This document shows positions 1 to 39,708 of a stretch of 39,708 nt of DNA, piece by piece. The stretch's first letter is position 1. Every line of letters starts with the position of its first letter. The position numbers were made by a program, and so were the translations under genes. The stretch is from the IMG/VR virus record IMGVR_UViG_2909288124_000005, positions 1-39,708 of that record, one strand, 5' to 3'. This stretch comes from a virus. Its lineage: Duplodnaviria > Heunggongvirae > Uroviricota > Caudoviricetes. The notes beneath the pieces were generated by a model. The model saw nothing but the letters and a program-made list of their open reading frames with translations, had not been told where the DNA came from and searched no databases.

Positions 1-582
1 ATGCGGTTGCATTTGCCAGAGCTTGACGATGTTGTTTGGATGAAGGGTGTATTGATGCTAAATGTAAGGTTTGATTCAGAAAAGGCTTTAGAGGCCATTC
101 TGTACGTCGCCTCTAAAGCACCGATCCCAGATATCTATCATGTCGGAAAAATTCTTTATTATGCTGACAGGTTTCACCTTGAAAGTTTTGGACGCCTCAT
201 AACGGGCGATCACTATAACGCTATGAAGGATGGGCCTGTAGCAAGCAACACATACGATATTATAAAAATTGCTCGTGGAGATGGACGTTACATTCCTAAT
301 GGTTGTGATGTCGATTCTGTGCGAAAAGCATTTTCTGTATCAGGTATGATGATTGTGCCGAGCCGTGAAGCTGATGAAGACTTTTTTAGTGACTCAGATT
401 TAGAGTGTATTGATAAGTCTATCGCGATGCTTGGAAACATGTCCTTTGAAGCTATCAGAACCATGAGCCATGACGCGGCATGGGAACAGGCAGATCACAA
501 TGGTGAGATGTCTTTGGAATCGATAGTTGCACAGCTAAAAAATAGCAAATTAATACTGGATTATCTGAAGAACGGATATTGA
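1..582 (+). CDS. Panacea (DUF4065)-like domain protein, possible antitoxin; may extend 5' beyond window
   Basis: Stretch GKILYYADRFHLESFGRLITGDHYNAMKDGPV matches my recollection of the Panacea signature; ORF begins at window edge. Confidence 0.45.
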   Translation: MRLHLPELDDVVWMKGVLMLNVRFDSEKALEAILYVASKAPIPDIYHVGKILYYADRFHLESFGRLITGDHYNAMKDGPVASNTYDIIKIARGDGRYIPNGCDVDSVRKAFSVSGMMIVPSREADEDFFSDSDLECIDKSIAMLGNMSFEAIRTMSHDAAWEQADHNGEMSLESIVAQLKNSKLILDYLKNGY

Positions 583-1049
583 TACTTATGCTGGGTGATT
601 GTTTCCCTCCTGATTTTAAGGCTAATTTTAGTCATGAAAGAGGTATATCACCCGGTGATGTATTGTATCTTCATTGTGATTTTACGACCCCACCTAAAGT
701 AAAATATATGGTGGTTGTTTGCTGTGAACCTCTTTTAGTTCTTCTAATAAATTCAGATATAAATGAATTTATTAAGAGAAACAATGATCTTATGGCTTGT
801 CAGGTCGAAATTAATAGAGAGGACCATGATTTTCTTAAATGGGACTCATTTGTTAATTGCATTGAGGCTCATGCTGCTTTCGATCTTGAAATTATTAAAG
901 AGAAAATAGCCATCCAATATGGCGACGTGCTAAAAGGTCGCATTACAGATCATTGTATGAGACAAGTTCGATGTGCAGTTGAGATATCTAAAATCATGGT
1001 TAAACGGCATAAAAAACTGATACTCGCTGCTCTTCAACATTATGAATAA
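579..1049 (+). CDS. Hypothetical 156-aa protein coupled to the upstream Panacea-like gene (candidate toxin/effector)
   Basis: TTG at 579 overlaps upstream stop TGA 580-582; alternative ATG at 588; visibly AT-rich; no domain recognised. Confidence 0.5.
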   Translation: MILMLGDCFPPDFKANFSHERGISPGDVLYLHCDFTTPPKVKYMVVVCCEPLLVLLINSDINEFIKRNNDLMACQVEINREDHDFLKWDSFVNCIEAHAAFDLEIIKEKIAIQYGDVLKGRITDHCMRQVRCAVEISKIMVKRHKKLILAALQHYE

Positions 1050-1069
1050 ACCCACCTTTGGATGGGTTT
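1048..1069. terminator. Bidirectional hairpin terminator between convergent genes
   Basis: AAACCCA (1048-1054) pairs with TGGGTTT (1063-1069), 8-nt loop, T-rich flank. Confidence 0.4.
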
Positions 1070-1082
1070 ATTCATATTCTAT

Positions 1083-1382
1083 TTAAATGAGCCTTTGTTT
1101 ATGGGTTCTGACCCTTTCCCACTCAGCACGCCCTTCTTCTCGCCTTTTGTCTATGTATTCCGCAAGATCCTGAATATTGATGCAACGTTTTGCTTTTTGT
1201 GATGTGCCGATGCGATATGTTGGAACGGGCAACTTACAAGCGTTTGCTTTTGCTTCTGCCGTGGCTGGACTCATGCCAAAGTACTTTTGGCTAACTGCTG
1301 AGAGTTCAATGTTAGGGGTATTGAATTCAGCCATCAGTAAAAACAAGGTGTTCATAATTTTCTCCATCAAAACCGGCTGCAC
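1083..1382 (-). CDS. PrtN-like DNA-binding protein (excisionase/activator-like)
   Basis: 99 aa; MNTLFLLMAEF...PVPTYRIG pattern recalled from PrtN/AlpA-like phage regulators. Confidence 0.4.
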   Translation of the reverse strand: MQPVLMEKIMNTLFLLMAEFNTPNIELSAVSQKYFGMSPATAEAKANACKLPVPTYRIGTSQKAKRCINIQDLAEYIDKRREEGRAEWERVRTHKQRLI

Positions 1383-1391
1383 CCGGGAAAA

Positions 1392-1964
1392 TCATAATTC
1401 TGTGCTGGTGGCAGGAATTAATTTCTGCCAGATAGCGGAAACATATTTTGCCTGATGACGGGCATCGGCCAGGGCGTTGTGCCGTTCGCCATCGAAAGGC
1501 ATGTCCATTTTGGGGGCGAATCCGATGGAACGCTCAAGCGTAACGATCGTGCGTACATCGTGGTCATTCCAGTATGCCCACGGGCAGATTTGTCCTGCTC
1601 GCTCATAAGCTCCACGTAAAATTACGTTGTCGAAGGTGGCCCCGTTACCCCAGACTTTTAAATATTTTGTATTGTCTGCATGCTGATTAATGAAATGGCT
1701 CAGTTCAGAGAGTGCATCGCTGATCGACAAAGTATCATCAATACAGATTGCAGCTCGTGCTTCAGGGCTCTGTTTCAACCACCACAGGATGGTATCGCCG
1801 TCAGGTGTGGCCCCTTGCTCCATAGCACTTTCCAGGCTGACAACCGTATAGAATTCTTGTCCGATGTCTCCGGTTTCTGGGGTGAAGAACACCGCGCCAA
1901 TGGAAACGATTGGTGCATCCTTATTTTTCCCCATCGTCTCAAGGTCGATCATTAAGTTGTTCAT
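1392..1964 (-). CDS. DEDD-type 3'-5' exonuclease (DnaQ-like fold)
   Basis: N-terminal IDLETMG...IVSIGAV D-x-E motif and later H/D acidic motifs typical of DEDDh exonucleases. Confidence 0.5.
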   Translation of the reverse strand: MNNLMIDLETMGKNKDAPIVSIGAVFFTPETGDIGQEFYTVVSLESAMEQGATPDGDTILWWLKQSPEARAAICIDDTLSISDALSELSHFINQHADNTKYLKVWGNGATFDNVILRGAYERAGQICPWAYWNDHDVRTIVTLERSIGFAPKMDMPFDGERHNALADARHQAKYVSAIWQKLIPATSTEL

Positions 1965-2275
1965 TACTTCACCTCCTGCGTTTCTTTGCTGCTGTGAATT
2001 CGCCAGTTACCGACGCCTTCCCATTCAAACTGGCGGTTACTAATTCGCGTCCAGCCCCTGCCGAAAAGCAAATCCAGATACCAGTATTTTAAAGTTCTGA
2101 TAATTGCTCTTACAGTTGGTTTGCATCCAGAAGTCTTTGATGCGCAAATAAAGCACCGAGTTATGCTCATGGCCTCTACAAAAGGCCAGATAAACCAAAC
2201 CCAGATGCAAAGAGCCACGAACAACATGAGCGCAATGTTAGCCACTAAGCCAGACCAGTACAGATAATTGCTCAC
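1964..2275 (-). CDS. Hypothetical protein with N-terminal hydrophobic segment
   Basis: GTG start at 2275 preceded by AAAGGAGG; 4-nt overlap with the upstream gene stop. Confidence 0.45.
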   Translation of the reverse strand: MSNYLYWSGLVANIALMLFVALCIWVWFIWPFVEAMSITRCFICASKTSGCKPTVRAIIRTLKYWYLDLLFGRGWTRISNRQFEWEGVGNWRIHSSKETQEVK

Positions 2276-2511
2276 TGGTTGCCTCCTTTACGGATCTGCG
2301 CTGCGATGCGCGAAAAAAAAGACTCCCGCGTATGACTGTTAAGAGCTGGCGCGAACGCTGCGTTAAGAACGGCAGCATCACAGCCGTCATCGATATAGAG
2401 CGCAATTTTTTTCTCCAGGCGCGCTTTGGCTTCCTGCAACTGCATACCCCGGCACGCACGCGGGATATACTCAGCAATTTGAGCGATAGATTTTTCGTTC
2501 TGTTTAAACAT
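2272..2511 (-). CDS. Hypothetical phage protein
   Basis: ATG at 2511 with GAGGTG RBS; translationally coupled chain of small genes. Confidence 0.45.
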   Translation of the reverse strand: MFKQNEKSIAQIAEYIPRACRGMQLQEAKARLEKKIALYIDDGCDAAVLNAAFAPALNSHTRESFFSRIAAQIRKGGNQ

Positions 2512-2707
2512 GCTTCACCTCGATAGGCTTGATGCTGTCGATCAGCAGTCGGCGGCGCGTATTTTCTGCAAAGTGGCGGCGTCCGGTTTCTTTGTGGTAA
2601 AACTCGTTTTTTCCGACGACCCACATCCGCTTTGTCTGGTGCAGTTTTTTTACCTGCGGACCGTCTCGGGTGATAACAATTCCTGTATGAGTTTTTATCA
2701 CGCTCAT
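2504..2707 (-). CDS. Hypothetical phage protein (YfdT-position)
   Basis: ATG at 2707 with GGAG RBS; start overlaps upstream gene stop (ATGA). Confidence 0.4.
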   Translation of the reverse strand: MSVIKTHTGIVITRDGPQVKKLHQTKRMWVVGKNEFYHKETGRRHFAENTRRRLLIDSIKPIEVKHV

Positions 2708-3066
2708 TTCTTATTCTCCGGTGCTTTTGGCATTACTGCCCAGTGAGTGATATTGACGTTTTCAAGGTCCCCGACCTGAAATGTCCACTGCCATTCTCCG
2801 GTTTCTTTTTGTCCCCAGGTGTACCAGAGAGAACGCCAGCCAATTAGCCAGCCTTCTCCGTTAGCATCAAATAACAGAACACTTTCATTTGCTGGTGGCA
2901 GTTCAGCTGACACTGGTATTATTTTGTTTTCCAGTGCCGTACATTTAGCTTCAAGCGCATCGAATTTACGTACCAGGTACTCAGCATTTGTTTCGTTCAC
3001 TTTCAGATCTCGCGGTACACATTTCCCGCGAAGAAACCCTTCCATTTCGAAAACATTCATGCGCAT
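2704..3066 (-). CDS. DUF551-like phage protein (YfdS-like)
   Basis: 120 aa with Trp-rich C-terminus (GWLIGWRSLWYTWGQKETGEWQW); position and size match CPS-53 yfdS as I recall it. Confidence 0.45.
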   Translation of the reverse strand: MRMNVFEMEGFLRGKCVPRDLKVNETNAEYLVRKFDALEAKCTALENKIIPVSAELPPANESVLLFDANGEGWLIGWRSLWYTWGQKETGEWQWTFQVGDLENVNITHWAVMPKAPENKK

Positions 3067-3593
3067 TTGCGTAACTCCGATAACTCGTTAAAACGTTCCA
3101 TAAACATCCCGTAGGCATGGCCTGGTGACAGTGGAATAACTTTGAACATCTCTGTCGCCGGGATACCTTCCAGTACAGGCCAGAAAGAGCCATCATCAAG
3201 CCCGAGATCGCGGCGTTCGGTTGCCAGCATAATGAGATCGGCATATTTCACTGGCGTGCTCATAACAGGAGGTAACCCGTATTTCTCACGGATTACGGCG
3301 TCTATTTTTTCTTCCATCCGTTTATAGTCAGGAAGAAGGCGTTTCAGTGGTGCGGGGATGTCCTGGCAATATGCTTCTGTTGCATCATGCATTAACGCTT
3401 CAAAAGCAAATTCCTGCGGTACCAGCTGGCTGCAAAGCACCGCATGTTGGGCGACGCTGTAGAAGTGTGAAAGATGTCCTGCAAAGCGACAGATATTTGA
3501 AAGGGAAACCGCGACATCGTTAATAACGATGTCGTCTTTATTTATCCTGTCATAATAAAAATGCTTCCCGGAAAAAGTTTTAATAAATGACAT
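3057..3593 (-). CDS. yfdR: HD-domain phosphohydrolase / 5'-deoxynucleotidase (YfdR-like)
   Basis: H...HD metal-binding motifs (HFYSVAQHAV, LMHDATE); ATG at 3593 with GGAG RBS gives 178 aa, matching recalled YfdR length. Confidence 0.6.
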   Translation of the reverse strand: MSFIKTFSGKHFYYDRINKDDIVINDVAVSLSNICRFAGHLSHFYSVAQHAVLCSQLVPQEFAFEALMHDATEAYCQDIPAPLKRLLPDYKRMEEKIDAVIREKYGLPPVMSTPVKYADLIMLATERRDLGLDDGSFWPVLEGIPATEMFKVIPLSPGHAYGMFMERFNELSELRKCA

Positions 3594-3720
3594 TTTATTC
3601 TCCACGTATATGCGCTGCACCGCGCTGAATTCTGGTAAAAGGAAGCCCTCACTATCCGGCGATTATTGAGTAAATTATGTTTCCATAAATGCCCCCGCAG
3701 GGGCATTTGCAGTAATGAAA

Positions 3721-4545
3721 TCAGGCGGTGAAAGTACCAATAAAGGTTTCTACTTTGCTGTCTTTAAATTTCTCAACAAGCAGATCACGAAATTCGTTAG
3801 CCATTTCTTCCTGCACCGCTTCCAGCTGAATAATGCGCAGAACCAGTACAGGACGATCGCCAGTGATAATGCTGAGGCGTAATTTAAACGGACGTTCTTT
3901 AAGGCCTTCAAACGGAACGCATTTAAATTCAAATGCCACTGGCATAATGTCTTTGGTCTTCGCTTCGACAGACTCCATCAGGGAGCGTTTGCCGCTGAAG
4001 TCATTATCTTCAAAATCAGCGGTCTGGTTTGCTTCAATCGTGATTTTACGGACTGCCGCAGCCGCTTTTGTTGCCTGAATGGCGTCACCATTCGCATCAA
4101 AGCCCACAAGGTAGTCGGCCCAGTCTTCAATCCATTCTGCCAGTGACTTCTGGGAGTTACGCTCGCCGTTAACAGACAACAGAGCAGAGAACGGTGCTGT
4201 CTTTTTCAGTTTGAGAGTGGCGGTGTTATCTGCGTGACCTGGTTCATCAATAGTACCCAGGTTAAGCACACTAACGGCACGCATATTATCAGCATCGATA
4301 AAGCAGCGGGTGCCTTCATCTGCAAGATCTTTAGAATAACGGGTAAAATCATCGATGCTGGCAGTGGAAAGCGCGCCACGGAAACGGAAGCGATTTAAAT
4401 TAAATTTTTCCAGATCATGAATGCGGAAATTCTCAGGCAATGCCACAGCATCGGCACCAATCTTACTGATAATTTCATTAACACCCTGAGCAGAAATAAG
4501 GGCATGGATTTGATTAATTGCGGTTGCGTCTAAGTTCTGAGACAT
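3721..4545 (-). CDS. DUF2303-like phage protein (YfdQ-like)
   Basis: 274 aa, same length and position as CPS-53 yfdQ by recollection. Confidence 0.45.
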
Positions 4546-4610
4546 AATAAGTCCTCACTATATAAAGATATTCAGTGATGAGATAAATAATCGGTTAATT
4601 AAGAACGATA

Positions 4611-4973
4611 TTAATGACCTGCTGCGCGGAGTTTTCCGTCAGGTTCACCGGCAAGAGTCAGTAATTGTCCCTGGTCTTCCTGCAGAATAGTCAGGCGACC
4701 ACCGCGATTGACATACATCGGCGTTTCGGTGGTGTCTTCTTCGGAAATTTTCCCGCGGTTAGTCGGGCGAACATATGAGAGTTTGTGTTTGATTTTCACA
4801 CGGTTCTCATCAAATGGTTCGATTTCCAGGTTGAGTGAGACCTTACCTTTGGTTTTCGTGTTCATCACACCTGAAGCGACTTCACTGAGAACTGCGCCGA
4901 TTTTGGTTTCAAATACGCCGCCGTCCAGCTCCCCGATAAATGCCTGCACATCAGTACTGCGTTCGCTAGCCAT
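4611..4973 (-). CDS. Hypothetical phage protein (YfdP-position), 120 aa
   Basis: Start chosen at ATG 4973 preceded by GAGGAG RBS; the 100-codon in-frame upstream extension looks non-coding. Confidence 0.45.
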   Translation of the reverse strand: MASERSTDVQAFIGELDGGVFETKIGAVLSEVASGVMNTKTKGKVSLNLEIEPFDENRVKIKHKLSYVRPTNRGKISEEDTTETPMYVNRGGRLTILQEDQGQLLTLAGEPDGKLRAAGH

Positions 4974-5410
4974 TTTGCTGCTCCTCATCATATCGACCCT
5001 GCAAGGTCGGTTGGTTTCTCCACAAAACAGAGAAGAACACCTGCGGTGGCAGCCGCCCGGATGGATTGGGTTATGAGCCCGTCGTCCGGTGATGCTCTTC
5101 TCTGTTTTGTAAAAAGGACGGTACCAGCCGGAAGCAAGGGTACAAGCTGGTACCGCCAGGACTACACACAGCATAAAGTTGTGGTGCCGGGTGCCTCCCG
5201 GTGCCTGGCGAAGGTTGCACACCAGGCGGGTGGGTATCCACAGAAGGTCGACTGTCAGCCTCAACCTTAACCCGCGTGCGCTGAGCCGCATTCACCACAA
5301 CGCCAAGGATTCTCTTTGGTTGAAAATACTTAGCTGTTATGTGCCTGTCTTTTCACCACTTCAGGCTCGGTGGTATCCTTTTAAGCCCGTATACATAAAA
5401 GGAAAATCAA

Positions 5411-5656
5411 ATGACTTTTGATGAAAAAGAACTTGATAATGCAATTAATAAAATCATCGTAACGTCGCTCTTTTCCTGTCTCAGCGACACTCAGCAGAAA
5501 CAGTTCTACGAATCGGCTTTCAACATGATCGAGCGTTGTTGTTTCTGCGATGCCGACGAGTTACCTGAAAAAATCAGGAAACAGTTGGCTGATGCTCTTC
5601 GAGTGCGACTTTCTGACCAATTTTCTGAAATGTGCTCTCCGAATTTGGACAAATAG
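5411..5656 (+). CDS. Small hypothetical protein (81 aa)
   Basis: Protein-like composition, AAAGGAAAA upstream; its 3' end converges with and overlaps the 5574..5849 ORF. Confidence 0.3.
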   Translation: MTFDEKELDNAINKIIVTSLFSCLSDTQQKQFYESAFNMIERCCFCDADELPEKIRKQLADALRVRLSDQFSEMCSPNLDK

Positions 5657-5849
5657 AAAAAGGCCATTTCCATTCAGGGTCTGATGGAAATACTTCAGCC
5701 TGTTCCAAAGCACGGCGTAAAGAGAATACAACTCCAGCCATAATCTGATGTTTCCCATTGGTCCAGCTATCGCCGCTCTGATCTACAGGAGCGGCTATGT
5801 CGTATGACCAAACGACTTCACCACTATTGTTTAAAATCTGGACTTTCAT
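5574..5849 (-). CDS. Small hypothetical protein (91 aa), first gene position of leftward operon
   Basis: ATG at 5849 preceded by strong GGAGG RBS; an internal hairpin plus T-run at 5655-5691 makes its distal part uncertain. Confidence 0.35.
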   Translation of the reverse strand: MKVQILNNSGEVVWSYDIAAPVDQSGDSWTNGKHQIMAGVVFSLRRALEQAEVFPSDPEWKWPFSICPNSESTFQKIGQKVALEEHQPTVS

Positions 5850-6240
5850 TTTGTTCTTTAACCTCCAGATACGGGCGTTTAATGGCCCCGCCGAACAGCT
5901 CTTTTCCGCAATAGCTGCAATGTCTTTCGCGCATCAGCCTGCGCATTCACCACAACGCTGAGAGCACTTAGCCAGTTACGGCACCACACTTTGTCGCGGT
6001 TCCATAAATGCCCTCATCGTTGCACCCTGGTCTCTTCCCAGGTGTCAAACCGAACCGCCACGCTGGTTAGGCGTCTTATCAGCATCATCATTGACTTGCA
6101 CATTCCGGCTACCTGGTTTGTTTGCCCGAGCAAGGAGTGGATTGTCCCCTTTAACGTCCCCAGACCGCTAACGACGCATGTGCCATACGCCGTGTTACAA
6201 CCAAATTTTGTTTAATCTTGCCTGTGACATGTTTCTTTTA

Positions 6241-6255
6241 GATACATTATGTATC
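6241..6255. promoter_or_regulatory. Putative OL-type operator palindrome
   Basis: GATACATTATGTATC perfect palindrome; ATACAT half-site recurs between cI and cro. Confidence 0.35.
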
Positions 6256-6275
6256 TCAAGGGTACATTGTCAAGT

Positions 6276-6300
6276 ATAAAAAAACCTGCCGAAGCAGGTT
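6276..6300 (-). terminator. Intrinsic terminator downstream of cI
   Basis: AACCTGC-CGAA-GCAGGTT hairpin (6283-6300) followed on minus strand by T-run (6276-6282), 12 bp after cI stop. Confidence 0.55.
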
Positions 6301-6311
6301 ATAAATATTGA

Positions 6312-6986
6312 TTAGGCCTTTATTTTGTATCTTCTTGGTTTTCCTGAGAAAATTACTGTACCAATTATAGAGCAATTACCGTTGATCTTAATGTAAGGTT
6401 CAGGCCAGTTTGGGTTTAATGCTTTGAGGTAACGCTGTGTTCCATCTTCTATCAACCGCTTAAAGGTGGTTTCGCCTGTATCGTGCATCAATGCAATAAC
6501 GTCGTCACCGTGGCAGGCAGGGACTTCAGGATCTACAAAAATCATGTCTCCCGGGCGGTACTCATCAATCATTGAATCACCAATCACCCGCAAGATATAA
6601 GTCATTTCGCCACAGGGTACAGGGCAGGGATAAGTTTCTGCTGTGCTCAAATCAACCTCAGAATAGCCAACTTCTTTCCATGCTCCGGCCTGTACCCATG
6701 ATATGACAGGGACTAACGTTATTTGTTTGTTAGTAATTGAAACATCAGGTTTTTTTGTGATGTTTGTTGTCTGGTGTTCTTGATCAAGCCATCCGACAGG
6801 CAGGTCGAAACATTTTTCGATGTGCCGTGCCATGCTGTCACCGATATTTTTAGTAGCACCATCTCCCATAAACCTGCTGGTCTGGGTTGGCTCGCGATCA
6901 ATCATGGTGGCAAAGGAAGAATTCCCGCCAACACCATCTCTCAGTTTTCTGGCGTTAGACCGCCGGATGTCATGGACTGTTTTCAT
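6312..6986 (-). CDS. CI-like repressor, HTH plus S24 (LexA-like) autopeptidase
   Basis: C-terminal GDSM...GD...VDP motifs typical of S24 peptidases; divergent from Cro-like gene. Confidence 0.8.
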   Translation of the reverse strand: MKTVHDIRRSNARKLRDGVGGNSSFATMIDREPTQTSRFMGDGATKNIGDSMARHIEKCFDLPVGWLDQEHQTTNITKKPDVSITNKQITLVPVISWVQAGAWKEVGYSEVDLSTAETYPCPVPCGEMTYILRVIGDSMIDEYRPGDMIFVDPEVPACHGDDVIALMHDTGETTFKRLIEDGTQRYLKALNPNWPEPYIKINGNCSIIGTVIFSGKPRRYKIKA

Positions 6987-7002
6987 AACGAAATTAAAAC
7001 CT

Positions 7003-7021
7003 TTGTACCGATAGGGTACAA
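7003..7021. promoter_or_regulatory. Putative OR operator palindrome
   Basis: TTGTACC-GATAG-GGTACAA perfect 7-bp inverted repeat 17 bp upstream of cI start. Confidence 0.4.
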
Positions 7022-7076
7022 GTATCTTGAAGGTTCATCTCAATCATGTAATATGTATATCGGAGGTACATATTGT

Positions 7077-7277
7077 ATGAAAGCGTATTGGGACTCTTTA
7101 ACCAAAGAACAGCAGGGCGAGTTGGCCGGAAAAGTTGGCTCAACACCAGGCTACTTACGGCTGGTTTTCAATGGTTATAAAAAAGCCAGTTTTGTGCTGG
7201 CTAAAAAACTTGAGCAATGCACGTCAGGTGCAATTACGAAATCTGACTTAAGACCGGATATCTATCCGAAAGATTAA
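7077..7277 (+). CDS. Cro-like HTH regulator (YdaS-like)
   Basis: ATG 7077 with GGAGG RBS at 7062-7066; 66 aa; divergent from cI across the operator region. Confidence 0.6.
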   Translation: MKAYWDSLTKEQQGELAGKVGSTPGYLRLVFNGYKKASFVLAKKLEQCTSGAITKSDLRPDIYPKD

Positions 7278-7308
7278 CAGAACACCTTCAATTTTTAACC
7301 ACAGAACG

Positions 7309-7872
7309 ATGAGGCTAACCGTGGGTAAGCATCACTGGAAAGTAGAAAAACAGCCTGAGTGGTACGTGAAAGCTGTCAGAAAAACTATCGCGGCGTTGCC
7401 GGGGGGTTACGCTGAAGCTGCTGAGTGGCTGGATGTAACAGAGAACGCTTTATTCAACCGCCTTCGTGCAGATGGCGATCAGATTTTCCCGCTGGGATGG
7501 GCAATGATTTTACAGCGCGCGGCTGGCACTCACTACATTGCGGATGCTGTCGCACAGTCTGCTGGTGGGGTGTTTGTATCGCTTCCTGAAATTGAGGAAG
7601 TAGAGAACGCCGATATAAACCAGCGCCTGCTGGAAGTCATCGAACAGATCGGGAGTTACTCAAAGCAGATTCGTTCGGCAATCGAAGATGGGGTAGTGGA
7701 GCCACACGAGCAGACAGCAATTAATGATGAGTTGTATCTGTCAATTTCGAAGCTCCAGGAGCATGCAGCACTGGTCTACAAAATCTTTTGCGCTCCAGAA
7801 AAGAGTGACGCCCGCGAGTGTGCAGCTCCGGGCGTCGTGGCGTTTTGTGTCTGTGGAGAAACTAACGCATGA
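7309..7872 (+). CDS. CII-like phage regulatory protein
   Basis: Position immediately after cro; family assignment from memory only. Confidence 0.3.
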   Translation: MRLTVGKHHWKVEKQPEWYVKAVRKTIAALPGGYAEAAEWLDVTENALFNRLRADGDQIFPLGWAMILQRAAGTHYIADAVAQSAGGVFVSLPEIEEVENADINQRLLEVIEQIGSYSKQIRSAIEDGVVEPHEQTAINDELYLSISKLQEHAALVYKIFCAPEKSDARECAAPGVVAFCVCGETNA

Positions 7873-8705
7873 ACAGTTTAACGGCAAATAACCGTTTGTC
7901 GCAACAGCTGGTGGTCAGCGTCGCTGAACACCTGTTGTTACGGCATGAATGCAGATTACCAAATCACCTGGCTGTAAGTAACCACAGAGAACTTTACCTG
8001 ACTGTGGGGGGCGAGTTGTGCAGGAACTTAACCGCTGGTTTCGTGACGGAAGAGGGCTTTATGTCCATGTTATTCGTTGGGAGCCAGAAACACAGCGCGT
8101 TATCTATCTTCGCAAAGACTACCCGCATGAGTGCTTTAGTCCTTTGTGGAAATTCAGGCGTGATTTTGTTGAGTGTGAAGGACCACCAGCACATTGATTC
8201 TGCCATTCCGGGACGTTACACTGTTCAGGCACCTTATAAAGCGGGTGTCGGGATTGGCGTCCTGGAATTGCATACGGCGACAATTGGCGCGTTAGCGTCT
8301 TTTTTGTTGCTACAACTCAGCTATACCCAAATTATGGTGGGCTGGGTGGGGGCACCGAAAGGTGCGCCGGTTTCCGTATGCGCCGGTTACGCCAACCCTG
8401 CTCAGTTCACCACCAGCGAAATTGGCGTTTCCGGTGGTGGAAGTTATCCATTGCATACGGAGGCTGCCATCATGGCTACTGTCCCAGCCCTCACTCGTCT
8501 GAATGATGAAGACTTACATAAACTCAGTTATGTAACAACTGCACTACGTGCTCTGCGCAAGGTAACTCTTTCGGATCCGCAGGCGCATCAAGTTCTGGTA
8601 GAAACCCTTCTTAACTTGCAGGCTGAACGTATTCGTCTGGCGGATAAGACTAATTTTCATATTCACCGTCTCCTGAATATCAGCGGAGGGCATCGTCATG
8701 CTTAA
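7869..8705 (+). CDS. Hypothetical protein (278 aa)
   Basis: Long open frame, start overlaps upstream stop (ATGA) and end overlaps next start; no domain recognised. Confidence 0.4.
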   Translation: MNSLTANNRLSQQLVVSVAEHLLLRHECRLPNHLAVSNHRELYLTVGGELCRNLTAGFVTEEGFMSMLFVGSQKHSALSIFAKTTRMSALVLCGNSGVILLSVKDHQHIDSAIPGRYTVQAPYKAGVGIGVLELHTATIGALASFLLLQLSYTQIMVGWVGAPKGAPVSVCAGYANPAQFTTSEIGVSGGGSYPLHTEAAIMATVPALTRLNDEDLHKLSYVTTALRALRKVTLSDPQAHQVLVETLLNLQAERIRLADKTNFHIHRLLNISGGHRHA

Positions 8706-8934
8706 TCCGTTGATCCTCAATATTTGCCGTTTTCTTCAGCGTAAAAAAACATCAATTCCTACAGTTGGGCAGTGGTACACCACACCTGCAGGGCATGTTC
8801 TACGTGTTAGCCTGGTTGACCGTGAATGCCAGAAGGTGATTTGTGAACCGCTTGGCCGTAATTACCGCGTCAGTATGCCGCTTATAGCCTTTCGCTCCGG
8901 AAAAAACATGAAGCATCTCGGAGGTGCAGCATGA
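8698..8934 (+). CDS. Hypothetical protein (78 aa)
   Basis: Translationally coupled on both sides. Confidence 0.35.
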   Translation: MLNPLILNICRFLQRKKTSIPTVGQWYTTPAGHVLRVSLVDRECQKVICEPLGRNYRVSMPLIAFRSGKNMKHLGGAA

Positions 8935-9749
8935 GTATGGAGCTGATGGTTAAAGCGATGAAAATTCGAGTGGGTAATCCATTGCGAAAACTGGTTCTGA
9001 TCAAGCTGGCTGATAATGCCAGCGATCAGGGTGAGTGCTGGCCCAGCTACCAGCATATTGCTGACCAGTGCGAGATTAGCAAACGTTCTGTGATGAATCA
9101 TATTGCGGCCCTTTGTGAGTCCGGGCTGGTAAAAAAAGTCACCCGGAAAGGTGAAAAAGGTAACTCAAGTAATATCTATCTCCTTCATCTGGATGGTGCA
9201 GGAGATTCACTAGGGGGTAGTGCAAATAATTCACTATCTGGTGCAGCAAATTCACTAGGTAGTGCAGGAGTTGCACCAGGGGGTAGTGCAGGAGATTCAC
9301 CCAGAACCAGTCACTCTTTTGAACCAGTCAAAGAACCAGTCAATGAACCAATAGCTGTTGGTGCATCAGTTGATGAGTCCGTGCGAGTTCGTTCAAACCG
9401 ACCGGAATACTCTCCGGAGTTTGAGCAGGCATGGCTGGCATATCCCAAACGTGCTGGTGGCAATTCAAAATCTGCAGCCTTCAAAGCCTGGAAAGCCCGT
9501 TTGAATGAGGGAGTAAACCCCGAAACCATGCTGGAAGGTGTGAAACGCTACGCGGGCTGGGTATCTGCGATGGGTAACAGCGGCACACAATTTGTGAAAC
9601 AGGCTGTCACGTTCTTTGGTCCGGATCGTCATTTCGAAGAATCCTGGGAAGTTCCTGCGGTATCTGCAGCCAGACGTGAGGACCCGTACTTCAAAGCCAG
9701 TTACGACAACGTGGACTACAGCCAGATCCCGGCAGGATTCAGGGGGTGA
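8931..9749 (+). CDS. Replication initiator-like protein (N-terminal winged HTH)
   Basis: N-terminal LRKLVLIKLADNASDQGECWPSYQHIADQCEISKRSVMNHIAAL resembles phage replication-protein HTH domains; internal iteron array. Confidence 0.6.
   Translation: MSMELMVKAMKIRVGNPLRKLVLIKLADNASDQGECWPSYQHIADQCEISKRSVMNHIAALCESGLVKKVTRKGEKGNSSNIYLLHLDGAGDSLGGSANNSLSGAANSLGSAGVAPGGSAGDSPRTSHSFEPVKEPVNEPIAVGASVDESVRVRSNRPEYSPEFEQAWLAYPKRAGGNSKSAAFKAWKARLNEGVNPETMLEGVKRYAGWVSAMGNSGTQFVKQAVTFFGPDRHFEESWEVPAVSAARREDPYFKASYDNVDYSQIPAGFRG
9195..9354. repeat. Iteron-like direct repeats inside replication gene (putative ori)
   Basis: GTGCAG at 9196, 9241, 9262, 9285 and AGTGCA at 9219 (TGCA spacing about 21-23 bp); GAACCAGTCA at 9304, 9321, 9333. 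Confidence 0.5.
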
Positions 9750-10240
9750 TCATGAGTCTTTTGAATGAAGTTCAGAAATTCATTGAAGCCCATCCGGGGT
9801 GTACTTCCGGAGACATTGCGGATGCTTTTGCAGGTTACTCACGGCAGCGCGTTCTGCAGTCAGCAAGCAAGTTACGTCAGAGTGGGCGTGTGGCTCACCG
9901 TTGTGAAGGAGATACACGCAGACATTTCCCACGCCTGACTGAGAGAGCGCAGGAGCCGGAACCACAACCAGTTCGTGAAACCAAACCTGTGCGCAATTTC
10001 TATGTCGGCACTAACGATCCCCGGGTGATTTTGTGCCTGACCCGCCAGGCTGAAGAGCTGGAGTCCAGGGGGTTATACCGTCGTGCTGCAACGGTGTGGA
10101 TGGCGGCATTCCGAGAAAGCCACTCCCAGCCAGAACGAAACAATTTTCTGGCGCGTCGTGAGCAGTGCTTACGGAAAAGCAGCAAGCGAGCTGTATCGGG
10201 TGATGAGTGGTATCTGTCAGGGAATTACGTGGGGGCTTAA
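9746..10240 (+). CDS. Putative regulator with PerC-like C-terminal motif
   Basis: Motif EELESRGLYRRAATVWMAAF resembles PerC-family signature as I recall it; weak. Confidence 0.3.
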   Translation: MIMSLLNEVQKFIEAHPGCTSGDIADAFAGYSRQRVLQSASKLRQSGRVAHRCEGDTRRHFPRLTERAQEPEPQPVRETKPVRNFYVGTNDPRVILCLTRQAEELESRGLYRRAATVWMAAFRESHSQPERNNFLARREQCLRKSSKRAVSGDEWYLSGNYVGA

Positions 10241-10893
10241 TGAGTAATAAATATTGCCAGGAGCTGGTGGAACTGCGGAACAAACCAGCCCATGAACTGA
10301 AGGAAGTGGGTGATCAGTGGCGCACGCCGGACAACATTTTCTGGGGAATTAACACCCTGTTTGGCCCGTTTGTTCTGGATCTGTTCACTGACGGTGATAA
10401 CGCCAAATGTGCCGCGTATTACACTGCGGAAGACAACGCGCTGGCGCATGACTGGTCAGAACGTCTTGCGGAGCTTAAAGGGGCTGCCTTTGGTAATCCC
10501 CCATACAGCCGCGCCAGTCAGCATGAAGGGCAATACATCACCGGCATGCGTTACATCATGAAGCATGCCAGTGCCATGCGTGATAAGGGCGGACGCTATG
10601 TTTTCCTGATCAAAGCTGCCACCAGCGAAGTGTGGTGGCCGGAAGATGCAGATCATATTGCTTTTATTCGCGGGCGTATTGGTTTTGAACTGCCTGCCTG
10701 GTTTATCCCGAAGGACGAGAAGCAGGTGCCGACAGGCGCTTTCTTCGCTGGTGCTATTGCTGTTTTCGACAAGACCTGGAAGGGACCGGCAATCAGCTAC
10801 ATCGGGCGCGATGAACTTGAGGCATGTGGTGAGGCGTTTCTGGCGCAGGTTCGCCAGCAGGCAGAAAAACTGGTCAGGGAGATGGCGGCATGA
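10240..10893 (+). CDS. Phage N6-adenine DNA methyltransferase (Dam-type)
   Basis: NPPY catalytic motif (FGNPPYSR); ATG 10240 overlaps upstream stop (TAATG). Confidence 0.75.
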   Translation: MSNKYCQELVELRNKPAHELKEVGDQWRTPDNIFWGINTLFGPFVLDLFTDGDNAKCAAYYTAEDNALAHDWSERLAELKGAAFGNPPYSRASQHEGQYITGMRYIMKHASAMRDKGGRYVFLIKAATSEVWWPEDADHIAFIRGRIGFELPAWFIPKDEKQVPTGAFFAGAIAVFDKTWKGPAISYIGRDELEACGEAFLAQVRQQAEKLVREMAA

Positions 10894-11216
10894 CGACGTT
10901 AACTCAATGCCAGCAGCAGGTGCTGGATATGCTGATTTCTTATCAGAAAGAACGTGGCTTCCCGCCAACCAATCAGGAGGTGGCAACCATGCTGGGATAC
11001 CGTTCGGTGAATGCAGCGGTGGAGCATCTTCGCGCACTGGAGAAAAAAGGCGTCATCACGATAAAGCGTGGCGTGGCCCGGGGGATAACGCTTCATACCG
11101 CGGTGAAGGACGACGACAGCGAGGCGGTCGGGATTATCCGCGCACTGCTTGCCGGTGAGGAAAACGCAAGGCTGCGTGCAACCCACTGGTTACATGAGAG
11201 GGACCTGAAAGTATGA
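10890..11216 (+). CDS. LexA N-terminal DNA-binding-domain protein lacking peptidase domain
   Basis: QQQVLDMLISYQKERGFPPTNQEVATMLGYRSVNAAVEHLRALEKKGVI closely parallels the LexA N-terminal domain; only 108 aa. Confidence 0.6.
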   Translation: MTTLTQCQQQVLDMLISYQKERGFPPTNQEVATMLGYRSVNAAVEHLRALEKKGVITIKRGVARGITLHTAVKDDDSEAVGIIRALLAGEENARLRATHWLHERDLKV

Positions 11217-11602
11217 AGCTGATCCTGCCTTTTCCGCCCAGCGTGAACACGTACTGGCGACACCCCAACAAAGGGGCGTTTGCTGGTAAGAGCCTGATAA
11301 GCGCGGCGGGGCGAAAATTCCAGAGCGCGGCGTGCGCAGCAATAGTTGAGCAGTTACGTCGTCTGCCGAAACCAACGTCGGCACCTGCTTCAGTGGAGAT
11401 CGTGTTGTTTCCTCCGGATAACCGGATCCGCGATCTGGACAACTATAACAAGGCGCTGTTTGACGCCCTGACCCACGCGGGTGTGTGGGAAGACGACAGT
11501 CAGGTGAAAAGAATGCTGGTGGAGTGGGGATCGGTTATCCCGGAAGGGAAGGTCGAGATCACTATCAGTAAGTACGAGAAAACGGCGGGTGCAGCTGCCT
11601 GA
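11213..11602 (+). CDS. rusA: RusA Holliday-junction resolvase
   Basis: LPFPPSVNTYW and D-x-DN...DAL...GVWEDD motifs characteristic of RusA. Confidence 0.85.
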   Translation: MKLILPFPPSVNTYWRHPNKGAFAGKSLISAAGRKFQSAACAAIVEQLRRLPKPTSAPASVEIVLFPPDNRIRDLDNYNKALFDALTHAGVWEDDSQVKRMLVEWGSVIPEGKVEITISKYEKTAGAAA

Positions 11603-11621
11603 TTAAGAGGAGAAACGAAGT

Positions 11622-12431
11622 ATGAATAATCTGATGGTCATTGATGGTATTGAAGTTCGTCGTGATGCTTATGGGCGTTACAGCCTGAACGATCTGCATC
11701 GCGCAGCAGTAGCATCTGGTGCAAATGCCAGAACCAAGGAGCCGGGAAAGTTTCTTTCCAGCCAACAAACTGTTGAGCTTGTTCATGAATTGACCAACAC
11801 CCAGAATTTGGGTGTTGACCCGGTGAGTGTGATTCATGGGGGAAATGAACGGGGAACGTATGTCTGCAAGGAACTGGTGTATGCCTATGCAATGTGGATC
11901 AGCCCGTCATTCCATCTGAAGGTGATCCGTACTTTCGATATGGTAACCAGCGCACCGGAAAAATTATCCGGACAGGCTGCTGACAAGATGCAGGCTGGCG
12001 TGATCCTGCTGGACTTTATGCGCCGGGAGTTAAACCTGTCTAACTCTTCAGTGCTTGGTGCCTGTCAGAAACTCCAGGAGGCTGTTGGCTTACCGAATCT
12101 GGCACCGCGCTATGCCATTGATGCTCCTGCTGATGCACACGATGGCTCAAGTCGCCCGACACTGTCACTGAGTGCACTGCTGAAACAGTATGGTATACGC
12201 CTGACGGCTAATCAGGCATATCACCAGATGGTGAAACTGGGGATCGTCGAGCAGCGCGAACGATACAGCCGTACCGCGATTAACAACATCAAAAAATTCT
12301 GGTCGCTGACAGCGAAAGGTTGCATGTTCGGCAAGAACATCACCAGTCCCGCAAATCCGCGCGAGACGCAGCCGCATTTCTTCGAATCCCGATTCCCTGA
12401 GCTGTTAAAGCTGCTCGATACCGTTCATTGA
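11622..12431 (+). CDS. KilA-N domain protein (antirepressor-like)
   Basis: N-terminal GRYSLNDLHRA motif typical of KilA-N. Confidence 0.55.
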   Translation: MNNLMVIDGIEVRRDAYGRYSLNDLHRAAVASGANARTKEPGKFLSSQQTVELVHELTNTQNLGVDPVSVIHGGNERGTYVCKELVYAYAMWISPSFHLKVIRTFDMVTSAPEKLSGQAADKMQAGVILLDFMRRELNLSNSSVLGACQKLQEAVGLPNLAPRYAIDAPADAHDGSSRPTLSLSALLKQYGIRLTANQAYHQMVKLGIVEQRERYSRTAINNIKKFWSLTAKGCMFGKNITSPANPRETQPHFFESRFPELLKLLDTVH

Positions 12432-12432
12432 G

Positions 12433-13428
12433 GTGACCGTGAGAGCACTACTGACCCCTGAAATTGCCCCGCGTATGGGGATCGTATTGTTCAGGCCAGG
12501 TTCAGAGCTGATGCCCCTGTTTATGCAGGGGCGTGTCCTGCTGGAGCCTGAGCCGGAGCGTTATTCATCTTTCGCCAGTGGTGCCGTTCCGGCGGCATCA
12601 CAACCGCTGGCGGATGATCCTGCCGTTCGGGCCGTGTTCCGCAATGAGGCAGTGATCCGTCGTGCTGGTGGCGTGGAATGTCTTGAAAGCTGGTTACTTC
12701 GTGAAAAAGGCTGTCAGTGGCCTCATTCCGACTGGCACAGCGAGAACATGACCACAATGCGACACGCGCCGGGTGCAATCCGTCTGTGCTGGCACTGCGA
12801 TAACCAGCTGCGCGATCAGTTCACGGAACGGCTGGAATCAATGGCAACGGATAACTGTGCCCGCTGGGTGTTGTCTGTTGTGCGTCGGGATCTCGGTTTT
12901 GATGACAGTCACGTTGTGACAATGCCGGAACTGTGCTGGTGGCTGATTCGTAATGATCTGGCGGATGCCTTACCGGAAAGTGCAGCCCGTAAGGCACTGA
13001 GATTACCGAAGCCTGTTGTGCCGTCTGTTACCCGGGAAAGTGACCTTGTGCCTTCGGTTCCTGCCACCAGCATCATCCAGGATAAGGCGAAAAAGGTGCT
13101 GGCGCTGAAAGTGGATCCGGAGTCGCCGGAGTCTTTTATGTTACGCCCAAAACGTCGCCGCTGGGTTAATGAAAAGTACACGCGCTGGGTTAAGACACAG
13201 CCGTGTGCATGTTGTGGAAAGCCCGCTGATGATCCCCACCACCTGATAGGTCACGGTCAGGGTGGAATGGGAACAAAAGCGCATGACCTCTTTGTGTTGC
13301 CTTTGTGCAGAAAGCATCACGACGAGCTGCATGCGGATACCGTGGCATTTGAAGAGAAGTATGGTTCCCAGCTGGAGCTGATATTTCGTTTTATCGATCG
13401 TGCGCTGGCAATAGGCGTACTGGCGTAA
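12433..13428 (+). CDS. DUF968-like protein with HNH-like Cys/His motif
   Basis: C-terminal CACCGK...HHLIGHG...LPLCRKHHDELH. Confidence 0.5.
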   Translation: MTVRALLTPEIAPRMGIVLFRPGSELMPLFMQGRVLLEPEPERYSSFASGAVPAASQPLADDPAVRAVFRNEAVIRRAGGVECLESWLLREKGCQWPHSDWHSENMTTMRHAPGAIRLCWHCDNQLRDQFTERLESMATDNCARWVLSVVRRDLGFDDSHVVTMPELCWWLIRNDLADALPESAARKALRLPKPVVPSVTRESDLVPSVPATSIIQDKAKKVLALKVDPESPESFMLRPKRRRWVNEKYTRWVKTQPCACCGKPADDPHHLIGHGQGGMGTKAHDLFVLPLCRKHHDELHADTVAFEEKYGSQLELIFRFIDRALAIGVLA

Positions 13429-13441
13429 GTGGAGAACGAGC

Positions 13442-14194
13442 ATGAACCTTGAAGCCTTACCGAAATATTACTCCCCGAAATCTCCAAAACTGAGCGATGA
13501 CGCACCGGCGACAGGCTCTGGTGGTTTAACAATTACGGATGTGATGGCTGCGCAGGGGATGGTGCAGTCGAAAGCACCGCTTGGGTTTGCCTTATTCCTG
13601 GCAAAAGTTGGTGTTCAGGATCCTCAGTTTGCGATTGAAGGTCTGCTCAATTACGCGATGGCACTGGATAACCCGACATTGAACAAATTGAGTGAAGAAA
13701 CCCGGTTACAGATCATCCCTTACCTTGTGAATTTTGCCTTTGCTGATTATTCCAGGTCTGCGGCAAGTAAGGCTCGCTGTGAGCATTGTGCTGGTACTGG
13801 ATTTCATAATGTATTGCGCGAAGTGGTGAAACACTCCAGAAGCGGGGAATCTGTTATCAAGGAAGAGTGGGTGAAGGAACTATGTCAGCATTGTCATGGT
13901 AAGGGAGAAGTCAGCACAGCGTGTAGAGGGTGTAAGGGGAAAGGTATTGTACTGGATGAAAAAAGAACCCGGCTTCATGGTGCGCCTGTTTATAAGATTT
14001 GTGGGCGTTGCAATGGAAACCGGTTTAGCCGTTTACCAACCACACTGGCGCGGCATCATGTCCAGAAGCTGGTACCGGACCTGACGGATTATCAGTGGTA
14101 CAAAGGATATGCAGATGTCATTGATAAACTGGTTACAAAGTGCTGGCAGGAAGAAGCATATGCAGAGACACAATTGAGAAAAGTGACAAGATAA
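13442..14194 (+). CDS. Q-like late antiterminator
   Basis: CxxC...CxxC zinc-finger pairs; immediately upstream of late promoter/terminator and lysis cassette. Confidence 0.55.
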   Translation: MNLEALPKYYSPKSPKLSDDAPATGSGGLTITDVMAAQGMVQSKAPLGFALFLAKVGVQDPQFAIEGLLNYAMALDNPTLNKLSEETRLQIIPYLVNFAFADYSRSAASKARCEHCAGTGFHNVLREVVKHSRSGESVIKEEWVKELCQHCHGKGEVSTACRGCKGKGIVLDEKRTRLHGAPVYKICGRCNGNRFSRLPTTLARHHVQKLVPDLTDYQWYKGYADVIDKLVTKCWQEEAYAETQLRKVTR

Positions 14195-14225
14195 ATGATT
14201 TTCGCCGAAGATGGCGACATGATGC

Positions 14226-14254
14226 TTGCATTTTTCAAAAAATATGGTTAGGAT
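14226..14254 (+). promoter_or_regulatory. Putative late promoter (PR-prime-like)
   Basis: TTGCAT -17 bp- TAGGAT, about 50 bp upstream of an intrinsic terminator. Confidence 0.35.
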
Positions 14255-14304
14255 TCTCCTAACGATGGGCTTTGTATGTCTGCCGTTAACGAAATCATAA
14301 CAAA

Positions 14305-14330
14305 CCTCGCTTCGGCGGGGTTTTTGCTTT
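14305..14330 (+). terminator. Intrinsic terminator (tR-prime-like; candidate Q target)
   Basis: CCTCGC-TTCG-GCGGGG hairpin followed by TTTTTGCTTTTCT. Confidence 0.55.
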
Positions 14331-14344
14331 TCTGGAGGTCAATA

Positions 14345-14602
14345 ATGCAGGGCGAAAAGCAGCAGCCATATTTTTTTAACCCTGGTATGACTGTTGAACA
14401 GCTTGAAGACTGGCTGGAGCAGCAAAAGCTTCATCTAAGCCGCTATAACCGTCTGGTAAAAGAAAAAGCAGAGCTTGAAGAACGGCTCAGTGATATTTCT
14501 GTGGAAATTGAACGAATGTCTGCTGGTGGTTTTAACGGAAAGTTGAGTTTCCCCTGGGAGTCAAGTTCGCTTCTGAGAAATCATCAACAGGGTAGTATTT
14601 GA
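14345..14602 (+). CDS. Hypothetical coiled-coil protein, first late gene
   Basis: ATG 14345 preceded by GGAGG; charged helical composition; no TM segment. Confidence 0.35.
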   Translation: MQGEKQQPYFFNPGMTVEQLEDWLEQQKLHLSRYNRLVKEKAELEERLSDISVEIERMSAGGFNGKLSFPWESSSLLRNHQQGSI

Positions 14603-14681
14603 CTGAAATAATAAACAGACTGTCATTAAGATCCCTTCCCCTCATATCTGAGAGGGCCAACAGCAATTAAGAGGGGGCTAA

Positions 14682-15068
14682 ATGTCCGATCCGATTTCCG
14701 GTACTGGGCTGGCTGGTGGTGCCCTGACGGGTGCCAGTGTTTATGGACTGCTGACCGGAACTGATTACGGCGTTGTATTTGGCGCATTTGCAGGGGCTGT
14801 ATTCTACATAGCAACAGCAGCAGATCTGAGTGCATCGCGCCGACTGGCATATTTTATCGTGTCATATATTGCCGGGATTCTTTGCTCTGGGTTGGTTGGC
14901 TCCAAGCTGGCGAACTTGACCGGATACAGTGATAAACCTCTGGATGCTATTGGTGCCGTAATCGTCTCTGCTTTAGCCGTTAAAATCCTGACGTTCCTGA
15001 ATAATCAGGATATCGGCTCGCTGGTGGCGCTCATAACGCGCCGGGGAGGTTCAGGTGGAGCTAAATGA
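14682..15068 (+). CDS. Holin (multi-TM)
   Basis: Several Gly/Ala-rich hydrophobic segments with charged C-terminus; precedes endolysin. Confidence 0.55.
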   Translation: MSDPISGTGLAGGALTGASVYGLLTGTDYGVVFGAFAGAVFYIATAADLSASRRLAYFIVSYIAGILCSGLVGSKLANLTGYSDKPLDAIGAVIVSALAVKILTFLNNQDIGSLVALITRRGGSGGAK

Positions 15069-15336
15069 CCCGACAGCAACTATAAATGCGCTGTTATGTG
15101 CTTGTGTTGTTATTACTCTGATGTTTTATCGTCGTGGTGATTCGCGGCATCGTCCTTGGGTTTCACGTTTAGCCTGGCTGATTACTGTTACATACAGTGC
15201 TGTTCCGTTGGCCTATCTCTGTGGGATTTATCCCCATTCCTCATGGCCCATTATCGTGGCGAACACTATTTTTCTTTCCGTGCTGGTGGCCGTCAGAGGC
15301 AACGTTGCACGTCTGGTTGATCATCTGAGGCACTAA
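15055..15336 (+). CDS. Holin/antiholin-like membrane protein
   Basis: Hydrophobic helices; within lysis cassette. Confidence 0.45.
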   Translation: MELNDPTATINALLCACVVITLMFYRRGDSRHRPWVSRLAWLITVTYSAVPLAYLCGIYPHSSWPIIVANTIFLSVLVAVRGNVARLVDHLRH

Positions 15337-15950
15337 TGAACCAACAATTATTTCAAAAGGCGGCTGGTATTAGCGCCGGGCTGGCTGCGCGCTGGTTTCC
15401 GCACATTGATGCGGCGATGAAGGAATTCGGCATTACAGCACCAGCGGATCAGGCAATGTTTATCGCTCAGGTAGGCCATGAGTCGATGGGGTTTAGCGCC
15501 GTAGTTGAAAATTTTAACTACACACCATCTGCGCTGGTGGCGACGTTCGGAAAGAGGATCACACAGCAGCAGGCTGATGCCCTTGGCAGAACATCCGGAC
15601 ATGCAGCTCGTCAGGATGCTATTGCCAATCTGGTGTATAGCAACCGACTGGGTAACAAAGCACCAGGTGATGGCTGGAAATATCGTGGTAGAGGATTAAT
15701 TCAAATCACTGGCCTCCATAATTATCGCATCTGTGGCGCGGCGCTGAAGTTAGATCTGGTGACTTCACCTGAACAACTGGAACAGGAACTACAGGCTGCG
15801 CGCTCAGCTGCATGGTTCTACACCTCGAAAGGTTGCATGATCTACGGTGCCGATATTAACCGTGTTACGCGCATCATTAACGGCGGTTTGAACGGTATTG
15901 AGGATCGTAAGGTCCGATACAACAAGGCGCGGGCGGCGCTGCTGGTATGA
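15336..15950 (+). CDS. Endolysin, glycoside hydrolase family 19
   Basis: QVGHES...GRGLIQITG motifs typical of GH19 phage lysozymes. Confidence 0.8.
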   Translation: MNQQLFQKAAGISAGLAARWFPHIDAAMKEFGITAPADQAMFIAQVGHESMGFSAVVENFNYTPSALVATFGKRITQQQADALGRTSGHAARQDAIANLVYSNRLGNKAPGDGWKYRGRGLIQITGLHNYRICGAALKLDLVTSPEQLEQELQAARSAAWFYTSKGCMIYGADINRVTRIINGGLNGIEDRKVRYNKARAALLV

Positions 15951-16339
15951 AGATGAGTTATTGGGCGCTCATTTTAACGTTTATTGCTTGTGTCGCTGGT
16001 GGTCTTGTCTGGTCAGCGAATCACTATCATGGAAAGTTTCTGGAGGAGCAGAAGCGTGCTGATGCTGCGGAACAGCGAGCTGATTCTACTGAGGCTATCA
16101 CCGCGAATGTTCTGCGTACTATGGCAATAACGAACATCATTCAGGAGGCGAATCAACATGCAAAACAGCAGATCGCACTGGAGTCACAGAGAACCCAGGA
16201 AGATATCAAAGTGGCTGTTGCGGATGATGATTGTGCTTCACGTCCTGTGCCTGCTGCCGCTGCTGACCGGTTGCGGAAGTACGCGAACAGTTTACGTCCA
16301 GGTTCCGGTAGTTCCGTTACCAGCCAGCCTGACGGCTGA
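15947..16339 (+). CDS. Rz-like inner-membrane spanin
   Basis: N-terminal TM helix plus charged coiled-coil. Confidence 0.6.
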   Translation: MKMSYWALILTFIACVAGGLVWSANHYHGKFLEEQKRADAAEQRADSTEAITANVLRTMAITNIIQEANQHAKQQIALESQRTQEDIKVAVADDDCASRPVPAAAADRLRKYANSLRPGSGSSVTSQPDG

Positions 16340-16493
16340 AACCCCTCAGCCTGATTTACCTGATCATTTTACGTGGGGCTCGAGCTTAGATCTGAATGTC
16401 GCCTTGTTGTCTGCATTGGCGCAGTGTAATACCGATAAAGCTGACATCAGAAGGATTGAAGTTGAGCGTGGTCACATCATGCAAAAAAAATGA
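16224..16493 (+). CDS. Rz1-like outer-membrane lipoprotein spanin
   Basis: Alternate frame within and beyond Rz; signal peptide with lipobox LLTGC; proline-rich mature region. Confidence 0.55.
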   Translation: MMIVLHVLCLLPLLTGCGSTRTVYVQVPVVPLPASLTAETPQPDLPDHFTWGSSLDLNVALLSALAQCNTDKADIRRIEVERGHIMQKK

Positions 16494-16585
16494 TGTTAAC
16501 TTTGTTTTGTTCCTTGATTTGATATGTGATGGCCCAATAGATACAAAGCACCTGATTTTGGTGACTCTTTTAAAGGGCTTTACAC

Positions 16586-16906
16586 ATGAAAGATGGTATC
16601 TATTTTGTTGTTTTCAGAAGCAATCAACGTGATTTTGGTAATGGTACCGTAGTTGTCAAAAACAATGCAGTAAACGGCGGAGATTTTGGTTTTACGTATC
16701 AGGGAAAAATTGACGGTAGCCAACTTATTCTGCGCGTATCGCAGCATGATTTAAATGTCACCTCGGTTTTCCCTGGGGTAAAGAACTTTGAATTGAGTCT
16801 TTCTTTGCAGGAACGAGGACGTGATTACCTGTTAAATGGATCTGTGGTCGGAATGCCTCAGATGCAAATTTCAATTAGTGCAAAATACATTGGTGATCTG
16901 ATTTAG
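16586..16906 (+). CDS. GrlR-like protein (moron)
   Basis: MKDGIYFVVFRSN...NGGDFGFTYQGK resembles recalled GrlR N-terminus (MKDGIYSIIFISN...GGD...YQG); own terminator downstream. Confidence 0.4.
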   Translation: MKDGIYFVVFRSNQRDFGNGTVVVKNNAVNGGDFGFTYQGKIDGSQLILRVSQHDLNVTSVFPGVKNFELSLSLQERGRDYLLNGSVVGMPQMQISISAKYIGDLI

Positions 16907-16925
16907 TTTATCGAGATGATAATTG

Positions 16926-16947
16926 AACCGCCTCCGGGCGGTTTTTT
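16926..16947 (+). terminator. Intrinsic terminator
   Basis: CCGCC-TCCG-GGCGG hairpin followed by TTTTTT. Confidence 0.65.
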
Positions 16948-16998
16948 ATTGCCATTTCTATGGTCTGTTCCATCGTAATAACTTAAAGGGAAGCATTA

Positions 16999-17349
16999 AT
17001 GCCGCCACGAACCCCGAAAGCCTGCCGTGTTCGCGGCTGCCGCCATACCACTACTGACCCTTCAGGCTACTGCGAAAGCCACAAAAGCGAAGGCTGGAAG
17101 CAATACAAACCTGGACAATCCCGTCATCAGCGCGGCTACGGTTCGAAGTGGGACAGTATCCGCGCGCGTGTTCTGAAGCGTGACAAAGGCCTGTGTCAGT
17201 TATGTCTGCGTGCTGGTGTGGTGCGTGAGGCGAAAACTGTTGACCACATCATCCCTAAAGCGCATGGCGGCACTGATGCTGACAGTAATCTGCAGAGTCT
17301 GTGCTGGCCGTGTCATAAGGCGAAGACGGCCCGTGAACGGTTGAAGTGA
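16999..17349 (+). CDS. HNH endonuclease (packaging-associated)
   Basis: CxxC...H-N-H motifs (VDHIIPKAHGGTDADSNLQSLCWPCH); adjacent to terminase genes. Confidence 0.8.
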   Translation: MPPRTPKACRVRGCRHTTTDPSGYCESHKSEGWKQYKPGQSRHQRGYGSKWDSIRARVLKRDKGLCQLCLRAGVVREAKTVDHIIPKAHGGTDADSNLQSLCWPCHKAKTARERLK

Positions 17350-17375
17350 TAATAATTCTCAACTGCCTGAGGGGA

Positions 17376-17434
17376 GGGGCGGGTCAAATCCCTGCAACCC
17401 AGGCTGTCCGGGACTGCCCGCCCCATCGTTTTTT
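17376..17434 (+). terminator. Long GC hairpin plus T-run between HNH and terminase small subunit (terminator and/or cos-associated)
   Basis: GGGGCGGG (17376-17383) pairs with CCCGCCCC (17417-17424); followed by TCGTTTTTTTA. Confidence 0.4.
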
Positions 17435-17474
17435 TATACCCGCGAAAAATGAAATTTAACCAGGAGTGCCGCAT

Positions 17475-17969
17475 ATGGCTGGAACGGCGGGGCGTTCCGG
17501 GCGTCGCCCCAAGCCAACGGCGCGCAAGGCGCTGGCCGGAAACCCCGGCAAGCGAGCCCTGAATAAAGATGAACCTGTTTTTACGCCCATCAAAGGTGTT
17601 GAGCCACCGGAGTGGTTCGCTGAAGAAGATCTCCCTCTCGCCACGATCATGTGGCAACTGACAACCAAAGAACTCTGCGGTCAGGGCCTGCTGTGCGTGA
17701 CTGACCTCGCGGTGCTTGAGCGGTGGTGCGTGGCCTATGAGTTCTGGCGACGTGCCGTGAAAAATATTGCCAGCCAGGGCAACACCATTACCGGTGCAAT
17801 GGGCGGTATGGTCAAAAATCCGGAGCTGACCGCCAAGAAAGAACAGGAGTCCGAGATGAGCAGCACTGGGGCAATGCTCGGACTCGACCCCAGCAGCCGC
17901 CAGCGTCTGATTGGCCTGGCGGGGCAGAAGAAAGCCACTAACCCGTTTCTGAAAATCATCGAGTCATGA
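17475..17969 (+). CDS. Terminase small subunit (P27-like)
   Basis: ATG 17475 with AGGAG RBS; position upstream of large terminase; basic N-terminus. Confidence 0.6.
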
Positions 17970-19699
17970 GCCGGAAATCTTACCCCAACGTAAATGCTGC
18001 CAATCAGTATGCCCGGGATGTCGTGCGCGGAAAGATTGTTGCCTGCCAGTTTGTGATTCAGGCCTGCCAGCGCCATCTTGATGACCTGATGGCGGAAAAA
18101 AGTAAGTCGTTTCGTTACCGCTTCGACAAGGACCTGGCTGAACGGGCCGCGAAATTTATTCAGCTGTTGCCGCACACCAAGGGTGAGTGGGCATTCAAAC
18201 GGATGCCCATCACGCTGGAGCCGTGGCAGCTATTTGTGATCTGCTGTGCGTTTGGCTGGGTCAATAAAGGCACCCGGTTGCGCCGCTTCCGGGAGGTGTA
18301 TACCGAAATCCCCCGTAAGAACGGCAAATCAGCAATCTCTGCCGGTGTTGCCCTGTATTGTTTTGCCTGTGATAACGAGTTTGGCGCGGAAGTGTATTCC
18401 GGTGCCACGACAGAGAAACAGGCGTGGGAAGTCTTTCGCCCGGCGCGACTGATGTGTAAACGCACACCCATGCTGACGGAAGCGTTCGGGATTGAGGTTA
18501 ACGCCTCAAACATGAACCGTCCGGAGGATGGCGCGCGGTTTGAACCGCTGATCGGCAACCCCGGTGATGGTTCATCACCCCACTGTGCCGTGGTTGATGA
18601 ATATCACGAGCATGCCACCGATGCGCTTTATACCACAATGCTTACCGGGATGGGGGCGCGACGTCAGCCACTGATGTGGGCCATCACCACCGCCGGGTAC
18701 AACATTGAGGGGCCGTGCTACGACAAGCGGCGGGAAGTCATCGAGATGCTCAACGGCTCGGTGCCTAACGATGAACTGTTCGGGATCATCTATACCGTTG
18801 ATGAAGGTGACGACTGGACCGACCCGCAGGTGCTGGAAAAAGCCAATCCAAATATTGGCGTGTCGGTTTATCGCGAATTTTTGTTAAGTCAGCAGCAGCG
18901 TGCGAAAAATAACGCCCGTCTGGCAAACGTCTTTAAAACAAAACACCTCAATATCTGGGTGTCGGCACGTTCGGCGTATTTCAACCTGGTGAGCTGGCAG
19001 AGCTGCGAGGATAAATCACTGACCCTTGAGCAGTTCGAGGGGCAGCCGTGCATTCTGGCCTTTGACCTGGCGCGTAAGCTGGATATGAACAGCATGGCGC
19101 GACTTTATACCCGCGAGATTGACGGTAAAACGCATTACTACAGTGTGGCCCCGCGCTTCTGGGTACCGTATGACACGGTGTACAGCGTCGAGAAAAATGA
19201 AGATAGACGGACAGCCGAACGCTTTCAGAAATGGGTGGAAATGGGCGTCCTGACCGTTACCGATGGTGCAGAGGTGGATTATCGCTACATCCTCGAAGAG
19301 GCCAAAGCGGCGAACAAAATCAGCCCGGTCAGTGAGTCACCCATCGACCCCTTCGGGGCGACCGGGCTGTCACATGACCTTGCTGATGAAGATCTGAATC
19401 CCGTCACTATCGTCCAGAACTTCGCCAATATGTCCGATCCGATGAAAGAGCTGGAAGCAGCGATTGAATCGGGACGCTTTCATCATGACGGCAATCCCAT
19501 CATGACCTGGTGTATCGGCAATGTGGTCGGCAAAAACATGCCAGGTAACGATGATTTAGTGAAGCCCGTCAAGGAGCAGGCGGAAAACAAAATCGATGGT
19601 GCGGTTGCACTGATTATGACGATCGGTCGGGCAATGCTCAAAGAACCTGACGATTTCCTCTCATCTCTTGATCCGGACGATGATCTCTTAATTCTATGA
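17966..19699 (+). CDS. Terminase large subunit
   Basis: 577 aa, ATPase plus nuclease architecture, between small terminase and portal. Confidence 0.9.
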
Positions 19700-19857
19700 A
19701 ATCACTAATTGCTGATGTTATCGGGCTGGCTGGTTTTGGCCTGCTTACGTGCGGGGTTTACCTGCAGTTTGGTATGGCTCCGGCTCTGATTTTGTCCGGT
19801 GCTTTACTGCTGGTGGGCGCACTGGCTATGGTCAGAAGGGGGACGCGTGCTGCTTGA
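19696..19857 (+). CDS. Small hydrophobic protein (53 aa), absent from ORF track
   Basis: ATG 19696 overlaps terminase stop; two predicted hydrophobic helices; ends overlapping proposed portal start. Confidence 0.3.
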
Positions 19858-21073
19858 TGCTCTGTTCAGAAGTAAATCACTGGAGAATCCTTCCACCCCG
19901 ATAACCGGGGATGCCGTTGATACTGATGGGCTGTTCCGGGCAGACGTTTATGTCAGTCCTGAGACTGCGATGAAACTGGCTGCGGTGTATTCCTGTATCT
20001 ATGTCCTGTCTTCCAGCCTTGCCCAGATGCCATTGCATGTTATGCGCAGGCACAATGGGAAGGTTGAGCCCGCACGCGATCATCCGGCGTTTTATCTGGT
20101 TCATGATGAGCCCAATACCTGGCAAACCAGTTACAAATGGCGCGAACTGAAGCAACGTCACATCCTTGGCTGGGGGAATGGGTATACCTGGGTGAAACGT
20201 AATCGTCGCGGTGAAGTCATATCCCTGGATTGCTGTATGCCGTGGGAAACGACGCTTATGAATACTGGTGGCCGATACACCTACGGTTTGTACAACGAAT
20301 ATGGGGCGTTTGCGATCAGCCCCGACGATATGATCCACATCCGAGCGCTGGGTAATAATCAGAAGATGGGGCTGAGTCCGATTATGCAACATGCCGAAAC
20401 AATAGGCATGGGGATGAGCGGTCAGAAATACACAGAAAGCTTCTTCAGCGGTAATGCCCGTCCGGCGGGGATAGTATCCGTTAAAAGCGGACTCAATAAG
20501 GAAAGCTGGGGCTGGCTTAAAGATCAGTGGCAGAAGGCATCGCAGGCGTTACGCCGCCAGGAAAACAAAACCATGCTGCTGCCAGCCGATCTGGATTACA
20601 AGGCACTGACTGTGTCGCCAGTTGACGCTCAGATCATTGACATGATGAAGCTGAACCGTTCAATGATCGCCGGTATTTTCAATATTCCTGCGCACATGAT
20701 TAATGACCTCGAAAAAGCCACCTTCTCCAATATTTCTGCGCAGGCGATTCAGTTTGTCCGCTACACGATGATGCCGTGGGTGACGAACTGGGAGCAGGAG
20801 CTTAACCGTCGCTTGTTTACCCGCGCTGAGTTAGCCGCCGGGTATTACGTCAGGTTCAATCTGACGGGGCTTTTACGCGGAACTCCGCAGGAGCGCGCGC
20901 AATTCTATCACTTCGCTATTACCGATGGATGGATGAGCCGTAATGAGGCCCGCGCATTTGAGGATATGAATCCGGTTGAAGGGCTGGACGAGATGCTGGT
21001 AAGCGTGAATGCTGCTAACCCGGCAGGAGATTTTAAGCCCCCAAAAAACGATGAGGGAAAAACCAATGAATGA
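19847..21073 (+). CDS. Portal protein (HK97-like)
   Basis: Gene order and size; start placed at GTG 19847 after AGGGGG, not the track's 19799. Confidence 0.85.
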   Translation: MLLDALFRSKSLENPSTPITGDAVDTDGLFRADVYVSPETAMKLAAVYSCIYVLSSSLAQMPLHVMRRHNGKVEPARDHPAFYLVHDEPNTWQTSYKWRELKQRHILGWGNGYTWVKRNRRGEVISLDCCMPWETTLMNTGGRYTYGLYNEYGAFAISPDDMIHIRALGNNQKMGLSPIMQHAETIGMGMSGQKYTESFFSGNARPAGIVSVKSGLNKESWGWLKDQWQKASQALRRQENKTMLLPADLDYKALTVSPVDAQIIDMMKLNRSMIAGIFNIPAHMINDLEKATFSNISAQAIQFVRYTMMPWVTNWEQELNRRLFTRAELAAGYYVRFNLTGLLRGTPQERAQFYHFAITDGWMSRNEARAFEDMNPVEGLDEMLVSVNAANPAGDFKPPKNDEGKTNE

Positions 21074-21668
21074 CCGTGAAATCCGTTGTTACAGCGGTGA
21101 GGTGCGTGCTGAGCGGCATGACGATAACCCGGCGCACATTATCGGTTATGGATCGGTGTTTGACTGTCGTTCTGAGCTGATATTCGGTTCATTCCGCGAA
21201 ATCATCCGGCCCGGCGCTTTTGACAATGTGCTTGGTGATGATGTACGCGCACTGTTTAACCACGATCCTAATTTTATTCTTGGGCGTAGTGCAGCAGGCA
21301 CGCTGAATCTTTCAGTTGATGAGCGCGGATTACGCTATGACATCCAGGCTCCGGAGACACAGACCATTCGTGATCTGGTGCTGGCCCCGATGCAACGTGG
21401 AGATATTAACCAGTCATCTTTCGCTTTCCGTGTCGCCCGTGACGGTGAGGAGTGGTATCAGGATGAGGACGGGGTTGTTATTCGCGAGATAACCCGCTTT
21501 TCCCGTCTGCTGGATGTCAGTCCTGTGACATATCCTGCCTATCAGGAGGCTGACTCGGCTGTTCGCTCCATGAAAGCATGGCAGGAGGCGCGCAACAGCG
21601 GCGCGCTACAGAAAGCCATTAATCAACGTATGGCGCGTGAACGCGTCCTGACCCTTCTTAACGCGTAA
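21066..21668 (+). CDS. Prohead protease (HK97 family)
   Basis: ATG 21066 with GAGGGAAAA RBS; position between portal and capsid. Confidence 0.8.
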   Translation: MNDREIRCYSGEVRAERHDDNPAHIIGYGSVFDCRSELIFGSFREIIRPGAFDNVLGDDVRALFNHDPNFILGRSAAGTLNLSVDERGLRYDIQAPETQTIRDLVLAPMQRGDINQSSFAFRVARDGEEWYQDEDGVVIREITRFSRLLDVSPVTYPAYQEADSAVRSMKAWQEARNSGALQKAINQRMARERVLTLLNA

Positions 21669-21678
21669 AGGAAACATC

Positions 21679-22908
21679 ATGAAACTGCATGAACTGAAAC
21701 AGAAACGTAATACTATCGCAACTGACATGCGCGCCCTGAATGAAAAAATTGGTGATAACGCATGGACGGAAGAGCAGCGCACTGAGTGGAACAAAGCAAA
21801 ATCCGAACTGGAAGCGCTTGATGAACGAATTGCACGCGAAGAAGAACTGCGTCGTCAGGATCAGGCGTACATTGAAAGCAATGAGGAAGAGCAGCGTCAG
21901 AATCTTGATCCGGAAAACAATTCGCAACAGGATGAGAAACGAGCTCAGGTTTTTGATAAGTGGATGCGTCACGGTGCCAGTGAGCTGACATCAGAAGAGC
22001 GAAAGGCGTTGCGTGAACTTCGTGCCCAGGGTGTAGCTCAGGATGAAAAGGGCGGATATACCGTACCAGAAACATTCCTGGCGAAAGTTGTTGAGAAGAT
22101 GAAATCCTACGGTGGCATCGCCAGTGTGGCGCAGATTCTGACCACTTCTGACGGTCGCACCATGGAGTGGGCAACAGCTGATGGTACATCCGAAGTTGGT
22201 GTTCTGCTGGGCGAAAATGAAGAAGCCGGTGAAGAAGACACCGATTTCGGTATGGGAAGTCTTGGGGCGCTCAAAATGACATCGAAAATCATTCGTGTGT
22301 CTAATGAGTTGCTGCAGGACAGCGCGATCGATATGGAAGCTTATCTTGCCCGTCGCATTGCTGAACGTATTGGTCGTGGTGAAGCCCGTTATCTGATTCA
22401 GGGGACGGGGGCTGGTACGCCTAAACAACCCAAAGGGCTGGCAGCATCAGTGACCGGCACAACACAGACTGCCGTGGCAAATGCGGTGAAGTGGCAGGAA
22501 ATTCTGGCTCTGAAACACAGCATTGATCCTGCATATCGTCGCGGACCGAAATTCCGCCTGGCGTTTAACGATAATACGCTGAAACTGATCAGTGAGATGG
22601 AAGATGGTCAGGGACGCCCTTTATGGTTGCCGGATATTGTTGGTGTGGCACCTGCTTCAGTGTTGAATGTACCGTATGTCATTGATCAGGAAATTGATGA
22701 TATCGGGGCGGGTAAAAAATTCATGTTCTGTGGTGACTTTGATCGCTTCATTATCCGTCGTGTGCGATACATGATTCTTAAACGTCTGGTTGAGCGTTAC
22801 GCAGAATATGATCAGACCGGTTTTCTGGCCTTCCATCGTTTTGACTGTATCCTGGAAGACACCTCTGCCATTAAAGCGCTGGTGGGGAAAGGTAGCGTTG
22901 GTGGTTGA
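21679..22908 (+). CDS. Major capsid protein (HK97 fold)
   Basis: 409 aa with coiled-coil delta-like N-terminus typical of HK97-type capsid precursors. Confidence 0.9.
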   Translation: MKLHELKQKRNTIATDMRALNEKIGDNAWTEEQRTEWNKAKSELEALDERIAREEELRRQDQAYIESNEEEQRQNLDPENNSQQDEKRAQVFDKWMRHGASELTSEERKALRELRAQGVAQDEKGGYTVPETFLAKVVEKMKSYGGIASVAQILTTSDGRTMEWATADGTSEVGVLLGENEEAGEEDTDFGMGSLGALKMTSKIIRVSNELLQDSAIDMEAYLARRIAERIGRGEARYLIQGTGAGTPKQPKGLAASVTGTTQTAVANAVKWQEILALKHSIDPAYRRGPKFRLAFNDNTLKLISEMEDGQGRPLWLPDIVGVAPASVLNVPYVIDQEIDDIGAGKKFMFCGDFDRFIIRRVRYMILKRLVERYAEYDQTGFLAFHRFDCILEDTSAIKALVGKGSVGG

Positions 22909-22934
22909 TTAGTCTTTTTACGTAATACAGCACG

Positions 22935-22976
22935 CCGCGTAATGCGGTTTTTTTGTGCCCGCGTTCTGGCGGGCAC
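22935..22976 (+). terminator. Tandem hairpins downstream of capsid gene (attenuator/terminator)
   Basis: CCGC-GTAAT-GCGG followed by T7, then GTGCCCGC-GTTCTG-GCGGGCAC perfect 8-bp stem. Confidence 0.45.
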
Positions 22977-22986
22977 AGGAGGTTTT

Positions 22987-23310
22987 ATGCTGTTAAAAAT
23001 GGAAGAGATTAAGCTTCAGCTTCGTCTGGATGATGATTTCTCTGATGAAGATGAGTTGCTTGAACTGCTTGGGAAGGCCGCTCAGAGTCGGACGGAAAAC
23101 TTCCTTAACCGTACGTTGTATGCAACCGCAGATGACAGGCCTGCGGATGATCCTGATGGGCTTGTGATATCTGATGATGTGAAGCTGGCGCTCCTGCTAC
23201 TTGTCAGCCATTTCTACGAAAACCGCTCAACGGTTACAGACGTTGAGAAAATGGAGTTGCCAATGAGCTTTAACTGGTTGGTTGCTCCTTATCGCCTTAT
23301 ACCACTATGA
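22987..23310 (+). CDS. Head-tail connector (gp6-like)
   Basis: ATG 22987 with GGAGG RBS; position after capsid. Confidence 0.5.
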   Translation: MLLKMEEIKLQLRLDDDFSDEDELLELLGKAAQSRTENFLNRTLYATADDRPADDPDGLVISDDVKLALLLLVSHFYENRSTVTDVEKMELPMSFNWLVAPYRLIPL

Positions 23311-23717
23311 AAATTCGTCAGGCGCAGACCAGCGCAACCTACATTCTGCCTGACCCAGGCGAGCTGAATAAACGCGTCCTGATCCGCCAGCGGGTGGATA
23401 TGCCCGCGGATAACTTTGGCGTGGAGCCTCAATACCCGGTTGCGTTCCGGGCATGGGCGAAGGTTATCCAGACCAGTGCCACCACCTGGCAGGAAACCGC
23501 GCAGATCGGAGACGCCATCACCCATTACATCACCATTCGCTACCGCCGGGGGATCACTGTTGATTATGAGGTGGTCTGTGATGACAGTGTGTACCGGGTG
23601 AAACGTCAGCGTGATCTGAACGGGGCGCGGCGCTTTCTGCTGCTGGAGTGTACGGAACTGGGTGCCGAAGAACAAATGGGAGGACGCAGTGGAGCAGACA
23701 GCATTTTTACACGTTGA
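23307..23717 (+). CDS. Head closure / head-tail adaptor protein
   Basis: Gene order and size. Confidence 0.45.
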   Translation: MKIRQAQTSATYILPDPGELNKRVLIRQRVDMPADNFGVEPQYPVAFRAWAKVIQTSATTWQETAQIGDAITHYITIRYRRGITVDYEVVCDDSVYRVKRQRDLNGARRFLLLECTELGAEEQMGGRSGADSIFTR

Positions 23718-24213
23718 TTTCAAACAACCGGAGGAGATGGAGTTTAATCGTGCCAGGCTCCGAAGGGCATTTGTTCAAATCGGGCGTGTCTATATGCGTG
23801 ATGCCCGGCGGCTGGTGATGCGACGTGGTCGGTCTGCTCCAGGTGAAAACCCCGGCTATCAGACCGGACGACTTGCGCGTTCTATAGGTTATTACGTCCC
23901 CCGTAAAAGCTCCCGTCGTTCTGGCCTGATGGTCAGGATTTCCCCTAACCAGAAAAACGGGCAGGGTAACCGGCGTTTTCCTGAAGGTTCTGCGTATTAT
24001 CCGGCGTTTCTGTATTACGGTGTGCGTCATGCCGCATACGGGATGAGCAAAAAGGATAAGCGCCAGAAAAAGCAGCATTCATCCCGCTGGCGGCTGGCAC
24101 CACGTAATAACTTTATGGCTGATGTCATCGACCAGCGTCGTTACTGGACACAAAAGTTACTGTCCCGTGAGTTACAGCGGTCATTACGTCCTGTAAGAAG
24201 GAAAAAAACATGA
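23662..24213 (+). CDS. Arg-rich neck/tail-completion protein (HK97 gp10-like)
   Basis: Position between head and tail modules; GTG start per ORF track. Confidence 0.4.
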   Translation: MPKNKWEDAVEQTAFLHVDFKQPEEMEFNRARLRRAFVQIGRVYMRDARRLVMRRGRSAPGENPGYQTGRLARSIGYYVPRKSSRRSGLMVRISPNQKNGQGNRRFPEGSAYYPAFLYYGVRHAAYGMSKKDKRQKKQHSSRWRLAPRNNFMADVIDQRRYWTQKLLSRELQRSLRPVRRKKT

Positions 24214-24770
24214 AACTGACGCCTGTTATTGCTGCACTGCGTGCCCGCTGTCCGTATTTTGAAAACCGGGTTGCAGGCGCGGCCCAGTTCAAAAATCTGC
24301 CGGAGGTCGGAAAGCTGAAACTCCCGGCGGCATATGTGGTACCGGGGGATGACTCTCCGGGAGAAAACAAAAGCCAGACCGACTACTGGCAGGAGCTGAA
24401 AGAGGGCTTCTCCGTGGTTGTCATACTGAGTAACGGGCGTGATGAGCGCGGTCAGTTTGCTTCGTATGATGTGGTGGACGATGTCCGGCAGATGCTCTTT
24501 AAGGCCCTGCTGGGCTGGAACCCGGAAGCGTGCGGTAACCCGATTACCTATGACGGCGGCACGCTGCTGGATCTGAATCGTCATGAGCTGATTTATCAGT
24601 TCGATTTTTCGGTCATCAGCGAGCTGACCGAAGACGATACCCGCCAGCAGGATGAGCTGAACAGTCTGGATGAACTGCGAACGCTGGCGATTGATGTTGA
24701 TTATCTCGATCCCGGTAACGGGCCTGACGGCGATATCGAACATCACACCGAAATAACCCTTCCTTCCTGA
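24210..24770 (+). CDS. Tail terminator/neck protein of Mu-like tail module
   Basis: Position immediately upstream of sheath gene. Confidence 0.35.
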   Translation: MKLTPVIAALRARCPYFENRVAGAAQFKNLPEVGKLKLPAAYVVPGDDSPGENKSQTDYWQELKEGFSVVVILSNGRDERGQFASYDVVDDVRQMLFKALLGWNPEACGNPITYDGGTLLDLNRHELIYQFDFSVISELTEDDTRQQDELNSLDELRTLAIDVDYLDPGNGPDGDIEHHTEITLPS

Positions 24771-24778
24771 GAATCTTC

Positions 24779-24949
24779 ATGTTTGTGAAACCTGTTAAAG
24801 GGCGGTCAGTGCCTGACCCTGCCCGCGGTGACCTTTTGCCCACCGAAGGGCGAAATGTTGACGAGAACAACTACTGGCTGCGCCGTGAAGCAGCGGGTGA
24901 TATCCGGCGCGTTAATAAAAAGGTGAACACCGATGACGATAAGCTTTAA
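24779..24949 (+). CDS. Small protein (56 aa, DUF2635-like position), absent from ORF track
   Basis: ATG 24779 to TAA 24947-24949, overlapping sheath start; weak RBS. Confidence 0.3.
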   Translation: MFVKPVKGRSVPDPARGDLLPTEGRNVDENNYWLRREAAGDIRRVNKKVNTDDDKL

Positions 24950-26429
24950 CACCATTCCGTCGAATACGCTGGTTCCGCTGTTTTATGCGGAAATGGATAA
25001 CTCGGCGGCGAATACTGCACAGGACAGCGGGGCATCGTTGCTGATTGGTCACGCCAATAACGGTGCAGAGATTGTTGCCAACAGTCTGGTGCTGATGCCG
25101 TCGGCAGACTATGCACGCCAGATTTGTGGTGCGGGAAGTCAGCTGGCGCGTATGGTCGAGGCTTATCGCCAGACCGACCCGTTTGGCGAGCTGTATGTGA
25201 TTGCCGTTCCGGAAGCCACAGGCGCGGCGGCAACGGTTACGCTGACGGTGACCGGGGCGGCAACCGAAACCGGCACGGTGAATGTTTATGTGGGACGTAC
25301 CCGCGTGCAGGCACCGGTGACCAACGGCGATAACGTCGCGACGATTGCCAGCAGTATCCAGGATGCCATCAATGCCGTTCCGGCCCTGCCGTTTACGGCC
25401 TCATCTTCGGCAGGCGTGGTCACGCTGACCGCGCGTCATAAGGGGCTTTGCGGGAATGAAATTCCTGTCAGCCTCAATTACTACGGCTTTGGTGGGGGCG
25501 AAGTGCTGCCAGCGGGCGTACAGATTGCTGTGGCGACGGGTACCGCCGGAGCGGGCGCTCCTGTTCTCACCGGTGCGGTGGCTGCAATGGCGGATGAGCC
25601 GTTTGATTATATCGGTCTGCCGTTCAACGACACGGCCTCCGTTAACACGCTGGTGACCGAGATGAACGATACCAGCGGTCGCTGGAGCTATGCGCGTCAG
25701 CTGTATGGTCATGTGTATACGGCAAAGACCGGCACGCTGTCAGAACTGGTGACCGCAGGTGACCAGTTTAACCAGCAGCACATTACCCTGGCGGGGTACG
25801 AAAAAGAAACCCAGACACCTGCCGACGAGCTGGCGGCAAGCCGTACCGCCCGCGCAGCGGTGTTTATCCGCAACGATCCGGCACGTCCCACGCAGACCGG
25901 TGAGCTGGTGGGTATGCTGCCTGCGCCGAAGGGGAAACGGTTCACGATGACCGAGCAGCAGACCCTGCTGTCTCATGGCGTGGCAACGGCGTATGTCGAA
26001 AGCGGGGTGCTGCGCATTCAGCGTGATGTCACCACGTACAGGAAAAATGCTTACGGGGTTGCGGATAACAGCTACCTCGACAGCGAGACGCTGCATACCA
26101 GTGCGTATGTACTGCGCAAACTGAAATCCGTCATTACCAGTAAGTACGGGCGTCACAAGCTTGCCAGCGACGGTACCCGCTTTGGTCCCGGTCAGGCGAT
26201 TGTCACCCCGGCGGTGATCAAAGGGGAACTGCTGGCAACCTACCGTCAGCTTGAGCGTGCGGGGATCGTGGAAAACTACGAACTGTTTAAGCAGTACCTG
26301 GTTGTGGAGCGTGATACCAGCGATCCGAACCGCCTGAACACGCTGTTCCCGCCTGACTATGTTAACCAGTTGCGTGTCTTTGCCGTGGTTAACCAGTTCC
26401 GTCTTCAGTATTCAGAGGAGTCTGCATAA
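24933..26429 (+). CDS. Tail sheath protein
   Basis: 498 aa, followed by tube and chaperone genes (Mu-like order). Confidence 0.85.
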   Translation: MTISFNTIPSNTLVPLFYAEMDNSAANTAQDSGASLLIGHANNGAEIVANSLVLMPSADYARQICGAGSQLARMVEAYRQTDPFGELYVIAVPEATGAAATVTLTVTGAATETGTVNVYVGRTRVQAPVTNGDNVATIASSIQDAINAVPALPFTASSSAGVVTLTARHKGLCGNEIPVSLNYYGFGGGEVLPAGVQIAVATGTAGAGAPVLTGAVAAMADEPFDYIGLPFNDTASVNTLVTEMNDTSGRWSYARQLYGHVYTAKTGTLSELVTAGDQFNQQHITLAGYEKETQTPADELAASRTARAAVFIRNDPARPTQTGELVGMLPAPKGKRFTMTEQQTLLSHGVATAYVESGVLRIQRDVTTYRKNAYGVADNSYLDSETLHTSAYVLRKLKSVITSKYGRHKLASDGTRFGPGQAIVTPAVIKGELLATYRQLERAGIVENYELFKQYLVVERDTSDPNRLNTLFPPDYVNQLRVFAVVNQFRLQYSEESA

Positions 26430-26785
26430 TGGCCCGTATCGGGGGAACCTGTTATTTCAAAATTGACGGTCAACAGCTATCGCTGACCGGCGGCATTGAG
26501 GTGCCCATGAACAGGACGGTCAATGATGACATCATCGGCCTGGACGGTTCAGTGGACCGCAAGGAAACTCACCGTGCGCCTTATGTCAAAGGGACTTTCA
26601 AGGTGCCGAAGAATTTTCCGGTGAACAAAATCACCTCGTCTGATGAGATGACCATCACTGCCGAGCTGGCGAACGGTCAGGTCTATGTATTGTCGTCTGC
26701 CTGGCTGCACGGCGAAGCGAACCATAATGCCGAAGAAGGCACGGTTGATCTTGAGTTCCACGGTGAAGAAGGGGATTACCAGTGA
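26429..26785 (+). CDS. Tail tube protein
   Basis: 118 aa immediately after sheath. Confidence 0.7.
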   Translation: MARIGGTCYFKIDGQQLSLTGGIEVPMNRTVNDDIIGLDGSVDRKETHRAPYVKGTFKVPKNFPVNKITSSDEMTITAELANGQVYVLSSAWLHGEANHNAEEGTVDLEFHGEEGDYQ

Positions 26786-27105
26786 TTGAGCTTGTACTTA
26801 AAAAACCGATCATCGCCCACAAAGAAACACTGCATGTGCTGGAAATACGTGAGCCTACGTATGACGAGATTGAGGCGCTGGGGTTCCCTTTCTCTGTTTC
26901 GCCTGATGGTGGTATGAAAATGGACAGTCAGGTGGCGCTGAAATATATCCCGCTTCTGGCCGGGATCCCGCGCTCGTCTGCAGCGCAGATGACGAAGCTG
27001 GATATTTTCAAGGCAGGCATGATTGTAATGCGTTTTTTTACCGGCTTGGAGACGGAAGAGAGCTCCGGAAGCGATTCTACAATGTCGCGTGGTTCTGGAA
27101 ATTAA
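26782..27105 (+). CDS. Tail assembly chaperone
   Basis: Small acidic protein between tube and tape measure. Confidence 0.45.
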   Translation: MIELVLKKPIIAHKETLHVLEIREPTYDEIEALGFPFSVSPDGGMKMDSQVALKYIPLLAGIPRSSAAQMTKLDIFKAGMIVMRFFTGLETEESSGSDSTMSRGSGN

Positions 27106-27189
27106 ACCCCCTTGAACTTCGCCGGACGGCTATTTCCCACTTTGCTGATCTGGAGGCAGAGGCTGTCCGTATAAATGAGGAGATGAAGC

Positions 27190-29097
27190 ATGGCTGATAA
27201 TTTTCAGCTGAAAGCCATCATCACCGCTGTTGACAGGCTGTCCGGCCCGCTTAAAGGTATGCAGCGTCAGCTTAAGGGATTTCAGAAAGAAGTCTCCAGC
27301 CTTGCTCTGGGCGCTGCCGGGGCGGGTACTGCAATAATGGGGGCACTGGCACTCCCTGTAAAATCAGCCATCACCCTTGAATCGAAGATGGCTGATGTCC
27401 GCAAAGTGGTGGACGGTCTGGATACGCCGGATGCGTTTAAGGCCATGACGGAGCAGGTACGCGCTTTGTCTACTGAGCTTCCCATGTCTGCAGACGGGAT
27501 CGCGGAAATTGTGGCGGCTGGCGGTCAGGCCGGGATTGCACGTGATGAACTGATGCAGTTTGCCACTGATGCGGTGAAGATGGGCGTGGCCTTTGATACC
27601 ACGGCTGAAGAGTCCGGGCAGATGATGGCCCAGTGGCGTACTGCGTTTAATATGACGCAGGATGAAGTGGCCGGGCTGGCTGACAAAATCAACTACCTTG
27701 GTAATACCGGCCCGGCGAACGCGAAGAAAATCTCCGATATTGTTACGCGTATTGGTCCTTTAGGTGGTGTTGCAGGTGTGGCTTCCGGCGAAATCGCGGC
27801 AATGGGGGCAACCATTGCCGGGATGGGCGTGGAGTCAGAAATTGCCGCCACAGGGATCAAGAACTTCATGCTTTCCCTGACCGCGGGAAATTCTGCGACA
27901 AAATCGCAGAAACAGGCATTGCGTTTTCTGCGGATCAATCCGAAGAAATTAGCTGCTGATATGCAGAAAGATGCCCGGGGCACCATGCTGTCTGTACTGG
28001 ATGCGATGGCTAAAGTGCCTAAAGAAAAACAGGCAGCTGTGCTGAATGCCCTGTTCGGGAAAGAGTCTCTGGGCGCGATAGCACCTCTGCTGACTAACCT
28101 TGATTTGTTGCGTACCAACTTCAGGCGGGTTGCGGATTCCCAGCAGTATGGCAGTTCGATGCAGAAGGAATATGCTTCGAGGGCAGCGACGACGGAAAAC
28201 CAGCTTTTACTTCTGCAAAATCAACTTGATGCCATTTCTTCCACGCTGGGGGAAACGTTTCTTCCTGAGGTTAATGATGGTCTTGAAGCGGTAAAACCGC
28301 TCCTTGAGGAAGTGAGAACGTTTGTCCGTGAAAACCCGGAGCTCGTTAAGACCATTGCTAAAATCGGTCTGGCCTTACTGACGGTGGGAGCCGCTGCAGG
28401 CTCTTTGTCCAGAATTATGAAAGTTCTCGGCGGTGTGATGAATATGACGCCTGCTAAGGGGCTGATTGCTCTTCTGGTTGGTGGCGCTTACCTCATTATT
28501 GATAACTGGGAAACCGTAGGTCCTGTCATAAAAAAAGTCTGGCACGTGGTGGATGAAACGGCGCAGGTGATGGGGGGATGGGAAACTGTTCTGAAAGCGA
28601 TTGCCCTGTTTATGGCAACCAAATGGGTTGCTGACGTTACCAAATCCATTACCGCAGTGACCAGAGAGATGCGTACGCTGGGGAAGGTATCGGCAGAAAC
28701 GGGATTGATGGGGAAAGGCCGCGGCTTTATCGGGAAGGCCGGGGTATATGGTTTTTTGGGAACCCTGATGTATGAGCCGGTTAAAGATACTCTGGAAAGT
28801 GTTGTTCCTGAAGATACGGTTAACTGGCTGGATAATAAAGGGCTGTTTTTGGCTTCAGACTGGACGCCTTTTTTTGATCGTAAAGAGTACGAGCAGTATC
28901 AGGCCAGCCTGAGCCAGTACAAACCCAATGTTCCGCTGTTGAATCCATCTTCTTCCATGACACAGCACAGCGAGCTGAAAGTCACGTTCGAGAATGCTCC
29001 GCCAGGTATGAAGATAATTGATGTACCGGGCAAAGCCGATCCCCTGATGAAAATCACGCACGATGTGGGGTATTCCCCTTTTCGTTTTCCACGATAA
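27190..29097 (+). CDS. Tail tape measure protein
   Basis: 635 aa, Ala/Gly-rich helical with hydrophobic segments. Confidence 0.8.
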   Translation: MADNFQLKAIITAVDRLSGPLKGMQRQLKGFQKEVSSLALGAAGAGTAIMGALALPVKSAITLESKMADVRKVVDGLDTPDAFKAMTEQVRALSTELPMSADGIAEIVAAGGQAGIARDELMQFATDAVKMGVAFDTTAEESGQMMAQWRTAFNMTQDEVAGLADKINYLGNTGPANAKKISDIVTRIGPLGGVAGVASGEIAAMGATIAGMGVESEIAATGIKNFMLSLTAGNSATKSQKQALRFLRINPKKLAADMQKDARGTMLSVLDAMAKVPKEKQAAVLNALFGKESLGAIAPLLTNLDLLRTNFRRVADSQQYGSSMQKEYASRAATTENQLLLLQNQLDAISSTLGETFLPEVNDGLEAVKPLLEEVRTFVRENPELVKTIAKIGLALLTVGAAAGSLSRIMKVLGGVMNMTPAKGLIALLVGGAYLIIDNWETVGPVIKKVWHVVDETAQVMGGWETVLKAIALFMATKWVADVTKSITAVTREMRTLGKVSAETGLMGKGRGFIGKAGVYGFLGTLMYEPVKDTLESVVPEDTVNWLDNKGLFLASDWTPFFDRKEYEQYQASLSQYKPNVPLLNPSSSMTQHSELKVTFENAPPGMKIIDVPGKADPLMKITHDVGYSPFRFPR

Positions 29098-29121
29098 CGC
29101 AGTCCTTTTTGAGGTCAGTCT

Positions 29122-30498
29122 ATGGATTTATCCTCATTTCCCACCCGACCTTCATTACTTTCGTCGTCTTCAGGCTGGCGTGACAGACTCCAGGACGCGT
29201 CATTTCGCGGCGTGCCGTTTAAGGTTGAAGAAGAAAGTGCGGGAACCGGTCGCCGTGTGGAAACACATGAATACCCGAACCGCGACAAACCCTATACCGA
29301 AGACCTGGGGAAAATCACTTTTCGCCCGTCCATCACGGCTTATGTGGTGGGAGATGACTGCTTTGACCAGCGCGATCGCCTGATTGACGCGCTGAATAAA
29401 CCCGGTCCCGGCACGCTTGTCCATCCGACATACGGTGAGCTGAAAGTCTGTGTTGACGGAGAAGTTCGGGTCAGCACATCGAAGAGTGAAGGGCGTATTG
29501 TCCGCTTTGACCTGAAGTTTGTCGAAGCGGGAGAACTCTCTTACCCCACATCAGGTGCGGCGACGGCGCAGACGCTGATGTCATCCTGTTCTGCACTGGA
29601 TGACTGCATCAGTGACAGCTTCAGCGGTTTCAGTATCGATGGTGTGGCGGATTTCGTGCAGAACGACGTTATCGGTAATGCCAGCATAATGCTGGGGTAT
29701 GTTTCTGATGCGATGAAAGTGGTGGATTCTGCCGTATCGGATGCCGCCAGGCTGTTGCAGGGGGATATCTCGGTACTTCTGCCGCCGCCATCGTCAGGCA
29801 AAAATTTCGTTGAGCAGGTGCAGAAAATGTGGCGTACCGGGAAACGCCTTTATGGTAACGCCAGCGACCTGGTCACCATGATCAAAACGCTTTCCGGTGT
29901 CAGCCTCGGCAGCGATCTGCAACCGCGCGGCGTCTGGAAAACGGACAGTAAAACCACCGCCACGGCGACGCAGCAGCGTAACGTGGTTGCCAGCACCCTT
30001 CGTACGACCGCAATCAGCGAAGCGGCGTATGCCGTCACCCGATTGCCTGCGCTAACAACTTCCGCGGTGATGCAGAATGCCGCAGTGGGGCAGGCAACAA
30101 CACCTGCGCAGAGCACTTGCTGGCCTTCCGTCACGCATCCGGCACTGAACAATGCACCGGCGGTGAAAAACACGGTTGACCTGCCGACGTGGGAAGAACT
30201 GACTGACATTCGCGACACACTGAATACGGCAATTGATAAGGAGTTGTCCCGTACAACCAGCGATGCGCTGTTTCTGGCGCTGCGCCGGGTGAAAGCAGAT
30301 CTGAATGCGGATATCAACACGCGCCTTGAACAGTCTGCACGGATCATTCAGCGCACACCGGATGAGGTTTTACCCGCGCTGGTGCTGGCGGCGACCTGGT
30401 TTGATAACGCGGCGCGTGACGCGGACATTATCCGGCGTAATGCCATTACGCATCCCGGCTTTGTGCCGGTGATCCCTCTGAAGGTGCCAGTGCAATGA
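29122..30498 (+). CDS. DNA circulation protein (Mu N-like)
   Basis: Position after tape measure in a Mu-type baseplate module. Confidence 0.65.
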   Translation: MDLSSFPTRPSLLSSSSGWRDRLQDASFRGVPFKVEEESAGTGRRVETHEYPNRDKPYTEDLGKITFRPSITAYVVGDDCFDQRDRLIDALNKPGPGTLVHPTYGELKVCVDGEVRVSTSKSEGRIVRFDLKFVEAGELSYPTSGAATAQTLMSSCSALDDCISDSFSGFSIDGVADFVQNDVIGNASIMLGYVSDAMKVVDSAVSDAARLLQGDISVLLPPPSSGKNFVEQVQKMWRTGKRLYGNASDLVTMIKTLSGVSLGSDLQPRGVWKTDSKTTATATQQRNVVASTLRTTAISEAAYAVTRLPALTTSAVMQNAAVGQATTPAQSTCWPSVTHPALNNAPAVKNTVDLPTWEELTDIRDTLNTAIDKELSRTTSDALFLALRRVKADLNADINTRLEQSARIIQRTPDEVLPALVLAATWFDNAARDADIIRRNAITHPGFVPVIPLKVPVQ

Positions 30499-31574
30499 AC
30501 GACAATGTCACGCTACGGGTAAATGGCCGGGAGTGGAATGGCTGGACATCGGTGCGCATCGGTGCCGGTATTGAACGGCTGGCGCGGGATTTCAGTGTGG
30601 AGATCACCCGCCAGTGGCCGGGAGATGAGGGTATTACCACGCTTCAGCCGCGCATTAAAAACGGTTCAAAAGTGGAGGTGCTGATTGGTGATGAGCTGGT
30701 GATCACCGGCTGGGTGGAGGCGACGCCCGTTCGTTACGATGCCCGTTCGGTCAGCACCGGTATTGCCGGACGCAGTCTGACCGCTGACCTGATTGACTGT
30801 GCAGCCGAACCGACACAGTTTAACGGACGATCGCTGGTACAGATTGCGCAGGCGCTTGCTGCGCCTTTCGGCATTGAGGTGGTGAACAGCGGTGCGCCGT
30901 CGGGTGTTATTCCTGATGTCCAGCCTGATCACGGTGAAACGGTGATTGAGGTGATCAACAAAATACTCGGTCAGCAGCAGGCGCTGGCTTACGACGACCC
31001 GCACGGCAGGCTGGTGATTGGTGGTATTGGCTCAACGCGGGCACATACCGCGCTGGTACTTGGGGAAAACATCCTTTCCTGCGATACGGAGAAGAGTATC
31101 CGGGAGCGGTTTTCTGTTTACCAGGTGGCGGGGCAGCGTGCCGGAAACGACGATGATTTCGGTGAGGCCACCACCACCGCGCTGCGGGCCCGCACAGAGG
31201 ACGCATTTATTGCCCGTTACCGTCCGATGTATATCAGGCAGACAGGGCAGGCCACGGGGGCAGGTTGTATTGCGCGTGCTGACTTTGAAGCCCGACAACG
31301 GGCGGCGCGGACGGATGAAACCACCTATGTGGTGCAGGGCTGGCGACAGGGTAACGGTACGCTGTGGCAGCCCAACCAGCGGGTGATTGTCTTCGATCCG
31401 GTCTGTGGTTTCGACAATACCGAACTGCTTGTCTCGGAAGTCACGTTTACTCAGGACCAGAACGGCACCCTGACGGAAATCCGTGTCGGCCCGCCTGATG
31501 CTTATCTGCCTGAACCCGAAGCCCCCGGCGCGCGGAAAAAGAAAAAAGCCAGAGTACAGGAGGACCCGTTCTGA
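30495..31574 (+). CDS. Baseplate hub protein (Mu P-like)
   Basis: Gene order and size in Mu-type baseplate cluster. Confidence 0.7.
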   Translation: MNDNVTLRVNGREWNGWTSVRIGAGIERLARDFSVEITRQWPGDEGITTLQPRIKNGSKVEVLIGDELVITGWVEATPVRYDARSVSTGIAGRSLTADLIDCAAEPTQFNGRSLVQIAQALAAPFGIEVVNSGAPSGVIPDVQPDHGETVIEVINKILGQQQALAYDDPHGRLVIGGIGSTRAHTALVLGENILSCDTEKSIRERFSVYQVAGQRAGNDDDFGEATTTALRARTEDAFIARYRPMYIRQTGQATGAGCIARADFEARQRAARTDETTYVVQGWRQGNGTLWQPNQRVIVFDPVCGFDNTELLVSEVTFTQDQNGTLTEIRVGPPDAYLPEPEAPGARKKKKARVQEDPF

Positions 31575-32122
31575 TGAGGACGATTGAAGCCATGCAGCGA
31601 CAACTTCTCGGCCTGATTGGGCGGGCAGTGGTGAAAAGCATCAGTGCCGCCACGAAATGTCAGACCGTGGATGTGTCCCTGATTGCCGGTGAACCCAAAG
31701 CCGGGGTTGAACATCTTGAACCCTACGGTTTTACCGCAAGGGCAAACAGCGGTGCGGAAGCGGTGGTGTTGTTTCCGGATGGCGACCGTTCTCATGCGGT
31801 GGTTGTTACGGTGTCGGACCGGCGCTACCGCCTGAAAGGGCTGCAGACGGGTGAGGTGGCTGTCTATGACGATCAGGGGCAGTCCGTGACGCTGACCCGG
31901 GAGGGGATCGTGGTGGACGGTGCAGGTAAAACGATCACGTTTCGCAATGCGCCTAAGGCTCGTTTTGAAATGGACCTGGAAGTGACCGGACAGGTGAAAG
32001 ACCTGTGCGACTCCGGCGGCACCACCATGTCAGCGATGCGGCTTGCCTATAACGGGCATCGTCACAGAGAGAACGGTCAGGGCAGTAACACCGACAAACC
32101 TGATAAAGCGATGGAGGCATGA
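31574..32122 (+). CDS. Baseplate assembly protein V / spike (Mu gp45-like)
   Basis: Gene order and size. Confidence 0.65.
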   Translation: MRTIEAMQRQLLGLIGRAVVKSISAATKCQTVDVSLIAGEPKAGVEHLEPYGFTARANSGAEAVVLFPDGDRSHAVVVTVSDRRYRLKGLQTGEVAVYDDQGQSVTLTREGIVVDGAGKTITFRNAPKARFEMDLEVTGQVKDLCDSGGTTMSAMRLAYNGHRHRENGQGSNTDKPDKAMEA

Positions 32123-32547
32123 TGGAACTGTGGCTGACGGTGAACGGTAAACGCACCTGCGCCAGCGCACCGCTGGATCCGCTGACCCGCGCCGTGGTGA
32201 TTTCCCTGTTTACCTGGCGGCGGGCGGAACCTGATGACAATGCCGACGTCCCGATGGGATGGTGGGGGGATACCTGGCCTGCGGTACAGAACGACCGTTA
32301 CGGCTCCCGGCTGTGGCTGCTTCAGCGCAGCAAACTGACCAATCAGCTGGTGCAGACGGTAAGGGGATATATCCGCGAATGCCTGCAATGGATGATTGAT
32401 GACGGCGTGGTGTCCCGTATTGATCTGGATATCCGCCGCACCGGGATTAATGAACTGGGTAACAGTATCACTCTCTGGCGTCGTGACGGACCGGTAATGA
32501 TTTCTTTTGATGATCTGTGGAGTGCGATAACGCATGGCGGACAGTGA
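32119..32547 (+). CDS. Baseplate protein (Mu gp46-like)
   Basis: Gene order and size. Confidence 0.55.
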   Translation: MMELWLTVNGKRTCASAPLDPLTRAVVISLFTWRRAEPDDNADVPMGWWGDTWPAVQNDRYGSRLWLLQRSKLTNQLVQTVRGYIRECLQWMIDDGVVSRIDLDIRRTGINELGNSITLWRRDGPVMISFDDLWSAITHGGQ

Positions 32548-33592
32548 ATTTCAGCGCCCGACGCTGGCAGAAAATATCAGTATGCTCCGTAACGATTTAT
32601 TCGCCAGGCTGGACGTCAGCGACACGCTCCGGCGCATGGATGAAGACGTGCGGGCAAAGGTGTATGCGGCAGCGCTGCATACGGTTTACGGGTACATCGA
32701 TTATCTGGCAATGAATATGCTGCCTGACCTGTGCGATGAGTCCTGGCTGGCGCGACATGCTGCGATGAAACGGTGTCCGCGCAAGGGGGCCACGGCTGCC
32801 AGCGGGTATATGCGCTGGGAAGGTGTCAGCGATGGCCTGAAGGTGACTGCCGGGAGCGTGATTCAGCGCGATGACCTGGTTCAGTATACGGCAACTGCCG
32901 ATGCAACCAGCTCCGGTGGTGTCCTGCGCGTGCCGATCGCATGCTCAAATGCAGGCGCGGTCGGTAACGCTGACGACGGTACGGCATTAATCCTGGTCAC
33001 GCCGGTGAATGGTCTGCCGTCTTCCGGTGTGGCTGACACCCTGACAGGCGGATTTGATACTGAAGAGCTGGAAACGTGGCGCGCCCGCGTCATTGAGCGG
33101 TATTACTGGACGCCGCAGGGCGGGGCTGACGGGGACTATGTCGTCTGGGCTAAAGAAGTGCCCGGCATTACCCGCGCATGGACATACCGTCACTGGATGG
33201 GAACGGGAACTGTCGGTGTGATGATTGCCAGCAGTGACCTGATTAATCCCATTCCGGAAGAATCAACGGAAACGGCGGCAAGACAACATATCGGGCCACT
33301 GGCCCCGGTGGCAGGCTCTGATTTGTATGTGTTCAGGCCGGTGGCACATACGGTGGATTTTCATATCCGCGTGACGCCGGACACACCGGAAATACGGGCT
33401 GCCATCACCGCGGAGTTGCGTTCGTTCCTGCTGCGTGATGGTTATCCGCAGGGAGAACTGAAGGTATCGCGTATCAGTGAGGCGATTTCCGGTGCGAACG
33501 GGGAATACAGCCATCAGTTGCTTGCACCGGCAGACAATATCTCCATTGCAAAAAATGAACTGGCGGTTCTGGGGACGATTTCATGGACGTGA
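32534..33592 (+). CDS. Baseplate J-like protein (Mu gp47-like)
   Basis: 352 aa following gp46-like gene. Confidence 0.75.
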
Positions 33593-34167
33593 CAAACGAT
33601 GATTACATCCGTCTGTTGTCGGCACTGTTGCCCCCCGGTCCGGCGTGGTCAGCCAGCGATCCGGCGATTGCCGGTGCGGCACCGTCATTAACCCGCGTTC
33701 ATCAGCGTGCGGATGCCCTGATGCGGGAGCTGGATCCGCGCACCACCACTGAACTGATAAACCGCTGGGAGCGTCTGTGCGGTCTGCCGGATGAATGTAT
33801 TCCCGCAGGGACACAGACCCTTCGCCAGCGTCAGCAACGGCTGGATGCGAAGGTTAATCTGGCGGGCGGCATCAATGAGGATTTTTACCTTGCACAGCTT
33901 GCTGCCCTGGGCAGACCAGACGCCACTATCACGCGATACGATAAAAGTACGTTCACCTGCTCATCGGCCTGTACTGACGCGGTGAATGCGCCGGAATGGC
34001 GGTATTACTGGCAGGTCAACATGCCAGCCGCCACCAACACCACCTGGATGACATGTGGCGATCCCTGTGATTCCGCACTGCGTATCTGGGGCGACACCGT
34101 TGTCGAGTGCGTGCTTAACAAACTCTGCCCTTCGCATACCTACGTAATTTTTAAATATCCGGAGTAA
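33583..34167 (+). CDS. Baseplate/tail protein (Mu gp48-like)
   Basis: Gene order; precedes tail fibre. Confidence 0.55.
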
Positions 34168-34170
34168 TCC

Positions 34171-34818
34171 ATGCATCGTATAGACACGAAAACCGCGCAG
34201 AAGGATAAGTTCGGCGCGGGTAAGAACGGTTTTACCCGTGGTAACCCCCAGACCGGCACACCTGCCACCGATCTGGATGATGACTACTTTGACATGTTGC
34301 AGGAAGAACTTTGTAGCGTGGTGGAGGCCTCCGGTGCCAGCCTGGAGAAAGGGCGGCATGACCAGCTGCTTACCGCACTTCGTGCGCTGCTGTTAAGCCG
34401 CAAGAATCCGTTTGGCGATATCAAATCGGATGGCACTGTGCAAACGGCTCTCGAAAACCTTGGTTTGGGAGAAGCGGCGAAAAGGGATGTGGGCACAGGA
34501 GATAATCAGATACCGGATATGGGAGCATTCGCTTCTGGTTCGGGATGGTTCAGGCTACCAGGTGGATATATTGTTCAGTTTGGCACTTTTTCAGGAAACA
34601 CGACCCGCTTTATCAGTGGACACTTCCCTATACCATTCCCTAATCAGCCGATGGTTTCAGTCAGTGTTATGTCTGATGCCGTTCAGTCAGATCCGTCGAA
34701 TCCTGCCCCGCAGGTTTTGTCTGTAAATTTTGAACATATCAGTAATTCAGCGTGGCGTGTGGCAACCAGTGATATCTCACAGCAATACAGATTCAGTTAT
34801 ATTTCGATAGGACGGTAG
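34171..34818 (+). CDS. Tail fibre protein; C-terminal part lies inside invertible segment
   Basis: Crossover repeat at 34461-34479 encodes LGLGEAA within the ORF. Confidence 0.7.
34461..34479. repeat. Left inversion crossover site
   Basis: TTGGTTTGGGAGAAGCGGC; exact reverse complement at 36009-36027; adjacent AAACCTTGGTTT palindromic core. Confidence 0.8.
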
Positions 34819-34820
34819 AA

Positions 34821-35261
34821 ATGCAGAAATATATTTTCAGTGCCGATAAAAATGCGTTTTTCCCTGTGGAGCTTAAAATCGCTTATCAGGAGTCCGGCGA
34901 ATGGCCCGATGATGGAATCGAAATTGACGACACTATTGCCGCCGAATTTATGAAGGAAGCACCAGAAGGAAAATACAGAGGTGTCATCGACGGAATGCCA
35001 GCATGGATTGATATTCCACCGCCAACTCATGAGGAACAAATTGCCGCAGCCGAACTGGAAAAGCAGCAATTGATTAATCAGATCAACGAACACATGAACA
35101 GCAGGCAATTGCCTGGTAAAGCGGCTATTGGTCGTCTGAAAGGTGAGGAACTGGCGCAATATAATTTATGGCTTGATTATCTGGACGCACTGGAACTGGT
35201 TGATACTTCCGGTGCGCCAGATATTGAATGGCCTACGCCTCCGGCAGTTCAGGCCAGATGA
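34821..35261 (+). CDS. Tail fibre assembly protein
   Basis: PPPTHEEQIAAAE...W..YLDAL...DTSGAP motifs. Confidence 0.75.
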   Translation: MQKYIFSADKNAFFPVELKIAYQESGEWPDDGIEIDDTIAAEFMKEAPEGKYRGVIDGMPAWIDIPPPTHEEQIAAAELEKQQLINQINEHMNSRQLPGKAAIGRLKGEELAQYNLWLDYLDALELVDTSGAPDIEWPTPPAVQAR

Positions 35262-35649
35262 CATCAGGGGCCGTTGACGTATCGACGGCTTTCACCGCTT
35301 TTTTATGCGCCATCCACTCAGACAATTTCGCTTTATCCTCGTCACTTATATCGCCGAGCATTAATTCAACCCGCCAGTCGGCGGTTACTTCGTCAATCTG
35401 CTGTAGCCGTTGCTGGCGATATTGTTCTGCCGCCGCTATTTGCTCTTCATGCGTTGGAGGCGGCGCATCGACCCATGCGGGCAGTCCAGTGCTATCTGCA
35501 CCAAGCATTTTACCTTCAGGCCAGGCAATACCAGCAAATTGGTTGTAGAGGTTAACACTGATTTCAATAGCTGATTCAGGAATAAACCTGCTTTCAGGTT
35601 CAATATAAAATCCGTTATCAACGGCGTCGTAAAAGTATCTTGTTTTCAT
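35233..35649 (-). CDS. Alternative tail fibre assembly protein
   Basis: Same motifs, opposite strand inside invertible segment. Confidence 0.7.
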   Translation of the reverse strand: MKTRYFYDAVDNGFYIEPESRFIPESAIEISVNLYNQFAGIAWPEGKMLGADSTGLPAWVDAPPPTHEEQIAAAEQYRQQRLQQIDEVTADWRVELMLGDISDEDKAKLSEWMAHKKAVKAVDTSTAPDVIWPELPEA

Positions 35650-35650
35650 G

Positions 35651-36022
35651 TTAATAACCTATTGCGAATAAACAACCGGCAGCTGAAGCACCCGCCCATG
35701 AAGTCCCATTAGTTGTTCTTAAAACTCGAACTTTGACTGTCGTTCTGGTAGAGCCACCAATATCGAAGCCCCACGTTGTGCCGGCCGATCCATTCCACGA
35801 GCTAGCAGAAGCACCTGAGTCAATCGCAGTGGCATGAAACAGAGCGTTAGGAAATGCCATAGGTAATGTCACGGTTGCTACTCCAGTCGAATCGGAAAGA
35901 AATCCAGAGACCCACTGGAAAATGATATTTTGTTCAACCCCACCAATTAAAGCCGGGATCAATATTCTCCCGGTATTACCCGTTACCCCTACAGCAGCGC
36001 CAAGTTTTGCCGCTTCTCCCAA
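35651..36022 (-). CDS. Alternative tail-fibre C-terminal segment (promoterless until inversion)
   Basis: Begins in-frame with the right crossover repeat encoding GLGEAAK, same as the fibre gene at the left site. Confidence 0.65.
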   Translation of the reverse strand: MGEAAKLGAAVGVTGNTGRILIPALIGGVEQNIIFQWVSGFLSDSTGVATVTLPMAFPNALFHATAIDSGASASSWNGSAGTTWGFDIGGSTRTTVKVRVLRTTNGTSWAGASAAGCLFAIGY

Positions 36023-36027
36023 ACCAA
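36009..36027. repeat. Right inversion crossover site
   Basis: GCCGCTTCTCCCAAACCAA, reverse complement of 34461-34479. Confidence 0.8.
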
Positions 36028-36098
36028 CCTTTCAAATATTTTTCTGAATCAGGTGATATTTCGCCTCTTCTCCTGTTTTTACAACAGGAGAAGCACTC

Positions 36099-36662
36099 AT
36101 GATTTACGGGTATGTTCGTGTATCAACAAATCATCAGGATACAGAGTTGCAACGTCTTGCACTTGAGTCAGCTGGCTGTGAGCGAATTTATGAAGAATAT
36201 GCCAGTGGCAGAACAGCTAATCGCCCTGTGTTAAAGGAATTAATTACGGTGATGAAAAGTGGAGATGAGTTGATTGTCTGGAAGTTAGATCGGATAGGGA
36301 GAAATGTGCTGCATGCGCTATTGATGTTTCAAAATCTGCACGAAAAAGGTGTTAATTTTCGGAGTATTACAGATGGCGTAGACCTGAAAACAGCAAGTGG
36401 TCGCTATAATTTCCGTAATATTCTTTCTGCTGCGCAGTATGAATCTGATTTGAATAGCGAGCGAACTTTAGCTGGTTTGGCTATTGCCAGATCCAAAGGC
36501 CGGATTGGTGGGCGTAGACCGAAGTTTAGCGACGAGCAGTGGAGACAGATGGGAGCGCTCATAGCGGCAGGGAAATCACGGCGTTATGTTGCACGTATCT
36601 ATAACGTTGGGCTATCAACCCTATATAAACGATTTCCTGTTACTGGCATTCAAACGAAATAA
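36099..36662 (+). CDS. Serine DNA invertase (Hin/Gin/Pin/Cin family)
   Basis: N-terminal YGYVRVSTNHQD with catalytic Ser context, C-terminal HTH; adjacent to invertible segment. Confidence 0.9.
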   Translation: MIYGYVRVSTNHQDTELQRLALESAGCERIYEEYASGRTANRPVLKELITVMKSGDELIVWKLDRIGRNVLHALLMFQNLHEKGVNFRSITDGVDLKTASGRYNFRNILSAAQYESDLNSERTLAGLAIARSKGRIGGRRPKFSDEQWRQMGALIAAGKSRRYVARIYNVGLSTLYKRFPVTGIQTK

Positions 36663-36798
36663 TTTATTTAAAGAGTTATTTGTCTAATGTTGGAAGCCGC
36701 AGCCACGTCGTATGCAAGAACGTGCTGCGGCTGGCTGGAGAACTTTCGATAGTGCGAGTATTGAATGATTTCCAGCCGTTACCGATTTTACGTGTTAA

Positions 36799-37047
36799 TT
36801 AGTGAACAAACCACTCGTCAGCAGATTCCCAGGTATCTTTCAGAGTCTCCTGAACAAAAGTTTTTGCAGAATCCTTATCTGCGGTGCGTGTAACAGAAAG
36901 GCCATCGTTGCTGGTGGCTTTTACGATCACCTCTACATCGTCATAACGTTTACTGATGCGTCGGGTTAATTCTTCCTTTAACGCATCCACAGCACCGGTT
37001 GGCATTTTAGTCATTTTTTCTTTGGCTATGCAGATTTCAATACGCAT
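36799..37047 (-). CDS. DinI-like protein
   Basis: MRIEICIAK...[11 protein letters not shown] parallels DinI as I recall it. Confidence 0.7.
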
Positions 37048-37108
37048 AAAAGTCCCTCTATACTGTGTTTGTATACAGTACTATTTTTAACTGTATAGAT
37101 AAACAGTG

Positions 37109-38206
37109 TCAAGAGGCCTTATTTCTGCTCCTTTGGAGCTCTTCAAAACGATTATGTAAAGATTTCGGATACAGTTCGGTATATACCTGCCATAGCACGT
37201 TTAATGAACGATGCCCTGTAACCTGGGCGACTTCCTCAATACTAAAACCAGCCTCAAATAAGCGACTTGCCCCTTCTCTACGCAAATCATGGTATCGTAG
37301 ATCTTTAATACCTAATTTGCTTCTTACCCTCTGGAATCCCGCAGTAACAGAAGTGCTGTTATATGGAAAAATGAATTCTGATTTTTTGGGTTGTCGTTGG
37401 ACGATATCCCAGGCTTCCCCAAGCAAGGCTACTTTCATATGGTTGCCTTCCTTTTTACGTGGATCTTTCCTGTCTCTTACGAGTATGGATTTTTGTTCCT
37501 GATCGAGATCCTCCCATCGTAATCGGCATACTTCACCGATTCGCATACATGACCACACAGAAAATTTGAGGATATCAACGAACGGAATTTTTGAGCATTT
37601 ATGTGTAGATCGTTGTTGAAGACCTTCAATGAGCATGTCCAGTTCATCAGATGCCGGTCTACGATTACGACGATTTGATTTACCAATTAAACCAAGTTTA
37701 AGTAGATATGGACGAGCGGCTTTTGCTGGGTTTGATGTGTAATTAATTCCATATACAGGTTTGGCAGCATCCAGAACACTGCCAAGATAACTAACATCGT
37801 GGCTAACTGTAGCTGGACCTGCACCAGCGTTGTTTCTTAGCCTGCAATGTTCAATTACGTCATTTTCTGTCAGTTCAGATAGTTTGATCGCGGAGATGTC
37901 ACTATCCATAAGCAGTTCCAGCACATATCTTTTAGTACGGCCTGCTTTACCTCCGGCATTTGGGTCATTTAAATATTTGTGTAGTAAGTCACGGACTGTA
38001 AGTCCGTCAACTGCATTTGATGATGGAATGCCATATAGATCTAATTCCATCACTTTCTGTGTGCCCCATGTTTTGGCATGAGCATGTTTAGGGAATGTTT
38101 TACTTTCCCTGTAAGTGATAACACCTTTTTCTTTGATAATCACATTACAGCGATAGCGTGGTGTGCCATCGGATTTTAGTCGTTTCTCTATGTTATAGTA
38201 CGCCAT
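37109..38206 (-). CDS. Tyrosine integrase, dusA-associated type
   Basis: C-terminal R...H..LRR...Y catalytic pattern (RYHDLRR...GHRSL...Y); start 89 bp from dusA start, divergent. Confidence 0.9.
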   Translation of the reverse strand: MAYYNIEKRLKSDGTPRYRCNVIIKEKGVITYRESKTFPKHAHAKTWGTQKVMELDLYGIPSSNAVDGLTVRDLLHKYLNDPNAGGKAGRTKRYVLELLMDSDISAIKLSELTENDVIEHCRLRNNAGAGPATVSHDVSYLGSVLDAAKPVYGINYTSNPAKAARPYLLKLGLIGKSNRRNRRPASDELDMLIEGLQQRSTHKCSKIPFVDILKFSVWSCMRIGEVCRLRWEDLDQEQKSILVRDRKDPRKKEGNHMKVALLGEAWDIVQRQPKKSEFIFPYNSTSVTAGFQRVRSKLGIKDLRYHDLRREGASRLFEAGFSIEEVAQVTGHRSLNVLWQVYTELYPKSLHNRFEELQRSRNKAS

Positions 38207-38294
38207 TACACGACCTCGTTATTTCGGGTTCCCATAAAACGTGGGAACCTGTGCGGGAACCTAACGCGAGAAAAATAGCCTGAAATGTTCAAAA

Positions 38295-39332
38295 ATGCAC
38301 GATAATCATGAAACACAAAAAATTAATCAAACCAGCGTGATGCCTGAAAAAACTGGTGTTTACTGGAATTCTCGGTTTAGCATTGCCCCTATGCTCGACT
38401 GGACGGACAGACATTGCCGCTATTTCTTGCGTCTGCTTTCCCGCAATACGTTGCTGTATACCGAAATGGTGACCACAGGGGCGATTATTCACGGTAAAGG
38501 TGATTATCTGGCGTACAGTGAAGAAGAACATCCGGTAGCGTTGCAACTGGGCGGTAGCGATCCGGCGGCGCTGGCGCAGTGTGCAAAGCTGGCAGAAGCG
38601 CGCGGATATGATGAGATCAACCTGAATGTCGGCTGCCCGTCTGACCGGGTGCAGAACGGCATGTTTGGTGCGTGTCTGATGGGTAATGCGCAGCTGGTTG
38701 CCGACTGCGTGAAAGCGATGCGCGATGTGGTGTCGATTCCGGTGACGGTGAAAACGCGTATTGGCATCGACGACCAGGACAGCTATGAATTTCTCTGCGA
38801 TTTCATCAATACCGTTTCCGGCAATGGCGAGTGTGAGATGTTCATCATCCACGCACGTAAAGCCTGGCTTTCGGGGTTAAGCCCGAAAGAAAACCGTGAA
38901 ATCCCGCCGCTCGATTATCCGCGTGTGTATCAACTGAAGCGTGACTTTCCGCATCTGACAATGTCGATTAACGGTGGTATCAAGTCGCTGGAAGAGGCCA
39001 AAGCACACCTGCAACATATGGATGGCGTGATGGTCGGGCGCGAGGCGTATCAGAATCCGGGTATTCTGGCGGCGGTAGACCGGGAGATCTTTGGTTCCTC
39101 GGATACCGATGCCGATCCGGTGGCGGTAGTGCGCGCCATGTATCCGTACATTGAGCGTGAACTCAGCCAGGGGACGTATCTCGGCCATATTACCCGGCAT
39201 ATGTTGGGCTTGTTCCAGGGTATTCCTGGCGCGCGGCAGTGGCGGCGTTATTTAAGTGAAAATGCCCATAAAGCGGGTGCAGACATTAATGTGCTGGAAC
39301 ACGCGCTCAAACTGGTGGCGGATAAGCGTTAA
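38295..39332 (+). CDS. dusA: tRNA-dihydrouridine synthase A; 5' end probably prophage-supplied
   Basis: Dus-family sequence throughout; followed by pspG as in E. coli. Confidence 0.9.
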
Positions 39333-39465
39333 CTTTTCACCAAAAAGTAGTCAAATTCACCACGCCCTGCGCACCGTCGCGGGGCGTTTTGCTGTTAAAT
39401 CAATAGATTATTTTTGGCATGATTCTTGTAATGCCAGCAAGAGATTTCATATTTGGGAGAGCATC

Positions 39466-39708
39466 ATGCTGGAACTACTTTTTGTGATTGGCTTTTTTGT
39501 CATGCTGATGGTCACCGGCGTTTCGTTGCTGGGCATTATCGCCGCGCTGGTTGTGGCGACGGCCATTATGTTCCTCGGCGGTATGCTGGCATTGATGATT
39601 AAGTTGCTGCCGTGGTTACTACTGGCGATTGCGGTGGTGTGGGTTATTAAGGCGATTAAAGCACCAAAAGTGCCGAAATATCAGCGTTATGACCGCTGGC
39701 GTTACTAA
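39466..39708 (+). CDS. pspG: Phage shock protein G
   Basis: 80-aa two-TM protein, ATG 39466 after GGGAGAG RBS; known neighbour of dusA in E. coli. Confidence 0.7.
   Translation: MLELLFVIGFFVMLMVTGVSLLGIIAALVVATAIMFLGGMLALMIKLLPWLLLAIAVVWVIKAIKAPKVPKYQRYDRWRY

What the first reader, a model, noticed from the sequence alone, without database searches (positions are those of the whole stretch)
1..1082. AT-rich cargo module at the prophage edge: Panacea-like protein with a coupled orphan 156-aa partner
ORF 1..582 carries a stretch (KILYYADRFHLESFGRLITGDHYNAMKDGPV) that matches what I recall of the Panacea/DUF4065 domain, a promiscuous antitoxin domain paired with many unrelated toxins. The next ORF starts overlapping its stop (TTG 579 / ATG 588), has no domain I recognise, and is markedly more AT-rich than the surrounding prophage. 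The pair is on the strand opposite the early-left operon and ends at a 7-bp-stem hairpin (1048-1069). This is the classic layout of a toxin-antitoxin or anti-phage defence moron, and the partner could be a new toxin or effector family.
Basis: partly seen in the sequence, partly recalled or inferred. Interest (0 to 1): 0.8.

Follow-up and report, generated by a model that had tools for sequence, protein, structure and literature searches.

The report
Prophage PanA antitoxin with MazF-like toxin
The two genes at the edge of this E. coli prophage are a Panacea-type toxin-antitoxin pair whose "unrecognisable" partner has the fold of the MazF RNA-cutting toxins, a pairing that two papers had already predicted by computer but that nobody has tested in this form.

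Summary
ORF1 (1-582) is a complete Panacea/DUF4065 protein (Pfam PF13274, E=6.8e-20). ORF2 matches no sequence family and is the most AT-rich stretch of the window (34.8% versus 50.8% GC). The pair is the first cargo inside attL of a dusA-integrated prophage of E. coli FAM21845.

The partner is not an orphan or a new family.
- The family has more than 1,200 clusters at 50% identity.
- A PanA gene lies directly upstream in every homologous locus where the upstream DNA could be read.
- A 52%-identical Photorhabdus homologue is listed as predicted PanT toxin cluster T5 in Kurata et al. 2022 (HHpred 99.5% to EndoA/MazF).
- The 46%-identical pair in Serratia phage OS31 was described in 2020 as a putative new TA system.

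No pair of this cluster has been validated. One T5 toxin was toxic, but so was its PanA.

In sister E. coli prophages the same slot holds the experimentally validated PanAT_Esc.col pair or a pair of unknown genes, so it is a swappable cargo site.

Most likely this is a type II TA module with an RNase toxin, acting in abortive infection or prophage addiction. It is a new member of a known kind, of modest interest.

The parts
1..582 (+). panA: stand-alone Panacea (DUF4065) antitoxin gene. It is 193 aa from the ATG at 1 (RefSeq WP_001547985.1). The start conserved among homologues is the ATG at 55, which gives 175 aa.
   Evidence: Pfam PF13274 E=6.8e-20. PHROG 1281 E=1.5e-20. An upstream in-frame stop and an AGGAGG are seen in L001. 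Homologues begin at M19. The AF2 model of the 175-aa form has pLDDT 95.2 and is one compact domain with no extra N-terminal domain.
588..1049 (+). panT: 153-aa predicted toxin with a MazF/PemK/Kid fold (RefSeq WP_081178233.1). An alternative TTG start lies at 579. Family-wide invariant residues are G23, K39, N55 and S87. F32, S56, F82, L83 and C91 are nearly invariant.
1041..1076 (.). Strong hairpin between the convergent panT and xis genes. It overlaps the last codons and the stop codon of panT. It resembles an intrinsic terminator for the + strand (tail UUCUAUUU). There is no U-tract on the - strand.
   Evidence: The terminator scan finds 14 pairs with a loop of 8. RNA folds give dG -19.5 (z -4.7) on + and -23.8 (z -6.4) on -.
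1083..1355 (-). Context: PrtN-family (excisionase-like) gene, the last gene of the leftward early operon. It marks the inner border of the cargo slot.
   Evidence: Pfam PF11112 E=3.9e-23. RefSeq annotation. Sequence shared with 741 E. coli genomes begins at about 1083-1105, and only 46 of them share 1-1082.
38292..38398 (+). Context: the phage-supplied 5' end of dusA at attR. It is 83% identical to the displaced 105-bp dusA remnant at attL, which ends 141 nt upstream of window position 1. This fixes the prophage boundary and places panAT as the first genes inside attL. The integrase (37109-38206, - strand) is at this far end.
   Evidence: blastn of the attL region against the window end. Annotation of NZ_CP017220.1.

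Best explanation
This is a two-gene PanAT toxin-antitoxin operon carried as cargo by a dusA-integrating E. coli prophage.

Operon layout (inferred):
- panA and panT are probably transcribed together from a sigma-70-like promoter in the 140-nt leader between attL and panA. The leader lies just outside the window.
- The transcript probably ends at the hairpin at 1041-1076.
- The 5-nt gap between the genes favours coupled translation.

PanT (fold shown on a predicted model; activity inferred):
- It has the SH3-like barrel of the MazF/PemK/Kid/CcdB toxins, with extra N- and C-terminal helices.
- It most likely acts as a ribosome-independent endoribonuclease that arrests growth by cutting RNA.
- The family-invariant K39 and N55/S56 lie, by strand register, where MazF has its catalytic Arg and Thr.
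- The invariant D86-S87 lines up with the conserved MazF 'DS' motif.

PanA (inferred by analogy):
- It is a single-domain Panacea protein with no DNA-binding or other accessory domain.
- It most likely neutralises PanT by direct binding in a type II complex, as shown for other stand-alone PanAs.

Biological role (inferred, not shown): either abortive-infection protection of the lysogen against other phages, or post-segregational 'addiction' that penalises loss of the prophage.
For: Identity of the parts:
- Panacea domain in ORF1.

Conserved pairing:
- A PanA homologue ends 5-80 nt upstream of the PanT homologue in 14 of 14 genome loci, with co-divergence (PanA 40-68% identity, PanT 40-63%).
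- The same arrangement is seen for metagenomic representatives P0038, P0100, P0200 and P0228.
- It is also seen in Serratia phage OS31.

Family placement:
- WP_054475897.1 is 52% identical to ORF2. Kurata et al. 2022 Dataset S1 lists it as PanT cluster T5.
- The HHpred result for that cluster is EndoA/MazF at 99.5%.
- One T5 toxin, from Chryseobacterium bovis, was toxic in E. coli.
- PanA-PanT complexes and direct neutralisation by stand-alone Panacea are shown for other pairs in PMC8832971 and PMC10440598.

Cargo context:
- The same slot in sister prophages carries the validated PanAT_Esc.col pair, with PanA WP_000287252.1.
- The pair has the lowest GC in the window.
- A promoter-like site, a Shine-Dalgarno sequence and a terminator are present.
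- A +1 frameshift allele truncates panT while panA stays intact in some strains, as expected for a costly toxin gene.
Against: - There is no experiment on this pair or on any close homologue.
- The only tested T5 pair was not validated as a TA system, because its PanA was itself toxic.
- Two phage or prophage PanA-associated 'mRNase' partners of another cluster (T1) were non-toxic in E. coli.
- Sequence methods available here do not link ORF2 to MazF. No member of 68 hits Pfam PemK. A profile search of PDB sequences finds nothing. hhalign against 1 or 5 MazF sequences is insignificant.
- The fold rests on a predicted model.
- The catalytic Arg of MazF is a Lys here and the Thr is an Asn-Ser. 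That mapping comes from strand register, not from a superposition.
- No PADLOC defence model matches.
Confidence: 0.65

Rival explanations
1. The pair is not a growth-arresting TA module. It is a non-toxic phage accessory pair, for example an RNA-binding or RNA-processing factor with its partner, used in the phage's own development or in superinfection exclusion without host killing.
For: Kurata et al. found that 8 of 25 tested putative PanTs were not toxic in E. coli. These included the PanA-linked 'mRNase' partners from Salmonella phage Emek and from an E. coli prophage. This family has no experimental data.
Against: The non-toxic cases belong to other clusters (T1, T8, T9). The one tested T5 member was toxic. 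Strict co-occurrence with PanA and a toxin-only frameshift allele fit a toxin that needs a guardian.
Confidence: 0.15
2. PanT is a CcdB-like poison of DNA gyrase, or of another protein target, rather than an RNase.
Against: All ten better hits are MazF/Kid-type toxins, with 10-23% identity against 7% for CcdB. The only in-register sequence alignment is to the MazF 'DS...Q.R' segment. HHpred of cluster T5 ranks EndoA/MazF (99.5%) above CcdB (98.3-98.6%).
Confidence: 0.07
3. It is a SocAB-like type VI system, in which PanA acts as a protease adaptor that delivers PanT to ClpXP instead of masking it.
For: Panacea is the SocA domain. Some sources label the protein 'SocA family'.
Against: The NCBIfam SocA equivalog scores 17 bits against a cut-off of 190. 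PanT is unrelated to SocB. The PanATs tested by Kurata et al. form stable complexes, which is typical of type II systems.
Confidence: 0.07

Closest known systems
PanAT systems, predicted toxin cluster T5 (Kurata et al. 2022, PNAS, PMC8832971)
   Same: A stand-alone Panacea antitoxin sits upstream of a toxin of about 150 aa that has no CDD or Pfam hit but resembles MazF/EndoA by HHpred. The gene order is antitoxin then toxin, with a gap of a few nucleotides. A 52%-identical Photorhabdus homologue is a listed member.
   Different: This E. coli/Salmonella prophage version is absent from the held part of Dataset S1; the accessions were searched for and not found, and the stored file is truncated. 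No T5 pair has been validated as a TA system. The single tested toxin was toxic, but so was its PanA.
Serratia phage vB_SspS_OS31 p23/p24 (Int J Mol Sci 2020, PMC7556043)
   Same: The pair is homologous: PanA 49% identical and PanT 46% identical. It is also phage-borne, has an AGGAGG before panA, and its toxin is MazF-like by HHpred (98.9%). The authors proposed it as a new TA system.
   Different: In OS31 the pair lies between the Q antiterminator and a methyltransferase/lysis region, not at the att site. Its genes overlap by 1 nt. It is untested experimentally.
PanAT_Esc.col (E. coli STEC O31; PanA WP_000287252.1 with a membrane toxin, cluster T3)
   Same: It occupies exactly the same slot, between the dusA attL remnant and the PrtN-like xis, in sister E. 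coli prophages. It has the same gene order and orientation. It is a validated TA system.
   Different: The whole cassette differs. The two PanAs share only about 33% identity over 40 residues. The toxin there is a 182-aa predicted membrane protein unrelated to ORF2.
MazEF / Kid-Kis / PemIK type II TA systems
   Different: The antitoxin is a globular Panacea protein, not an AbrB/SpoVT-type MazE with a disordered tail. The toxin is about 40 residues longer, with extra N- and C-terminal helices. It fails Pfam PF02452. It has Lys and Asn-Ser where MazF has Arg and Thr (inferred).

Membership tests
PanAT (Panacea-antitoxin TA systems) | One partner carries the Panacea/DUF4065 domain (PF13274) | tested here: met
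   72.5 bits against a cut-off of 25.7, E=6.8e-20.
PanAT (Panacea-antitoxin TA systems) | [quoted passage not shown] | tested here: met
   14 of 14 genome loci across Photorhabdus, Proteus, Serratia, Atlantibacter and Idiomarina have PanA ending 5-80 nt upstream of the PanT match. The same holds for metagenomic loci and Serratia phage OS31.
PanAT (Panacea-antitoxin TA systems) | The toxin inhibits growth and PanA rescues it; PanA and PanT form a complex | not testable with these tools
   This needs expression and pull-down experiments. The only tested T5 pair was 'toxic/toxic'.
Kurata 2022 PanT cluster T5 | Sequence homology to listed cluster members | tested here: met
   ORF2 against WP_054475897.1 (P0044): 52% identity over 152 aa, E=3e-64. 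That accession is listed as pT5/T5.
MazF/PemK/Kid endoribonuclease superfamily | SH3-like barrel fold of MazF/CcdB | tested here: met
MazF/PemK/Kid endoribonuclease superfamily | Match to the family's sequence profile (Pfam PF02452 PemK_toxin) | tested here: not met
   None of 68 family members hits it at E<=0.1. A profile search of PDB sequences finds nothing. hhalign is insignificant. HHpred results reported by others are positive, at 99.5% and 98.9%.
MazF/PemK/Kid endoribonuclease superfamily | Catalytic Arg at the start of strand 2 and Thr/Ser at the end of strand 3 (E. coli MazF R29/T52; from my knowledge of the family) | tested here: inconclusive
   The invariant K39 and N55, and the nearly invariant S56, occupy those strand positions by register. 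No superposition was available. The Arg is replaced by Lys.
MazF/PemK/Kid endoribonuclease superfamily | Sequence-specific RNA cleavage | not testable with these tools
   This needs biochemistry.
SocAB (type VI TA) | SocA equivalog antitoxin paired with the SocB toxin | tested here: not met
   NCBIfam NF047745 scores 17.1 bits against a cut-off of 190. The partner has a MazF fold, not SocB.
Catalogued anti-phage defence systems (PADLOC-DB 2.0) | Match to a defence-system protein model | tested here: not met
   Neither protein has a hit at E<=1.

The most novel reading that the evidence does not exclude
This PanAT would be a prophage-encoded abortive-infection system. The globular Panacea protein would sense a cue from an infecting phage and release a divergent MazF-fold nuclease with a Lys/Asn-Ser active site and extra helices. 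That nuclease would cut a target different from those of canonical MazF toxins. This would be the first direct defence phenotype and the first trigger for a stand-alone PanA, in a native E. coli host where it can be tested easily.
Probability: 0.25. Interest if true: 0.55.

Novelty: new member of a known kind. Interest (0 to 1): 0.25.

Why it matters
The pair adds a native E. coli, prophage-borne example to a PanAT toxin cluster (T5) that has been predicted but never validated as a TA system. Because E. coli is the natural host, toxicity, neutralisation, RNA target and phage-defence tests would be simple to run.

The comparison with sister prophages is the more useful by-product. One fixed slot next to the dusA attachment site carries two unrelated PanAT cassettes or a third pair of unknown genes. 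This illustrates cassette swapping at a prophage cargo hotspot and points to that third pair as a candidate of unknown function.

The finding does not reveal a new kind of system.

Tried and rejected
Searches that found nothing for ORF2:
- Sequence searches against Pfam, NCBIfam, PADLOC, PHROGs and PDB gave nothing significant.
- A 68-sequence family profile against PDB sequences gave 0 hits at E<=10.
- A Pfam scan of all 68 members gave no PemK hit.
The second alignment was in the expected register.

A wasted search: I spent the last large homologue search on S. aureus MazF to build a richer profile. Only hits of 72% identity or more were listed, so it did not help.

Ideas rejected:
- The 65-aa ORF upstream of distant homologue P0228 first looked like a swapped or minimal antitoxin. 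tblastn showed a full-length PanA split by a frameshift in the contig.
- ORF1 as the truncated 3' end of a larger gene: rejected, because of the in-frame stop upstream.
- SocAB membership: rejected.
- A plasmid-borne origin: tblastn finds no hit in 72,556 plasmids.

Other negatives:
- Foldseek of the PanA model against the PDB gave no significant match.
- Searches for a published defence phenotype found none.
- I did not try a PanA-PanT co-fold.

Full report
**Where the window comes from**

The first 1,400 bases are 100% identical to E. coli FAM21845 (NZ_CP017220.1 4451393-4452792). Window position 1 is the annotated ATG of a 'Panacea domain-containing protein'.

The window is a myovirus-type prophage of about 39 kb with an e14-like regulatory region, inserted in dusA.
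- A 105-bp remnant of the original dusA 5' end lies 141 nt upstream of window position 1.
- That remnant is 83% identical to the phage-supplied dusA 5' end at window 38292-38398.
- The integrase (37109-38206, - strand) is at the far end, next to the restored dusA.
- The window ends with pspG.

The two genes of the finding are therefore the first genes inside attL. They sit between the attachment site and a PrtN-family excisionase-like gene (1083-1355, - strand; Pfam PF11112, E=3.9e-23).

**Checking the observation**

- **ORF1 (1-582):** it matches Pfam PF13274 SocA_Panacea at 72.5 bits (cut-off 25.7), E=6.8e-20, over residues 50-161.
- **ORF1 is complete:** the source genome has an in-frame TAA 16-18 nt upstream, an AGGAGG 5 nt before the ATG, and a promoter-like TTGACC-18-TAAGAT further up.
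- **Start of ORF1:** homologous PanAs start at the residue equivalent to M19 and are mostly 172-180 aa. The start may therefore be the ATG at 55 rather than at 1.
- **ORF2:** TTG 579 and ATG 588 both exist. RefSeq and the closest homologues (MLGD...) favour 588, which gives 153 aa and a 5-nt gap after the TGA at 580-582.
- **GC content:** ORF2 is 34.8% GC against 50.8% for the window. It is the lowest-GC region of the window.
- **Hairpin:** it is real but larger than described. The stem is 14-16 bp at 1041-1076, with dG -19.5 (z -4.7) on the + strand and -23.8 (z -6.4) on the - strand. Only the + strand has a U-rich tail.

**What ORF2 is**

Sequence libraries give nothing: Pfam, NCBIfam, PADLOC and PDB sequences have no significant hit. 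ORF2 is still not an orphan.
- The word-indexed search finds 41 clusters in Enterobacterales and a few other Gammaproteobacteria. All are 148-157 aa and 42-98% identical.
- An exhaustive HMMER profile search finds 1,248 representatives at 50% identity with E<=1e-3. Of these, 622 have E<=1e-10. Most of the 150 listed are about 150 aa.

An AlphaFold2 model built on 26 homologues is confident, with pLDDT 90.8 and pTM 0.84.
- The best viral structures are 'PemK-like protein' and 'Endoribonuclease'.
- Relative to MazF, the model has about 20 extra N-terminal helical residues and extra C-terminal helices.

Across 68 diverse members the invariant residues are G23, K39, N55 and S87. F32, S56, F82, L83 and C91 are nearly invariant.
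- By strand register, K39 opens strand 2 and N55/S56 close strand 3. MazF has its catalytic Arg and Thr at those positions (from my knowledge of the family). This mapping is an inference, not a superposition.
- The only sequence alignment to MazF that I obtained is statistically insignificant. It is in register and pairs D86-S87 with the conserved MazF 'DS'.

**Pairing with PanA**

- In 14 of 14 genome loci holding a PanT homologue, a PanA homologue ends 5-80 nt upstream of the PanT match. The two proteins diverge in parallel.
- Four sampled metagenomic representatives, down to about 30% identity, also have PF13274 genes directly upstream. In one of them the PanA gene is split by a frameshift. 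A fifth could not be read.
- The PanA model is a single compact domain (pLDDT 95.2) with no accessory N-terminal domain.
- All PanAs paired with this toxin family share a conserved C-terminal segment, 'SHD..W..AD.N.E..LE.I...L..YL'.

**Prior knowledge**

*Kurata et al. 2022 (PMC8832971)*
- The paper defined PanA/PanT. It showed direct complexes for several pairs and catalogued 88 toxin clusters.
- Its Dataset S1 lists Photorhabdus heterorhabditis WP_054475897.1 as cluster T5, paired with PanA WP_054475899.1. That protein is 52% identical to ORF2 (E=3e-64).
- The HHpred line for the cluster reads EndoA/MazF 99.5% and CcdB 98.3-98.6%.
- One T5 toxin, from Chryseobacterium bovis, was toxic in E. 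coli. Its PanA was toxic too, so the pair was not validated.
- Two validated PanTs of other clusters (T6, T25) are also MazF-like.

*Bujak et al. 2020 (PMC7556043)*
- The paper described p23/p24 of Serratia phage vB_SspS_OS31 as a putative new TA system: DUF4065 plus a MazF-like protein (HHpred 98.9%). It was not tested.
- p24 is 46% identical to ORF2 and p23 is 49% identical to PanA.

*Ernits et al. 2023 (PMC10440598)*
- The paper showed that stand-alone Panacea neutralises directly. [quoted passage not shown]

I found no paper reporting a phage-defence phenotype for this family. PADLOC has no model for it.

**The slot is a cargo hotspot**

Of 5,426 complete E. coli genomes, 741 share the xis/exo flank. 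Only 46 carry this module. In sister prophages at the same dusA site, the slot holds one of two other cassettes.
- **PanAT_Esc.col:** PanA WP_000287252.1 plus a 182-aa membrane protein. This PanA is the antitoxin of the experimentally validated PanAT_Esc.col pair of Kurata's Table 1, and the partner's accession (WP_000019186.1) is adjacent to the validated toxin's (WP_000019185.1). It occurs in 79 genomes.
- **Two unknown genes:** a 177-aa and a 57-aa gene (phrog_4350 and phrog_2741). They occur in 358-562 genomes, including O157:H7.

The two PanAs are barely related, with 33% identity over 40 residues. Whole cassettes are therefore exchanged, not only the toxin.

Some strains carry a +1 frameshift that truncates PanT to 112 aa while panA stays intact.

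No plasmid holds a homologue, and only one sequenced phage does.

**Mechanism and rivals**

| Explanation | Probability |
|---|---|
| Type II PanAT module with a MazF-fold RNase toxin, neutralised by direct PanA binding | 0.65 |
| Non-toxic phage accessory pair | 0.15 |
| CcdB-like gyrase poison | 0.07 |
| SocA-like protease-adaptor mechanism | 0.07 |

For the best-supported reading, the steps that are shown are the domain identities, the predicted fold, the conserved pairing, the cargo context and the family placement. The steps that are inferred are RNase activity, direct neutralisation, and the biological role (abortive infection or prophage addiction).

**Verdict**

The suggestion of a new toxin family is not supported. 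This is a new member of a known, bioinformatically described but experimentally unvalidated PanAT cluster. Interest is modest, at 0.25.

Noticed in passing
L025:3019-3922 and L026:3019-3922 (the same slot in E. coli CX21 and O157:H7 FRIK2533): In most sister dusA prophages (358-562 of 5,426 complete E. coli genomes) the slot occupied here by panAT holds a 177-aa gene (phrog_4350) and a 57-aa gene (phrog_2741). Neither has a Pfam or PADLOC hit. This pair is less well understood than the finding itself.
   Followed up: partly
L027:2912-3956 and L028:2905-3949: In 79 E. coli genomes the same slot holds PanA WP_000287252.1, the antitoxin of the experimentally validated PanAT_Esc.col pair, plus a 182-aa membrane protein. 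Two unrelated PanAT cassettes therefore alternate at one prophage site.
   Followed up: yes
window 900-910 (compare L030:1200-1215): Strains such as AST20 and O166:H15 isolates have one extra A in the A-run of GAGAAAATAG. This truncates PanT to 112 aa while panA stays intact. A 112-aa form is seen on 82 contigs.
   Followed up: partly
window 1-57: The first 18 codons of the annotated panA are not conserved in homologues. These begin at the equivalent of M19 and are typically 175 aa. The annotated 193-aa start may be too long, although it has the better Shine-Dalgarno sequence.
   Followed up: partly
window 8229-8417, + strand: There are two Rfam matches above the gathering score in the early-right region: isrK Hfq-binding RNA (8229-8305, 58.9 bits) and C4 antisense RNA (8330-8417, 80.7 bits). 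They lie in or next to the DUF4222/ash-family genes.
   Followed up: no
window 38292-38398 and L001:7753-7859: The prophage replaces the 5' end of dusA with its own copy, which is 83% identical. A 105-bp pseudogene remnant is left at attL. The integrase and the excisionase-like gene are at opposite ends of the integrated prophage. In the circular form, panAT and attP lie between xis and int.
   Followed up: partly
window about 16450-16910: This is the next most AT-rich spot in the window (38% GC). It coincides with a GrlR-family regulator gene between the lysis and terminase genes and may be another acquired cargo gene.
   Followed up: no
window about 34170-36660: Tail-fibre and tail-fibre-assembly genes occur in both orientations next to a serine recombinase ('recombinase family protein'). 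This suggests an invertible host-range segment.
   Followed up: no
PanA model (window 55-579): The confident PanA model (pLDDT 95.2) has no significant Foldseek match among 350,542 PDB chains. The Panacea fold appears to lack a solved representative in that copy.
   Followed up: partly
L017:551-4471: In a metagenomic relative the panAT pair lies in an integrase-bounded island, directly after a ParE/HTH toxin-antitoxin pair and before AlpA-family regulators. The module therefore also travels on non-phage or satellite-like islands.
   Followed up: no

Follow-up and report, generated by a model that had tools for sequence, protein, structure and literature searches.

The stretch of DNA analyzed here (the window, 39,708 nt) is a lambdoid prophage of the SfV/e14/CPS-53 type. 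Between its cI-like gene (6312-6986, Peptidase_S24) and the leftward genes yfdP (4611-4973) and DUF2303/yfdQ (3721-4545) lies the interval whose features are collected in Table 1. As originally predicted, the 17-mer CGCATTCACCACAACGC occurs there in two exact, direct plus-strand copies, against a chance expectation of 0.01 for the whole window, and a scan of the window allowing up to two mismatches revealed no further copies. The DNA between the copies holds two convergent small ORFs, ORF81 and ORF91, whose coordinates were likewise confirmed and whose 3' ends overlap by 83 nt (5574-5656).

Table 1. Features of the interval between yfdP and the cI-like gene (window coordinates; arrows give the direction of reading, and the strand of the 17-mers is that of the RNA)
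Feature	Position	Strand	Remarks
Long inverted repeat	5022..5110	-	25-nt arms; predicted stem of -47.8 kcal/mol; directly after the terminator, before yfdP
Rfam STnc100 (RF02076) match	5108..5323	-	Full-length, model positions 1-206; 40.6 bits
KilS/DicF-like 3' module	5111..5174	-	21 nt identical to KilS (UGCUGUGUGUAGUCCUGGCGG, 5174->5154), terminator, U-tract
Intrinsic terminator hairpin of 3' module	5157->5117	-	-23 kcal/mol; U-tract 5115->5111
E1 core	5178..5301	-	P1, 5293-5301 paired with 5178-5186
17-mer copy 1	5287..5303	-	Opens intact element E1; GUUGUGGUG at 5301->5293
Conserved hairpin block GCCTGTCTTTTCACCACTTCAGGCTCGGTGGTATCC	5343..5378	+	About 35 nt upstream of ORF81 start; mosaic breakpoint 5373/5377
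ORF81	5411..5656	+	81 aa; phrog_3311 (unknown-function family); predicted three-helix, invariant CCxC; antisense to pL operon
ORF91	5574..5849	-	91 aa; phrog_3195 (unknown-function family); first gene after pL; GGAGG at 5866->5862
Hairpin and U-run in ORF91	5662..5695	-	Extended by GGCU/GGCC to about -14 kcal/mol, then UUUUUCUAUUUG
E3 fragment	5871..5958	-	88 of about 147 nt; 5' part of a second STnc100-like allele
17-mer copy 2	5942..5958	-	First 17 nt of truncated element E3
pL leader D	5959..6229	-	Structured, noncoding; common to cdtI/Ayreon-type phages
Operator-like inverted repeat	6229-6267		Overlaps putative pL
Putative pL promoter	6246..6273	-	TTGACA-16-CATAAT, 11/12; matches annotated promoter of phage Ayreon
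Intrinsic terminator of cI-like gene	6283..6300	-	

It had been proposed that at most one of the two ORFs might be real. This was refuted by purifying selection on both ORFs, with pN of 0.18-0.24 and pS of 0.63-0.88 in their nonoverlapping parts, and by their constant co-occurrence, in 40/40 loci having either one. Judged by these patterns of conservation, both ORF81 and ORF91 are real genes. Divergent homologous pairs with 44-68% identity (loci L127, L130, L131/132, and L135/136) kept the convergent overlap beside the repressor, the length of the overlap being 74-161 nt. Homologues of ORF81 were found in Klebsiella, Salmonella, and Yersinia, and the ORF91 homologue always came next after the repressor gene, either directly or with nothing but an inserted gene in between. 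No significant family was assigned to ORF81, ORF91, or yfdP by Pfam, NCBIfam, or PADLOC, the PHROGs matches were to unknown-function families only, and a PDB sequence search for solved structures returned nothing below an E value of 0.8. AlphaFold2 modeled ORF81 as three helices (pLDDT of 77), and a Foldseek search of this model against PDB and BFVD gave no match at an E value of ≤0.001; the ORF91 model (pLDDT of 44) was too poor for use. A search of 1.84 billion representatives with an ORF91 profile yielded just 19 relatives, and no informative domain was present in any of them.

The hairpin ATTTCCAT...ATGGAAAT (5666-5691) with a T-run on the minus strand, noted earlier within ORF91, is present, and its T-run corresponds to the W-P-F-S codons of ORF91. 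It was not kept in two to three of the four divergent homologues and is terminator-like in this lineage only. A role as a conserved attenuator was rejected, as the hairpin is missing from most divergent homologues.

When read on the minus strand, i.e., as part of the leftward pL transcript, the 17-mer was shown to correspond to the conserved 5' end of a predicted structured RNA of the STnc100 family. It comprises GC, then GUUGUGGUG as the 5' strand of a 9-bp closing helix (P1), an AAU junction, and GCG at the start of P2. The left copy was shown, by sequence and predicted folding, to open a complete STnc100-like element (E1), in which the core is followed by a KilS/DicF-like 3' module and an intrinsic terminator, extending to about 5111. 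Within the core are the hairpin P2, variable middle hairpins, and a last hairpin, CCGGGAGGCACCCGG, immediately next to the 3' strand of P1. The minimum free energy folds of nine alleles, each obtained independently, converged on this arrangement, in which the closing helix is followed by AAU, a hairpin, a variable middle, and a last hairpin directly against the helix. In 8 alleles the 9-bp closing helix was paired in 100% of cells, and in 4/9 pairs both partners had changed; this level was not attained in any of 500 shuffles, and slid controls gave 22-54% pairing. The G-U pairs of this helix are compatible with the minus strand only.

The match to RF02076 in E1 had an E value of 5e-7 in a search of the 1.45-kb region and 1.4e-5 in the whole window, its score lying below the curated gathering score of 47 bits. 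The full-length STnc100 architecture of closing helix, internal hairpins, 3' hairpin, and terminator was found in E1, while Rfam searches at an E value of <0.01 gave no RF02076 match for E3 or the cdtI alleles. Because the score is below threshold and these alleles are unmatched, membership in the family was assigned from architecture and from covariation in only 8 to 10 alleles. STnc100, a relative of PasD, is a small RNA associated with prophages in Salmonella and E. coli and has in common with the window the closing helix, the 3' hairpin CACCGGGAGGCACCCGG, and the terminator. The strand, the full-length model match, the lambdoid prophage setting, and a multiallelic family with differing putative seed regions also agree. 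Unlike STnc100, the window scores below the cutoff and has an extra, truncated copy of another allele, which Rfam does not detect. Other STnc100 copies are expressed in strain EDL933, and one has been verified by Northern blotting (PMC5331693).

The 3' module of E1 was identical to KilS in 52/67 aligned columns (78%), including the 21-nt identical run. The DicF model gave an insignificant 15.9 bits in the window (E value of 2.4) against a required score of at least 48 bits, and KilS itself scored 39.1 bits with this model. KilS was found by Hfq RIL-seq and verified by Northern blotting (PMC8175672). KilS (Rac prophage, 5' UTR of kilR) and DicF (Qin prophage) resemble the window module in their place in the early leftward operon, immediately ahead of the next gene, and the KilS terminator is equivalent to that of the window module. 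The order is reversed, however: in Rac the KilS module comes ahead of an STnc100-like core separate from it, and in the window the module comes after the core. In place of a kil-type division inhibitor, the gene downstream in the window is yfdP. The long inverted repeat beyond the terminator is conserved in e14, cdtI, and class-a phages.

The right copy of the 17-mer was shown by alignment to open a second, different STnc100-like allele (E3), of which only the first 88 nt (5958->5871) are left. The full 147-nt allele is found in class-a phages (e.g., L009), and the window matches it over 5871-5958 only. The window lacks the 3' end of E3 (about 60 nt), and with it the P1 3' strand of this allele; only one P1 3' helix strand is present there. 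Leader D showed partial homology to sequence adjoining tRNA genes in P1-like plasmids, and the 17-mer motif was also present in these plasmids, inside tRNA operons. At the 5870/5871 junction, no obvious homology was seen.

There are two copies of the 17-mer because the prophage is a recombinant, in which a "pL - leader D - allele E3" lineage is joined with an SfV-like "ORF91/ORF81 - allele E1" lineage; the conserved RNA segments act as the patches of homology through which modules are exchanged. Between the copies lies a cassette with two genes, ORF91 first after pL and ORF81 converging on it. This recombination history was reconstructed from present-day mosaics, with junctions classified by the left and right flanks of copy 1 (L1 and R1) and copy 2 (L2 and R2), so that an empty site would be L1R2. 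The 124 genomic contexts of the 17-mer comprised 89 L1R1, 25 L2R2, 5 L2Rx, 3 LxRx, 1 L2R1, and 1 L1R? junctions. The L2R1 case (L027) has L2 joined to R1 inside the motif, L062 diverges at 5956, and homology to cdtI/Ayreon begins at 5941. The two-copy layout was covered to at least 80% in only 2 of 5,426 E. coli genomes, and SfV-type phages have both ORFs with a single 17-mer copy. Conserved linkers in mosaic lambdoid genomes are a concept of the modular theory of Susskind and Botstein, and boundary sequences have been described for HK620/Sf6-type phages. In the window, as in these mosaic genomes, short conserved stretches mark the module junctions at which recombinants are joined (L027, L062, and, at 5941, the cdtI boundary). 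The window differs in that its linker is more than a neutral homology patch and appears to owe its conservation to its place in a functional RNA helix.

Four other explanations were weighed. The original prediction allowed that the 17-mers might be an insertion scar. The cassette of about 640 bp would then be a mobile unit that duplicated its 17-bp target site, and this would account both for a discrete cassette bracketed by two exact direct copies and for the different cassettes found at this position in different phages. The comparison suggested at the time, with related prophages lacking the insert, gave 0/124 contexts with a precise empty-site (L1-17-R2) junction, and this together with the one recombinant joining flanks inside the motif indicates a recombination linker and not a target site duplication. 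Moreover, most loci with both ORFs, e.g., SfV, have copy 1 alone, each copy sits in a longer, different structured-RNA allele of the STnc100 family, and the interval contains no transposase, integrase, or terminal inverted repeats, only ORF81 and ORF91. Other breakpoints (5158, 5373/77, 5808, 5851, and 5870) were located at other conserved patches, and the insertion scar is already largely refuted. The same prediction offered a duplicated regulatory site. The 17-mers would then be DNA sites at which the repressor, Cro, or another protein binds and loops or brackets the cassette. A spacing of about 650 bp between exact repeats close to the immunity region is compatible with this, but the operator-like palindromes at pL and in the cI-cro interval are built on GGTACA/TGTACC and are unlike the 17-mer, which covaries with a partner strand 110-140 nt away in the manner of an RNA helix, with G-U pairs on one strand only. 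With the motif occurring also in the tRNA operons of P1-like plasmids, a protein-binding site seems a very remote prospect.

Another explanation is processive antitermination, with the element acting in cis on RNA polymerase (as a nut-like site if an N-type protein is involved, or as a put-like one if not) and letting pL transcripts pass the terminator downstream. The position between pL and the first intrinsic terminator is suitable, and a boxA-like UGCUCUCA just 5' of copy 2 is followed by a 5-bp hairpin (GCGCA-GGCUGA-UGCGC); in P1-like arrays, however, this boxA-like string forms the 3' side of a hairpin in the spacer. The rightward operon lacks a second copy and has no room for one between cro and the cII-like gene, ORF91 lacks an arginine-rich N terminus, and blastn of E1, E3, and D against the nun-pL-cI region of HK022 gave nothing significant. 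Since the relatives of the 3' module (KilS and STnc100) also accumulate as discrete terminated RNAs, antitermination was judged unlikely. The last explanation, which we hold to be very unlikely, is that the element is not an RNA but a ymfH-type ORF for a small protein, starting from an ATG inside the 17-mer. K-12 ymfH is indeed annotated from this ATG, PGAP called a "frameshifted" homologue in APEC37, and some EDL933 STnc100 copies bear ribosome footprints (PMC5331693). Against this, beyond the first few codons the frames opened by the ATG have nothing in common from allele to allele, conservation tracks base pairing and not codons, and in the window the frame crosses both the terminator and the long hairpin and continues into yfdP.

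Returning to the cassette, it had been suggested that this position is the one where lambdoid phages carry exclusion genes such as rexAB or sieB. This held for the location, an accessory slot beside the repressor in which ORF81 lies antisense within the pL operon in the same orientation as Rac sieB, but not for the sequences: Pfam, NCBIfam, and PADLOC revealed no significant similarity of ORF81 or ORF91 to SieB, RexA/B, or catalogued defense families, and tblastn with Rac SieB matched Rac only. The hairpin block upstream of ORF81 has homologues upstream of other rightward genes, Rac sieB and e14 ymfI among them, and an extended -10 element (TGGTATCCT) may be part of it. The e14 ymfJ/ymfI and Rac ydaF/sieB pairs have in common with the window the slot, a pL-sense gene with a convergent, 3'-overlapping rightward gene, and the upstream hairpin block, although no sequence similarity was found between ORF91 and YmfJ or between ORF81 and either YmfI or SieB. 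Both ymfI-ymfJ and sieB-ydaF were identified by RNA-seq as convergent excludons (PMC12288877), and ORF81/ORF91 likewise converge and overlap at their 3' ends. In e14, induction of the analogous pL-sense gene ymfJ comes late in the SOS response, and the YmfJ protein has been detected (PMC11002266).

A broader pair of readings, which taken jointly we regard as possible but doubtful, concerns the slot and the RNA cores. The slot downstream of pL could be a general cassette site, holding at least four unrelated convergent, 3'-overlapping pairs (ORF91/ORF81, ymfJ/ymfI, and pairs of 68/77 aa and 73/144 aa) in addition to Rac sieB, with one leader hairpin common to all occupants. The rightward gene could then be a defense or exclusion gene expressed in the lysogen, and its pL-sense partner, together with convergent transcription, could be a self-immunity switch at induction. 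The STnc100-like cores could be modular structured RNAs. Such cores are also arrayed in tandem, alternating with tRNA-like hairpins, within tRNA operons of P1-like plasmids, and they may undergo tRNA-like processing and serve a structural function in addition to base pairing. Within the window, ARAGORN detected no tRNA.

A scan for conserved sigma-70 promoters of ORF81 and the small RNA gave only weak, inconsistent candidates, and both promoters are therefore putative. An annotated "terminator" of SfV was set aside, as it maps to 5391-5423 of the window, where there is no hairpin. By analogy with the systems described above, we envisage that in the lysogen the cI-like S24 repressor would hold pL off and a promoter belonging to ORF81, close to the conserved hairpin block, could drive expression of this gene. 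Once the repressor is cleaved in the SOS response, transcription from pL would begin and ORF91 would be produced, and this transcription, being antisense through ORF81, would produce mutual exclusion of the excludon type. Most pL transcription would stop at the E1 terminator, releasing a small RNA of the Hfq type, and read-through would allow expression of yfdP, yfdQ, and further genes. To the explanation as a whole, i.e., 17-mers as the 5' ends of STnc100-type RNAs in a recombinant prophage, ORF81 and ORF91 as real genes, and regulation by SOS and a small RNA as envisaged here, we assign a probability of about three in four.

The 17-mer is thus read as neither a transposition scar nor an operator, which removes a false lead. 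The locus is an ordinary product of phage genome shuffling with a known type of small RNA. The data suggest that in E. coli K-12 the gene ymfH was annotated as an ORF where the sequence specifies a structured RNA. In lambdoid prophages, a conserved RNA helix doubles as a homology patch for swapping repressor-adjacent cassettes. Tiny overlapping ORFs of this kind are often dropped or doubted by annotation pipelines; here both are selected and travel together across Enterobacterales, and they therefore provide a defined pair for lysogen-versus-lytic functions such as exclusion.

The 17-mer CGCATTCACCACAACGC occurred exactly twice in the window, both times on the plus strand, with no third site at two or fewer mismatches and a chance expectation of 0.01 matches in dinucleotide shuffles. 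Both copies belong to prophage small-RNA elements of a known type, one element intact and the other a fragment. A permissive Rfam search matched STnc100 (RF02076) at full length (model positions 1 to 206) to the minus strand from 5323 to 5108, with 40.6 bits, below the gathering score of 47; the E value was 5e-7 when the region was searched and 1.4e-5 over the entire window. In this alignment, the 17-mer forms the 5′ strand of a long-range closing helix, the AAU that joins it to the next hairpin, and the beginning of that hairpin. Further alleles were gathered from related phages, P1-like plasmids, and the Rac prophage. Nine alleles, each folded separately, shared a layout in which the closing helix, AAU, and a 5-bp hairpin are followed by a variable middle part and, directly against the helix, a final hairpin. 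Covariation was tested on the aligned conserved ends of only eight alleles, in which 100% of the closing-helix cells were paired and 4/9 pairs had changed on both sides (G-C to A-U, U-A to A-U, and U-A to C-G). These values were reached by 0 of 500 shuffles, a slid partner strand gave only 22 to 54% pairing, and the G-U pairs were compatible with the minus strand only. Because of the small number of alleles and the subthreshold Rfam score, we refer to an STnc100-like element rather than to a curated member.

The 3′ module of E1, the complete allele starting with copy 1, aligned over 67 columns with KilS, an Hfq-associated, northern-verified small RNA from the kilR 5′ untranslated region of Rac (PMC8175672); identity was 78%, and the 21-nt stretch was the same in the two. 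KilS itself scored 39 bits against the DicF model, and in Rac, too, kilR is immediately preceded by an STnc100-like core. STnc100 is transcribed and multicopy in EHEC prophages, with one copy verified by northern blotting (PMC5331693), and a 2026 preprint relates it to the prophage small RNA PasD. Directly adjoining the small-RNA terminator, between it and yfdP, is a long inverted repeat (5022-5110; 25-nt arms, 84% complementary; predicted stem of −47.8 kcal/mol) that is kept in e14, cdtI, and the class-a phages. The start codon of K-12 ymfH (e14, L133 1502-1813; 4988-5291 minus in the window) is an ATG within the 17-mer, and its frame crosses the STnc100-like RNA, the RNA's terminator, and the long hairpin. 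PGAP labels the ymfH counterpart in strain APEC37 as a frameshifted hypothetical protein. It is unlikely that this ATG opens a ymfH-type protein, given that the frames from it are not alike between alleles, and ymfH is probably an ORF called over structured RNA. A 40-aa ORF (MRRLMRERHCSYCGK..., 5824-5946 minus) begins at the ATG in copy 2 and extends across the start of ORF91. The class-a phage version would be 25 aa, with no conservation between alleles, and this ORF is probably noncoding.

The window is an SfV/e14/CPS-53-type lambdoid prophage of Escherichia coli or Shigella. Its near-consensus leftward promoter has the same position as the promoter annotated in phage Ayreon, and we take it to be pL. 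The leftward transcript runs through leader D, the repeat-bracketed interval, yfdP, and yfdQ/DUF2303. Downstream of the cII-like gene, matches to isrK RNA (58.9 bits) and C4 antisense RNA (80.7 bits) at 8229-8417 point to an antirepressor control region of the P1/P7 immI type; the long ORF covering them (7869-8705) is likely spurious. At the left end (1-1049), ORFs 1-582 and 579-1049 overlap by 4 nt and resemble a two-gene module.

Features of the interval and its surroundings, with convergent cassettes of related prophages (positions in the window unless a locus is named)
Feature	Position	Strand	Detail
17-mer copy 1	5287-5303	plus	
17-mer copy 2	5942-5958	plus	
ORF81	5411-5656	plus	81 aa
ORF91	5574-5849	minus	91 aa; overlaps ORF81 by 83 nt
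Hairpin within ORF91	5666-5691	minus	extendable to about −14 kcal/mol, then U-run
cI-like gene	6312-6986	minus	Peptidase_S24 domain
Strong terminator after cI-like gene	6300->6283	minus	
Near-consensus promoter	6273->6246	minus	TTGACA-16-CATAAT, inside operator-like inverted repeat
Leader D	6229->5959	minus	270 nt, first part of leftward transcript
Closing helix, 5′ strand	5301->5293	minus	GUUGUGGUG
Closing helix, partner strand	5186->5178	minus	CACCACAAC
21-nt stretch		minus	UGCUGUGUGUAGUCCUGGCGG, downstream of closing helix
Terminator-type hairpin and U-tract	5157->5111	minus	−23 kcal/mol
yfdP	4973->4611	minus	
e14 cassette	L133 1930-2517		pL-sense ymfJ, rightward ymfI, overlap 63 nt
L041 cassette	L041 8553-8954		pL-sense 68 aa, rightward 77 aa, overlap 39 nt
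L032 cassette	L032 6064-6691		pL-sense 73 aa, rightward 144 aa, overlap 29 nt
Rac cassette			pL-sense ydaF, rightward sieB

Homology mapping against 130 related loci revealed a dense mosaic with recurrent breakpoints at 5005-5011, 5158, 5373/5377, 5808, 5851, 5870/5871, 5956-5978, 6007, 6204/6212, and 6230. The many class-a phages (e.g., L009) carry pL, D, a complete 147-nt E3 (the second allele, beginning with the same 17-mer), the shared terminator, and yfdP, without ORF81 and ORF91; SfV-type phages carry ORF91/ORF81 followed by E1, with one 17-mer only. In the window, D and the first 88 nt of E3 (5958->5871) lead into the ORF91/ORF81 cassette, which is followed by a complete E1. E3 lacks its 3′ 60 nt, and the window has only one 3′ closing-helix strand. 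The original prediction had offered an insertion scar or a duplicated regulatory site. A transposition scar is contradicted by the occurrence of the same ORFs in single-copy phages, by the RNA context of the repeat, and by the missing empty site: among 124 exact 17-mer occurrences in viral contigs, classified by left (L) and right (R) flank type (1, copy 1; 2, copy 2), there were 89 L1R1, 25 L2R2, 5 L2Rx, 3 LxRx, 1 L2R1, and 1 L1R?, and none was the L1R2 form predicted by target-site duplication. A DNA operator is likewise contradicted, the 17-mer being unlike GGTACA-type operators and the helix covarying with strand-specific G-U pairs. The L2R1 recombinant (L027) has its junction within the motif; another locus (L062) diverged at 5956, and cdtI/Ayreon homology ran from 5941. 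The two-copy layout is rare, with at least 80% covered in 2 of 5,426 E. coli genomes. Recombination between lineages thus left the repeat as a by-product, with the conserved RNA segment acting as the homology patch.

A nut- or put-type antitermination signal would fit the position of the repeat, and a boxA-like UGCUCUCA adjoins copy 2 (5961-5969 minus, immediately 5′ of that copy's closing helix). However, the rightward operon is without a copy, there is no N-like protein, comparison with the HK022 pL region showed no similarity, and the boxA-like string is one strand of a spacer hairpin in P1-like arrays. The string is probably the 3′ strand of a spacer hairpin and not a NusB/S10 site. Other alleles have the variants UGCUCUUA and UGCUCUUU. 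In P1-like plasmids (L126 1766-2665), four STnc100-like cores follow tRNA-Thr in tandem, and the spacers between them are tRNA-like hairpins (GGTAAGRGCA...TGCTCTTACC), one with a GGTTCGAATCC T-loop. Leader D holds an equivalent hairpin (UGAGGGCA...UGCUCUCA, about 6016->5961) and also matches P1-like plasmid sequence adjoining tRNA-Ile.

The two convergent ORFs and the hairpin within ORF91 were confirmed, and the expectation that at most one ORF might be real did not hold. Diverged ORF91 homologs (57 to 68% identity) had conserved residues over the entire length; when 1.84 billion representatives were searched with a profile, only 19 relatives emerged, and some of these have an additional region at the N terminus. 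ORF81 homologs were found by tblastn in Rac-like loci (L127-L132) and a more distant prophage (L135/L136) at 44 to 63% identity (E values of 1e-18 to 1e-32), all convergent with and overlapping the 3′ end of the ORF91 homolog, and by profile search in Klebsiella, Salmonella, and Yersinia. In the nonoverlapping parts of both genes, pN was 0.18 to 0.24 and pS 0.63 to 0.88; pS fell to 0.26 to 0.51 within the overlap, as expected from double coding. The two occurred together in 40/40 loci having either. The ORF91 homolog directly follows the repressor gene and is oriented like it, unless an inserted gene stands between the two. Their conservation, pN/pS, co-occurrence, and position therefore establish both as real genes. 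Neither had a known family, a solved relative, or an informative fold match. Synonymous positions of the ORF91 W-P-F-S codons (TGG CCT TTT TC; 5650-5700 minus) were identical in four homologs in which other synonymous sites were saturated, yielding a conserved GGCCUUUUUC just beyond the ORF81 stop; the upstream hairpin was present in some lineages only.

The slot beside the repressor is also occupied by unrelated cassettes of the same convergent design. Each rightward gene in the slot has, about 35 nt ahead of it, a hairpin block, GCCTGTCTTTTCACCACTTCAGGCTCGGTGGTATCC (5343-5378 plus), whose homologs precede the ORF81 family, Rac sieB, e14 ymfI, and the L032 144-aa gene and whose stem covaries (ACCGC/GCGGT in L130). 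The block, which may hold an extended −10 TGGTATCCT, is near-identical between prophages whose proteins share only 45 to 60% identity. The ymfI-ymfJ and sieB-ydaF pairs are listed from RNA-seq as convergent excludons (PMC12288877); ymfJ shows strong induction at a late stage of the SOS response, and its protein product has been detected (PMC11002266). By analogy, ORF91 would be an early gene, on once the S24 repressor is cleaved, and ORF81 a rightward gene expressible as long as pL is silent and countered by the convergent transcription from pL. The sieB-like position suggests that ORF81 may have an exclusion or defense function; its sequence gave no evidence of such a role.

The interval is a moron-type cassette in a recombination-prone region beside the repressor, and the finding, though real, is for the most part ordinary. 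What is new is that the two very small, overlapping ORFs are both genes under selection and travel as a pair, that the convergent design and leader are common to several unrelated cassettes, and that the RNA helix also serves as the recombination linker.

Follow-up and report, generated by a model that had tools for sequence, protein, structure and literature searches.

Genes and RNA elements at the locus

We analysed a 39,708-nt stretch of DNA (Caudoviricetes; IMG/VR record IMGVR_UViG_2909288124_000005), referred to here as the window, that shares 99% nucleotide identity with phage Ayreon and 95% with SfV. Between a CII-like gene and a replication initiator, the original prediction had placed two coupled genes of 278 and 78 aa that belonged to no recognised family, with an alternative 59-aa frame inside the longer one. 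The positions of all three ORFs (7869–8705, 8698–8934 and 8018–8197) and both neighbours are borne out. The elements at the locus are as follows.

7309–7872: CII-like gene (ymfL), the upstream neighbour of the 278-aa ORF
7869–8705, plus strand: long 'Eta-like' frame, 278 aa, ATG start
8018–8197, plus strand: DUF4222 gene, 59 aa, GTG start, in a frame that differs from that of the long ORF
8194–8222, plus strand: candidate internal promoter (TTGATT 8194–8199, 17 nt, TACACT 8217–8222)
8229–8305, plus strand: IsrK / P4 seqA-like RNA (Rfam RF01394, 58.9 bits against a gathering threshold of 50)
8330–8417, plus strand: C4 / P4 CI-like antisense RNA (Rfam RF01695, 80.7 bits against a gathering threshold of 45)
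8422–8463, plus strand: C4 target ('operator') sites (b2 TTGGCGT 8422–8428; a2 TGCATACGGAGG 8452–8463)
8472–8705, plus strand: nested 77-aa gene, ATG start, sharing the long frame
8698–8934, plus strand: 78-aa gene, ATG start, with its own GGAGG
8931–9749: replication initiator, the downstream neighbour of the 78-aa ORF

The overlapping stop and start codons that had been claimed between the ORFs and their flanking genes can be read directly in the sequence. An ATGA at 7869–7872 holds both the stop of the CII-like gene and the start of the 278-aa ORF, an 8-nt overlap (ATGCTTAA, 8698–8705) joins the 278-aa ORF to the 78-aa ORF, and a second ATGA (8931–8934) joins the latter to the replication initiator. 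The ORFs are translationally linked, as proposed, and translation appears to matter, with stop codons strongly avoided in the long frame (see below).

The assertion that these ORFs belong to no family does not hold. The 278-aa ORF matches the Pfam family Phage_ASH (PF10554; 62.2 bits, cut-off of 26) over residues 117–210 as well as phrog_3960 ('transcriptional regulator'), and the Rfam families isrK and C4 both lie within it. The Phage_ASH match corresponds to nucleotides 8217–8498; that is, to the translated IsrK–C4 stretch. From its 5′ end onwards, the ORF spans the candidate internal promoter, IsrK, C4 and then the target sites, and it finishes with the nested 77-aa gene. Its middle is an IsrK/C4 regulatory RNA locus, and a reading of the ORF as a conventional protein-coding gene without a family is not supported. 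The profile and structure searches that had been suggested as a check return families for the 278-, 59- and 78-aa ORFs (Phage_ASH and phrog_3960, DUF4222 and phrog_1153, respectively) and none for the nested 77-aa protein. Both findings named in advance as contrary to the original prediction were made: another reading frame (8018–8197) and a known family.

Two regulatory RNAs with matched target sites

We consider it very likely that the region is an RNA-based immunity cassette of the P4, P1/P7 ImmI and Gifsy-1 type, contained inside a long reading frame. The isrK and C4 matches occur in the expected order and on the expected strand. IsrK is laid out as two 5′ hairpins, with site b1 in the second loop (8254–8260), followed by site a1 (8270–8277) and, in a terminator search, an intrinsic terminator at 8286–8299 with TTTTTT. 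The covariance-model match for C4 is full length (model positions 1–87). It comprises a 17-bp outer stem and two hairpins, with a hypervariable a′ loop at 8371–8382 and b′ at 8389–8395; its minimum free energy is −45 kcal/mol and the predicted structure reproduces the Rfam fold. Downstream, a2 overlaps the Shine–Dalgarno sequence GGAGG (8459–8463), 9 nt before the ATG at 8472. Rfam isrJ has no match in the window.

The candidate promoter ends about 7 nt before the 5′ end of IsrK. Columns 8198–8228 are invariant in 21 relatives, and the hexamers are kept at the same position in the variant alignment. A simple promoter scanner called nothing over 7000–9800, because the hexamers match the consensus at only 8 of 12 positions; the promoter call therefore rests on hand reading and conservation.

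Pairing within and between these elements was examined in 64 distinct variants of the C4 cassette. Overall, 97% of the cells are paired, compared with 84% for shuffled sequences and about 40% when the partners are slid. All cells are paired in the C4 stems, in which 13 of the 27 pairs have changed on both sides, and the IsrK hairpins also covary. Pairing between the IsrK site a1 and the C4 loop a′ is found in 99.8% of cells, with all 8 pairs changed on both sides, and pairing between a′ and a2 in 91%, with 8 of 12 pairs changed on both sides. Among 34 loop types, the exact complement averages 8.4 nt for cognate loops and 4.9 nt for non-cognate loops. The a′–a2 duplex has a predicted energy of −21.6 kcal/mol, compared with −12.2 ± 2.7 kcal/mol for shuffled targets. 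The b′, b1 and b2 sites are complementary and are invariant in the sample because the search pattern fixed b′, so they are uninformative on covariation; the energy of the b′–b2 duplex is no better than that of shuffled sequences.

A long frame kept open largely without protein-like evolution

To describe how the segments of the locus evolve, we counted variability at the three codon positions in 21 relatives. The CII-like gene gives 4/7/24. Read in the long frame, IsrK gives 6/7/2, with third positions varying least, C4 gives 6/6/2 and the target region 7/6/1; no protein-like codon periodicity was found in this frame before 8472 in the 21 relatives. On these counts, the last 77 codons (8472–8705) are the sole part of the 278-aa ORF that evolves as a protein.

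The 278-aa ORF could nevertheless be an ordinary folded protein, an 'Ash' or transcriptional regulator, with the RNA matches incidental. It is long, is coupled to both neighbours, carries a CDS annotation in the SfV and Ayreon records, matches Phage_ASH and phrog_3960 and avoids stop codons. We regard this as very improbable, however. Third positions of the long frame are the least variable before codon 202, and across 8018–8197 the selected frame is the DUF4222 frame rather than the long one. The residues conserved in Phage_ASH map onto RNA stems whose base pairs covary, and the hypervariable segments change freely, limited by pairing and by the avoidance of stop codons.

Stop avoidance itself is pronounced. 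From IsrK to the start codon of the regulated gene, the long frame contains no stop in 61 of 62 variants, compared with 0 and 7 of 62 for the other two frames. Counts of stops by frame in four hypervariable segments are 13/0/22, 17/0/24, 4/0/10 and 42/1/12. Shuffling predicts about 35 stops in the long frame across the hypervariable parts and none was observed, whereas the other two frames contain 77 and 69 in the freely varying segments. Of 71 variants, 69 have a start codon for the long frame ahead of the internal promoter, and the sequences around it fall into several unrelated types; the regulated gene shares the long frame in 54 of 62 variants.

These observations bear on a second alternative, namely that the long frame is an annotation artefact, that only the DUF4222, 77-aa and 78-aa genes are translated, and that the RNA locus is purely non-coding, its frame being open by chance or through RNA constraint. 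Amino-acid-level constraint is indeed absent upstream of 8472. RefSeq retains DUF4222 and shortens the long ORF, starting its 'ash' protein at 8160. In at least one close relative (L087), the long frame is interrupted by a stop in its 5′ part (7869–8160), and C4 loop-length variants outside the enterobacterial 33-nt type often have no frame open across the RNA. Against this stand the contrast between no observed and about 35 expected stops, the recurrence of upstream start codons in unrelated contexts and two reports of translation in related systems: P4 eta is translated with a regulatory effect, as part of the eta/kil mechanism (PMC10111431, a summary of P4 work), and translation has been demonstrated for Gifsy-1 orf45, the AUG of which lies at the 5′ end of the C4-like RNA (PMC4825925). 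We therefore consider an artefact unlikely.

The part of the long frame that is interrupted in L087 (7869–8160) is also the part that overlaps the DUF4222 gene, and the point at which ribosomes enter the long frame is consequently uncertain in this phage. A structured RNA in 7869–8017 is not supported (fold z-score of −1.3).

Protein-coding genes in and behind the cassette

The alternative 59-aa frame is real. It matches the Pfam family DUF4222 (PF13973; 51.1 bits, cut-off of 27, E = 9.5 × 10−14) and phrog_1343 (E = 1 × 10−36), and substitutions fall mainly at third positions of its own frame, both among close relatives (4/3/8 by codon position) and in diverged pairs (8/6/27, 3/4/14 and 10/7/21). 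Judged by its family match and substitution pattern, it is a separate, genuine gene in another frame. An upstream extension of this gene beyond 8018 is ruled out by four in-frame stops in 7871–8017.

The nested 77-aa gene occupies the position of P4 kil and P1 icd, with its ribosome-binding site overlapping a2. Its codon-position counts (6/0/10 in the 21 relatives) indicate purifying selection. An AlphaFold model of the product (pLDDT of 82) has helices at residues 5–29 and 36–71, a predicted helical hairpin. A Foldseek search of viral structures with this model returned no match with E < 0.1, and the protein matched nothing in Pfam or NCBIfam. A word-indexed search returned close relatives only, and an exhaustive search of 1.8 billion representatives yielded about 10 relatives plus coiled-coil noise. 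Two of the relatives, at 46% identity, sit behind other, diverged C4 variants, and the gene occurs in combination with three or more C4 loop specificities. No Icd-like or Ant/Rha match was found in 8472–8934 using Pfam, PHROG and NCBIfam.

By its match to phrog_1153 (E = 2.6 × 10−42) and its codon-position counts (9/5/15 in the 21 relatives), the 78-aa ORF is a real coding gene, coupled to the replication initiator. It is possibly related to DUF4222: an hhalign comparison with that family gives E = 7 × 10−4 with a probability of 26%, homologues of the 78-aa protein reach 14 bits (E = 0.03) against Pfam DUF4222, which is below the cut-off, with no match for the window protein itself, and weak reciprocal PHROG matches link the two. 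A mosaic joint lies inside the 78-aa gene, at 8767. Separately, the stretch 8440–8760 has more C than G; this and the avoidance of stops in the long frame bear only indirectly on the P4-type model, in which C4/CI brings about Rho-dependent termination on promoter-proximal RNA and a translated long ORF averts it.

Relatives and distribution

The same genes are present, at 95–99% nucleotide identity, as orf37 and orf38 in SfV and as SJJBTUD_0041 and SJJBTUD_0042 in Ayreon, where they are annotated 'immunity region' and 'hypothetical protein'; in RefSeq, the region is given an 'ash family protein' and, for the 59-aa gene, a 'DUF4222 domain-containing protein'. All of these records contain CDSs only, with the RNAs, promoter and target sites left unmarked. 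The C4 loop reads TTTCCTTGATCA in SfV compared with TTTCCGTATGCG in the window, and from this difference the two specificities probably differ. Of 5,426 complete Escherichia coli genomes, 1,471 have a match to the locus and 438 have a place with coverage of 80% or more of the query.

In relatives whose flanks match those found here, the position of the 77-aa gene is taken by a Rha-family antirepressor; mEp460 is a relative that has Rha. The cassette might accordingly be a decayed remnant of an isrK–C4–antirepressor module of the mEp460 or cdtI kind, with RNAs and a 77-aa ORF that have no function here, and the near-absence of relatives of the 77-aa protein would fit. Several observations make decay highly doubtful: the purifying selection on the 77-aa gene, its association with several C4 specificities and the occurrence of its 46%-identity versions behind diverged C4 variants, a candidate promoter, RNAs and targets that are intact and mutually matched, and the abundance of this version in the complete E. 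coli genomes (438 of 5,426).

Proposed mechanism

On the reading that we favour, the cassette is a functional part of the early rightward operon of an SfV/Ayreon-like prophage, flanked by ymfL and the replication initiator. Its behaviour in a lysogen can be modelled on P1, P4 and Gifsy-1: transcription from the internal promoter would yield a short IsrK RNA together with a read-through RNA, and C4 would be processed from the latter. C4 would then pair with a2 and b2 and keep the 77-aa gene from being translated; lacking translation, the RNA would be terminated, such that neither the 78-aa gene nor the replication initiator would be expressed from the internal promoter. The decoy sites a1 and b1 in IsrK may relieve this block, by titrating C4 or by refolding the mRNA. 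In the lytic cycle, RNA made from the early promoter upstream would be translated in the long frame, beginning at the stop of the CII-like gene. Ribosomes would traverse the terminator, C4 and the target sites, and the transcripts would be insensitive to C4, as has been reported for P4 eta. Such transit would explain why stops are missing upstream of 8472 even though the amino acids are not conserved.

We put forward tentatively, as quite possible if somewhat short of probable, that selection keeps the long 'Ash/Eta' frame open to let ribosomes through and not for the sake of its product, that Phage_ASH for the most part represents two translated RNA genes, and that the SfV-like cassette gates a new 77-aa helical-hairpin effector and a replication initiator instead of an antirepressor. 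If this is true, the long frame is a 'shield' whose translation hides early-promoter transcripts from the antisense RNA that the phage itself makes, and the phage is a lambdoid phage with a P4-style RNA-controlled replication switch.

These results revise how a very common prophage locus should be read; elsewhere it is annotated just as a hypothetical or 'ash' protein. The locus holds two regulatory RNAs with a candidate promoter and operator sites, and these set an immunity specificity that probably varies among otherwise near-identical phages. It also offers a clean example, from comparison of variants, of a frame that stays open although its amino acids are unconstrained, in line with the P4 eta model, and protein-family databases should take it as a warning. 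Its practical importance is modest, since this type of system has already been described in P4, P1 and Gifsy-1.

Comparison with known systems

IsrK corresponds to seqA and C4 to CI, and both are present in lambdoid prophages (PMC3632133). The immunity region of P4 comprises the nested genes eta and kil, the promoter PLE, seqA, the CI RNA and seqC. Its long ORF (8812–8168, minus strand) has isrK and C4 inside it and the 65-aa kil at its end, and eta scores 82 bits against Phage_ASH. P4 and the window share isrK/seqA followed by C4/CI, in the same order and on the same strand, within a long ORF that begins at the end of the upstream gene. In both, a nested short gene ('MAT...') starts right after the target site, the junction 'EAAIMAT' being identical, and replication genes lie downstream (alpha in P4); P4-like elements likewise have a DUF4222 gene just before the replication gene. 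P4 differs in being a satellite; the window comes from an SfV-like lambdoid phage that has a CII-like gene and whose CI repressor is LexA-like. The 77-aa product is unlike Kil past the first residues (BLASTP similarity ends shortly after 'MAT'), and the window adds a DUF4222 gene that overlaps the 5′ part of the long frame.

With the ImmI system of P1/P7 (c4–icd–ant), the window shares a C4-family RNA that derives, in the window by prediction, from the transcript that carries its own target, a pair of short complementary sites, one of which covers the ribosome-binding site of a small first gene, translational coupling of that gene to those behind it, and specificity that lies in hypervariable loops. 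In P1, RNase P processes C4 from a longer transcript to a stable RNA of about 77 nt. The window has neither an Icd homologue nor Ant; the 78-aa gene and the replication initiator follow instead.

The isrK–orf45–anrP–isrJ locus of Gifsy-1 resembles the window in several respects. IsrK has a promoter directly before it and a terminator that lets some transcription through (both predicted in the window), and a C4-like RNA (STnc1160 in Gifsy-1) comes next; this RNA has an AUG at its 5′ end (the orf45 start; ATG 8334 in the window), and the next gene is translationally coupled. In Gifsy-1, the isrK promoter has been shown experimentally, and read-through and translational coupling have been described (PMC4825925). 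IsrK is described there as an activator, with no clear repressor role for the C4-like RNA (PMC4825925), and control may therefore run in different directions in the different systems. In the window, the frame that opens at ATG 8334 continues into the 77-aa gene, whereas orf45 stops after 45 codons. The window lacks the AnrP antirepressor and an isrJ match, and its locus lies in the early right operon, compared with a position beside a Q-like antiterminator in Gifsy-1. The type of system is already known from P4, P1 and Gifsy-1, and the locus is an ordinary member of it; what is unusual is the cargo, a 77-aa orphan and then a replication initiator in place of an antirepressor.

Coding content of the locus

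The original prediction of two coupled genes stands as an observation. Its ORF positions were confirmed (7869–8705, 278 aa; 8698–8934, 78 aa; 59-aa alternative frame, 8018–8197), as were the overlapping junctions read from the sequence (ATGA at 7869, ATGCTTAA at 8698–8705 and ATGA at 8931). Its interpretation holds only in part: the locus contains a known IsrK/C4 system, and only 77 codons of the 278-aa ORF are protein-like. The locus lies between a CII-like/YmfL protein upstream (Pfam Phage_CP76, NCBIfam phage_reg_YmfL) and a replication initiator downstream (HTH_36/DnaD_N; phrog_270). It shares 99.3% nucleotide identity with phage Ayreon and 94.7% with Shigella phage SfV, the records of which both label the 278-aa ORF ‘immunity region’, and is matched in 1471 of 5426 complete E. 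coli genomes.

Contrary to the earlier statement that no family was recognizable, Rfam isrK and C4 and Pfam Phage_ASH match within the 278-aa ORF, and DUF4222 matches the 59-aa frame. The features within the long ORF are as follows.

8194–8222, promoter-like TTGATT-17-TACACT directly 5′ of IsrK, 8/12 to consensus
8229–8305, + strand, isrK (Rfam RF01394, 58.9 bits, above gathering threshold)
8286–8299 plus T6, intrinsic terminator at the IsrK end
8330–8417, + strand, C4 antisense RNA (Rfam RF01695, 80.7 bits, above gathering threshold)
8422–8428, TTGGCGT, 3′ of C4
8452–8463, TGCATACGGAGG, 3′ of C4, overlapping a GGAGG Shine–Dalgarno sequence

This GGAGG lies 9 nt 5′ of the in-frame ATG at 8472, which opens the 77-aa gene. 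A simple promoter scanner made no call for the hexamers at 8194–8222; positions 8198–8228 are without variation across 21 relatives, and the hexamers are kept in a 64-sequence alignment. The sole Pfam match of the 278-aa ORF, Phage_ASH (aa 117–210, nt 8217–8498), coincides with the RNA stretch. Across the window, P4 eta (L126, ~8330–8700) and phage mEp460 (L003, 3349–3639), what PF10554 (‘Ash protein family’) matches is precisely the translated IsrK–C4 stretch, and it is apparently conserved RNA sequence that largely defines this family.

Variable columns per codon position (1/2/3) in 21 close relatives
CII-like gene, own frame: 4/7/24, normal coding
77-aa part (8472–8697), long frame: 6/0/10, normal coding
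78-aa ORF, own frame: 9/5/15, normal coding
IsrK, long frame: 6/7/2, not coding-like
C4, long frame: 6/6/2, not coding-like
Target region, long frame: 7/6/1, not coding-like
8018–8197, DUF4222 frame: 4/3/8, coding-like
8018–8197, long frame: 3/8/4, not coding-like

These counts mark the 59-aa frame as a real DUF4222 gene and confine protein-like behaviour in the 278-aa ORF, proposed as a gene over its whole length, to the last 77 codons. Third positions vary least in IsrK, C4 and the target region, the reverse of the coding pattern. The DUF4222 frame is strongly confirmed by diverged pairs (8/6/27, 3/4/14 and 10/7/21) and by its Pfam match (E 9.5e-14), and is also annotated by RefSeq.

The 146 nt from the CII-like stop to the DUF4222 start (7872–8017) vary unusually little, with 7 variable columns among 21 relatives (13% in the CII-like gene); codon periodicity is absent there in these relatives, and the RNA fold is not significant (z = −1.3).

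Covariation of the C4 loop with its two sites

A search of IMG/VR with a C4-core pattern yielded ~120 loci, representing 89 unique variants with 34 distinct C4 loop sequences. When 64 distinct variants were aligned, standard pairs made up 97.4% of those proposed, compared with 84% after shuffling and ~40% with partners slid. Pairing is complete (100%) in all three C4 helices, where 13 pairs have changed on both sides. The C4 loop and its downstream site are paired in 91% of cells, both sides having changed in 8 of 12 pairs. The same loop is paired with the IsrK site (8270–8277) in 99.8% of cells, with both sides changed in 8 of 8 pairs and a covariation score of 1.08 (0.21 shuffled). Cognate loop–target matches are longer than non-cognate ones, both downstream (8.4 versus 4.9 nt) and upstream (7.1 versus 4.8 nt), and the loop–target duplex of the window reaches −21.6 kcal/mol, compared with −12.2 ± 2.7 for shuffled targets.

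Some viral contigs have two or three tandem isrK–C4 cassettes (L023, 9640–11245; L050, 3802–5625; L075, L089, L043 and L120). Because the C4 loop differs in each cassette, a single phage could carry several RNA immunity specificities.

A frame held open across the RNA genes

From the IsrK 5′ end to the start codon, the long frame is stop-free in 61 of 62 unique variants, and the other frames in 0 and 7. Stops per frame in freely varying segments, with the long frame in the middle, number 13/0/22 in the region of the IsrK site, 17/0/24 in the spacer, 4/0/10 in the C4 loop and 42/1/12 in the region of the downstream site; within-segment shuffling predicts ~35 long-frame stops in freely varying segments, and 0 were observed. 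A long-frame start codon lies 5′ of the internal promoter in 69 of 71 variants, despite differing upstream contexts, and the regulated gene shares the long frame in 54 of 62; one close relative (L087) has a stop within the 5′ part. In these comparisons, the locus shows a clear signature of an ORF held open without amino-acid constraint. Ribosomes could enter at 7869, at GTG 8160 (the RefSeq start) or at ATG 8334. Our reading is that the 278-aa ORF would be the counterpart of Eta, its frame selected for the passage of ribosomes rather than for a product.

Regulated genes and replication

Phages mEp460 and cdtI have the same flanks and another cassette, in which a Rha-family antirepressor is the regulated gene; the window has the 77-aa protein instead. 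The mosaic joints with mEp460 are sharp (8252, inside IsrK, and 8767, inside the 78-aa gene), with 98–99% identity outside and a diverged Rha cassette between, and because the second joint falls within the 78-aa gene, its first 23 residues differ between cassettes. The 77-aa protein is modelled by AlphaFold as a helical hairpin (pLDDT 82). Family searches gave no match and fold searches none that was significant; ~10 relatives were found among 1.8 billion representatives, including two at 46% identity whose genes follow other C4 variants.

A separate GGAGG serves the 78-aa gene, which overlaps both neighbours and is weakly DUF4222-like (hhalign E 7e-4; homologues Pfam E 0.03; reciprocal PHROG matches). 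A DUF4222 gene is also directly 5′ of the replication gene in a P4-like element, the island of E. coli 2014C-3051 (L005, 1601–5152), which carries Icd-like, ‘ash’ and Icd-like genes, several small ORFs, DUF4222 and then a RepA-family helicase gene. In satellites and lambdoid phages alike, replication genes seem to have DUF4222 as a companion.

Overlaps link the 77-aa gene to the 78-aa gene and the latter to the initiator. Through this chain, control of the 77-aa gene by C4 could also reach the replication initiator, much as CI acts on alpha in P4. A stretch with C>G (8440–8760) hints at Rho dependence. The initiator gene contains iteron-like repeats, with ~4.7 copies of a 21–24-nt tandem unit (9196–9300) and 2.5 copies of a 12-nt unit (9321–9350), which probably mark the origin of replication; this candidate origin is placed as in lambda O. 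A PerC-family ORF (9746–10240, E 1e-9) follows the initiator and overlaps the start of the next ORF (10207–10893), whose counterpart in relatives is the phage N-6-adenine methyltransferase.

Comparison with P4, P1 and Gifsy-1

Judged by its sequence, the locus is a member of the known IsrK/C4 or P4-type immunity regions, already so annotated in SfV, with a different cargo. IsrK corresponds to seqA and C4 to CI, a pair that occurs in lambdoid prophages (PMC3632133). The predicted anatomy is that of P1 c4 and P4 CI: antisense RNA and target in one transcript, with two copies of the target, one over a ribosome-binding site and the other farther 5′ within IsrK (P4 seqA). The 77-aa gene occupies the position of P4 kil and P1 icd; homology to either was not found. 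The P4 long ORF (8812–8168, − strand) has the same design, holding isrK (8692–8615) and C4 (8507–8420) and ending in the 65-aa kil (‘MATTLTPS...’), and it shares with the window the junction ‘EAAIMAT’ and the matched Pfam family. In P4, the transcript of the eta-internal promoter is terminated via CI/seqA interactions, and Kil is translated only upon read-through (PMC10111431, summarising Forti et al. 1999). In Gifsy-1, the isrK promoter drives downstream genes, IsrK activates translation in trans, and the C4-like RNA has an AUG in use at its 5′ end (PMC4825925); the equivalent codon in the window is ATG 8334.

Follow-up and report, generated by a model that had tools for sequence, protein, structure and literature searches.

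The segment from 9194 to 9354 of the window (the whole stretch of DNA that was analyzed, 39,708 nt) is, as judged from comparative sequence analysis, very probably a replication origin that is bound by its own initiator and is located inside the linker-coding part of the initiator gene. The localization of an origin within an initiator gene is textbook knowledge for lambda and P22, and the iteron part of the segment is an expected new member of the lambda-type intragenic origins. The departures from the lambda model are a block that is invariant throughout the family and an initiator-only layout. The prophage is an SfV/Ayreon-like lambdoid. No published origin of this initiator family was found in the searchable literature; older phage papers (e.g., the Weigel & Seitz review) may mention one. 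The authors of the Eru typing of Shiga-toxin phages stated that there was no knowledge of the proteins by which Eru phages are replicated, and the Eru papers type the replication regions by gene content only (PMC8951638). The terms "iteron" and "origin of replication" are absent from the 2021 Eru paper. In the 2022 Eru paper, "iteron" is likewise absent, and none of the passages retrieved for "origin" is about an Eru origin.

The replication initiator gene (8931 to 9749, plus strand) encodes a protein of 272 aa that is of the SfV orf39 / ST64B sb42 / phage Ayreon / mEp460 / Stx "Eru6" type. The protein matched Pfam HTH_36 (PF13730) with 44.1 bits, against a cut-off of 25 (E = 1.8e-11), as well as the PHROG 270 "replication initiation protein" (E = 3.1e-88). 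In the Pfam search there was no match to Phage_rep_O at E <= 0.01. The initiator of the window is 98–99.6% identical to the proteins annotated for replication in SfV (orf39), Ayreon, mEp460, and many Stx2 phages, and the module of the window is 98.5% identical to that of the Eru6 reference Stx2a_WGPS2. HTH_36 proteins are also encoded in the "Eru5/6/8/11/13" replication regions of Stx phages, and the Eru5 reference F403 combines a GGGCAG-N3-CTGCCC array with the same 38-nt block that is described below. At least 80% of the initiator gene was found in 896 of 5,426 complete E. coli genomes, and a homologue search with the initiator of the window retrieved 5,460 proteins. The close homologues have lengths of 242–302 aa, and the length differences consist of whole repeat units only.

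The AlphaFold2 model of the initiator comprises a confident winged helix, a disordered stretch, and a small C-terminal domain of three helices. The winged helix is the only one in the model and forms the predicted N-terminal DNA-binding domain (aa 1–88, 8931 to 9194, plus strand; pLDDT 71–91), in which the recognition helix spans aa 51–63 (9081–9119, plus strand) and the beta-hairpin wing aa 67–85 (9129–9185, plus strand). Residues 91–156 were modelled as disordered (pLDDT 30–38). This stretch is encoded by the repeats, which the first-pass annotation had described as encoding a low-complexity Gly/Ser linker. The small helical C-terminal domain (aa 160–215, 9408 to 9575, plus strand) has its helices at residues 162–170, 180–192, and 197–214. 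A Foldseek search with the model returned only generic winged-helix folds (MarR/ArsR/PadR, DnaD-N), none of them at E <= 0.001, and a sequence search of the PDB with the initiator yielded no meaningful match. The PHROG matches of the C-domain region carry the labels "DnaD-like helicase loader" and "primosomal protein." A Pfam search with the C-terminal domain alone gave no family for the window protein, and a DnaT-like Pfam match of this domain was obtained only for klb_E, where it was sub-threshold. The C-domain is exchangeable, in that relatives sharing the N-domain carry different C-domains, and it presumably makes the contact to the replication machinery of the host.

The initiator gene is preceded by cI, cro, a cII-like gene, an Ash-family gene, and a small ORF, and it is followed by a PerC-like gene and by genes for a Dam methylase, a LexA-type DNA-binding domain, RusA, and Q. 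Genes for a helicase, a loader, or a primase were not found in the window, nor does a partner gene of the P/DnaC/DnaB type follow the initiator gene. Phage Ayreon, for which E. coli K12 is the host listed in the record, has the same module, also without a helicase, loader, or primase gene.

A pattern search located the core GTGCA-N5-T(T/G)CAC at 9196, 9220, 9241, 9262, and 9286, and no further copies exist in the 39.7-kb window. Counted as strand-matches, six were found in the window versus 0.21 expected, and none of 100 shuffles reached six. The five TGCA-centred repeats noticed in the first-pass annotation are thus present from 9196 to 9286, while their start-to-start spacing is 24/21/21/24 bp and not 21–23 bp as had been given. 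With two flanking positions included, each core becomes a palindrome of 19 bp, TRGTGMA-N5-TKCACYA, so that the array spans 9194 to 9302. It consists of iteron 1 (9194–9212, TGGTGCAGGAGATTCACTA), iteron 2 (9218–9236, TAGTGCAAATAATTCACTA), iteron 3 (9239–9257, TGGTGCAGCAAATTCACTA), iteron 4 (9260–9278, TAGTGCAGGAGTTGCACCA), which is a perfect dyad and matches on both strands, and iteron 5 (9284–9302, TAGTGCAGGAGATTCACCC), the final bases of which overlap the 38-nt conserved block. Tandem Repeats Finder reported arrays at 9196–9300 (period 21/24) and 9321–9350 (12 bp) as the top-scoring ones of the window, and no other repeat clusters were found elsewhere in its 39.7 kb. The array codes for aa 89–124, between the winged helix and the C-domain, and all five iterons share one reading frame. 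The peptide encoded by the repeat stretch, within the ORF from 8931 to 9749, is GAGDSLGGSANNSLSGAANSLGSAGVAPGGSAGDSP-RTSHSFEPVKEPVNEP. The codon choice within the array is uniform, in that all seven Ala residues are encoded by GCA and all three Leu residues by CTA, and CTA accounts for only 2% of the Leu codons in the genes of the window. When the peptide was resampled with synonymous codons 20,000 times, at most two sites were obtained, versus the five observed.

For the comparison, which spans more than 100 lineages, 11 diverged homologues from phages and 80 genomic homologues at the species level were retrieved. The hosts include Pseudomonas, Xenorhabdus, Photorhabdus, Shewanella, Marinomonas, Haemophilus, Aeromonas, and Proteus, Vibrio phages are also represented, and the genomic loci were taken in irrespective of prophage intactness. 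A scan of viral contigs with the alignment of close homologues returned only loci that are 96–100% identical to the window. A tandem array with a 21–24-bp period, starting at about nt 260–290 of the gene, was present in all 11 diverged phage homologues and in nearly all 80 genomic ones. The core of the array is lineage-specific, and nearly all cores are dyad-symmetric, e.g., GGGCAG-N3-CTGCCC, GGTGAC-N5-GTCACC, TGCCA-N5-TGGCA, GTGAA-N5-TGCAC, TGTGCC…GCACA, and GTGTA-N5-TACAC.

The half-site varies with the sequence of the recognition helix, and about ten helix/half-site classes could be distinguished in more than 100 lineages. The helix ISKRSVMNHI goes with the half-site GTGCA, ISRRSVINHI with GTGAA, ISKRSVMRHI with GTGAC, xxRSTVKxHIRELE with GGGCAG, and CSKSAVRNHIDALEDM with TGCCA. 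This co-variation and the codon statistics are not independent samples, because the copies of an array are related by duplication and the lineages by descent. Of 68 arrays of the GTG(C/A)A class, 36 contain copies in two different reading frames; for instance, GTGCAGCAGATTCAC encodes VVQQIH, and an almost identical copy encodes SAAGSP. The dyad is also extended at positions outside of the search pattern, with a T at −2 in 91% and an A at +16 in 79% of the sites. The copy number of the array varies among close relatives by whole units. Taken together, the sequence evidence indicates that the 21–24-bp repeats are under selection as DNA and that the features of the array are those expected of sites for a dimeric winged-helix protein.

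Such sites could in principle serve mainly for control, as an autoregulatory roadblock to the transcription of the initiator gene, in copy number control, or in incompatibility by handcuffing, with the start site of replication elsewhere. We regard this as unlikely, even though operators typically have dyad-symmetric sites to which dimers bind and the sites fall within the transcribed initiator gene. In iteron plasmids, dimers bound to inverted repeats autorepress, and iterons also exert incompatibility; the origin of pIGRK contains an incompatibility determinant (PMC6854812). However, the iterons of lambda are likewise dyad-symmetric and yet are the origin, the 39.7-kb window holds no other iteron copy or repeat cluster, and the array always abuts a conserved block of low GC content in a fixed geometry. 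Furthermore, roles in control and in initiation are mutually compatible.

The second element of the proposed origin follows directly upon the iterons. Three copies of GAACCAGTCA had been reported there, and exact copies are indeed found at 9304–9313, 9321–9330, and 9333–9342 (plus strand), followed by a degenerate fourth copy, GAACCAATAG, at 9345–9354 (plus strand), so that the whole stretch extends from 9304 to 9354. The spacing of the copies is 17/12/12, and as a result copy 1 is read in another frame (RTSH) than copies 2 and 3 (EPVK and EPVN). The first two copies, at their 17-bp spacing, and the start of the third belong to a 38-nt block (9300 to 9337, plus strand; CCCAGAACCAGTCACTCTTTTGAACCAGTCAAAGAACC) that is conserved family-wide and built of GAAYCAGTCA units. 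The block was anchored by its best match in 81 lineages that had been dereplicated at 95% identity of the N-terminal DNA, a procedure that biases the values slightly toward identity; at least 32 of the 38 nt were identical in 80 of the 81 lineages, and the reading frame was the same in all 81.

The conservation of the block is 93–100% per nucleotide in these 81 lineages, synonymous sites included. With their third positions, the codons AGA, ACC, AGT, and TCT are conserved to 99% each, GAA to 98%, CAC to 96%, GTC to 95%, and CCA to 93%. The third positions of the block are thus conserved to 93–99%, apart from a variable AAT codon (59%) and the TTT codon of the spacer (90%). As a control, 38 N-terminal columns with residues conserved to at least 90% were analyzed, and there the major codon averages 52%; at Arg19 and at Ser39, all six codons are used. 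Variation in the block falls on the Y of each GAAYCAGTCA unit, on the 3-nt spacer, and on the trailing bases. In one reading frame the Y results in T/I, and in the other it results in P/S. Residue changes (T/I, P/S, and F/S/L/P) are therefore tolerated where the DNA motif is degenerate, and silent changes are absent where it is fixed.

Further properties of the block were determined in a set of 118 lineages. The GC content of the gene ranges from 36 to 62% in this set, and nowhere along the gene does it dip locally as far as at the block (−0.10 relative to the gene mean). In the window the block has a GC content of 40–47%; it is mildly AT-rich, and it is conserved in sequence and not merely in its AT-richness. 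Each locus has two to four GAAYCAGTCA units; units 1 and 2 are 17 bp apart in 118 of 118 lineages, and further units follow almost always at 12 bp. In the tabulated loci, the last iteron abuts the block. A scan of viral contigs for the exact pattern of the block found at least 120 loci; in 114 of the 120 matches listed, an in-frame HTH_36 N-domain is encoded upstream, and of the remaining six, five are truncated by the edge of the locus, and the sixth is apparently frameshifted. The block persists whatever the iteron type or the C-terminal domain.

The unit AAYCAGTCA occurs in three reading frames, namely AGA-ACC-AGT-CAC, GAA-CCA-GTC-A, and CCT-AAC-CAG-TCA, the last of which is that of the mEp013 clade. 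In this clade the sequence is CCT-AAY-CAG-TCA…AACCAGTAA, which is read as PNQSYITSK. Two other diverged loci contain GAACCTGTCATA twice each, and the Vibrio D171 clade has a different 12-bp repeat, TCCTAACAGTAC, at the position of the block. These three variants indicate a general architecture of specific iterons plus a short direct-repeat element. In the alignments, this short element is sequence-invariant in the main family, and the copies of GAACCAGTCA are, on the same grounds, assigned to this block; they do not form a further set of iterons specific to the phage. The proposal of a lambda-like origin in the initiator gene, made in the first-pass annotation, thus gained support from the DNA-level selection, the dyads, and the co-variation with the recognition helix, but its inclusion of the GAACCAGTCA copies among the iterons had to be given up.

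Several other meanings of the block were considered by eye and rejected, i.e., an IHF site, a resemblance to boxA (CTCTTT), a minus-strand promoter (TTGACT hexamers), and an internal start codon. In each of these cases, either the relevant positions are the variable ones, or the matching second element is absent.

The block might also be a homology patch for module exchange, or the site of a host factor unrelated to unwinding. The mosaic junction directly after the block is in line with such a patch, as is the occurrence of one C-domain with different N-domains and arrays (P0058, P0072), of one N-domain class with different C-domains, and of a 37-nt match to the block alone that joins otherwise unalignable E. 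coli genes (H134). Nevertheless, this explanation appears very improbable. The purifying selection on a patch alone would be too weak to preserve 38 nt in 80 of the 81 lineages, which range from Haemophilus to Pseudomonas, and the flanks of the block are saturated at synonymous sites. Moreover, the block has an internal structure of two to four direct repeats with invariant 17/12-bp spacing, and the Vibrio D171 clade has another 12-bp repeat at the same position; both observations indicate a working DNA element. Tentatively, and with slightly less than even confidence, we consider the block to be a putative sequence-specific element for unwinding or helicase entry.

Hardly any credit can be given to the notion that the array is a slippage-prone Gly/Ser/Ala linker that arose by recent tandem duplication, with RTSHSFEPVxEP as a short, conserved linear motif of the protein and without a function at the DNA level: the variable copy number among close relatives, the predicted disorder of the region, and the common frame of the five iterons of the window would fit, but the use of two frames in 36 of 68 arrays, dyads that continue into positions not specified in the search, and half-sites that co-vary with the recognition helix exclude, together with the codon resampling, a purely peptide-level or slippage explanation, and the block adds one DNA unit (AAYCAGTCA) in three reading frames and synonymous sites conserved to 93–99%, versus about 52% at conserved N-terminal residues, next to tolerated residue changes.

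The origin reading leads to a proposal for the mechanism. Dimers of the N-terminal winged helix of the initiator would bind the five 19-bp palindromic iterons. Within a site, one helical turn separates the half-sites, and successive sites follow at about two turns, so that the dimers would stack on one face of the DNA in an O-some-like complex. The stress of this complex would then open the adjoining block of GAAYCAGTCA 12-mers, the local GC minimum. The block might be read, as single-stranded or as double-stranded DNA, either by a surface that is conserved in the initiator or by a host factor that is likewise conserved; within the initiator, the conserved N-terminal 47 residues are a candidate for the reader. 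The exchangeable C-terminal domain would then recruit the DnaB machinery of the host, since genes for a helicase, loader, or primase are lacking from the phage. The sequence comparison itself establishes the layout of the region, the DNA-level selection, the co-variation of the iterons with the recognition helix, and the constancy of the block, whereas we infer the binding, the opening of the block, the recruitment of the helicase, and the origin activity. The surroundings provide no independent hallmark of an origin, as no DnaA box (TTWTNCACA) is present in the whole window, and neither a sigma-70-like promoter nor, with Rfam at E <= 1, any known RNA family was found in 8500–10300.

The comparison with characterized origins reveals shared as well as distinct features. 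In lambda, the origin sits within the central part of gene O, where the iterons also lie (PMC7466680; PMC8022706), and consists of iterons and an AT-rich tract, with two iterons and the tract being sufficient for unwinding (PMC7466680). Like the array of the window, the lambda origin is situated in the initiator linker between the DNA-binding N-domain and the C-domain, and it comprises several internally dyad-symmetric sites, each about 19 bp long, that are about two helical turns apart (PMC7466680). The opening region of lambda lies directly beside the last iteron, and so does the predicted one of the window, i.e., the block (PMC7466680). As in the family of the window, the number of iterons differs between relatives of lambda and alters the protein length: lambda has four and Stx phages have six, with the length of O changing to match (PMC7466680). 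The parallel with lambda drawn at the outset therefore holds for the position of the array within the initiator gene, but not for the genes involved, because the window initiator is an HTH_36 protein without a match to Phage_rep_O and is not followed by a P-type loader gene or any other P/DnaC/DnaB-type gene. In addition, the place of the AT tract of lambda is taken in the window by the conserved GAAYCAGTCA block, which is common to all iteron specificities. In gene 18 of P22 and phage L, lineage-specific repeats in the coding region of the initiator have been called origins on comparative grounds (PMC8022706). However, the gene 18 initiators are paired with a gene for a DnaB-type helicase (gene 12), unlike the initiator of the window, and a family-wide invariant block has not been reported for these origins.

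Iteron plasmids share with the window a winged-helix initiator and direct repeats of 12–13 nt that adjoin the iterons (PMC4081077). For RK2 TrfA and F RepE, the 13-mers of the unwinding element are bound strand-specifically as single-stranded DNA by the Rep protein, and all of them are required (PMC4081077). These 13-mers appear to be the best mechanistic analogue for the GAAYCAGTCA units. There are also differences. The plasmid Reps (Rep_3-type: RepE, TrfA, pi) have two winged-helix domains, whereas the model of the window initiator has one and a small helical domain. The plasmid origins are located outside of rep and usually have DnaA boxes, whereas the array of the window is intragenic and without a DnaA box, and the plasmid 13-mers are AT-rich, unlike the units of the window. 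The origin of pHW126/pIGRK consists of a conserved region (CR) and four iterons, and its initiator is the winged-helix protein RepR (PMC6854812). The conserved region is family-wide and the 20-bp iterons are lineage-specific, and both are bound by the winged-helix initiator (PMC6854812). A conserved block beside variable arrays is thus found in both systems, but this is an analogy only; the pHW126/pIGRK origin is located upstream of repR and not within it, and the plasmids are thought to be rolling-circle replicators.

The initiator type studied here is very common and drives several of the "non-lambdoid" Eru classes of Shiga-toxin phages. Phage replication sets the dosage of the toxin gene after induction. 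With the origin pinned to about 160 bp and with predicted specificity classes, a rule for the compatibility of origins and initiators of co-resident prophages would become available. The invariant block offers a handle on how a protein with a single winged helix may open DNA and bring in the host helicase. A bolder generalization, which we regard as possible but consider clearly less than evenly probable, is that all initiators of this HTH_36 family share one element for origin opening or helicase entry, whatever their iteron specificity, C-domain, and host. This element would consist of two to four GAAYCAGTCA units with 17/12-bp spacing, fixed in position against the last iteron, and it would be read by the invariant N-terminal 47 residues or by a Gammaproteobacteria-wide factor of the host replisome. 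If this were true, the element would be a phage counterpart of the DnaA-trios or of the 13-mers of plasmid unwinding elements, and it would explain how DnaB is loaded by "initiator-only" phages, such as SfV, ST64B, Ayreon, and the Eru6 Stx phages, that lack their own loader.

Across the family of the initiator, the 272-aa winged-helix replication protein of this prophage (gene at 8931–9749), synonymous sites were conserved in a 38-nt DNA block, CCCAGAACCAGTCACTCTNNTGAACCAGTCAANGAACC (window positions 9300–9337; homologous loci L081–L291), in 80 of the 81 lineages, which range from Haemophilus to Pseudomonas. The block is kept regardless of the type of iteron or of C-terminal domain, and members of the family use its GAAYCAGTCA unit in three different reading frames. 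The clade of Vibrio phage D171 (L086 and L373–L378) encodes a winged-helix initiator that is more distant, with about 30% identity. There, the 12-bp direct repeat that follows the iterons, which have the form GGTGAC-N5-GTCAC, is a different one, TCCTAACAGTAC / TCCTAACACTAC, so that the two-part layout is like that of the window, whereas the second element differs.

The array of iterons is not always complete: most of it has been lost in natural initiator variants of 242–251 aa (P0028–P0034, P0037, and P0041), one of which is carried by 64 contigs, and only two iterons remain in the variants of about 250 aa (…AGDSPGGSAGDSP-RTSH…). In lambda, unwinding needs no more than two iterons and the flank (PMC7466680). 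By analogy, origins with a shortened array might still be able to fire; alternatively, the shortened variants may be markers of defective prophages. In another group of database proteins (P0047, P0049–P0051, and P0078), the DNA-binding N-terminal domain and the array, 69–79% of the query, are fused to a RusA domain. These fusions suggest that some E. coli prophages have undergone deletions of the C-terminal domain and of the genes between it and RusA.

Two further observations may reflect chance. The consensus DnaA box TTWTNCACA does not occur on either strand of the window (1–39708), compared with 3.7 ± 2.1 occurrences in shuffled sequences, and this absence from 39.7 kb may be due to chance or to avoidance. 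A terminator-like hairpin on the minus strand (9139–9154, TCACCTTTCCGGGTGA, then CTTTTTTTAC, with a T-run down to about 9129) lies within the part of the initiator gene that codes for the wing, about 40 bp upstream of where the iterons begin. A scan of the region for such hairpins yielded one site versus 2.0 expected, and the hairpin may be a chance occurrence.

The ATG of the initiator gene (8931) shares an ATGA overlap with the stop codon of an upstream 78-aa ORF (PHROG 1153; 8698–8934), and at its other end the stop codon of the initiator gene and the start region of the PerC-like gene overlap (9746–9752, GTGATCATG); this arrangement suggests translational coupling along the genes of the early-right operon. 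A 228-aa ORF (10207–10893), which we read from its sequence alone as a putative phage Dam-type N6-adenine methyltransferase, separates the PerC-like gene from the gene for a LexA-type DNA-binding domain. In phage Ayreon, this ORF is missing at the matching position, and the PerC-like gene is directly followed by the LexA-type gene. The origin segment (9194–9354) contains no GATC.

In complete E. coli genomes, the gene downstream of the initiator is annotated as yfdN, which we take to be a gene of the K-12 cryptic prophage CPS-53/KpLE1. If so, the truncated yfdO of K-12 (‘defective replication protein O’) would be a likely remnant of an initiator of the SfV orf39/Eru6 type.

Follow-up and report, generated by a model that had tools for sequence, protein, structure and literature searches.

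The window analysed here, the whole 39,708-nucleotide stretch of DNA, is a lambdoid prophage. Its left part encodes, in order, CI, a cro-like ORF, CII (PF06892) and an Ash-family protein, followed by an O-like replication protein (8931–9749), a PerC-family protein and a phage Dam-type N6-adenine methyltransferase (10207..10893, + strand; PF05869, E=1.1e-45). Directly 3′ of dam, a 108-codon ORF with an ATG start was confirmed at 10890..11216 (+) in the ORF list of the window. Its product, a LexA winged helix with a C-terminal hairpin, was assigned from PF01726, PHROG_362 and 100% identical annotated E. coli genes, and is called LexA-N below (gene lexN). Next come the RusA Holliday-junction resolvase, directly 3′ of lexN (11213..11602, +; PF05866), KilA-N, DUF968/HNH and Q (13442–14194), and then lysis and morphogenesis genes; an invertase, a dinI-like gene, the integrase (37109–38206, minus strand) and host dusA occupy the right end. 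The CI repressor (6312..6986, minus strand) contains a Peptidase_S24 domain (PF00717, E=1.5e-26), and it is only in this respect that the phage's own CI can be called LexA-like, as the original prediction had it.

A Shine-Dalgarno-like GGGAG lies 7 nt 5′ of the lexN ATG. The dam stop and the lexN start share the ATGA at 10890–10893, and the lexN TGA and the rusA ATG share a second ATGA at 11213–11216. Neither a sigma-70-like promoter nor a convincing + strand terminator was found between lexN and the upstream genes, and a CTGT-N8-ACAG scan of the window found no SOS box near lexN. The absence of a promoter and terminator 5′ of the gene, together with its position, points to lexN being a delayed-early gene of the early-right (pR) operon, made only after CI inactivation.

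Residues 1–68 of LexA-N (10890..11093, +) form a LexA-type winged helix-turn-helix, as indicated by an AlphaFold model of the protein (pLDDT 83), Foldseek and phmmer searches against LexA structures in the PDB. The model places helices at residues 6–22, 28–35 and 40–52 and strands at 56–58 and 66–68. The Pfam family LexA_DNA_bind (PF01726) covers residues 1–65 over its entire length (model 1–65/65; 69 bits against a cutoff of 23.7, E=2.9e-19), and the top solved-structure matches by phmmer were the E. coli LexA N-terminal domain and full-length LexA (E ~1e-15, residues 2–70 and 2–90). Superposition of the model on 1lea and 3jso by Foldseek gave an rmsd of 1.0–1.2 Å over 67–69 residues at ∼50% identity, the same level as found in the alignment with host LexA (E. 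coli LexA residues 2–70). The assignment is far beyond chance, and the alignment with the LexA winged helix that had been made by eye is thus upheld. By sequence, LexA-N belongs to the PF01726 domain family and to PHROG_362, and its DNA-binding head appears to derive from a gammaproteobacterial LexA N-terminal domain.

The protease half of LexA is missing, as the original prediction had also stated. LexA-N stops at residue 108, a Pfam search gave no match to Peptidase_S24 (PF00717), and the NCBIfam lexA equivalog TIGR00498 aligned only at model positions 1–91 of 203, with a score of 70.6 that is below its cutoff of 110.95. Compared with host LexA (E. coli; TIGR00498; 1LEA, 3JSO), LexA-N has the same N-terminal winged helix-turn-helix and keeps S39, N41, A42, E45, H46, K53 and the R64-G65-I66 wing, whereas the S24 peptidase/dimerisation domain, the Ser119/Lys156 dyad and the conserved Ala-Gly site are absent, V takes the place of E44, the C-terminus has an additional helical hairpin, and the gene is phage-encoded in the pR operon with no adjacent autoregulating SOS box in the window. 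LexA-N is therefore not LexA proper: it lacks the S24 domain, the catalytic dyad and a conserved cleavage site, and it scores below the curated cutoff. Because the S24 domain is absent, self-cleavage stimulated by RecA* is predicted to be unable to inactivate it.

The recognition helix, residues 40–52 (11007..11045, +), was delimited from alignments to LexA and from published contact residues. Two publications give the DNA-contacting residues of E. coli LexA as Ser39, Asn41, Ala42, Glu44 and Glu45 (PMC3091678, PMC13416735). The window protein keeps four of these five, the exception being the E44-to-V substitution already mentioned. In the family alignment, every member has S39 and N41 and nearly all have A42, Glu does not occur at position 44, and position 45 is Glu in the window type and several other clades and Leu, Ile, Thr, Ser or Asp elsewhere; a large Klebsiella-type clade with an SOS-box promoter (see below) is among those without Glu45. 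Since position 44 is never Glu and position 45 varies, the target of LexA-N may differ from the canonical SOS box.

A free LexA head is reported to act on SOS boxes: the free N-terminal domain keeps some SOS-box binding and repression, and SOS induction requires its removal by ClpXP (PMC10584840). The LexA 1–84 cleavage fragment resembles LexA-N in being the LexA DNA-binding domain without the C-terminal domain. Cleavage exposes a degron on this fragment, through which ClpXP rapidly degrades it, whereas LexA-N ends differently (…ERDLKV) and has an extra folded hairpin in the model; unlike LexA 1–84, it may be stable and dimeric.

The hairpin was not noticed in the original prediction, which described a DNA-binding-domain-only protein; that description holds for the LexA head without its protease half and misses what follows it. 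An acidic, low-confidence linker (residues 69–75, 11094..11114, +; pLDDT <50 at 71–75 in the AlphaFold model) leads into a conserved two-helix hairpin at residues 74–103 (11109..11198, +; helices 74–87 and 93–103), both helices of which are predicted at good confidence. L86, L87 and A93 are invariant in 20 close relatives and I82, A97, W100 and L101 nearly so, and the pattern ..V.LLRALLA.E..AR.RA..WL...G is kept in relatives at only 38–49% identity. Conservation of the hairpin equals that of the winged helix down to 38% identity, which argues that it is functional. The hairpin is not part of LexA, and a Foldseek search against the PDB returned no solved structure matching residues 74–103. Isolated amphipathic two-helix hairpins are typical dimerisation elements, and the model and conservation make this one a good candidate dimerisation module. 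The suggestion that LexA-N might be a dimerisation-defective competitor consequently becomes less likely. BlaI/MecI-type repressors also combine a winged helix with a small C-terminal helical dimerisation domain, an analogy of architecture only: weak Foldseek matches to 2g9w and 2d45 had high rmsd values (8–10 Å) and there is no sequence relationship.

Part of the hairpin was also considered as a vestigial cleavage site, located at residues 80–90 (VGIIRALLAGE, against LexA VGRVAAGE). HMMER aligns residues 76–90 with this region of LexA, placing the AG at residues 88–89 opposite LexA Ala84-Gly85. A functional site was rejected because the AG is not conserved, being replaced by AN, VG, ER, TR, DD and others in relatives, and because the segment is helical in the model. 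It is at most an evolutionary vestige.

LexA-N is already catalogued, very common and well annotated. PHROG_362 ('transcriptional repressor') matches it at full length, hairpin included (residues 1–108 to profile 1–106/106, E=3.8e-59), and the gene occurs with dam and rusA neighbours at 95–99% identity in ∼50 deposited phages. Carriers include SfV (orf42, NP_599074, annotated 'unknown'), SfII, SfIV, mEp460 (gp46, YP_007112120), cdtI and many Stx2a/Stx2c converting phages. An intact ORF is present in 2232 of 5426 complete E. coli genomes (41%) under the PGAP name 'LexA family transcriptional regulator', 100% identical genes among them. The PHROG_362 and NCBI genes so named are the same gene as that of the window, 95–100% identical and with the same neighbours, and none differs. 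In some records it wrongly bears the name of the full 'SOS-response repressor and protease LexA'. The regulator name of the family comes from annotation only, and a literature search found no experimental study of the family. The novelty implied at the outset does not survive the annotation of the gene in thousands of genomes and the existence of a characterised phage-encoded truncated LexA homologue, GIL01 gp6. What is new here is the conserved C-terminal hairpin, the conserved lexN-rusA-DUF968 synteny, and an operon in sister clades in which an SOS box, dinI, orfX and lexN are combined; these three additions make the idea of an uncleavable LexA surrogate concrete and testable.

A deep HMMER search recovered short, full-length family members down to ∼38% identity, and their genomic contexts were retrieved. 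All retrieved relatives have lexN at the same place in a lambdoid early-right operon. In relatives L001–L011 and in mEp460 it lies directly or almost directly 5′ of rusA, followed by DUF968 and then Q, and a DNA methyltransferase very often precedes it. This order holds although the repressor type, the replication module and the Q family differ, and the window gene likewise sits in the nin-like region directly 5′ of rusA, DUF968 and Q. Either a functional link or mere inheritance of the module could account for this synteny. A single scan of genome contigs returned mostly genuine host lexA genes (Halomonas and others), L011 (Buttiauxella) being the only family member among them.

Three types of relatives at 38–41% identity to the window protein (P0139, P0172 and P0218), referred to here as sister clades, have their own promoter; Klebsiella phage Kp4865-4 carries a gene of the P0172 type. 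Scanning viral contigs yielded 80 loci, 76 of them with enough upstream DNA, and in 66 of these 76 a perfect CTGT-N8-ACAG SOS box precedes the gene at a constant distance. The box is near-consensus, overlaps a −10-like element and lies 3′ of a TTGA-type −35. Comparison of 25 promoter representatives (<80% identity) shows diverged flanks around a box that is kept together with its inner AT-rich positions and the flanking TA/TA, and no second palindrome is present. The operon usually runs from the SOS-box promoter through a dinI-like gene (PF06183, E=1e-24), a small conserved ORF (orfX), lexN and DUF968 to a Q-like gene; the P0139 and P0218 types are without dinI, lexN of the Klebsiella-type clade has no rusA next to it, and no orfX homologue was found in the window. 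DinI is a modulator of RecA. The operon is headed by an SOS box and contains dinI, so lexN is by all appearances itself an SOS gene in these phages, co-expressed with a RecA modulator. lexA itself is autoregulated, and an SOS box as the only conserved operator of a repressor's operon would fit autoregulation by LexA-N. Control by host LexA is nevertheless a sufficient explanation of the box, whose presence alone does not demonstrate binding by LexA-N.

In the window, a whole-length scan gave three perfect CTGT-N8-ACAG matches, two of which belong to the one obvious SOS-box-controlled phage gene, the dinI-like gene (36799..37047, minus strand; PF06183, E=1.1e-19, and translation). Reading along the minus strand, its promoter consists of a −35 TTGACA, box 1, a −10 TAAAAT, box 2, a ribosome-binding site and the ATG. 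Box 1, AACTGTATAGATAAACAGTG (37091..37106, unstranded), lies between the −35 and the −10 and matches the consensus at 16/20 positions; box 2, TACTGTGTTTGTATACAGTA (37063..37078, unstranded), lies just 3′ of the −10 and matches at 17/20. The sequence is that of a textbook LexA-repressed promoter, and dinI is a candidate target of LexA-N. The third perfect match, at 7972, was dismissed as chance: it is inside the Ash-family ORF, matches the consensus at 11/20 and is kept as coding sequence in mEp460. Two further boxes with one mismatch each are present at 14603 and 14648. A search for a phage-specific operator by inverted repeats, covering 5200–14800, returned nothing convincing beyond CI-operator-like palindromes near 7003–7080. 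Co-occurrence of lexN and dinI was considered as a sign of a functional link in the window-type lineage and set aside, the association being only loose: the two genes occur together in at least 29 of 50 phage records, many dinI phages are without lexN, and SfV, SfII and SfIV were not among the dinI matches listed (60 of 92).

The closest precedent in kind, as a phage-encoded LexA head, is gp6 of the Bacillus tectivirus GIL01 (Fornelos et al., 2018; PMC6182141). This truncated LexA homologue activates the late genes by way of P3, whose −35 is covered by its binding site, GaCACAn-nTGTGaC. The two proteins differ in several respects. gp6 is a bare winged helix of 66 aa without the hairpin, whereas the window protein has an extra 35 aa hairpin; gp6 was captured independently, from a Firmicute LexA, and the window protein from a gammaproteobacterial one. 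BLASTP of gp6 against the window protein gave no alignment at E<=100, and a MAFFT alignment gave 33% identity with a different recognition helix, diverged in gp6 at the contact positions. gp6 binds a non-LexA palindrome and activates a late promoter, whereas LexA-N keeps LexA-like contacts and sits in a Q-antiterminated lambdoid phage. No candidate for a gp6-type site, a non-LexA palindrome over a −35, was found in the window.

The explanation that we tentatively favour, while holding it to be somewhat short of probable, is that LexA-N is a RecA-insensitive binder of LexA-type operators that dimerises via its hairpin and re-represses SOS-box promoters. It builds on what the analysis shows: the fold, the missing protease, the retained contacts, the place of the gene in its operon, a hairpin that is conserved, and an SOS box in the promoter of the sister clades. 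LexA-N would be made on the delayed-early pR transcript (O-like, perC-like, dam, lexN, rusA, kilA-N, DUF968, Q) and would appear after CI inactivation, that is, when host LexA has already been cleaved. We infer that it would then dimerise through the conserved C-terminal hairpin, and that the dimer would bind LexA-type operators, the CTGT-containing palindromes. Such binding would re-impose repression on the double-box dinI promoter of the prophage and on host SOS genes regardless of RecA activity, making LexA-N an uncleavable LexA surrogate or SOS off-switch. In the sister clades it would exert negative feedback on its own SOS-box operon, where DinI and the LexA surrogate would both damp the SOS response. 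The original proposal of a non-cleavable SOS-box binder is plausible and has indirect support, since four of the five contacts are kept, a free LexA N-terminal domain is reported to keep some SOS-box binding and repression, the sister clades have an SOS-box/dinI operon and the window has its own double-box dinI. Against the surrogate reading stand the changes at positions 44 and 45, the lack of an SOS box near the window-type gene, the loose association with dinI and the analogy with gp6, the only characterised phage truncated LexA homologue, which is an activator with its own site.

That analogy leads to the main alternative reading, which we rate as possible yet rather unlikely: a captured LexA head, retargeted as in gp6 to one or more phage-specific operators, would time phage genes by activating or repressing their promoters and have no direct action on the host SOS response. 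GIL01 gp6 is exactly such a protein (PMC6182141), the family-wide loss of E44 and the variability of position 45 suggest altered specificity, and a place in the early operon upstream of Q would be natural for a timing regulator. No conserved phage-specific palindrome, however, was found in the early and late control regions of the window, and the sister-clade promoters have only the SOS box. The late genes here are under the Q antiterminator, so no late activator is needed, and the recognition helix of LexA-N is much closer to that of LexA than is that of gp6. A competitor or dominant-negative role is improbable. In this view LexA-N would be a monomer that sits on SOS half-sites or otherwise disturbs host LexA, and its effect would be to derepress or to blunt regulation, not to repress; the idea draws on the absence of the dimerisation domain found at the C-terminus of LexA. 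On its own, the N-terminal domain of LexA is a weaker binder than the dimer. It is reported to retain 'some' binding (PMC10584840). The conserved hairpin is a likely oligomerisation surface, which speaks against a monomer, any occupant of a promoter-overlapping operator represses transcription, and LexA has already been cleaved when LexA-N is made, so there would be little to compete with.

The order methyltransferase, lexN, rusA, DUF968 is kept at 38–49% identity, often with 4-nt overlaps and despite differing repressor, replication and Q modules, and this would suit a protein that is no transcription factor and instead serves a module of Dam or C5 methyltransferase, LexA-N, RusA and DUF968-HNH, for example in junction resolution, methylation or replication-coupled recombination. 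We give such an accessory role little chance. Inheritance of whole modules keeps the gene order of lambdoid nin regions in any case, the Klebsiella-type clade dispenses with an adjacent rusA, and the retained base-contact residues argue for sequence-specific recognition; we know of no precedent for a LexA head as an accessory of a DNA-transaction module. That lexN is a decaying, functionless remnant of a captured lexA is very improbable. Its coverage of only the first half of LexA, together with the HMMER alignment of residues 76–90, AG included, to the cleavage-site region, could be read in this way. Conservation over the full length to 38% identity, hairpin included, intact ORFs in 41% of complete E. 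coli genomes and translational coupling on both sides contradict it, and the AG is not conserved and falls within a predicted helix; the conservation pattern effectively refutes a remnant.

Extended to the family, the surrogate reading leads to a broader proposal, speculative and on present evidence unlikely, that a module dedicated to countering SOS is present in lambdoid prophages of Enterobacteriaceae, composed of an uncleavable, hairpin-dimerised LexA surrogate and, in many phages, a DinI-like RecA modulator. Sister clades would co-transcribe the surrogate and the DinI-like protein from an SOS-box promoter, and the surrogate would restore repression of the host SOS regulon and of rivals under LexA control (colicins, toxins, antirepressor-controlled prophages) while RecA is still active. 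If this is true, many E. coli strains, a large fraction of the total, would have their induction threshold set, or SOS shut off during lytic growth, by this module, and it would be of interest for research on the SOS response and on phage induction. Should LexA-N instead have its own operator, it would be an ordinary phage regulator. If it binds SOS boxes, a LexA surrogate insensitive to RecA would be present in ∼40% of sequenced E. coli, Stx2-phage lysogens included, with possible effects on SOS-dependent mutagenesis, on responses to antibiotics, on the induction of Shiga-toxin phages and on competition between prophages, and LexA-N would be a second example, beside GIL01 gp6 and mechanistically opposite to it, of the re-use of a LexA head by phages.

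The dinI-like gene of the window (PF06183) and its promoter occupy positions 36799-37106 on the minus strand, directly adjoining the integrase stop. The promoter has the textbook layout of a LexA-repressed gene: a -35 hexamer (TTGACA) is followed by SOS box 1 (37091-37106) and then by the -10 hexamer (TAAAAT), with box 2 (37063-37078) located just downstream of the -10. The same module is present in mEp460, cdtI, and many Stx1 and Stx2 phages, and the VT1-Sakai record carries an annotated LexA binding site at this location.

Additional palindromic and SOS-box-like sequences are found within the window. Operator-like palindromes between cI and the cro-like gene (7003-7021 and 7044-7080), which read TTGTACC-GATAG-GGTACAA and TCATGTAATATGTA / TACATATTGTATGA, bear no relation to SOS boxes and are likely CI/Cro operators. 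Where the Ash-family ORF begins, an imperfect 24-nt palindrome (7897-7920 / 7922-7945) is followed by a perfect CTGT-N8-ACAG (7972-7987). This box is of poor quality, matching the LexA operator consensus at 11/20; it is also kept in gp41 of mEp460, which probably reflects conservation of the coding sequence. Two further SOS-box-like sites with one mismatch each (14603-14618 and 14648-14663) share the identical mismatch (CTGA…ACAG), are spaced 45 bp apart, and lie in the short intergenic stretch a little upstream of the holin gene (14682). These could be chance occurrences or could represent a variant operator.

The tyrosine integrase (37109-38206, minus strand) directly adjoins a host dihydrouridine synthase gene (38295-39332, plus strand; Pfam Dus, E=1e-104), and from this adjacency the prophage appears to be inserted at the dusA locus. 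A serine invertase of the Hin/Gin/Cin type containing Resolvase and HTH_7 domains is encoded at 36099-36662 on the plus strand. It is flanked by short ORFs in opposite orientations (34821-35649) where the tail-fibre region ends, an arrangement that suggests an invertible host-range switch of the tail fibre.

PerC/Pch-type proteins regulate virulence loci of pathogenic E. coli, and a homologue of the PerC-family (YfdN-like) transcriptional activators is encoded at 9746-10240, two genes upstream of the LexA-N gene. In several phage genomes (e.g., KF030445, LR595868, MT225100, and AB285204), the 108-aa LexA-N gene is named 'SOS-response repressor and protease LexA', 'LexA repressor', or 'RecA-mediated autopeptidases'; these names are mistaken, since the gene product lacks the protease half. 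The adjacent Dam methyltransferase is listed as 'phosphoadenosine phosphosulfate reductase' in RefSeq phage records.

Among the proteins recovered by the deep search, P0130, P0131, P0148, P0150, P0153, P0155, P0156, and others contain two tandem LexA-type DNA-binding domains per chain and measure 140-350 aa, without an S24 domain. They look like a different, single-chain 'pseudo-dimer' answer to loss of the LexA dimerisation domain.

In prophages of the sister clades (the Klebsiella phage Kp4865-4 type), LexA-N is encoded within an operon in which an SOS-box promoter is followed by a dinI-like gene, orfX, LexA-N, a 67-aa ORF, DUF968, and a Q-like gene (L140 3290-6162, L006 5500-8413, L010 5500-8195, and ∼66 viral loci). 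The orfX product is a small conserved protein of 75-96 aa that matched no Pfam family, and its gene (L140 3640-3879, L006 5713-5961, L010 5724-5951) invariably lies ahead of LexA-N, with either the SOS-box promoter or dinI on its other side; no orfX homologue was found in the window. No obvious terminator precedes the Q-like gene of this operon. If transcription does read through, host LexA, and not CI, would directly gate Q expression in these prophages.

Follow-up and report, generated by a model that had tools for sequence, protein, structure and literature searches.

The stretch of DNA analysed here (39,708 nucleotides, hereafter the window) carries an E. coli prophage at dusA, a mosaic with a lambdoid early region and an SfV-like late region. 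Within its late region lies a tail-fibre gene whose distal part is enclosed, together with two chaperone genes and a second fibre tip, between inverted repeats, and a serine invertase gene stands outside the right repeat. The features of this locus and of the flank that leads into the host chromosome are given below, one per line.

34171..34818, plus strand: tail-fibre gene in its present form, 215 aa; constant residues 1-96, repeat-encoded L97-A103, tip 1 from residue 105.
34448..34473, strand not applicable: predicted left crossover site, 26 bp, CTCTCGAAAACC TT GGTTTGGGAGAA; core TT at 34460-34461, within the Leu97 codon.
34460..36027, strand not applicable: predicted invertible segment, 1,568 bp with the two core dinucleotides included; breakpoints in relatives coincide with its ends.
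34821..35261, plus strand: chaperone 1 (146 aa), the tail-fibre assembly protein that belongs to tip 1 (Pfam Caudo_TAP, E = 4e-34; PHROG 188).
35233..35649, minus strand: chaperone 2 (138 aa), the tail-fibre assembly protein that belongs to tip 2 (Pfam Caudo_TAP, E = 2e-31).
35651..36027, minus strand: silent tip 2 cassette, 117 variable plus repeat-encoded residues (Pfam Gp53-like_C, E = 4e-9).
36014..36039, strand not applicable: predicted right crossover site, 26 bp, TTCTCCCAAACC AA CCTTTCAAATAT; core AA at 36026-36027.
36067..36093, plus strand: hairpin with a perfect 11-bp stem, CTTCTCCTGTT-TTTAC-AACAGGAGAAG; its 3' arm holds the Shine-Dalgarno sequence AGGAG (36086-36090).
36099..36662, plus strand: serine DNA invertase, 187 aa (Pfam Resolvase, E = 3e-36, and HTH_7); catalytic Ser9 in the motif GYVRVST.
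36799-37047, minus strand: DinI-like gene, 3' of the invertase.
37109-38206, minus strand: tyrosine integrase, abutting dusA.
38295-39332, strand not given: dusA; the flank from dusA to pspG matches E. coli at 98.8% identity.

The structural genes of the prophage are intact and include terminase, an HK97-type capsid, a contractile sheath, a tape measure and a Mu gp44-48 baseplate, and the Mu-type baseplate genes precede the fibre gene (Baseplate_J at 32534-33592, Gp48/YmfQ at 33583-34167). A tailocin was ruled out by the capsid, portal-region and terminase genes. The same dusA layout was found in phage SKA5 and in many E. coli chromosomes. The SKA5 phage genome holds a 123-bp dusA fragment, and thus the prophage apparently provides the 5' end of dusA. 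A comparison of the dusA junction with the first 2.5 kb of the window yielded no att direct repeat, and on its left the prophage apparently extends beyond the window. Phage homology begins only at about position 1083. Upstream of it, a 193-aa open reading frame (ORF) with a SocA/Panacea domain (1-582) overlaps a 156-aa ORF without Pfam match (579-1049), and a terminator-like hairpin comes after the latter; positions 1-1049 are possibly a Panacea-type toxin-antitoxin system or defence cargo. In the early region, Rfam matches above the gathering score to isrK (8229-8305) and to the C4 antisense RNA (8330-8417) indicate an antisense immunity element of the P1/P7 type.

The longest perfect inverted repeat at the locus, TTGGTTTGGGAGAAGCGGC, spans 19 bp at 34460-34478 and 36009-36027, and no comparable pair exists in the 39.7 kb of the window, in which about 0.003 perfect inverted pairs of at least 19 bp are expected by chance. 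When mismatches were allowed, the arms extended to 28 nt with 89% complementarity (34455-34482 and 36005-36032). The core-spanning 20-mer AAACCTTGGTTTGGGAGAAG occurred exactly twice in the window with up to three mismatches and not once in 100 shuffles. The initial annotation had described about 1.55 kb flanked by perfect 19-bp inverted repeats; this holds, and its right arm was exact, while the left arm, placed at 34461-34479, was one base off. The extent of the sites also had to be mended, as the functional sites reach 12 bp beyond the repeat and measure 26 bp each, built from two 12-bp half-sites around a 2-bp core. The cores, TT and AA, lie on opposite strands and are identical once the sites are aligned in inverted orientation, which is what the staggered 2-bp cut and 180-degree rotation of the Din-type mechanism (PMC3575834) demand. 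The left site carries AAACC-TT-GGTTT at 34455, the only occurrence of this core in the window, in the layout of the Mu gix sites, which agrees with the resemblance to gix/hix cores noticed earlier. The outer half of the right site is degenerate and deviates at two positions (AAAGG vs AAACC). Identical left sites were found in the e14 P segment and in the sister loci L001, L003 and L008, and identical right sites in L001, L003 and L004, of which L003 and L004 are flipped relative to each other. A shufflon-like multi-site system was ruled out by the presence of just two sites in the window.

The protein encoded by the fibre gene matches the tail-fibre PHROG 1396 at its N-terminus and Pfam Gp53-like_C at its C-terminus (residues 128-215). 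On the minus strand, an ORF listed at 35651-36022 encodes tip 2, so that the segment contains two tips of the Gp53-like_C type, each with its own Caudo_TAP chaperone, as had been proposed; the two tip-chaperone cassettes face each other convergently. The chaperones are 40% identical and the 3' ends of their genes overlap by 29 bp. Both strands of this overlap encode a W-P...P C-terminal motif. Comparison of tip 1 with tip 2 gave no significant similarity (E = 0.86), which is compatible with different receptors for the two tips; a difference in their specificity is predicted. Searching both fibre forms against PDB sequences returned weak matches only, to the short tail fibre gp92 for the tip-1 form (E = 7e-4) and to the Mu fibre S for the constant region of both forms (E = 0.03-0.07 and 0.07-0.11). 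NCBIfam gave nothing above cutoff for the five proteins of the locus.

The tip 2 cassette lacks its own start codon, and the TGA at 36032-36034, directly beyond the site, closes its frame; the cassette is therefore regarded as a promoterless, startless silent cassette. When positions 34460-36027 were inverted in silico, the constant 104 residues were joined in frame to tip 2, giving a product of 221 aa in place of the present 215 aa, and the in-frame fusion to the minus-strand tip that had been predicted was thus reproduced. The residues encoded by the repeat (L-G-L-G-E-A-A) are the same in both states.

The invertase gene starts 71 bp outside the right repeat and its ORF is intact, and the Resolvase and HTH_7 domains of its product bear out the serine invertase that the initial annotation had placed directly beyond this repeat. 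The best PDB match of the protein is Gin (3uj3, E = 2e-56), and in the alignment its Ser9 coincides with Ser9 of Gin, the catalytic serine of that enzyme (PMC3575834). Its length also fits the Din family, whose recombinases have about 185-195 aa, a catalytic serine near position 9-10 and a C-terminal HTH. Identity to PinE of e14 is 56%, to Cin 52% and to D108 Gin 51% (the last by tblastn), and every block conserved among Din enzymes, catalytic motifs included, is present. The E-helix, RYNFRNILSAAQYESDL vs RFFFHVMGALAEMEREL in the classical enzymes, is strongly divergent. At its start (residues 103-120 of the product of 36099-36662), R106 and Y114 stand where Gin has H106 and M114; the mutation M114V, which renders Gin Fis-independent, maps to the E-helix (PMC3575834). 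In the phage collection this invertase lineage was represented only by SKA5 (99.5%) and by a fragment in phi458.

The Shine-Dalgarno sequence of the invertase gene lies 8 nt before the ATG and is contained in the hairpin at 36067-36093. A 76-nt fold around this hairpin had a minimum free energy of -24.8 kcal/mol (z = -3.84). The hairpin is kept in a relative, L019, whose invertase gene region has 73.7% DNA identity to that of the window, with one compensatory change of C-G to U-A; it is identical in the flipping loci L003 and L004, and e14 and Mu have much weaker versions. The structure may act as a translational damper of the invertase, for which it is a candidate. A sigma-70 consensus scan from the right site to the invertase start found no promoter, and the regional match count equalled the shuffle expectation. 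In gin, cin, hin and pin, a Fis-dependent recombinational enhancer acts in cis from within the 5' end of the invertase gene. A Fis-consensus scan of the invertase 5' end gave many equal-scoring candidates, as it did in pinE and gin, the consensus being too degenerate. Inversion here presumably depends on Fis and on such an enhancer at the 5' end of the invertase gene as well.

Relatives in public genomes speak for real flipping. The sister dusA prophage of the mouse isolate E. coli M8 and that of the near-isogenic mouse isolates SK6988 and RSHH22 differ over 8,384 bp only by a precise 1,827-bp inversion and one SNP. This inversion is bounded by the shared repeat TTGGTTTGGGAGAAG, its outermost possible breakpoint is the TT core, and in these loci both crossover sites and the first ~400 nt of the invertase gene are identical to the window. 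An exact-sequence look-up of chaperone 2 further located the whole 1.57-kb segment, 97-99.8% identical, in a P2-like prophage, where both orientations occur: L015 has the constant part joined to tip 1, L017 and L024 have it joined to tip 2, the flanks are 99.6-99.9% identical, and the breakpoints fall precisely at the repeat edges. Other enzymes of the Pin family, acting in trans, could have produced the flips in these relatives. Of the 54 collection blocks in which the look-up located chaperone 2, 24 have a longest contig of under 2 kb, which is close to the length of the segment; short-read assemblers yield such contigs when the two junction types occur together in a sample or when it contains the segment twice.

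Among 5,426 complete E. coli genomes, tip 1 was fused to the constant part in 18 and silent beside the window-type invertase in 44, and tip 2 was fused to the constant part in 2. The junction of tip 2 with the invertase occurred in 0 of the 5,426, and the exact degenerate junction pattern for tip 2, in either state, had no match in the genome or metagenome contig collections. A whole-region search of the complete E. coli genomes in both orientations returned none with at least 80% of the region in one place, and the flipped isomer of the exact locus was consequently not found there. The initial annotation had held that its reading would fail if only one orientation were ever observed and the invertase were inactive; a single orientation is contradicted by the flipped sister dusA locus and by the segment in the P2-like prophage, and the dusA prophages with the window's own cassette pair (the window, L016 and L018, the last in assembly GCA_017758905.1) show one state. 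The far junction of L016 is anomalous. At 3623-7915 of this draft (GCA_051023115.1), the tip-2 end of the segment is joined to the dusA-prophage invertase, and the tip-1 end forms an in-frame fusion with a lambdoid side-tail-fibre gene (1,027 aa) adjoining lom. Either an invertase has inverted DNA between sites in two different prophages, or the draft was misassembled across the 1.57-kb segment that they share.

Taken together, we consider it very probable that the locus is a two-state inversion switch of the Din type (Gin/Cin/Pin/Hin) in the tail-fibre gene of an SfV-like myovirus prophage with a Mu-type baseplate. The e14 segment, which has the identical left site and the same constant region, is invertible by experiment, and this was counted in favour of a switch. 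The invertible host-range segment proposed in the initial annotation is thereby supported. As a mechanism, transcription of the late operon would read from the baseplate genes into the fibre gene, the first ~97 codons of which lie outside the segment. The invertase would bind both 26-bp sites and make staggered cuts at the central TT/AA, and rotation and religation of the ends would flip 1.57 kb. In the present state, the constant part with tip 1 would be co-transcribed with chaperone 1; in the inverted state, the constant part would continue in frame into tip 2 and be co-transcribed with chaperone 2. Lacking its own start codon, and with its frame ending directly past the site, the cassette not in use would stay silent. 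With such two-state switching, a lysogen population would release virions with two different receptor-binding tips, a form of host-range bet-hedging.

The window's own copy, represented by one sequence of the locus in one orientation, probably still flips. Unlikely in our judgement is a frozen relic, in which the architecture of an invertible segment persists and this copy flips no more, whether through the change of Q to R in the DNA-binding domain of the invertase, through very low expression due to the hairpin over the ribosome-binding site, or through a lost enhancer function. Such a state would fit the single orientation in which the cassette pair is seen in dusA prophages, the strong hairpin over the Shine-Dalgarno sequence with no consensus promoter found, and the R in the window's enzyme, the single residue by which it differs from the enzyme of the sister loci L003 and L004, which have Q. 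Din enzymes, however, vary at this position (Gin has E and PinE has A), the ORF is intact with all conserved catalytic motifs, and the sites, the invertase 5' region and the hairpin are the same as in loci that have flipped. On these grounds we favour a functional switch over an arrested one.

A benefit to the host instead of a phage host-range function is more improbable still. Here inversion would generate a chimeric fibre protein in the lysogen that blocks the adsorption of other phages, as with e14 and PinQ; the e14 P segment, with the same left site and the same constant region, is inverted by PinE and PinQ and yields on inversion StfE2, which blocks T2 adsorption (PMC12529663). StfE2, however, needs a second frame entering from the invertase side, and here this frame is closed by the TGA at 36032-36034. 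No second chimera can therefore form, and the PinQ/StfE2 defence mechanism of e14 is not directly transferable. The prophage moreover looks structurally complete and not cryptic, a close relative has been deposited as the genome of phage SKA5, and the fibre genes belong to the late operon. A slim chance, about that of the arrested copy, is given to the idea that the invertase lineage (the window, SKA5 and the L019 relative) forms a distinct Din sub-lineage with regulation of its own, be it natural independence of Fis and the enhancer, a different flipping rate through translational control, or action in trans on the sites of other prophages. Activity in trans would account for the L016 junction, in which tip 1 is fused to the lambdoid Stf. 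The two-state host-range switch remains our preferred reading.

In L011 and L012, the DNA of the invertase, DinI-like and integrase genes shows 100% identity to positions 36028-38250 of the window (2,223 bp), including the Q-to-R change and a 7-bp deletion after the stop codon, and the cassettes are unrelated; an identical flank beside completely different cassettes implies a very recent cassette replacement. Across L001, L002, L006, L007 and the window, tip 1 with chaperone 1 has at least four different partners, and tip 2 with chaperone 2 was found in SfV-like, P2-like and lambdoid (GpJ) contexts. Unrelated cassettes have in common only the repeat at their outer ends and a central block of about 42 bp at 35233-35274, in the overlap of the chaperone genes, which is 88-93% identical in L001-L005 and L011-L013. 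We infer that half-segments may be exchanged by homologous recombination at their conserved ends, with the block at 35233-35274 as the putative joint. From the comparison, the 1.57-kb segment passes whole between SfV-like and P2-like tails, each of its halves is exchanged separately with 100% identity kept in the flanking DNA, and the locus is a clean case of the long-known mosaic evolution of tail fibres.

The value of the finding is practical rather than conceptual. A single assembly displays one of two receptor-binding tips, and the silent tip is commonly annotated as a truncated "gp53-like" ORF; host-range prediction, prophage typing and annotation should therefore treat the fibre as two-state.

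The features that define an invertible tail-fibre segment of the Din family and can be tested on the sequence are present at the locus, which is very probably an ordinary switch of the Gin/Pin type with the same design as the well-studied Mu G and e14 P segments. With the e14 P segment of E. coli K-12 (stfP-tfaP / tfaE-stfE, PinE), of which two orientation populations coexist in cultures (PMC4272514), it shares the gene order ymfQ, fibre, chaperone, inverted chaperone, inverted tip, invertase. The two loci have the same left 26-bp site, their right sites share the inner half and the core and differ in the outer half, and the first 15 bp of the repeat (TTGGTTTGGGAGAAG) are common to both. Fibre residues 1-101 are 100% identical to those of StfP, and the overlap of the chaperone genes is 29 bp in both. 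In contrast to e14, the invertase of the window, at 56% identity to PinE, belongs to a separate sub-lineage with its divergent E-helix, neither tip/chaperone cassette is that of e14, no frame runs in from the side of the invertase, and the prophage is intact at dusA, whereas e14 is defective and lies at icd.

The Mu G segment (Sc/Sv-U, Sv'-U', Gin) has the same plan of a constant N-terminus outside the segment, two convergent tip-chaperone cassettes and an invertase beyond the right site, and its gix sites, taken from the Mu genome at the annotated G-segment boundaries, share the 12-2-12 arrangement with AAACC NN GGTTT. The upstream baseplate is likewise of the Mu type, and Gin is the closest solved structure to the invertase. 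However, the G segment measures ~3 kb against 1.57 kb in the window, whose fibre, at 215-221 aa, is far shorter; about half of the invertase sequence is identical to Gin, the core is TT in place of TC/GA at the Mu sites, and Mu transposes, whereas the window's phage is a site-specifically integrating lambdoid/SfV mosaic. The C segment of P1 is related through Cin, 52% identical to the window's invertase. A P2-like prophage carries the same 1.57-kb segment at 97-99.8% identity and in both orientations, but its constant fibre part is ~357 aa and gpH-like, its tail module is different, and its invertase of 188 aa has no nucleotide match to that of the window. Judged by these sequence comparisons, the locus is closest to e14 P in its sites and constant region, to Mu G in its overall logic, and to the P2-like prophage in the content of its segment.

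Follow-up and report, generated by a model that had tools for sequence, protein, structure and literature searches.

A prophage junction in the 5′ end of Escherichia coli dusA, with a phage-derived DusA N-terminus and putative integrase arm-type sites

Farrugia et al. 2015 (PMC4482086) defined the dusA-associated integrases (DAI) and the replacement of the dusA 5′ end by the elements that carry them. Their experimental elements came from Acinetobacter and Pseudomonas, unlike the E. coli prophage analysed here. Working with a Vibrio element, Rivard et al. 2021 (PMC8409611) reported that RdfN, a protein of the PrtN family, is the excision factor of dusA-specific elements. When the element IMEVchUSA3 integrates in E. 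coli K-12, dusA acquires another promoter and an N-terminus whose length is unchanged, and its expression is somewhat lower (PMC8409611). Phage 1720a-02, a Stx2d-converting phage (KF030445; Balasubramanian et al. 2019, PMC6328086), forms a prophage 100 bp into dusA with a 7-base core and supplies an in-frame phage copy of the replaced gene end (dusA′); its excision was undetectable in an int mutant (PMC6328086).

We analysed a stretch of 39,708 nt from a virus record (IMGVR_UViG_2909288124_000005, positions 1 to 39,708), referred to below as the window. Its int-attP module is 99.5% identical to that of 1720a-02 over window positions 37100-38399, and the AttP R primer published for 1720a-02, GGGTTCCCATAAAACGTGGG (PMC6328086), is identical to positions 38226-38245. 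Outside this module the two genomes differ: 1720a-02 is a lambdoid Stx phage, whereas the window prophage lacks stx and has an SfV/SfIV-like contractile tail and a predicted invertible tail-fibre segment. As in the published description of the DAI elements (PMC4482086), the window has a divergent tyrosine recombinase gene, a semi-conserved att site in the dusA 5′ end and a replaced 5′ end, with the first beta strand encoded in the replacement. As in IMEVchUSA3, a PrtN-family RDF is encoded across attP from int, but IMEVchUSA3 is an SGI1-like mobilisable island under AcaCD control and the window element is a phage. The features discussed below are collected in Table 1.

Table 1. Positions of the features at the int-dusA junction and of the rdfN homologue in the window.
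Feature	Coordinates	Strand	Basis
rdfN homologue, PrtN family, at the other prophage end	1083-1382	−	Pfam PF11112, E 3.9e-23
int, dusA-associated tyrosine integrase, 365 aa	37109-38206	−	ORF and Pfam Phage_integrase PF00589, E 1.1e-20 (profile search)
Extended −10-like motif TATGTTATAGTA (TG 38191-92, TATAGT 38194-99), over int codons 3-6	38189-38200	+	Conservation
P-arm repeat 1, inverted copy	38226-38234	−	Sequence, repeat tests
P-arm repeat 2, TGGGAACC, direct	38242-38249	+	Sequence, repeat tests
P-arm repeat 3, CGGGAACC, direct, 12 bp past repeat 2	38254-38261	+	Sequence, repeat tests
A-rich block GAGAAAAATAGCC...AAAAATGCACGATAAT, spanning the dusA′ start codon	38268-38306	+	Cross-lineage conservation
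Phage-derived dusA′, codons 1-32 of chimeric DusA	38295-38390	+	att comparison
Core identity ATGCTCGA, crossover region	38391-38398	+	att comparison
Host-derived remainder of dusA	38399-39332	+	K-12-type comparison

The dusA ORF occupies 38295-39332 on the plus strand and encodes 345 aa (NCBIfam TIGR00742 DusA, 580 bits), with pspG downstream of it at the window end. int and dusA are divergent, and the first bases of their start codons are 89 nt apart, in agreement with the preliminary description, which leaves a spacer of 88 bp (38207-38294). A four-way comparison of att sites was then made, in which the window served as attR, the free phages mEp460 and SKA5 as attP, the empty site of a K-12-type strain as attB, and the lysogens H52 and HH107 as attL. 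Eight bp, ATGCTCGA, are common to all four sites. The window follows the phage through T38390 and the host starting from C38399, and attL is the reciprocal recombination product. A contiguous attP is present in the free phages. In the 96 nt before the core, the window differs from the attP of SKA5 at 1 position, from that of mEp460 at 8 and from the K-12-type attB at 18, and the divergence from this prophage-free allele ends at the core; past it, dusA gene positions 97-1038 differ from the K-12-type strain at 1 of 942 nt. From the four-way alignment and the contrast between 18/96 and 1/942 mismatches we conclude that residues 1-32 of DusA are phage-derived. A phage origin of the first codons, unlike the native allele, had been anticipated from the sequence alone, and the comparison now sets its extent at 32 codons, in which 9 of the 32 amino acids are changed and 4 further codons carry synonymous changes relative to the K-12-type allele. 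It is very probable that the junction near the window end is the one on the integrase side (attR as used by Rivard 2021) of a dusA prophage.

The chimeric dusA is an intact ORF of 345 codons. The motif RFS(I/V)AP, which forms the first beta strand of the Dus barrel, is retained in the phage dusA′, and the Pfam Dus domain begins at DusA residue 30. An alternative translation start at Met16 (38340) was considered and rejected for the family, as relatives such as Izhakiella (L011) have no in-frame start codon from the conserved ATGCAC to the core ATG. The A-rich block across the dusA′ start codon is kept in the P arms of relatives with different arm repeats, also at non-dusA sites; it may act as translation start context, in DNA bending or as the binding site of another protein.

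No second copy of the att core was found in the window with a 26-mer search allowing up to 3 mismatches. The preliminary description had placed it outside, and it was located there in the lysogen HH107, whose prophage left end is 99.9% identical to window positions 1-3000. In this locus (L007) the attL core lies at 2352-2359 and window position 1 corresponds to 2501, so that the native dusA 5′ fragment, with the core, stops 142 bp short of the base matching window position 1. In the favoured account, a DAI tyrosine integrase inserted the ~40-kb prophage into codon 33 of E. coli dusA, and the comparison shows that phage attP recombined with chromosomal attB inside ATGCTCGA. The DNA left of the core is phage DNA that mimics the dusA 5′ end, both in codons 1-32 and upstream of them, and the displaced native 5′ end sits at the far junction, ~142 bp before the window. 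Excision would yield an attP reading ...CCTATGCTCGATAGGATG... and an attB reading ...CCAATGCTCGACTGGACG..., and by analogy would need Int and the PrtN-like RdfN. Integration of DAI into the dusA 5′ end had been taken as established knowledge, which agrees with Farrugia et al. 2015 (PMC4482086). We add one refinement, namely that the phage must supply the dusA promoter as well as the N-terminus.

Manual inspection found no convincing −35/−10 pair for int or dusA inside the 88-bp spacer, and a scan for consensus promoters and terminators over 37900-38500 found nothing; the scan was empty because the candidate −10 that we identified has no −35 match. This candidate lies inside the int coding region and would give dusA a leader of ~88 nt, with no recognisable −35. 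Strains without the integrase also have the 12-mer pattern TATGnTATAGTA ahead of native dusA: B2 E. coli at a distance of 36 nt from the ATG, Salmonella Infantis at the equivalent position, and K-12-type strains at 83 nt. Enterobacterales relatives that adjoin dusA almost all have TAT as codon 4 of int and the rare ATA as codon 6, with C as the last base of codon 5, although their codon 2 (GCN) varies freely; these features of codons 4-6 have been lost in several relatives located away from dusA. The conserved int codons indicate a constraint at the DNA level and point most simply to a promoter reading through the P arm into dusA′. dusA would accordingly be transcribed from phage DNA, possibly from the extended −10-like TGTTATAGT over int codons 3-6. 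Part of the conservation at synonymous sites could come from selection for AT-rich codons at the gene start.

The int gene has a GAGG Shine-Dalgarno sequence (CCTC on the plus strand, 38214-38217) 7 nt ahead of its ATG. Its product shares with the DAI a tyrosine recombinase domain with the R-H-R-H tetrad and the nucleophilic Tyr: among 65 relatives, R222, H306, H332 and Y342 are invariant or at least 90% conserved, and R309 is at least 90% conserved. An AF2 model (pLDDT 87) predicts an N-terminal domain at residues 2-58, of beta-beta-beta-alpha form (pLDDT 95), followed by core-binding and catalytic domains. The fold of the model matches Tn1549 Int, lambda Int and Cre, and the full-length lambda Int structures 1z1g, 1z1b and 5j0n align across the whole of it. 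Further properties of the DAI were found at the locus. The integrase gene adjoins the dusA 5′ end and diverges from it; imperfect direct repeats of the att site, which has a 21-bp consensus in the DAI, flank the element within dusA, the 5′ end of which is replaced, with partly matching core flanks, where the attL copy of the repeat was read in near-identical lysogens, outside the window; and a PrtN-family RDF (RdfN) is encoded across attP from int. In matching lysogens rdfN lies ~1.2 kb from attL, and in identical lysogens its product is annotated as a PrtN-family protein. The depositors of the mEp460 record annotate INT_Rci and similarity to the Int of BcepIL02, and the BcepIL02 attP carries a dusA-like ...CGCGCCCATGATGGACTGGACCGAC segment.

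We fetched 80 loci from other genera, with integrase relatives at 53-99% identity. Of these, 75 extended far enough upstream to be informative, and in 55 of them dusA was divergent, with ~90-100 bp between it and the start of the integrase gene. Twenty integrase relatives, from Xenorhabdus, Serratia, Providencia, Raoultella and others, do not adjoin dusA (among them L029, L033-L035, L038-L046, L065, L066, L073 and L084). Their neighbours, judged from N-termini read by eye, resemble DEAD-box helicase, 6-phosphogluconolactonase and uracil phosphoribosyltransferase. Most of them retain the direct pair of arm repeats, mainly GGGGTGCTG, and many retain the block at the dusA′ start, ATGCACGAAAAT.

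The preliminary description had also noted repeats in the spacer at 38226-38261, and these are present as described: GGGTTCCC at 38226-38233, which contains GGGAACC on the minus strand at 38227-38233, and two plus-strand GGGAACC copies at 38243-38249 and 38255-38261. GGGAACC occurs 8 times in the whole 39.7-kb window on both strands (4.8 expected), with 3 of the copies within 35 bp, a grouping beyond chance. The three copies are identical in the attP of the free phages mEp460 and SKA5, and the P′ arm has two more, 44 and 55 bp past the core. The spacers of relatives share the layout, often with an inverted copy followed by two direct copies 11-12 bp apart, and the repeat word varies by lineage (GGGAACC, GGGGTGC, GGTGTAC, GGTGTCC, GGGATAC, GGGGCAC or GGGGTAC). 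Pairs of directly repeated 8-mers, differing at no more than 1 position and spaced 10-13 bp, were found in 48 of 56 spacers against 517 of 11,200 shuffles (4.6%), and the exact pattern of one inverted and two direct copies in 16 of 56 against 6 of 11,200. A looser metric (7-mers with at most 1 mismatch in any arrangement) did not separate real spacers from shuffles and was dropped.

For the other arm, ten attP or attL sequences were compared (mEp460, SKA5, HH107, YeP1, C5a, BcepIL02, YL2, IME1369_02, M16-3 and Kp4882-1). In the 130 bp past the core, the word of a sequence's own lineage had 2.0 copies on average, against 0.33 for the words of other lineages (n=10), and the enterobacterial P′-arm copies lie at 43/44 and 54/55 bp past the core. 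The residues of strands 2 and 3 of the Int N-domain sort by repeat word. In integrase pairs with the same word, N-domain identity is ~12 points higher than in the rest of the protein, whereas in pairs with different words it is ~10 points lower; these covariation analyses were drawn from related sequences, and the counts are not independent. Lambda Int has three domains, of which the small N-terminal one is a beta sheet plus helix, and its arm-type sites lie on both arms of attP. The window system resembles this heterobivalent arrangement in its predicted domains and in its repeats, which are distinct from the core, lie on both attP arms (three copies on P, two on P′) and are far from the core, and in both systems attP spans ~230 bp. 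The window Int shares only ~17% sequence identity with lambda Int, and the arm words are unrelated; unlike in lambda, int starts at the P arm and diverges from a mimic of a host gene, and the RDF is PrtN-like rather than Xis.

Because the word is lineage-specific, recurs on both arms and is tracked by the N-domain, we read the GGGAACC repeats, on sequence grounds, as most likely arm-type sites, ~130-165 bp from the core, and not as part of the att core itself. By analogy with lambda Int, the small N-terminal domain would read these sites to assemble the intasome. Arm-type sites are not described in the main texts of PMC4482086, PMC6328086 or PMC8409611, and literature searches, of incomplete coverage, found no paper describing arm-type sites of dusA integrases. 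A separate kind of repeat was seen in the spacers of Vibrionaceae, Shewanella and Colwellia (L060, L069, L074, L077, L081 and L087). In these, the stretch from the arm repeats to dusA′ contains another 3-4 direct repeats, such as CGTAATTCA or CGAAATTCA, which recur every 10 bp; the lineage of the window has phased A-tracts there instead. The 10-bp-period repeats may form a binding array for a second protein, or a bend.

A 601-nt junction probe was searched against 5,426 complete E. coli genomes. It matched 5,425 of them, but the match crossed the integrase in only 741; in the remaining genomes the match began slightly ahead of the dusA start, at lower identity, or not before 38382. With megablast the junction probe also matched plasmids, at 8 places in total. 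One of these is the APEC plasmid pEND_Eco 18005 (205 kb; L004, 6196-6315), in which int, the P arm and dusA′ to ...CCTATGC are joined to a truncated parB. This junction is probably an integration at a secondary site, as GGCACCGGACAG resembles the dusA core flank.

Comparison of K-12-type (L001, L007), B2-type (L002, L099) and Salmonella (L098) loci showed two dusA 5′ alleles in E. coli, which diverge exactly as far as the att core (window ~38382-38398). The K-12-type allele is present in 4,302 of 5,426 genomes (79%), with a zur-dusA interval of ~1.6 kb at 35% GC (yjbL/yjbM) between flanks of 53-55% GC. The B2-type allele is present in 1,123 of 5,426, with a zur-dusA interval of ~155 bp and a short native promoter region upstream. 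The K-12-type 5′ end resembles that of the phage, with nt identities of 82% in a stretch of 51 nt and 81% in the 96-nt dusA′, and the B2-type 5′ end resembles that of Salmonella. The DNA upstream of the K-12-type dusA is collinear with the DAI P arm, minus int and the arm repeats. No remnant of a B2-type dusA 5′ end was found near zur in K-12-type genomes, and a search of the zur-dusA interval for int remnants gave nothing significant and no leftover attL or int. On the basis of the collinearity, the GC content and the outgroup, the sequences suggest that the K-12-type dusA 5′ end and its upstream DNA are a fossil junction of an older dusA island. The yjbL/yjbM segment would then be an island remnant and the B2-type allele would be ancestral. 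The core of the B2-type attB is ATGCTTGA, with one mismatch to the phage core. In KE54, a B2-type lysogen (L099, 1310-1340), attL reads ...CCCCGATGCT/CGATAGGATG, with the phage C after ATGCT (ATGCT/C), so that one exchange point falls within the left portion of the core, as read from this single B2-type attL.

The prophage is most closely related to two isolated phages, SKA5 and vB_EcoM-720R4, with 97-98% identity across ~54-77% of each query. Lambdoid early genes are joined to the contractile tail genes, and the gene complement of the window is complete for repressor, replication, packaging, head, tail and tail-fibre functions. The copies of a 28-nt inverted repeat (34455-34482 and 36005-36032, 89% complementary) enclose two tail-fibre assembly genes in opposite orientation as well as alternative C-termini of the tail fibre, and a Gin/Cin-type serine invertase gene (36099-36662) adjoins the segment; from its sequence, this is a putative invertible host-range segment. 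The first gene after attL (window 1-582) encodes a protein with a Panacea/SocA-type antitoxin domain (PF13274, E 6.8e-20), and a 156-aa ORF that overlaps it (579-1049) has no Pfam match; together they may form a toxin-antitoxin pair or defence cargo at this end of the prophage. Related phages (SKA5, KE54) have other genes at this position. A DinI-like gene (36799-37047, minus strand) lies directly downstream of int, and the pair is kept together in mEp460, SKA5 and the H52 remnant.

Other explanations for the junction and its repeats were weighed against this evidence. That the divergent dusA 5′ end reflects ordinary allelic variation or homologous recombination, with the integrase as a chance neighbour, might be argued from the two very different native 5′ alleles of E. 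coli. But the 8-bp core marks the exact limit of the divergence, the DNA to its left matches the attP of a free phage at 95 of 96 nt, and matching lysogens have the displaced native 5′ end, with the phage P′ arm after it, at the opposite prophage end, so that we give this explanation almost no credence. It is also improbable that the prophage is a defective, fixed remnant unable to excise and the junction a fossil instead of a working att site. Decayed derivatives do exist at the dusA site, such as the 11-kb remnant in strain H52; in the window, however, the ORFs of int and rdfN are intact, no arm repeat differs from those of the free phages, the phage gene set is full, and ~54-77% of the window is matched by isolated phages at 97-98% identity.

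The repeats, in turn, might bind RdfN, or serve as an operator for divergent promoters of int and dusA′. Their location, 20-55 bp upstream of the start codon of int, is one expected of a promoter or operator, and the first two copies form an inverted repeat, a typical operator feature. Since RdfN, too, would vary by lineage along with the element, covariation of word and lineage names no protein by itself. On the other attP arm, 44-61 bp past the core, the lineage-specific word recurs as two direct copies, a placement that nevertheless fits an integrase bridging both arms better than an operator; Int N-domain identity follows the word independently of the remaining protein, and integrase relatives at non-dusA sites retain the repeat pair. 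We therefore regard RdfN sites or an operator as unlikely in place of arm-type sites. The arm-site and operator roles are compatible, since arm sites that overlap Pint could autoregulate int.

Taken jointly, the more extended reading has three parts: family-wide arm-site words of 7-9 bp that co-evolve with the Int N-domain, an int-embedded −10 promoter, on the opposite strand and matching the motif of the native dusA promoter, that keeps dusA expressed in lysogens, and a fossil K-12 allele. We put the chance that all three hold at about even. The window element shares a general strategy with other integrating elements. The element e14 inserts at the 3′ end of icd. SXT inserts at the 5′ end of prfC, as cited in PMC8409611. 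In these elements, as in the window prophage, the element carries a substitute gene end and the target gene stays intact, but their integrase families and targets are different.

The main finding itself is already known. Since the excision and junctions of 1720a-02 have been published and 741 of 5,426 genomes carry the junction, the locus is a routine instance of a described system, with a near-identical module that was characterised experimentally. Its significance is one of annotation rather than discovery: the prophage boundary is fixed to the base, the 'DusA' of this strain is a phage-host chimera, and an intact-looking dusA is no marker of an empty site. The arm-site code, the int-embedded promoter and the fossil allele, as we infer them, are modest leads beyond the published descriptions that we found. 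If confirmed, the catalogue of arm words and N-domains would be a natural specificity code for engineering or predicting dusA-targeting integrases, and would permit exact delimitation of prophages and islands. If the fossil reading is true, most E. coli, including K-12, would owe the N-terminus and the promoter of the DusA that they express to a mobile element.
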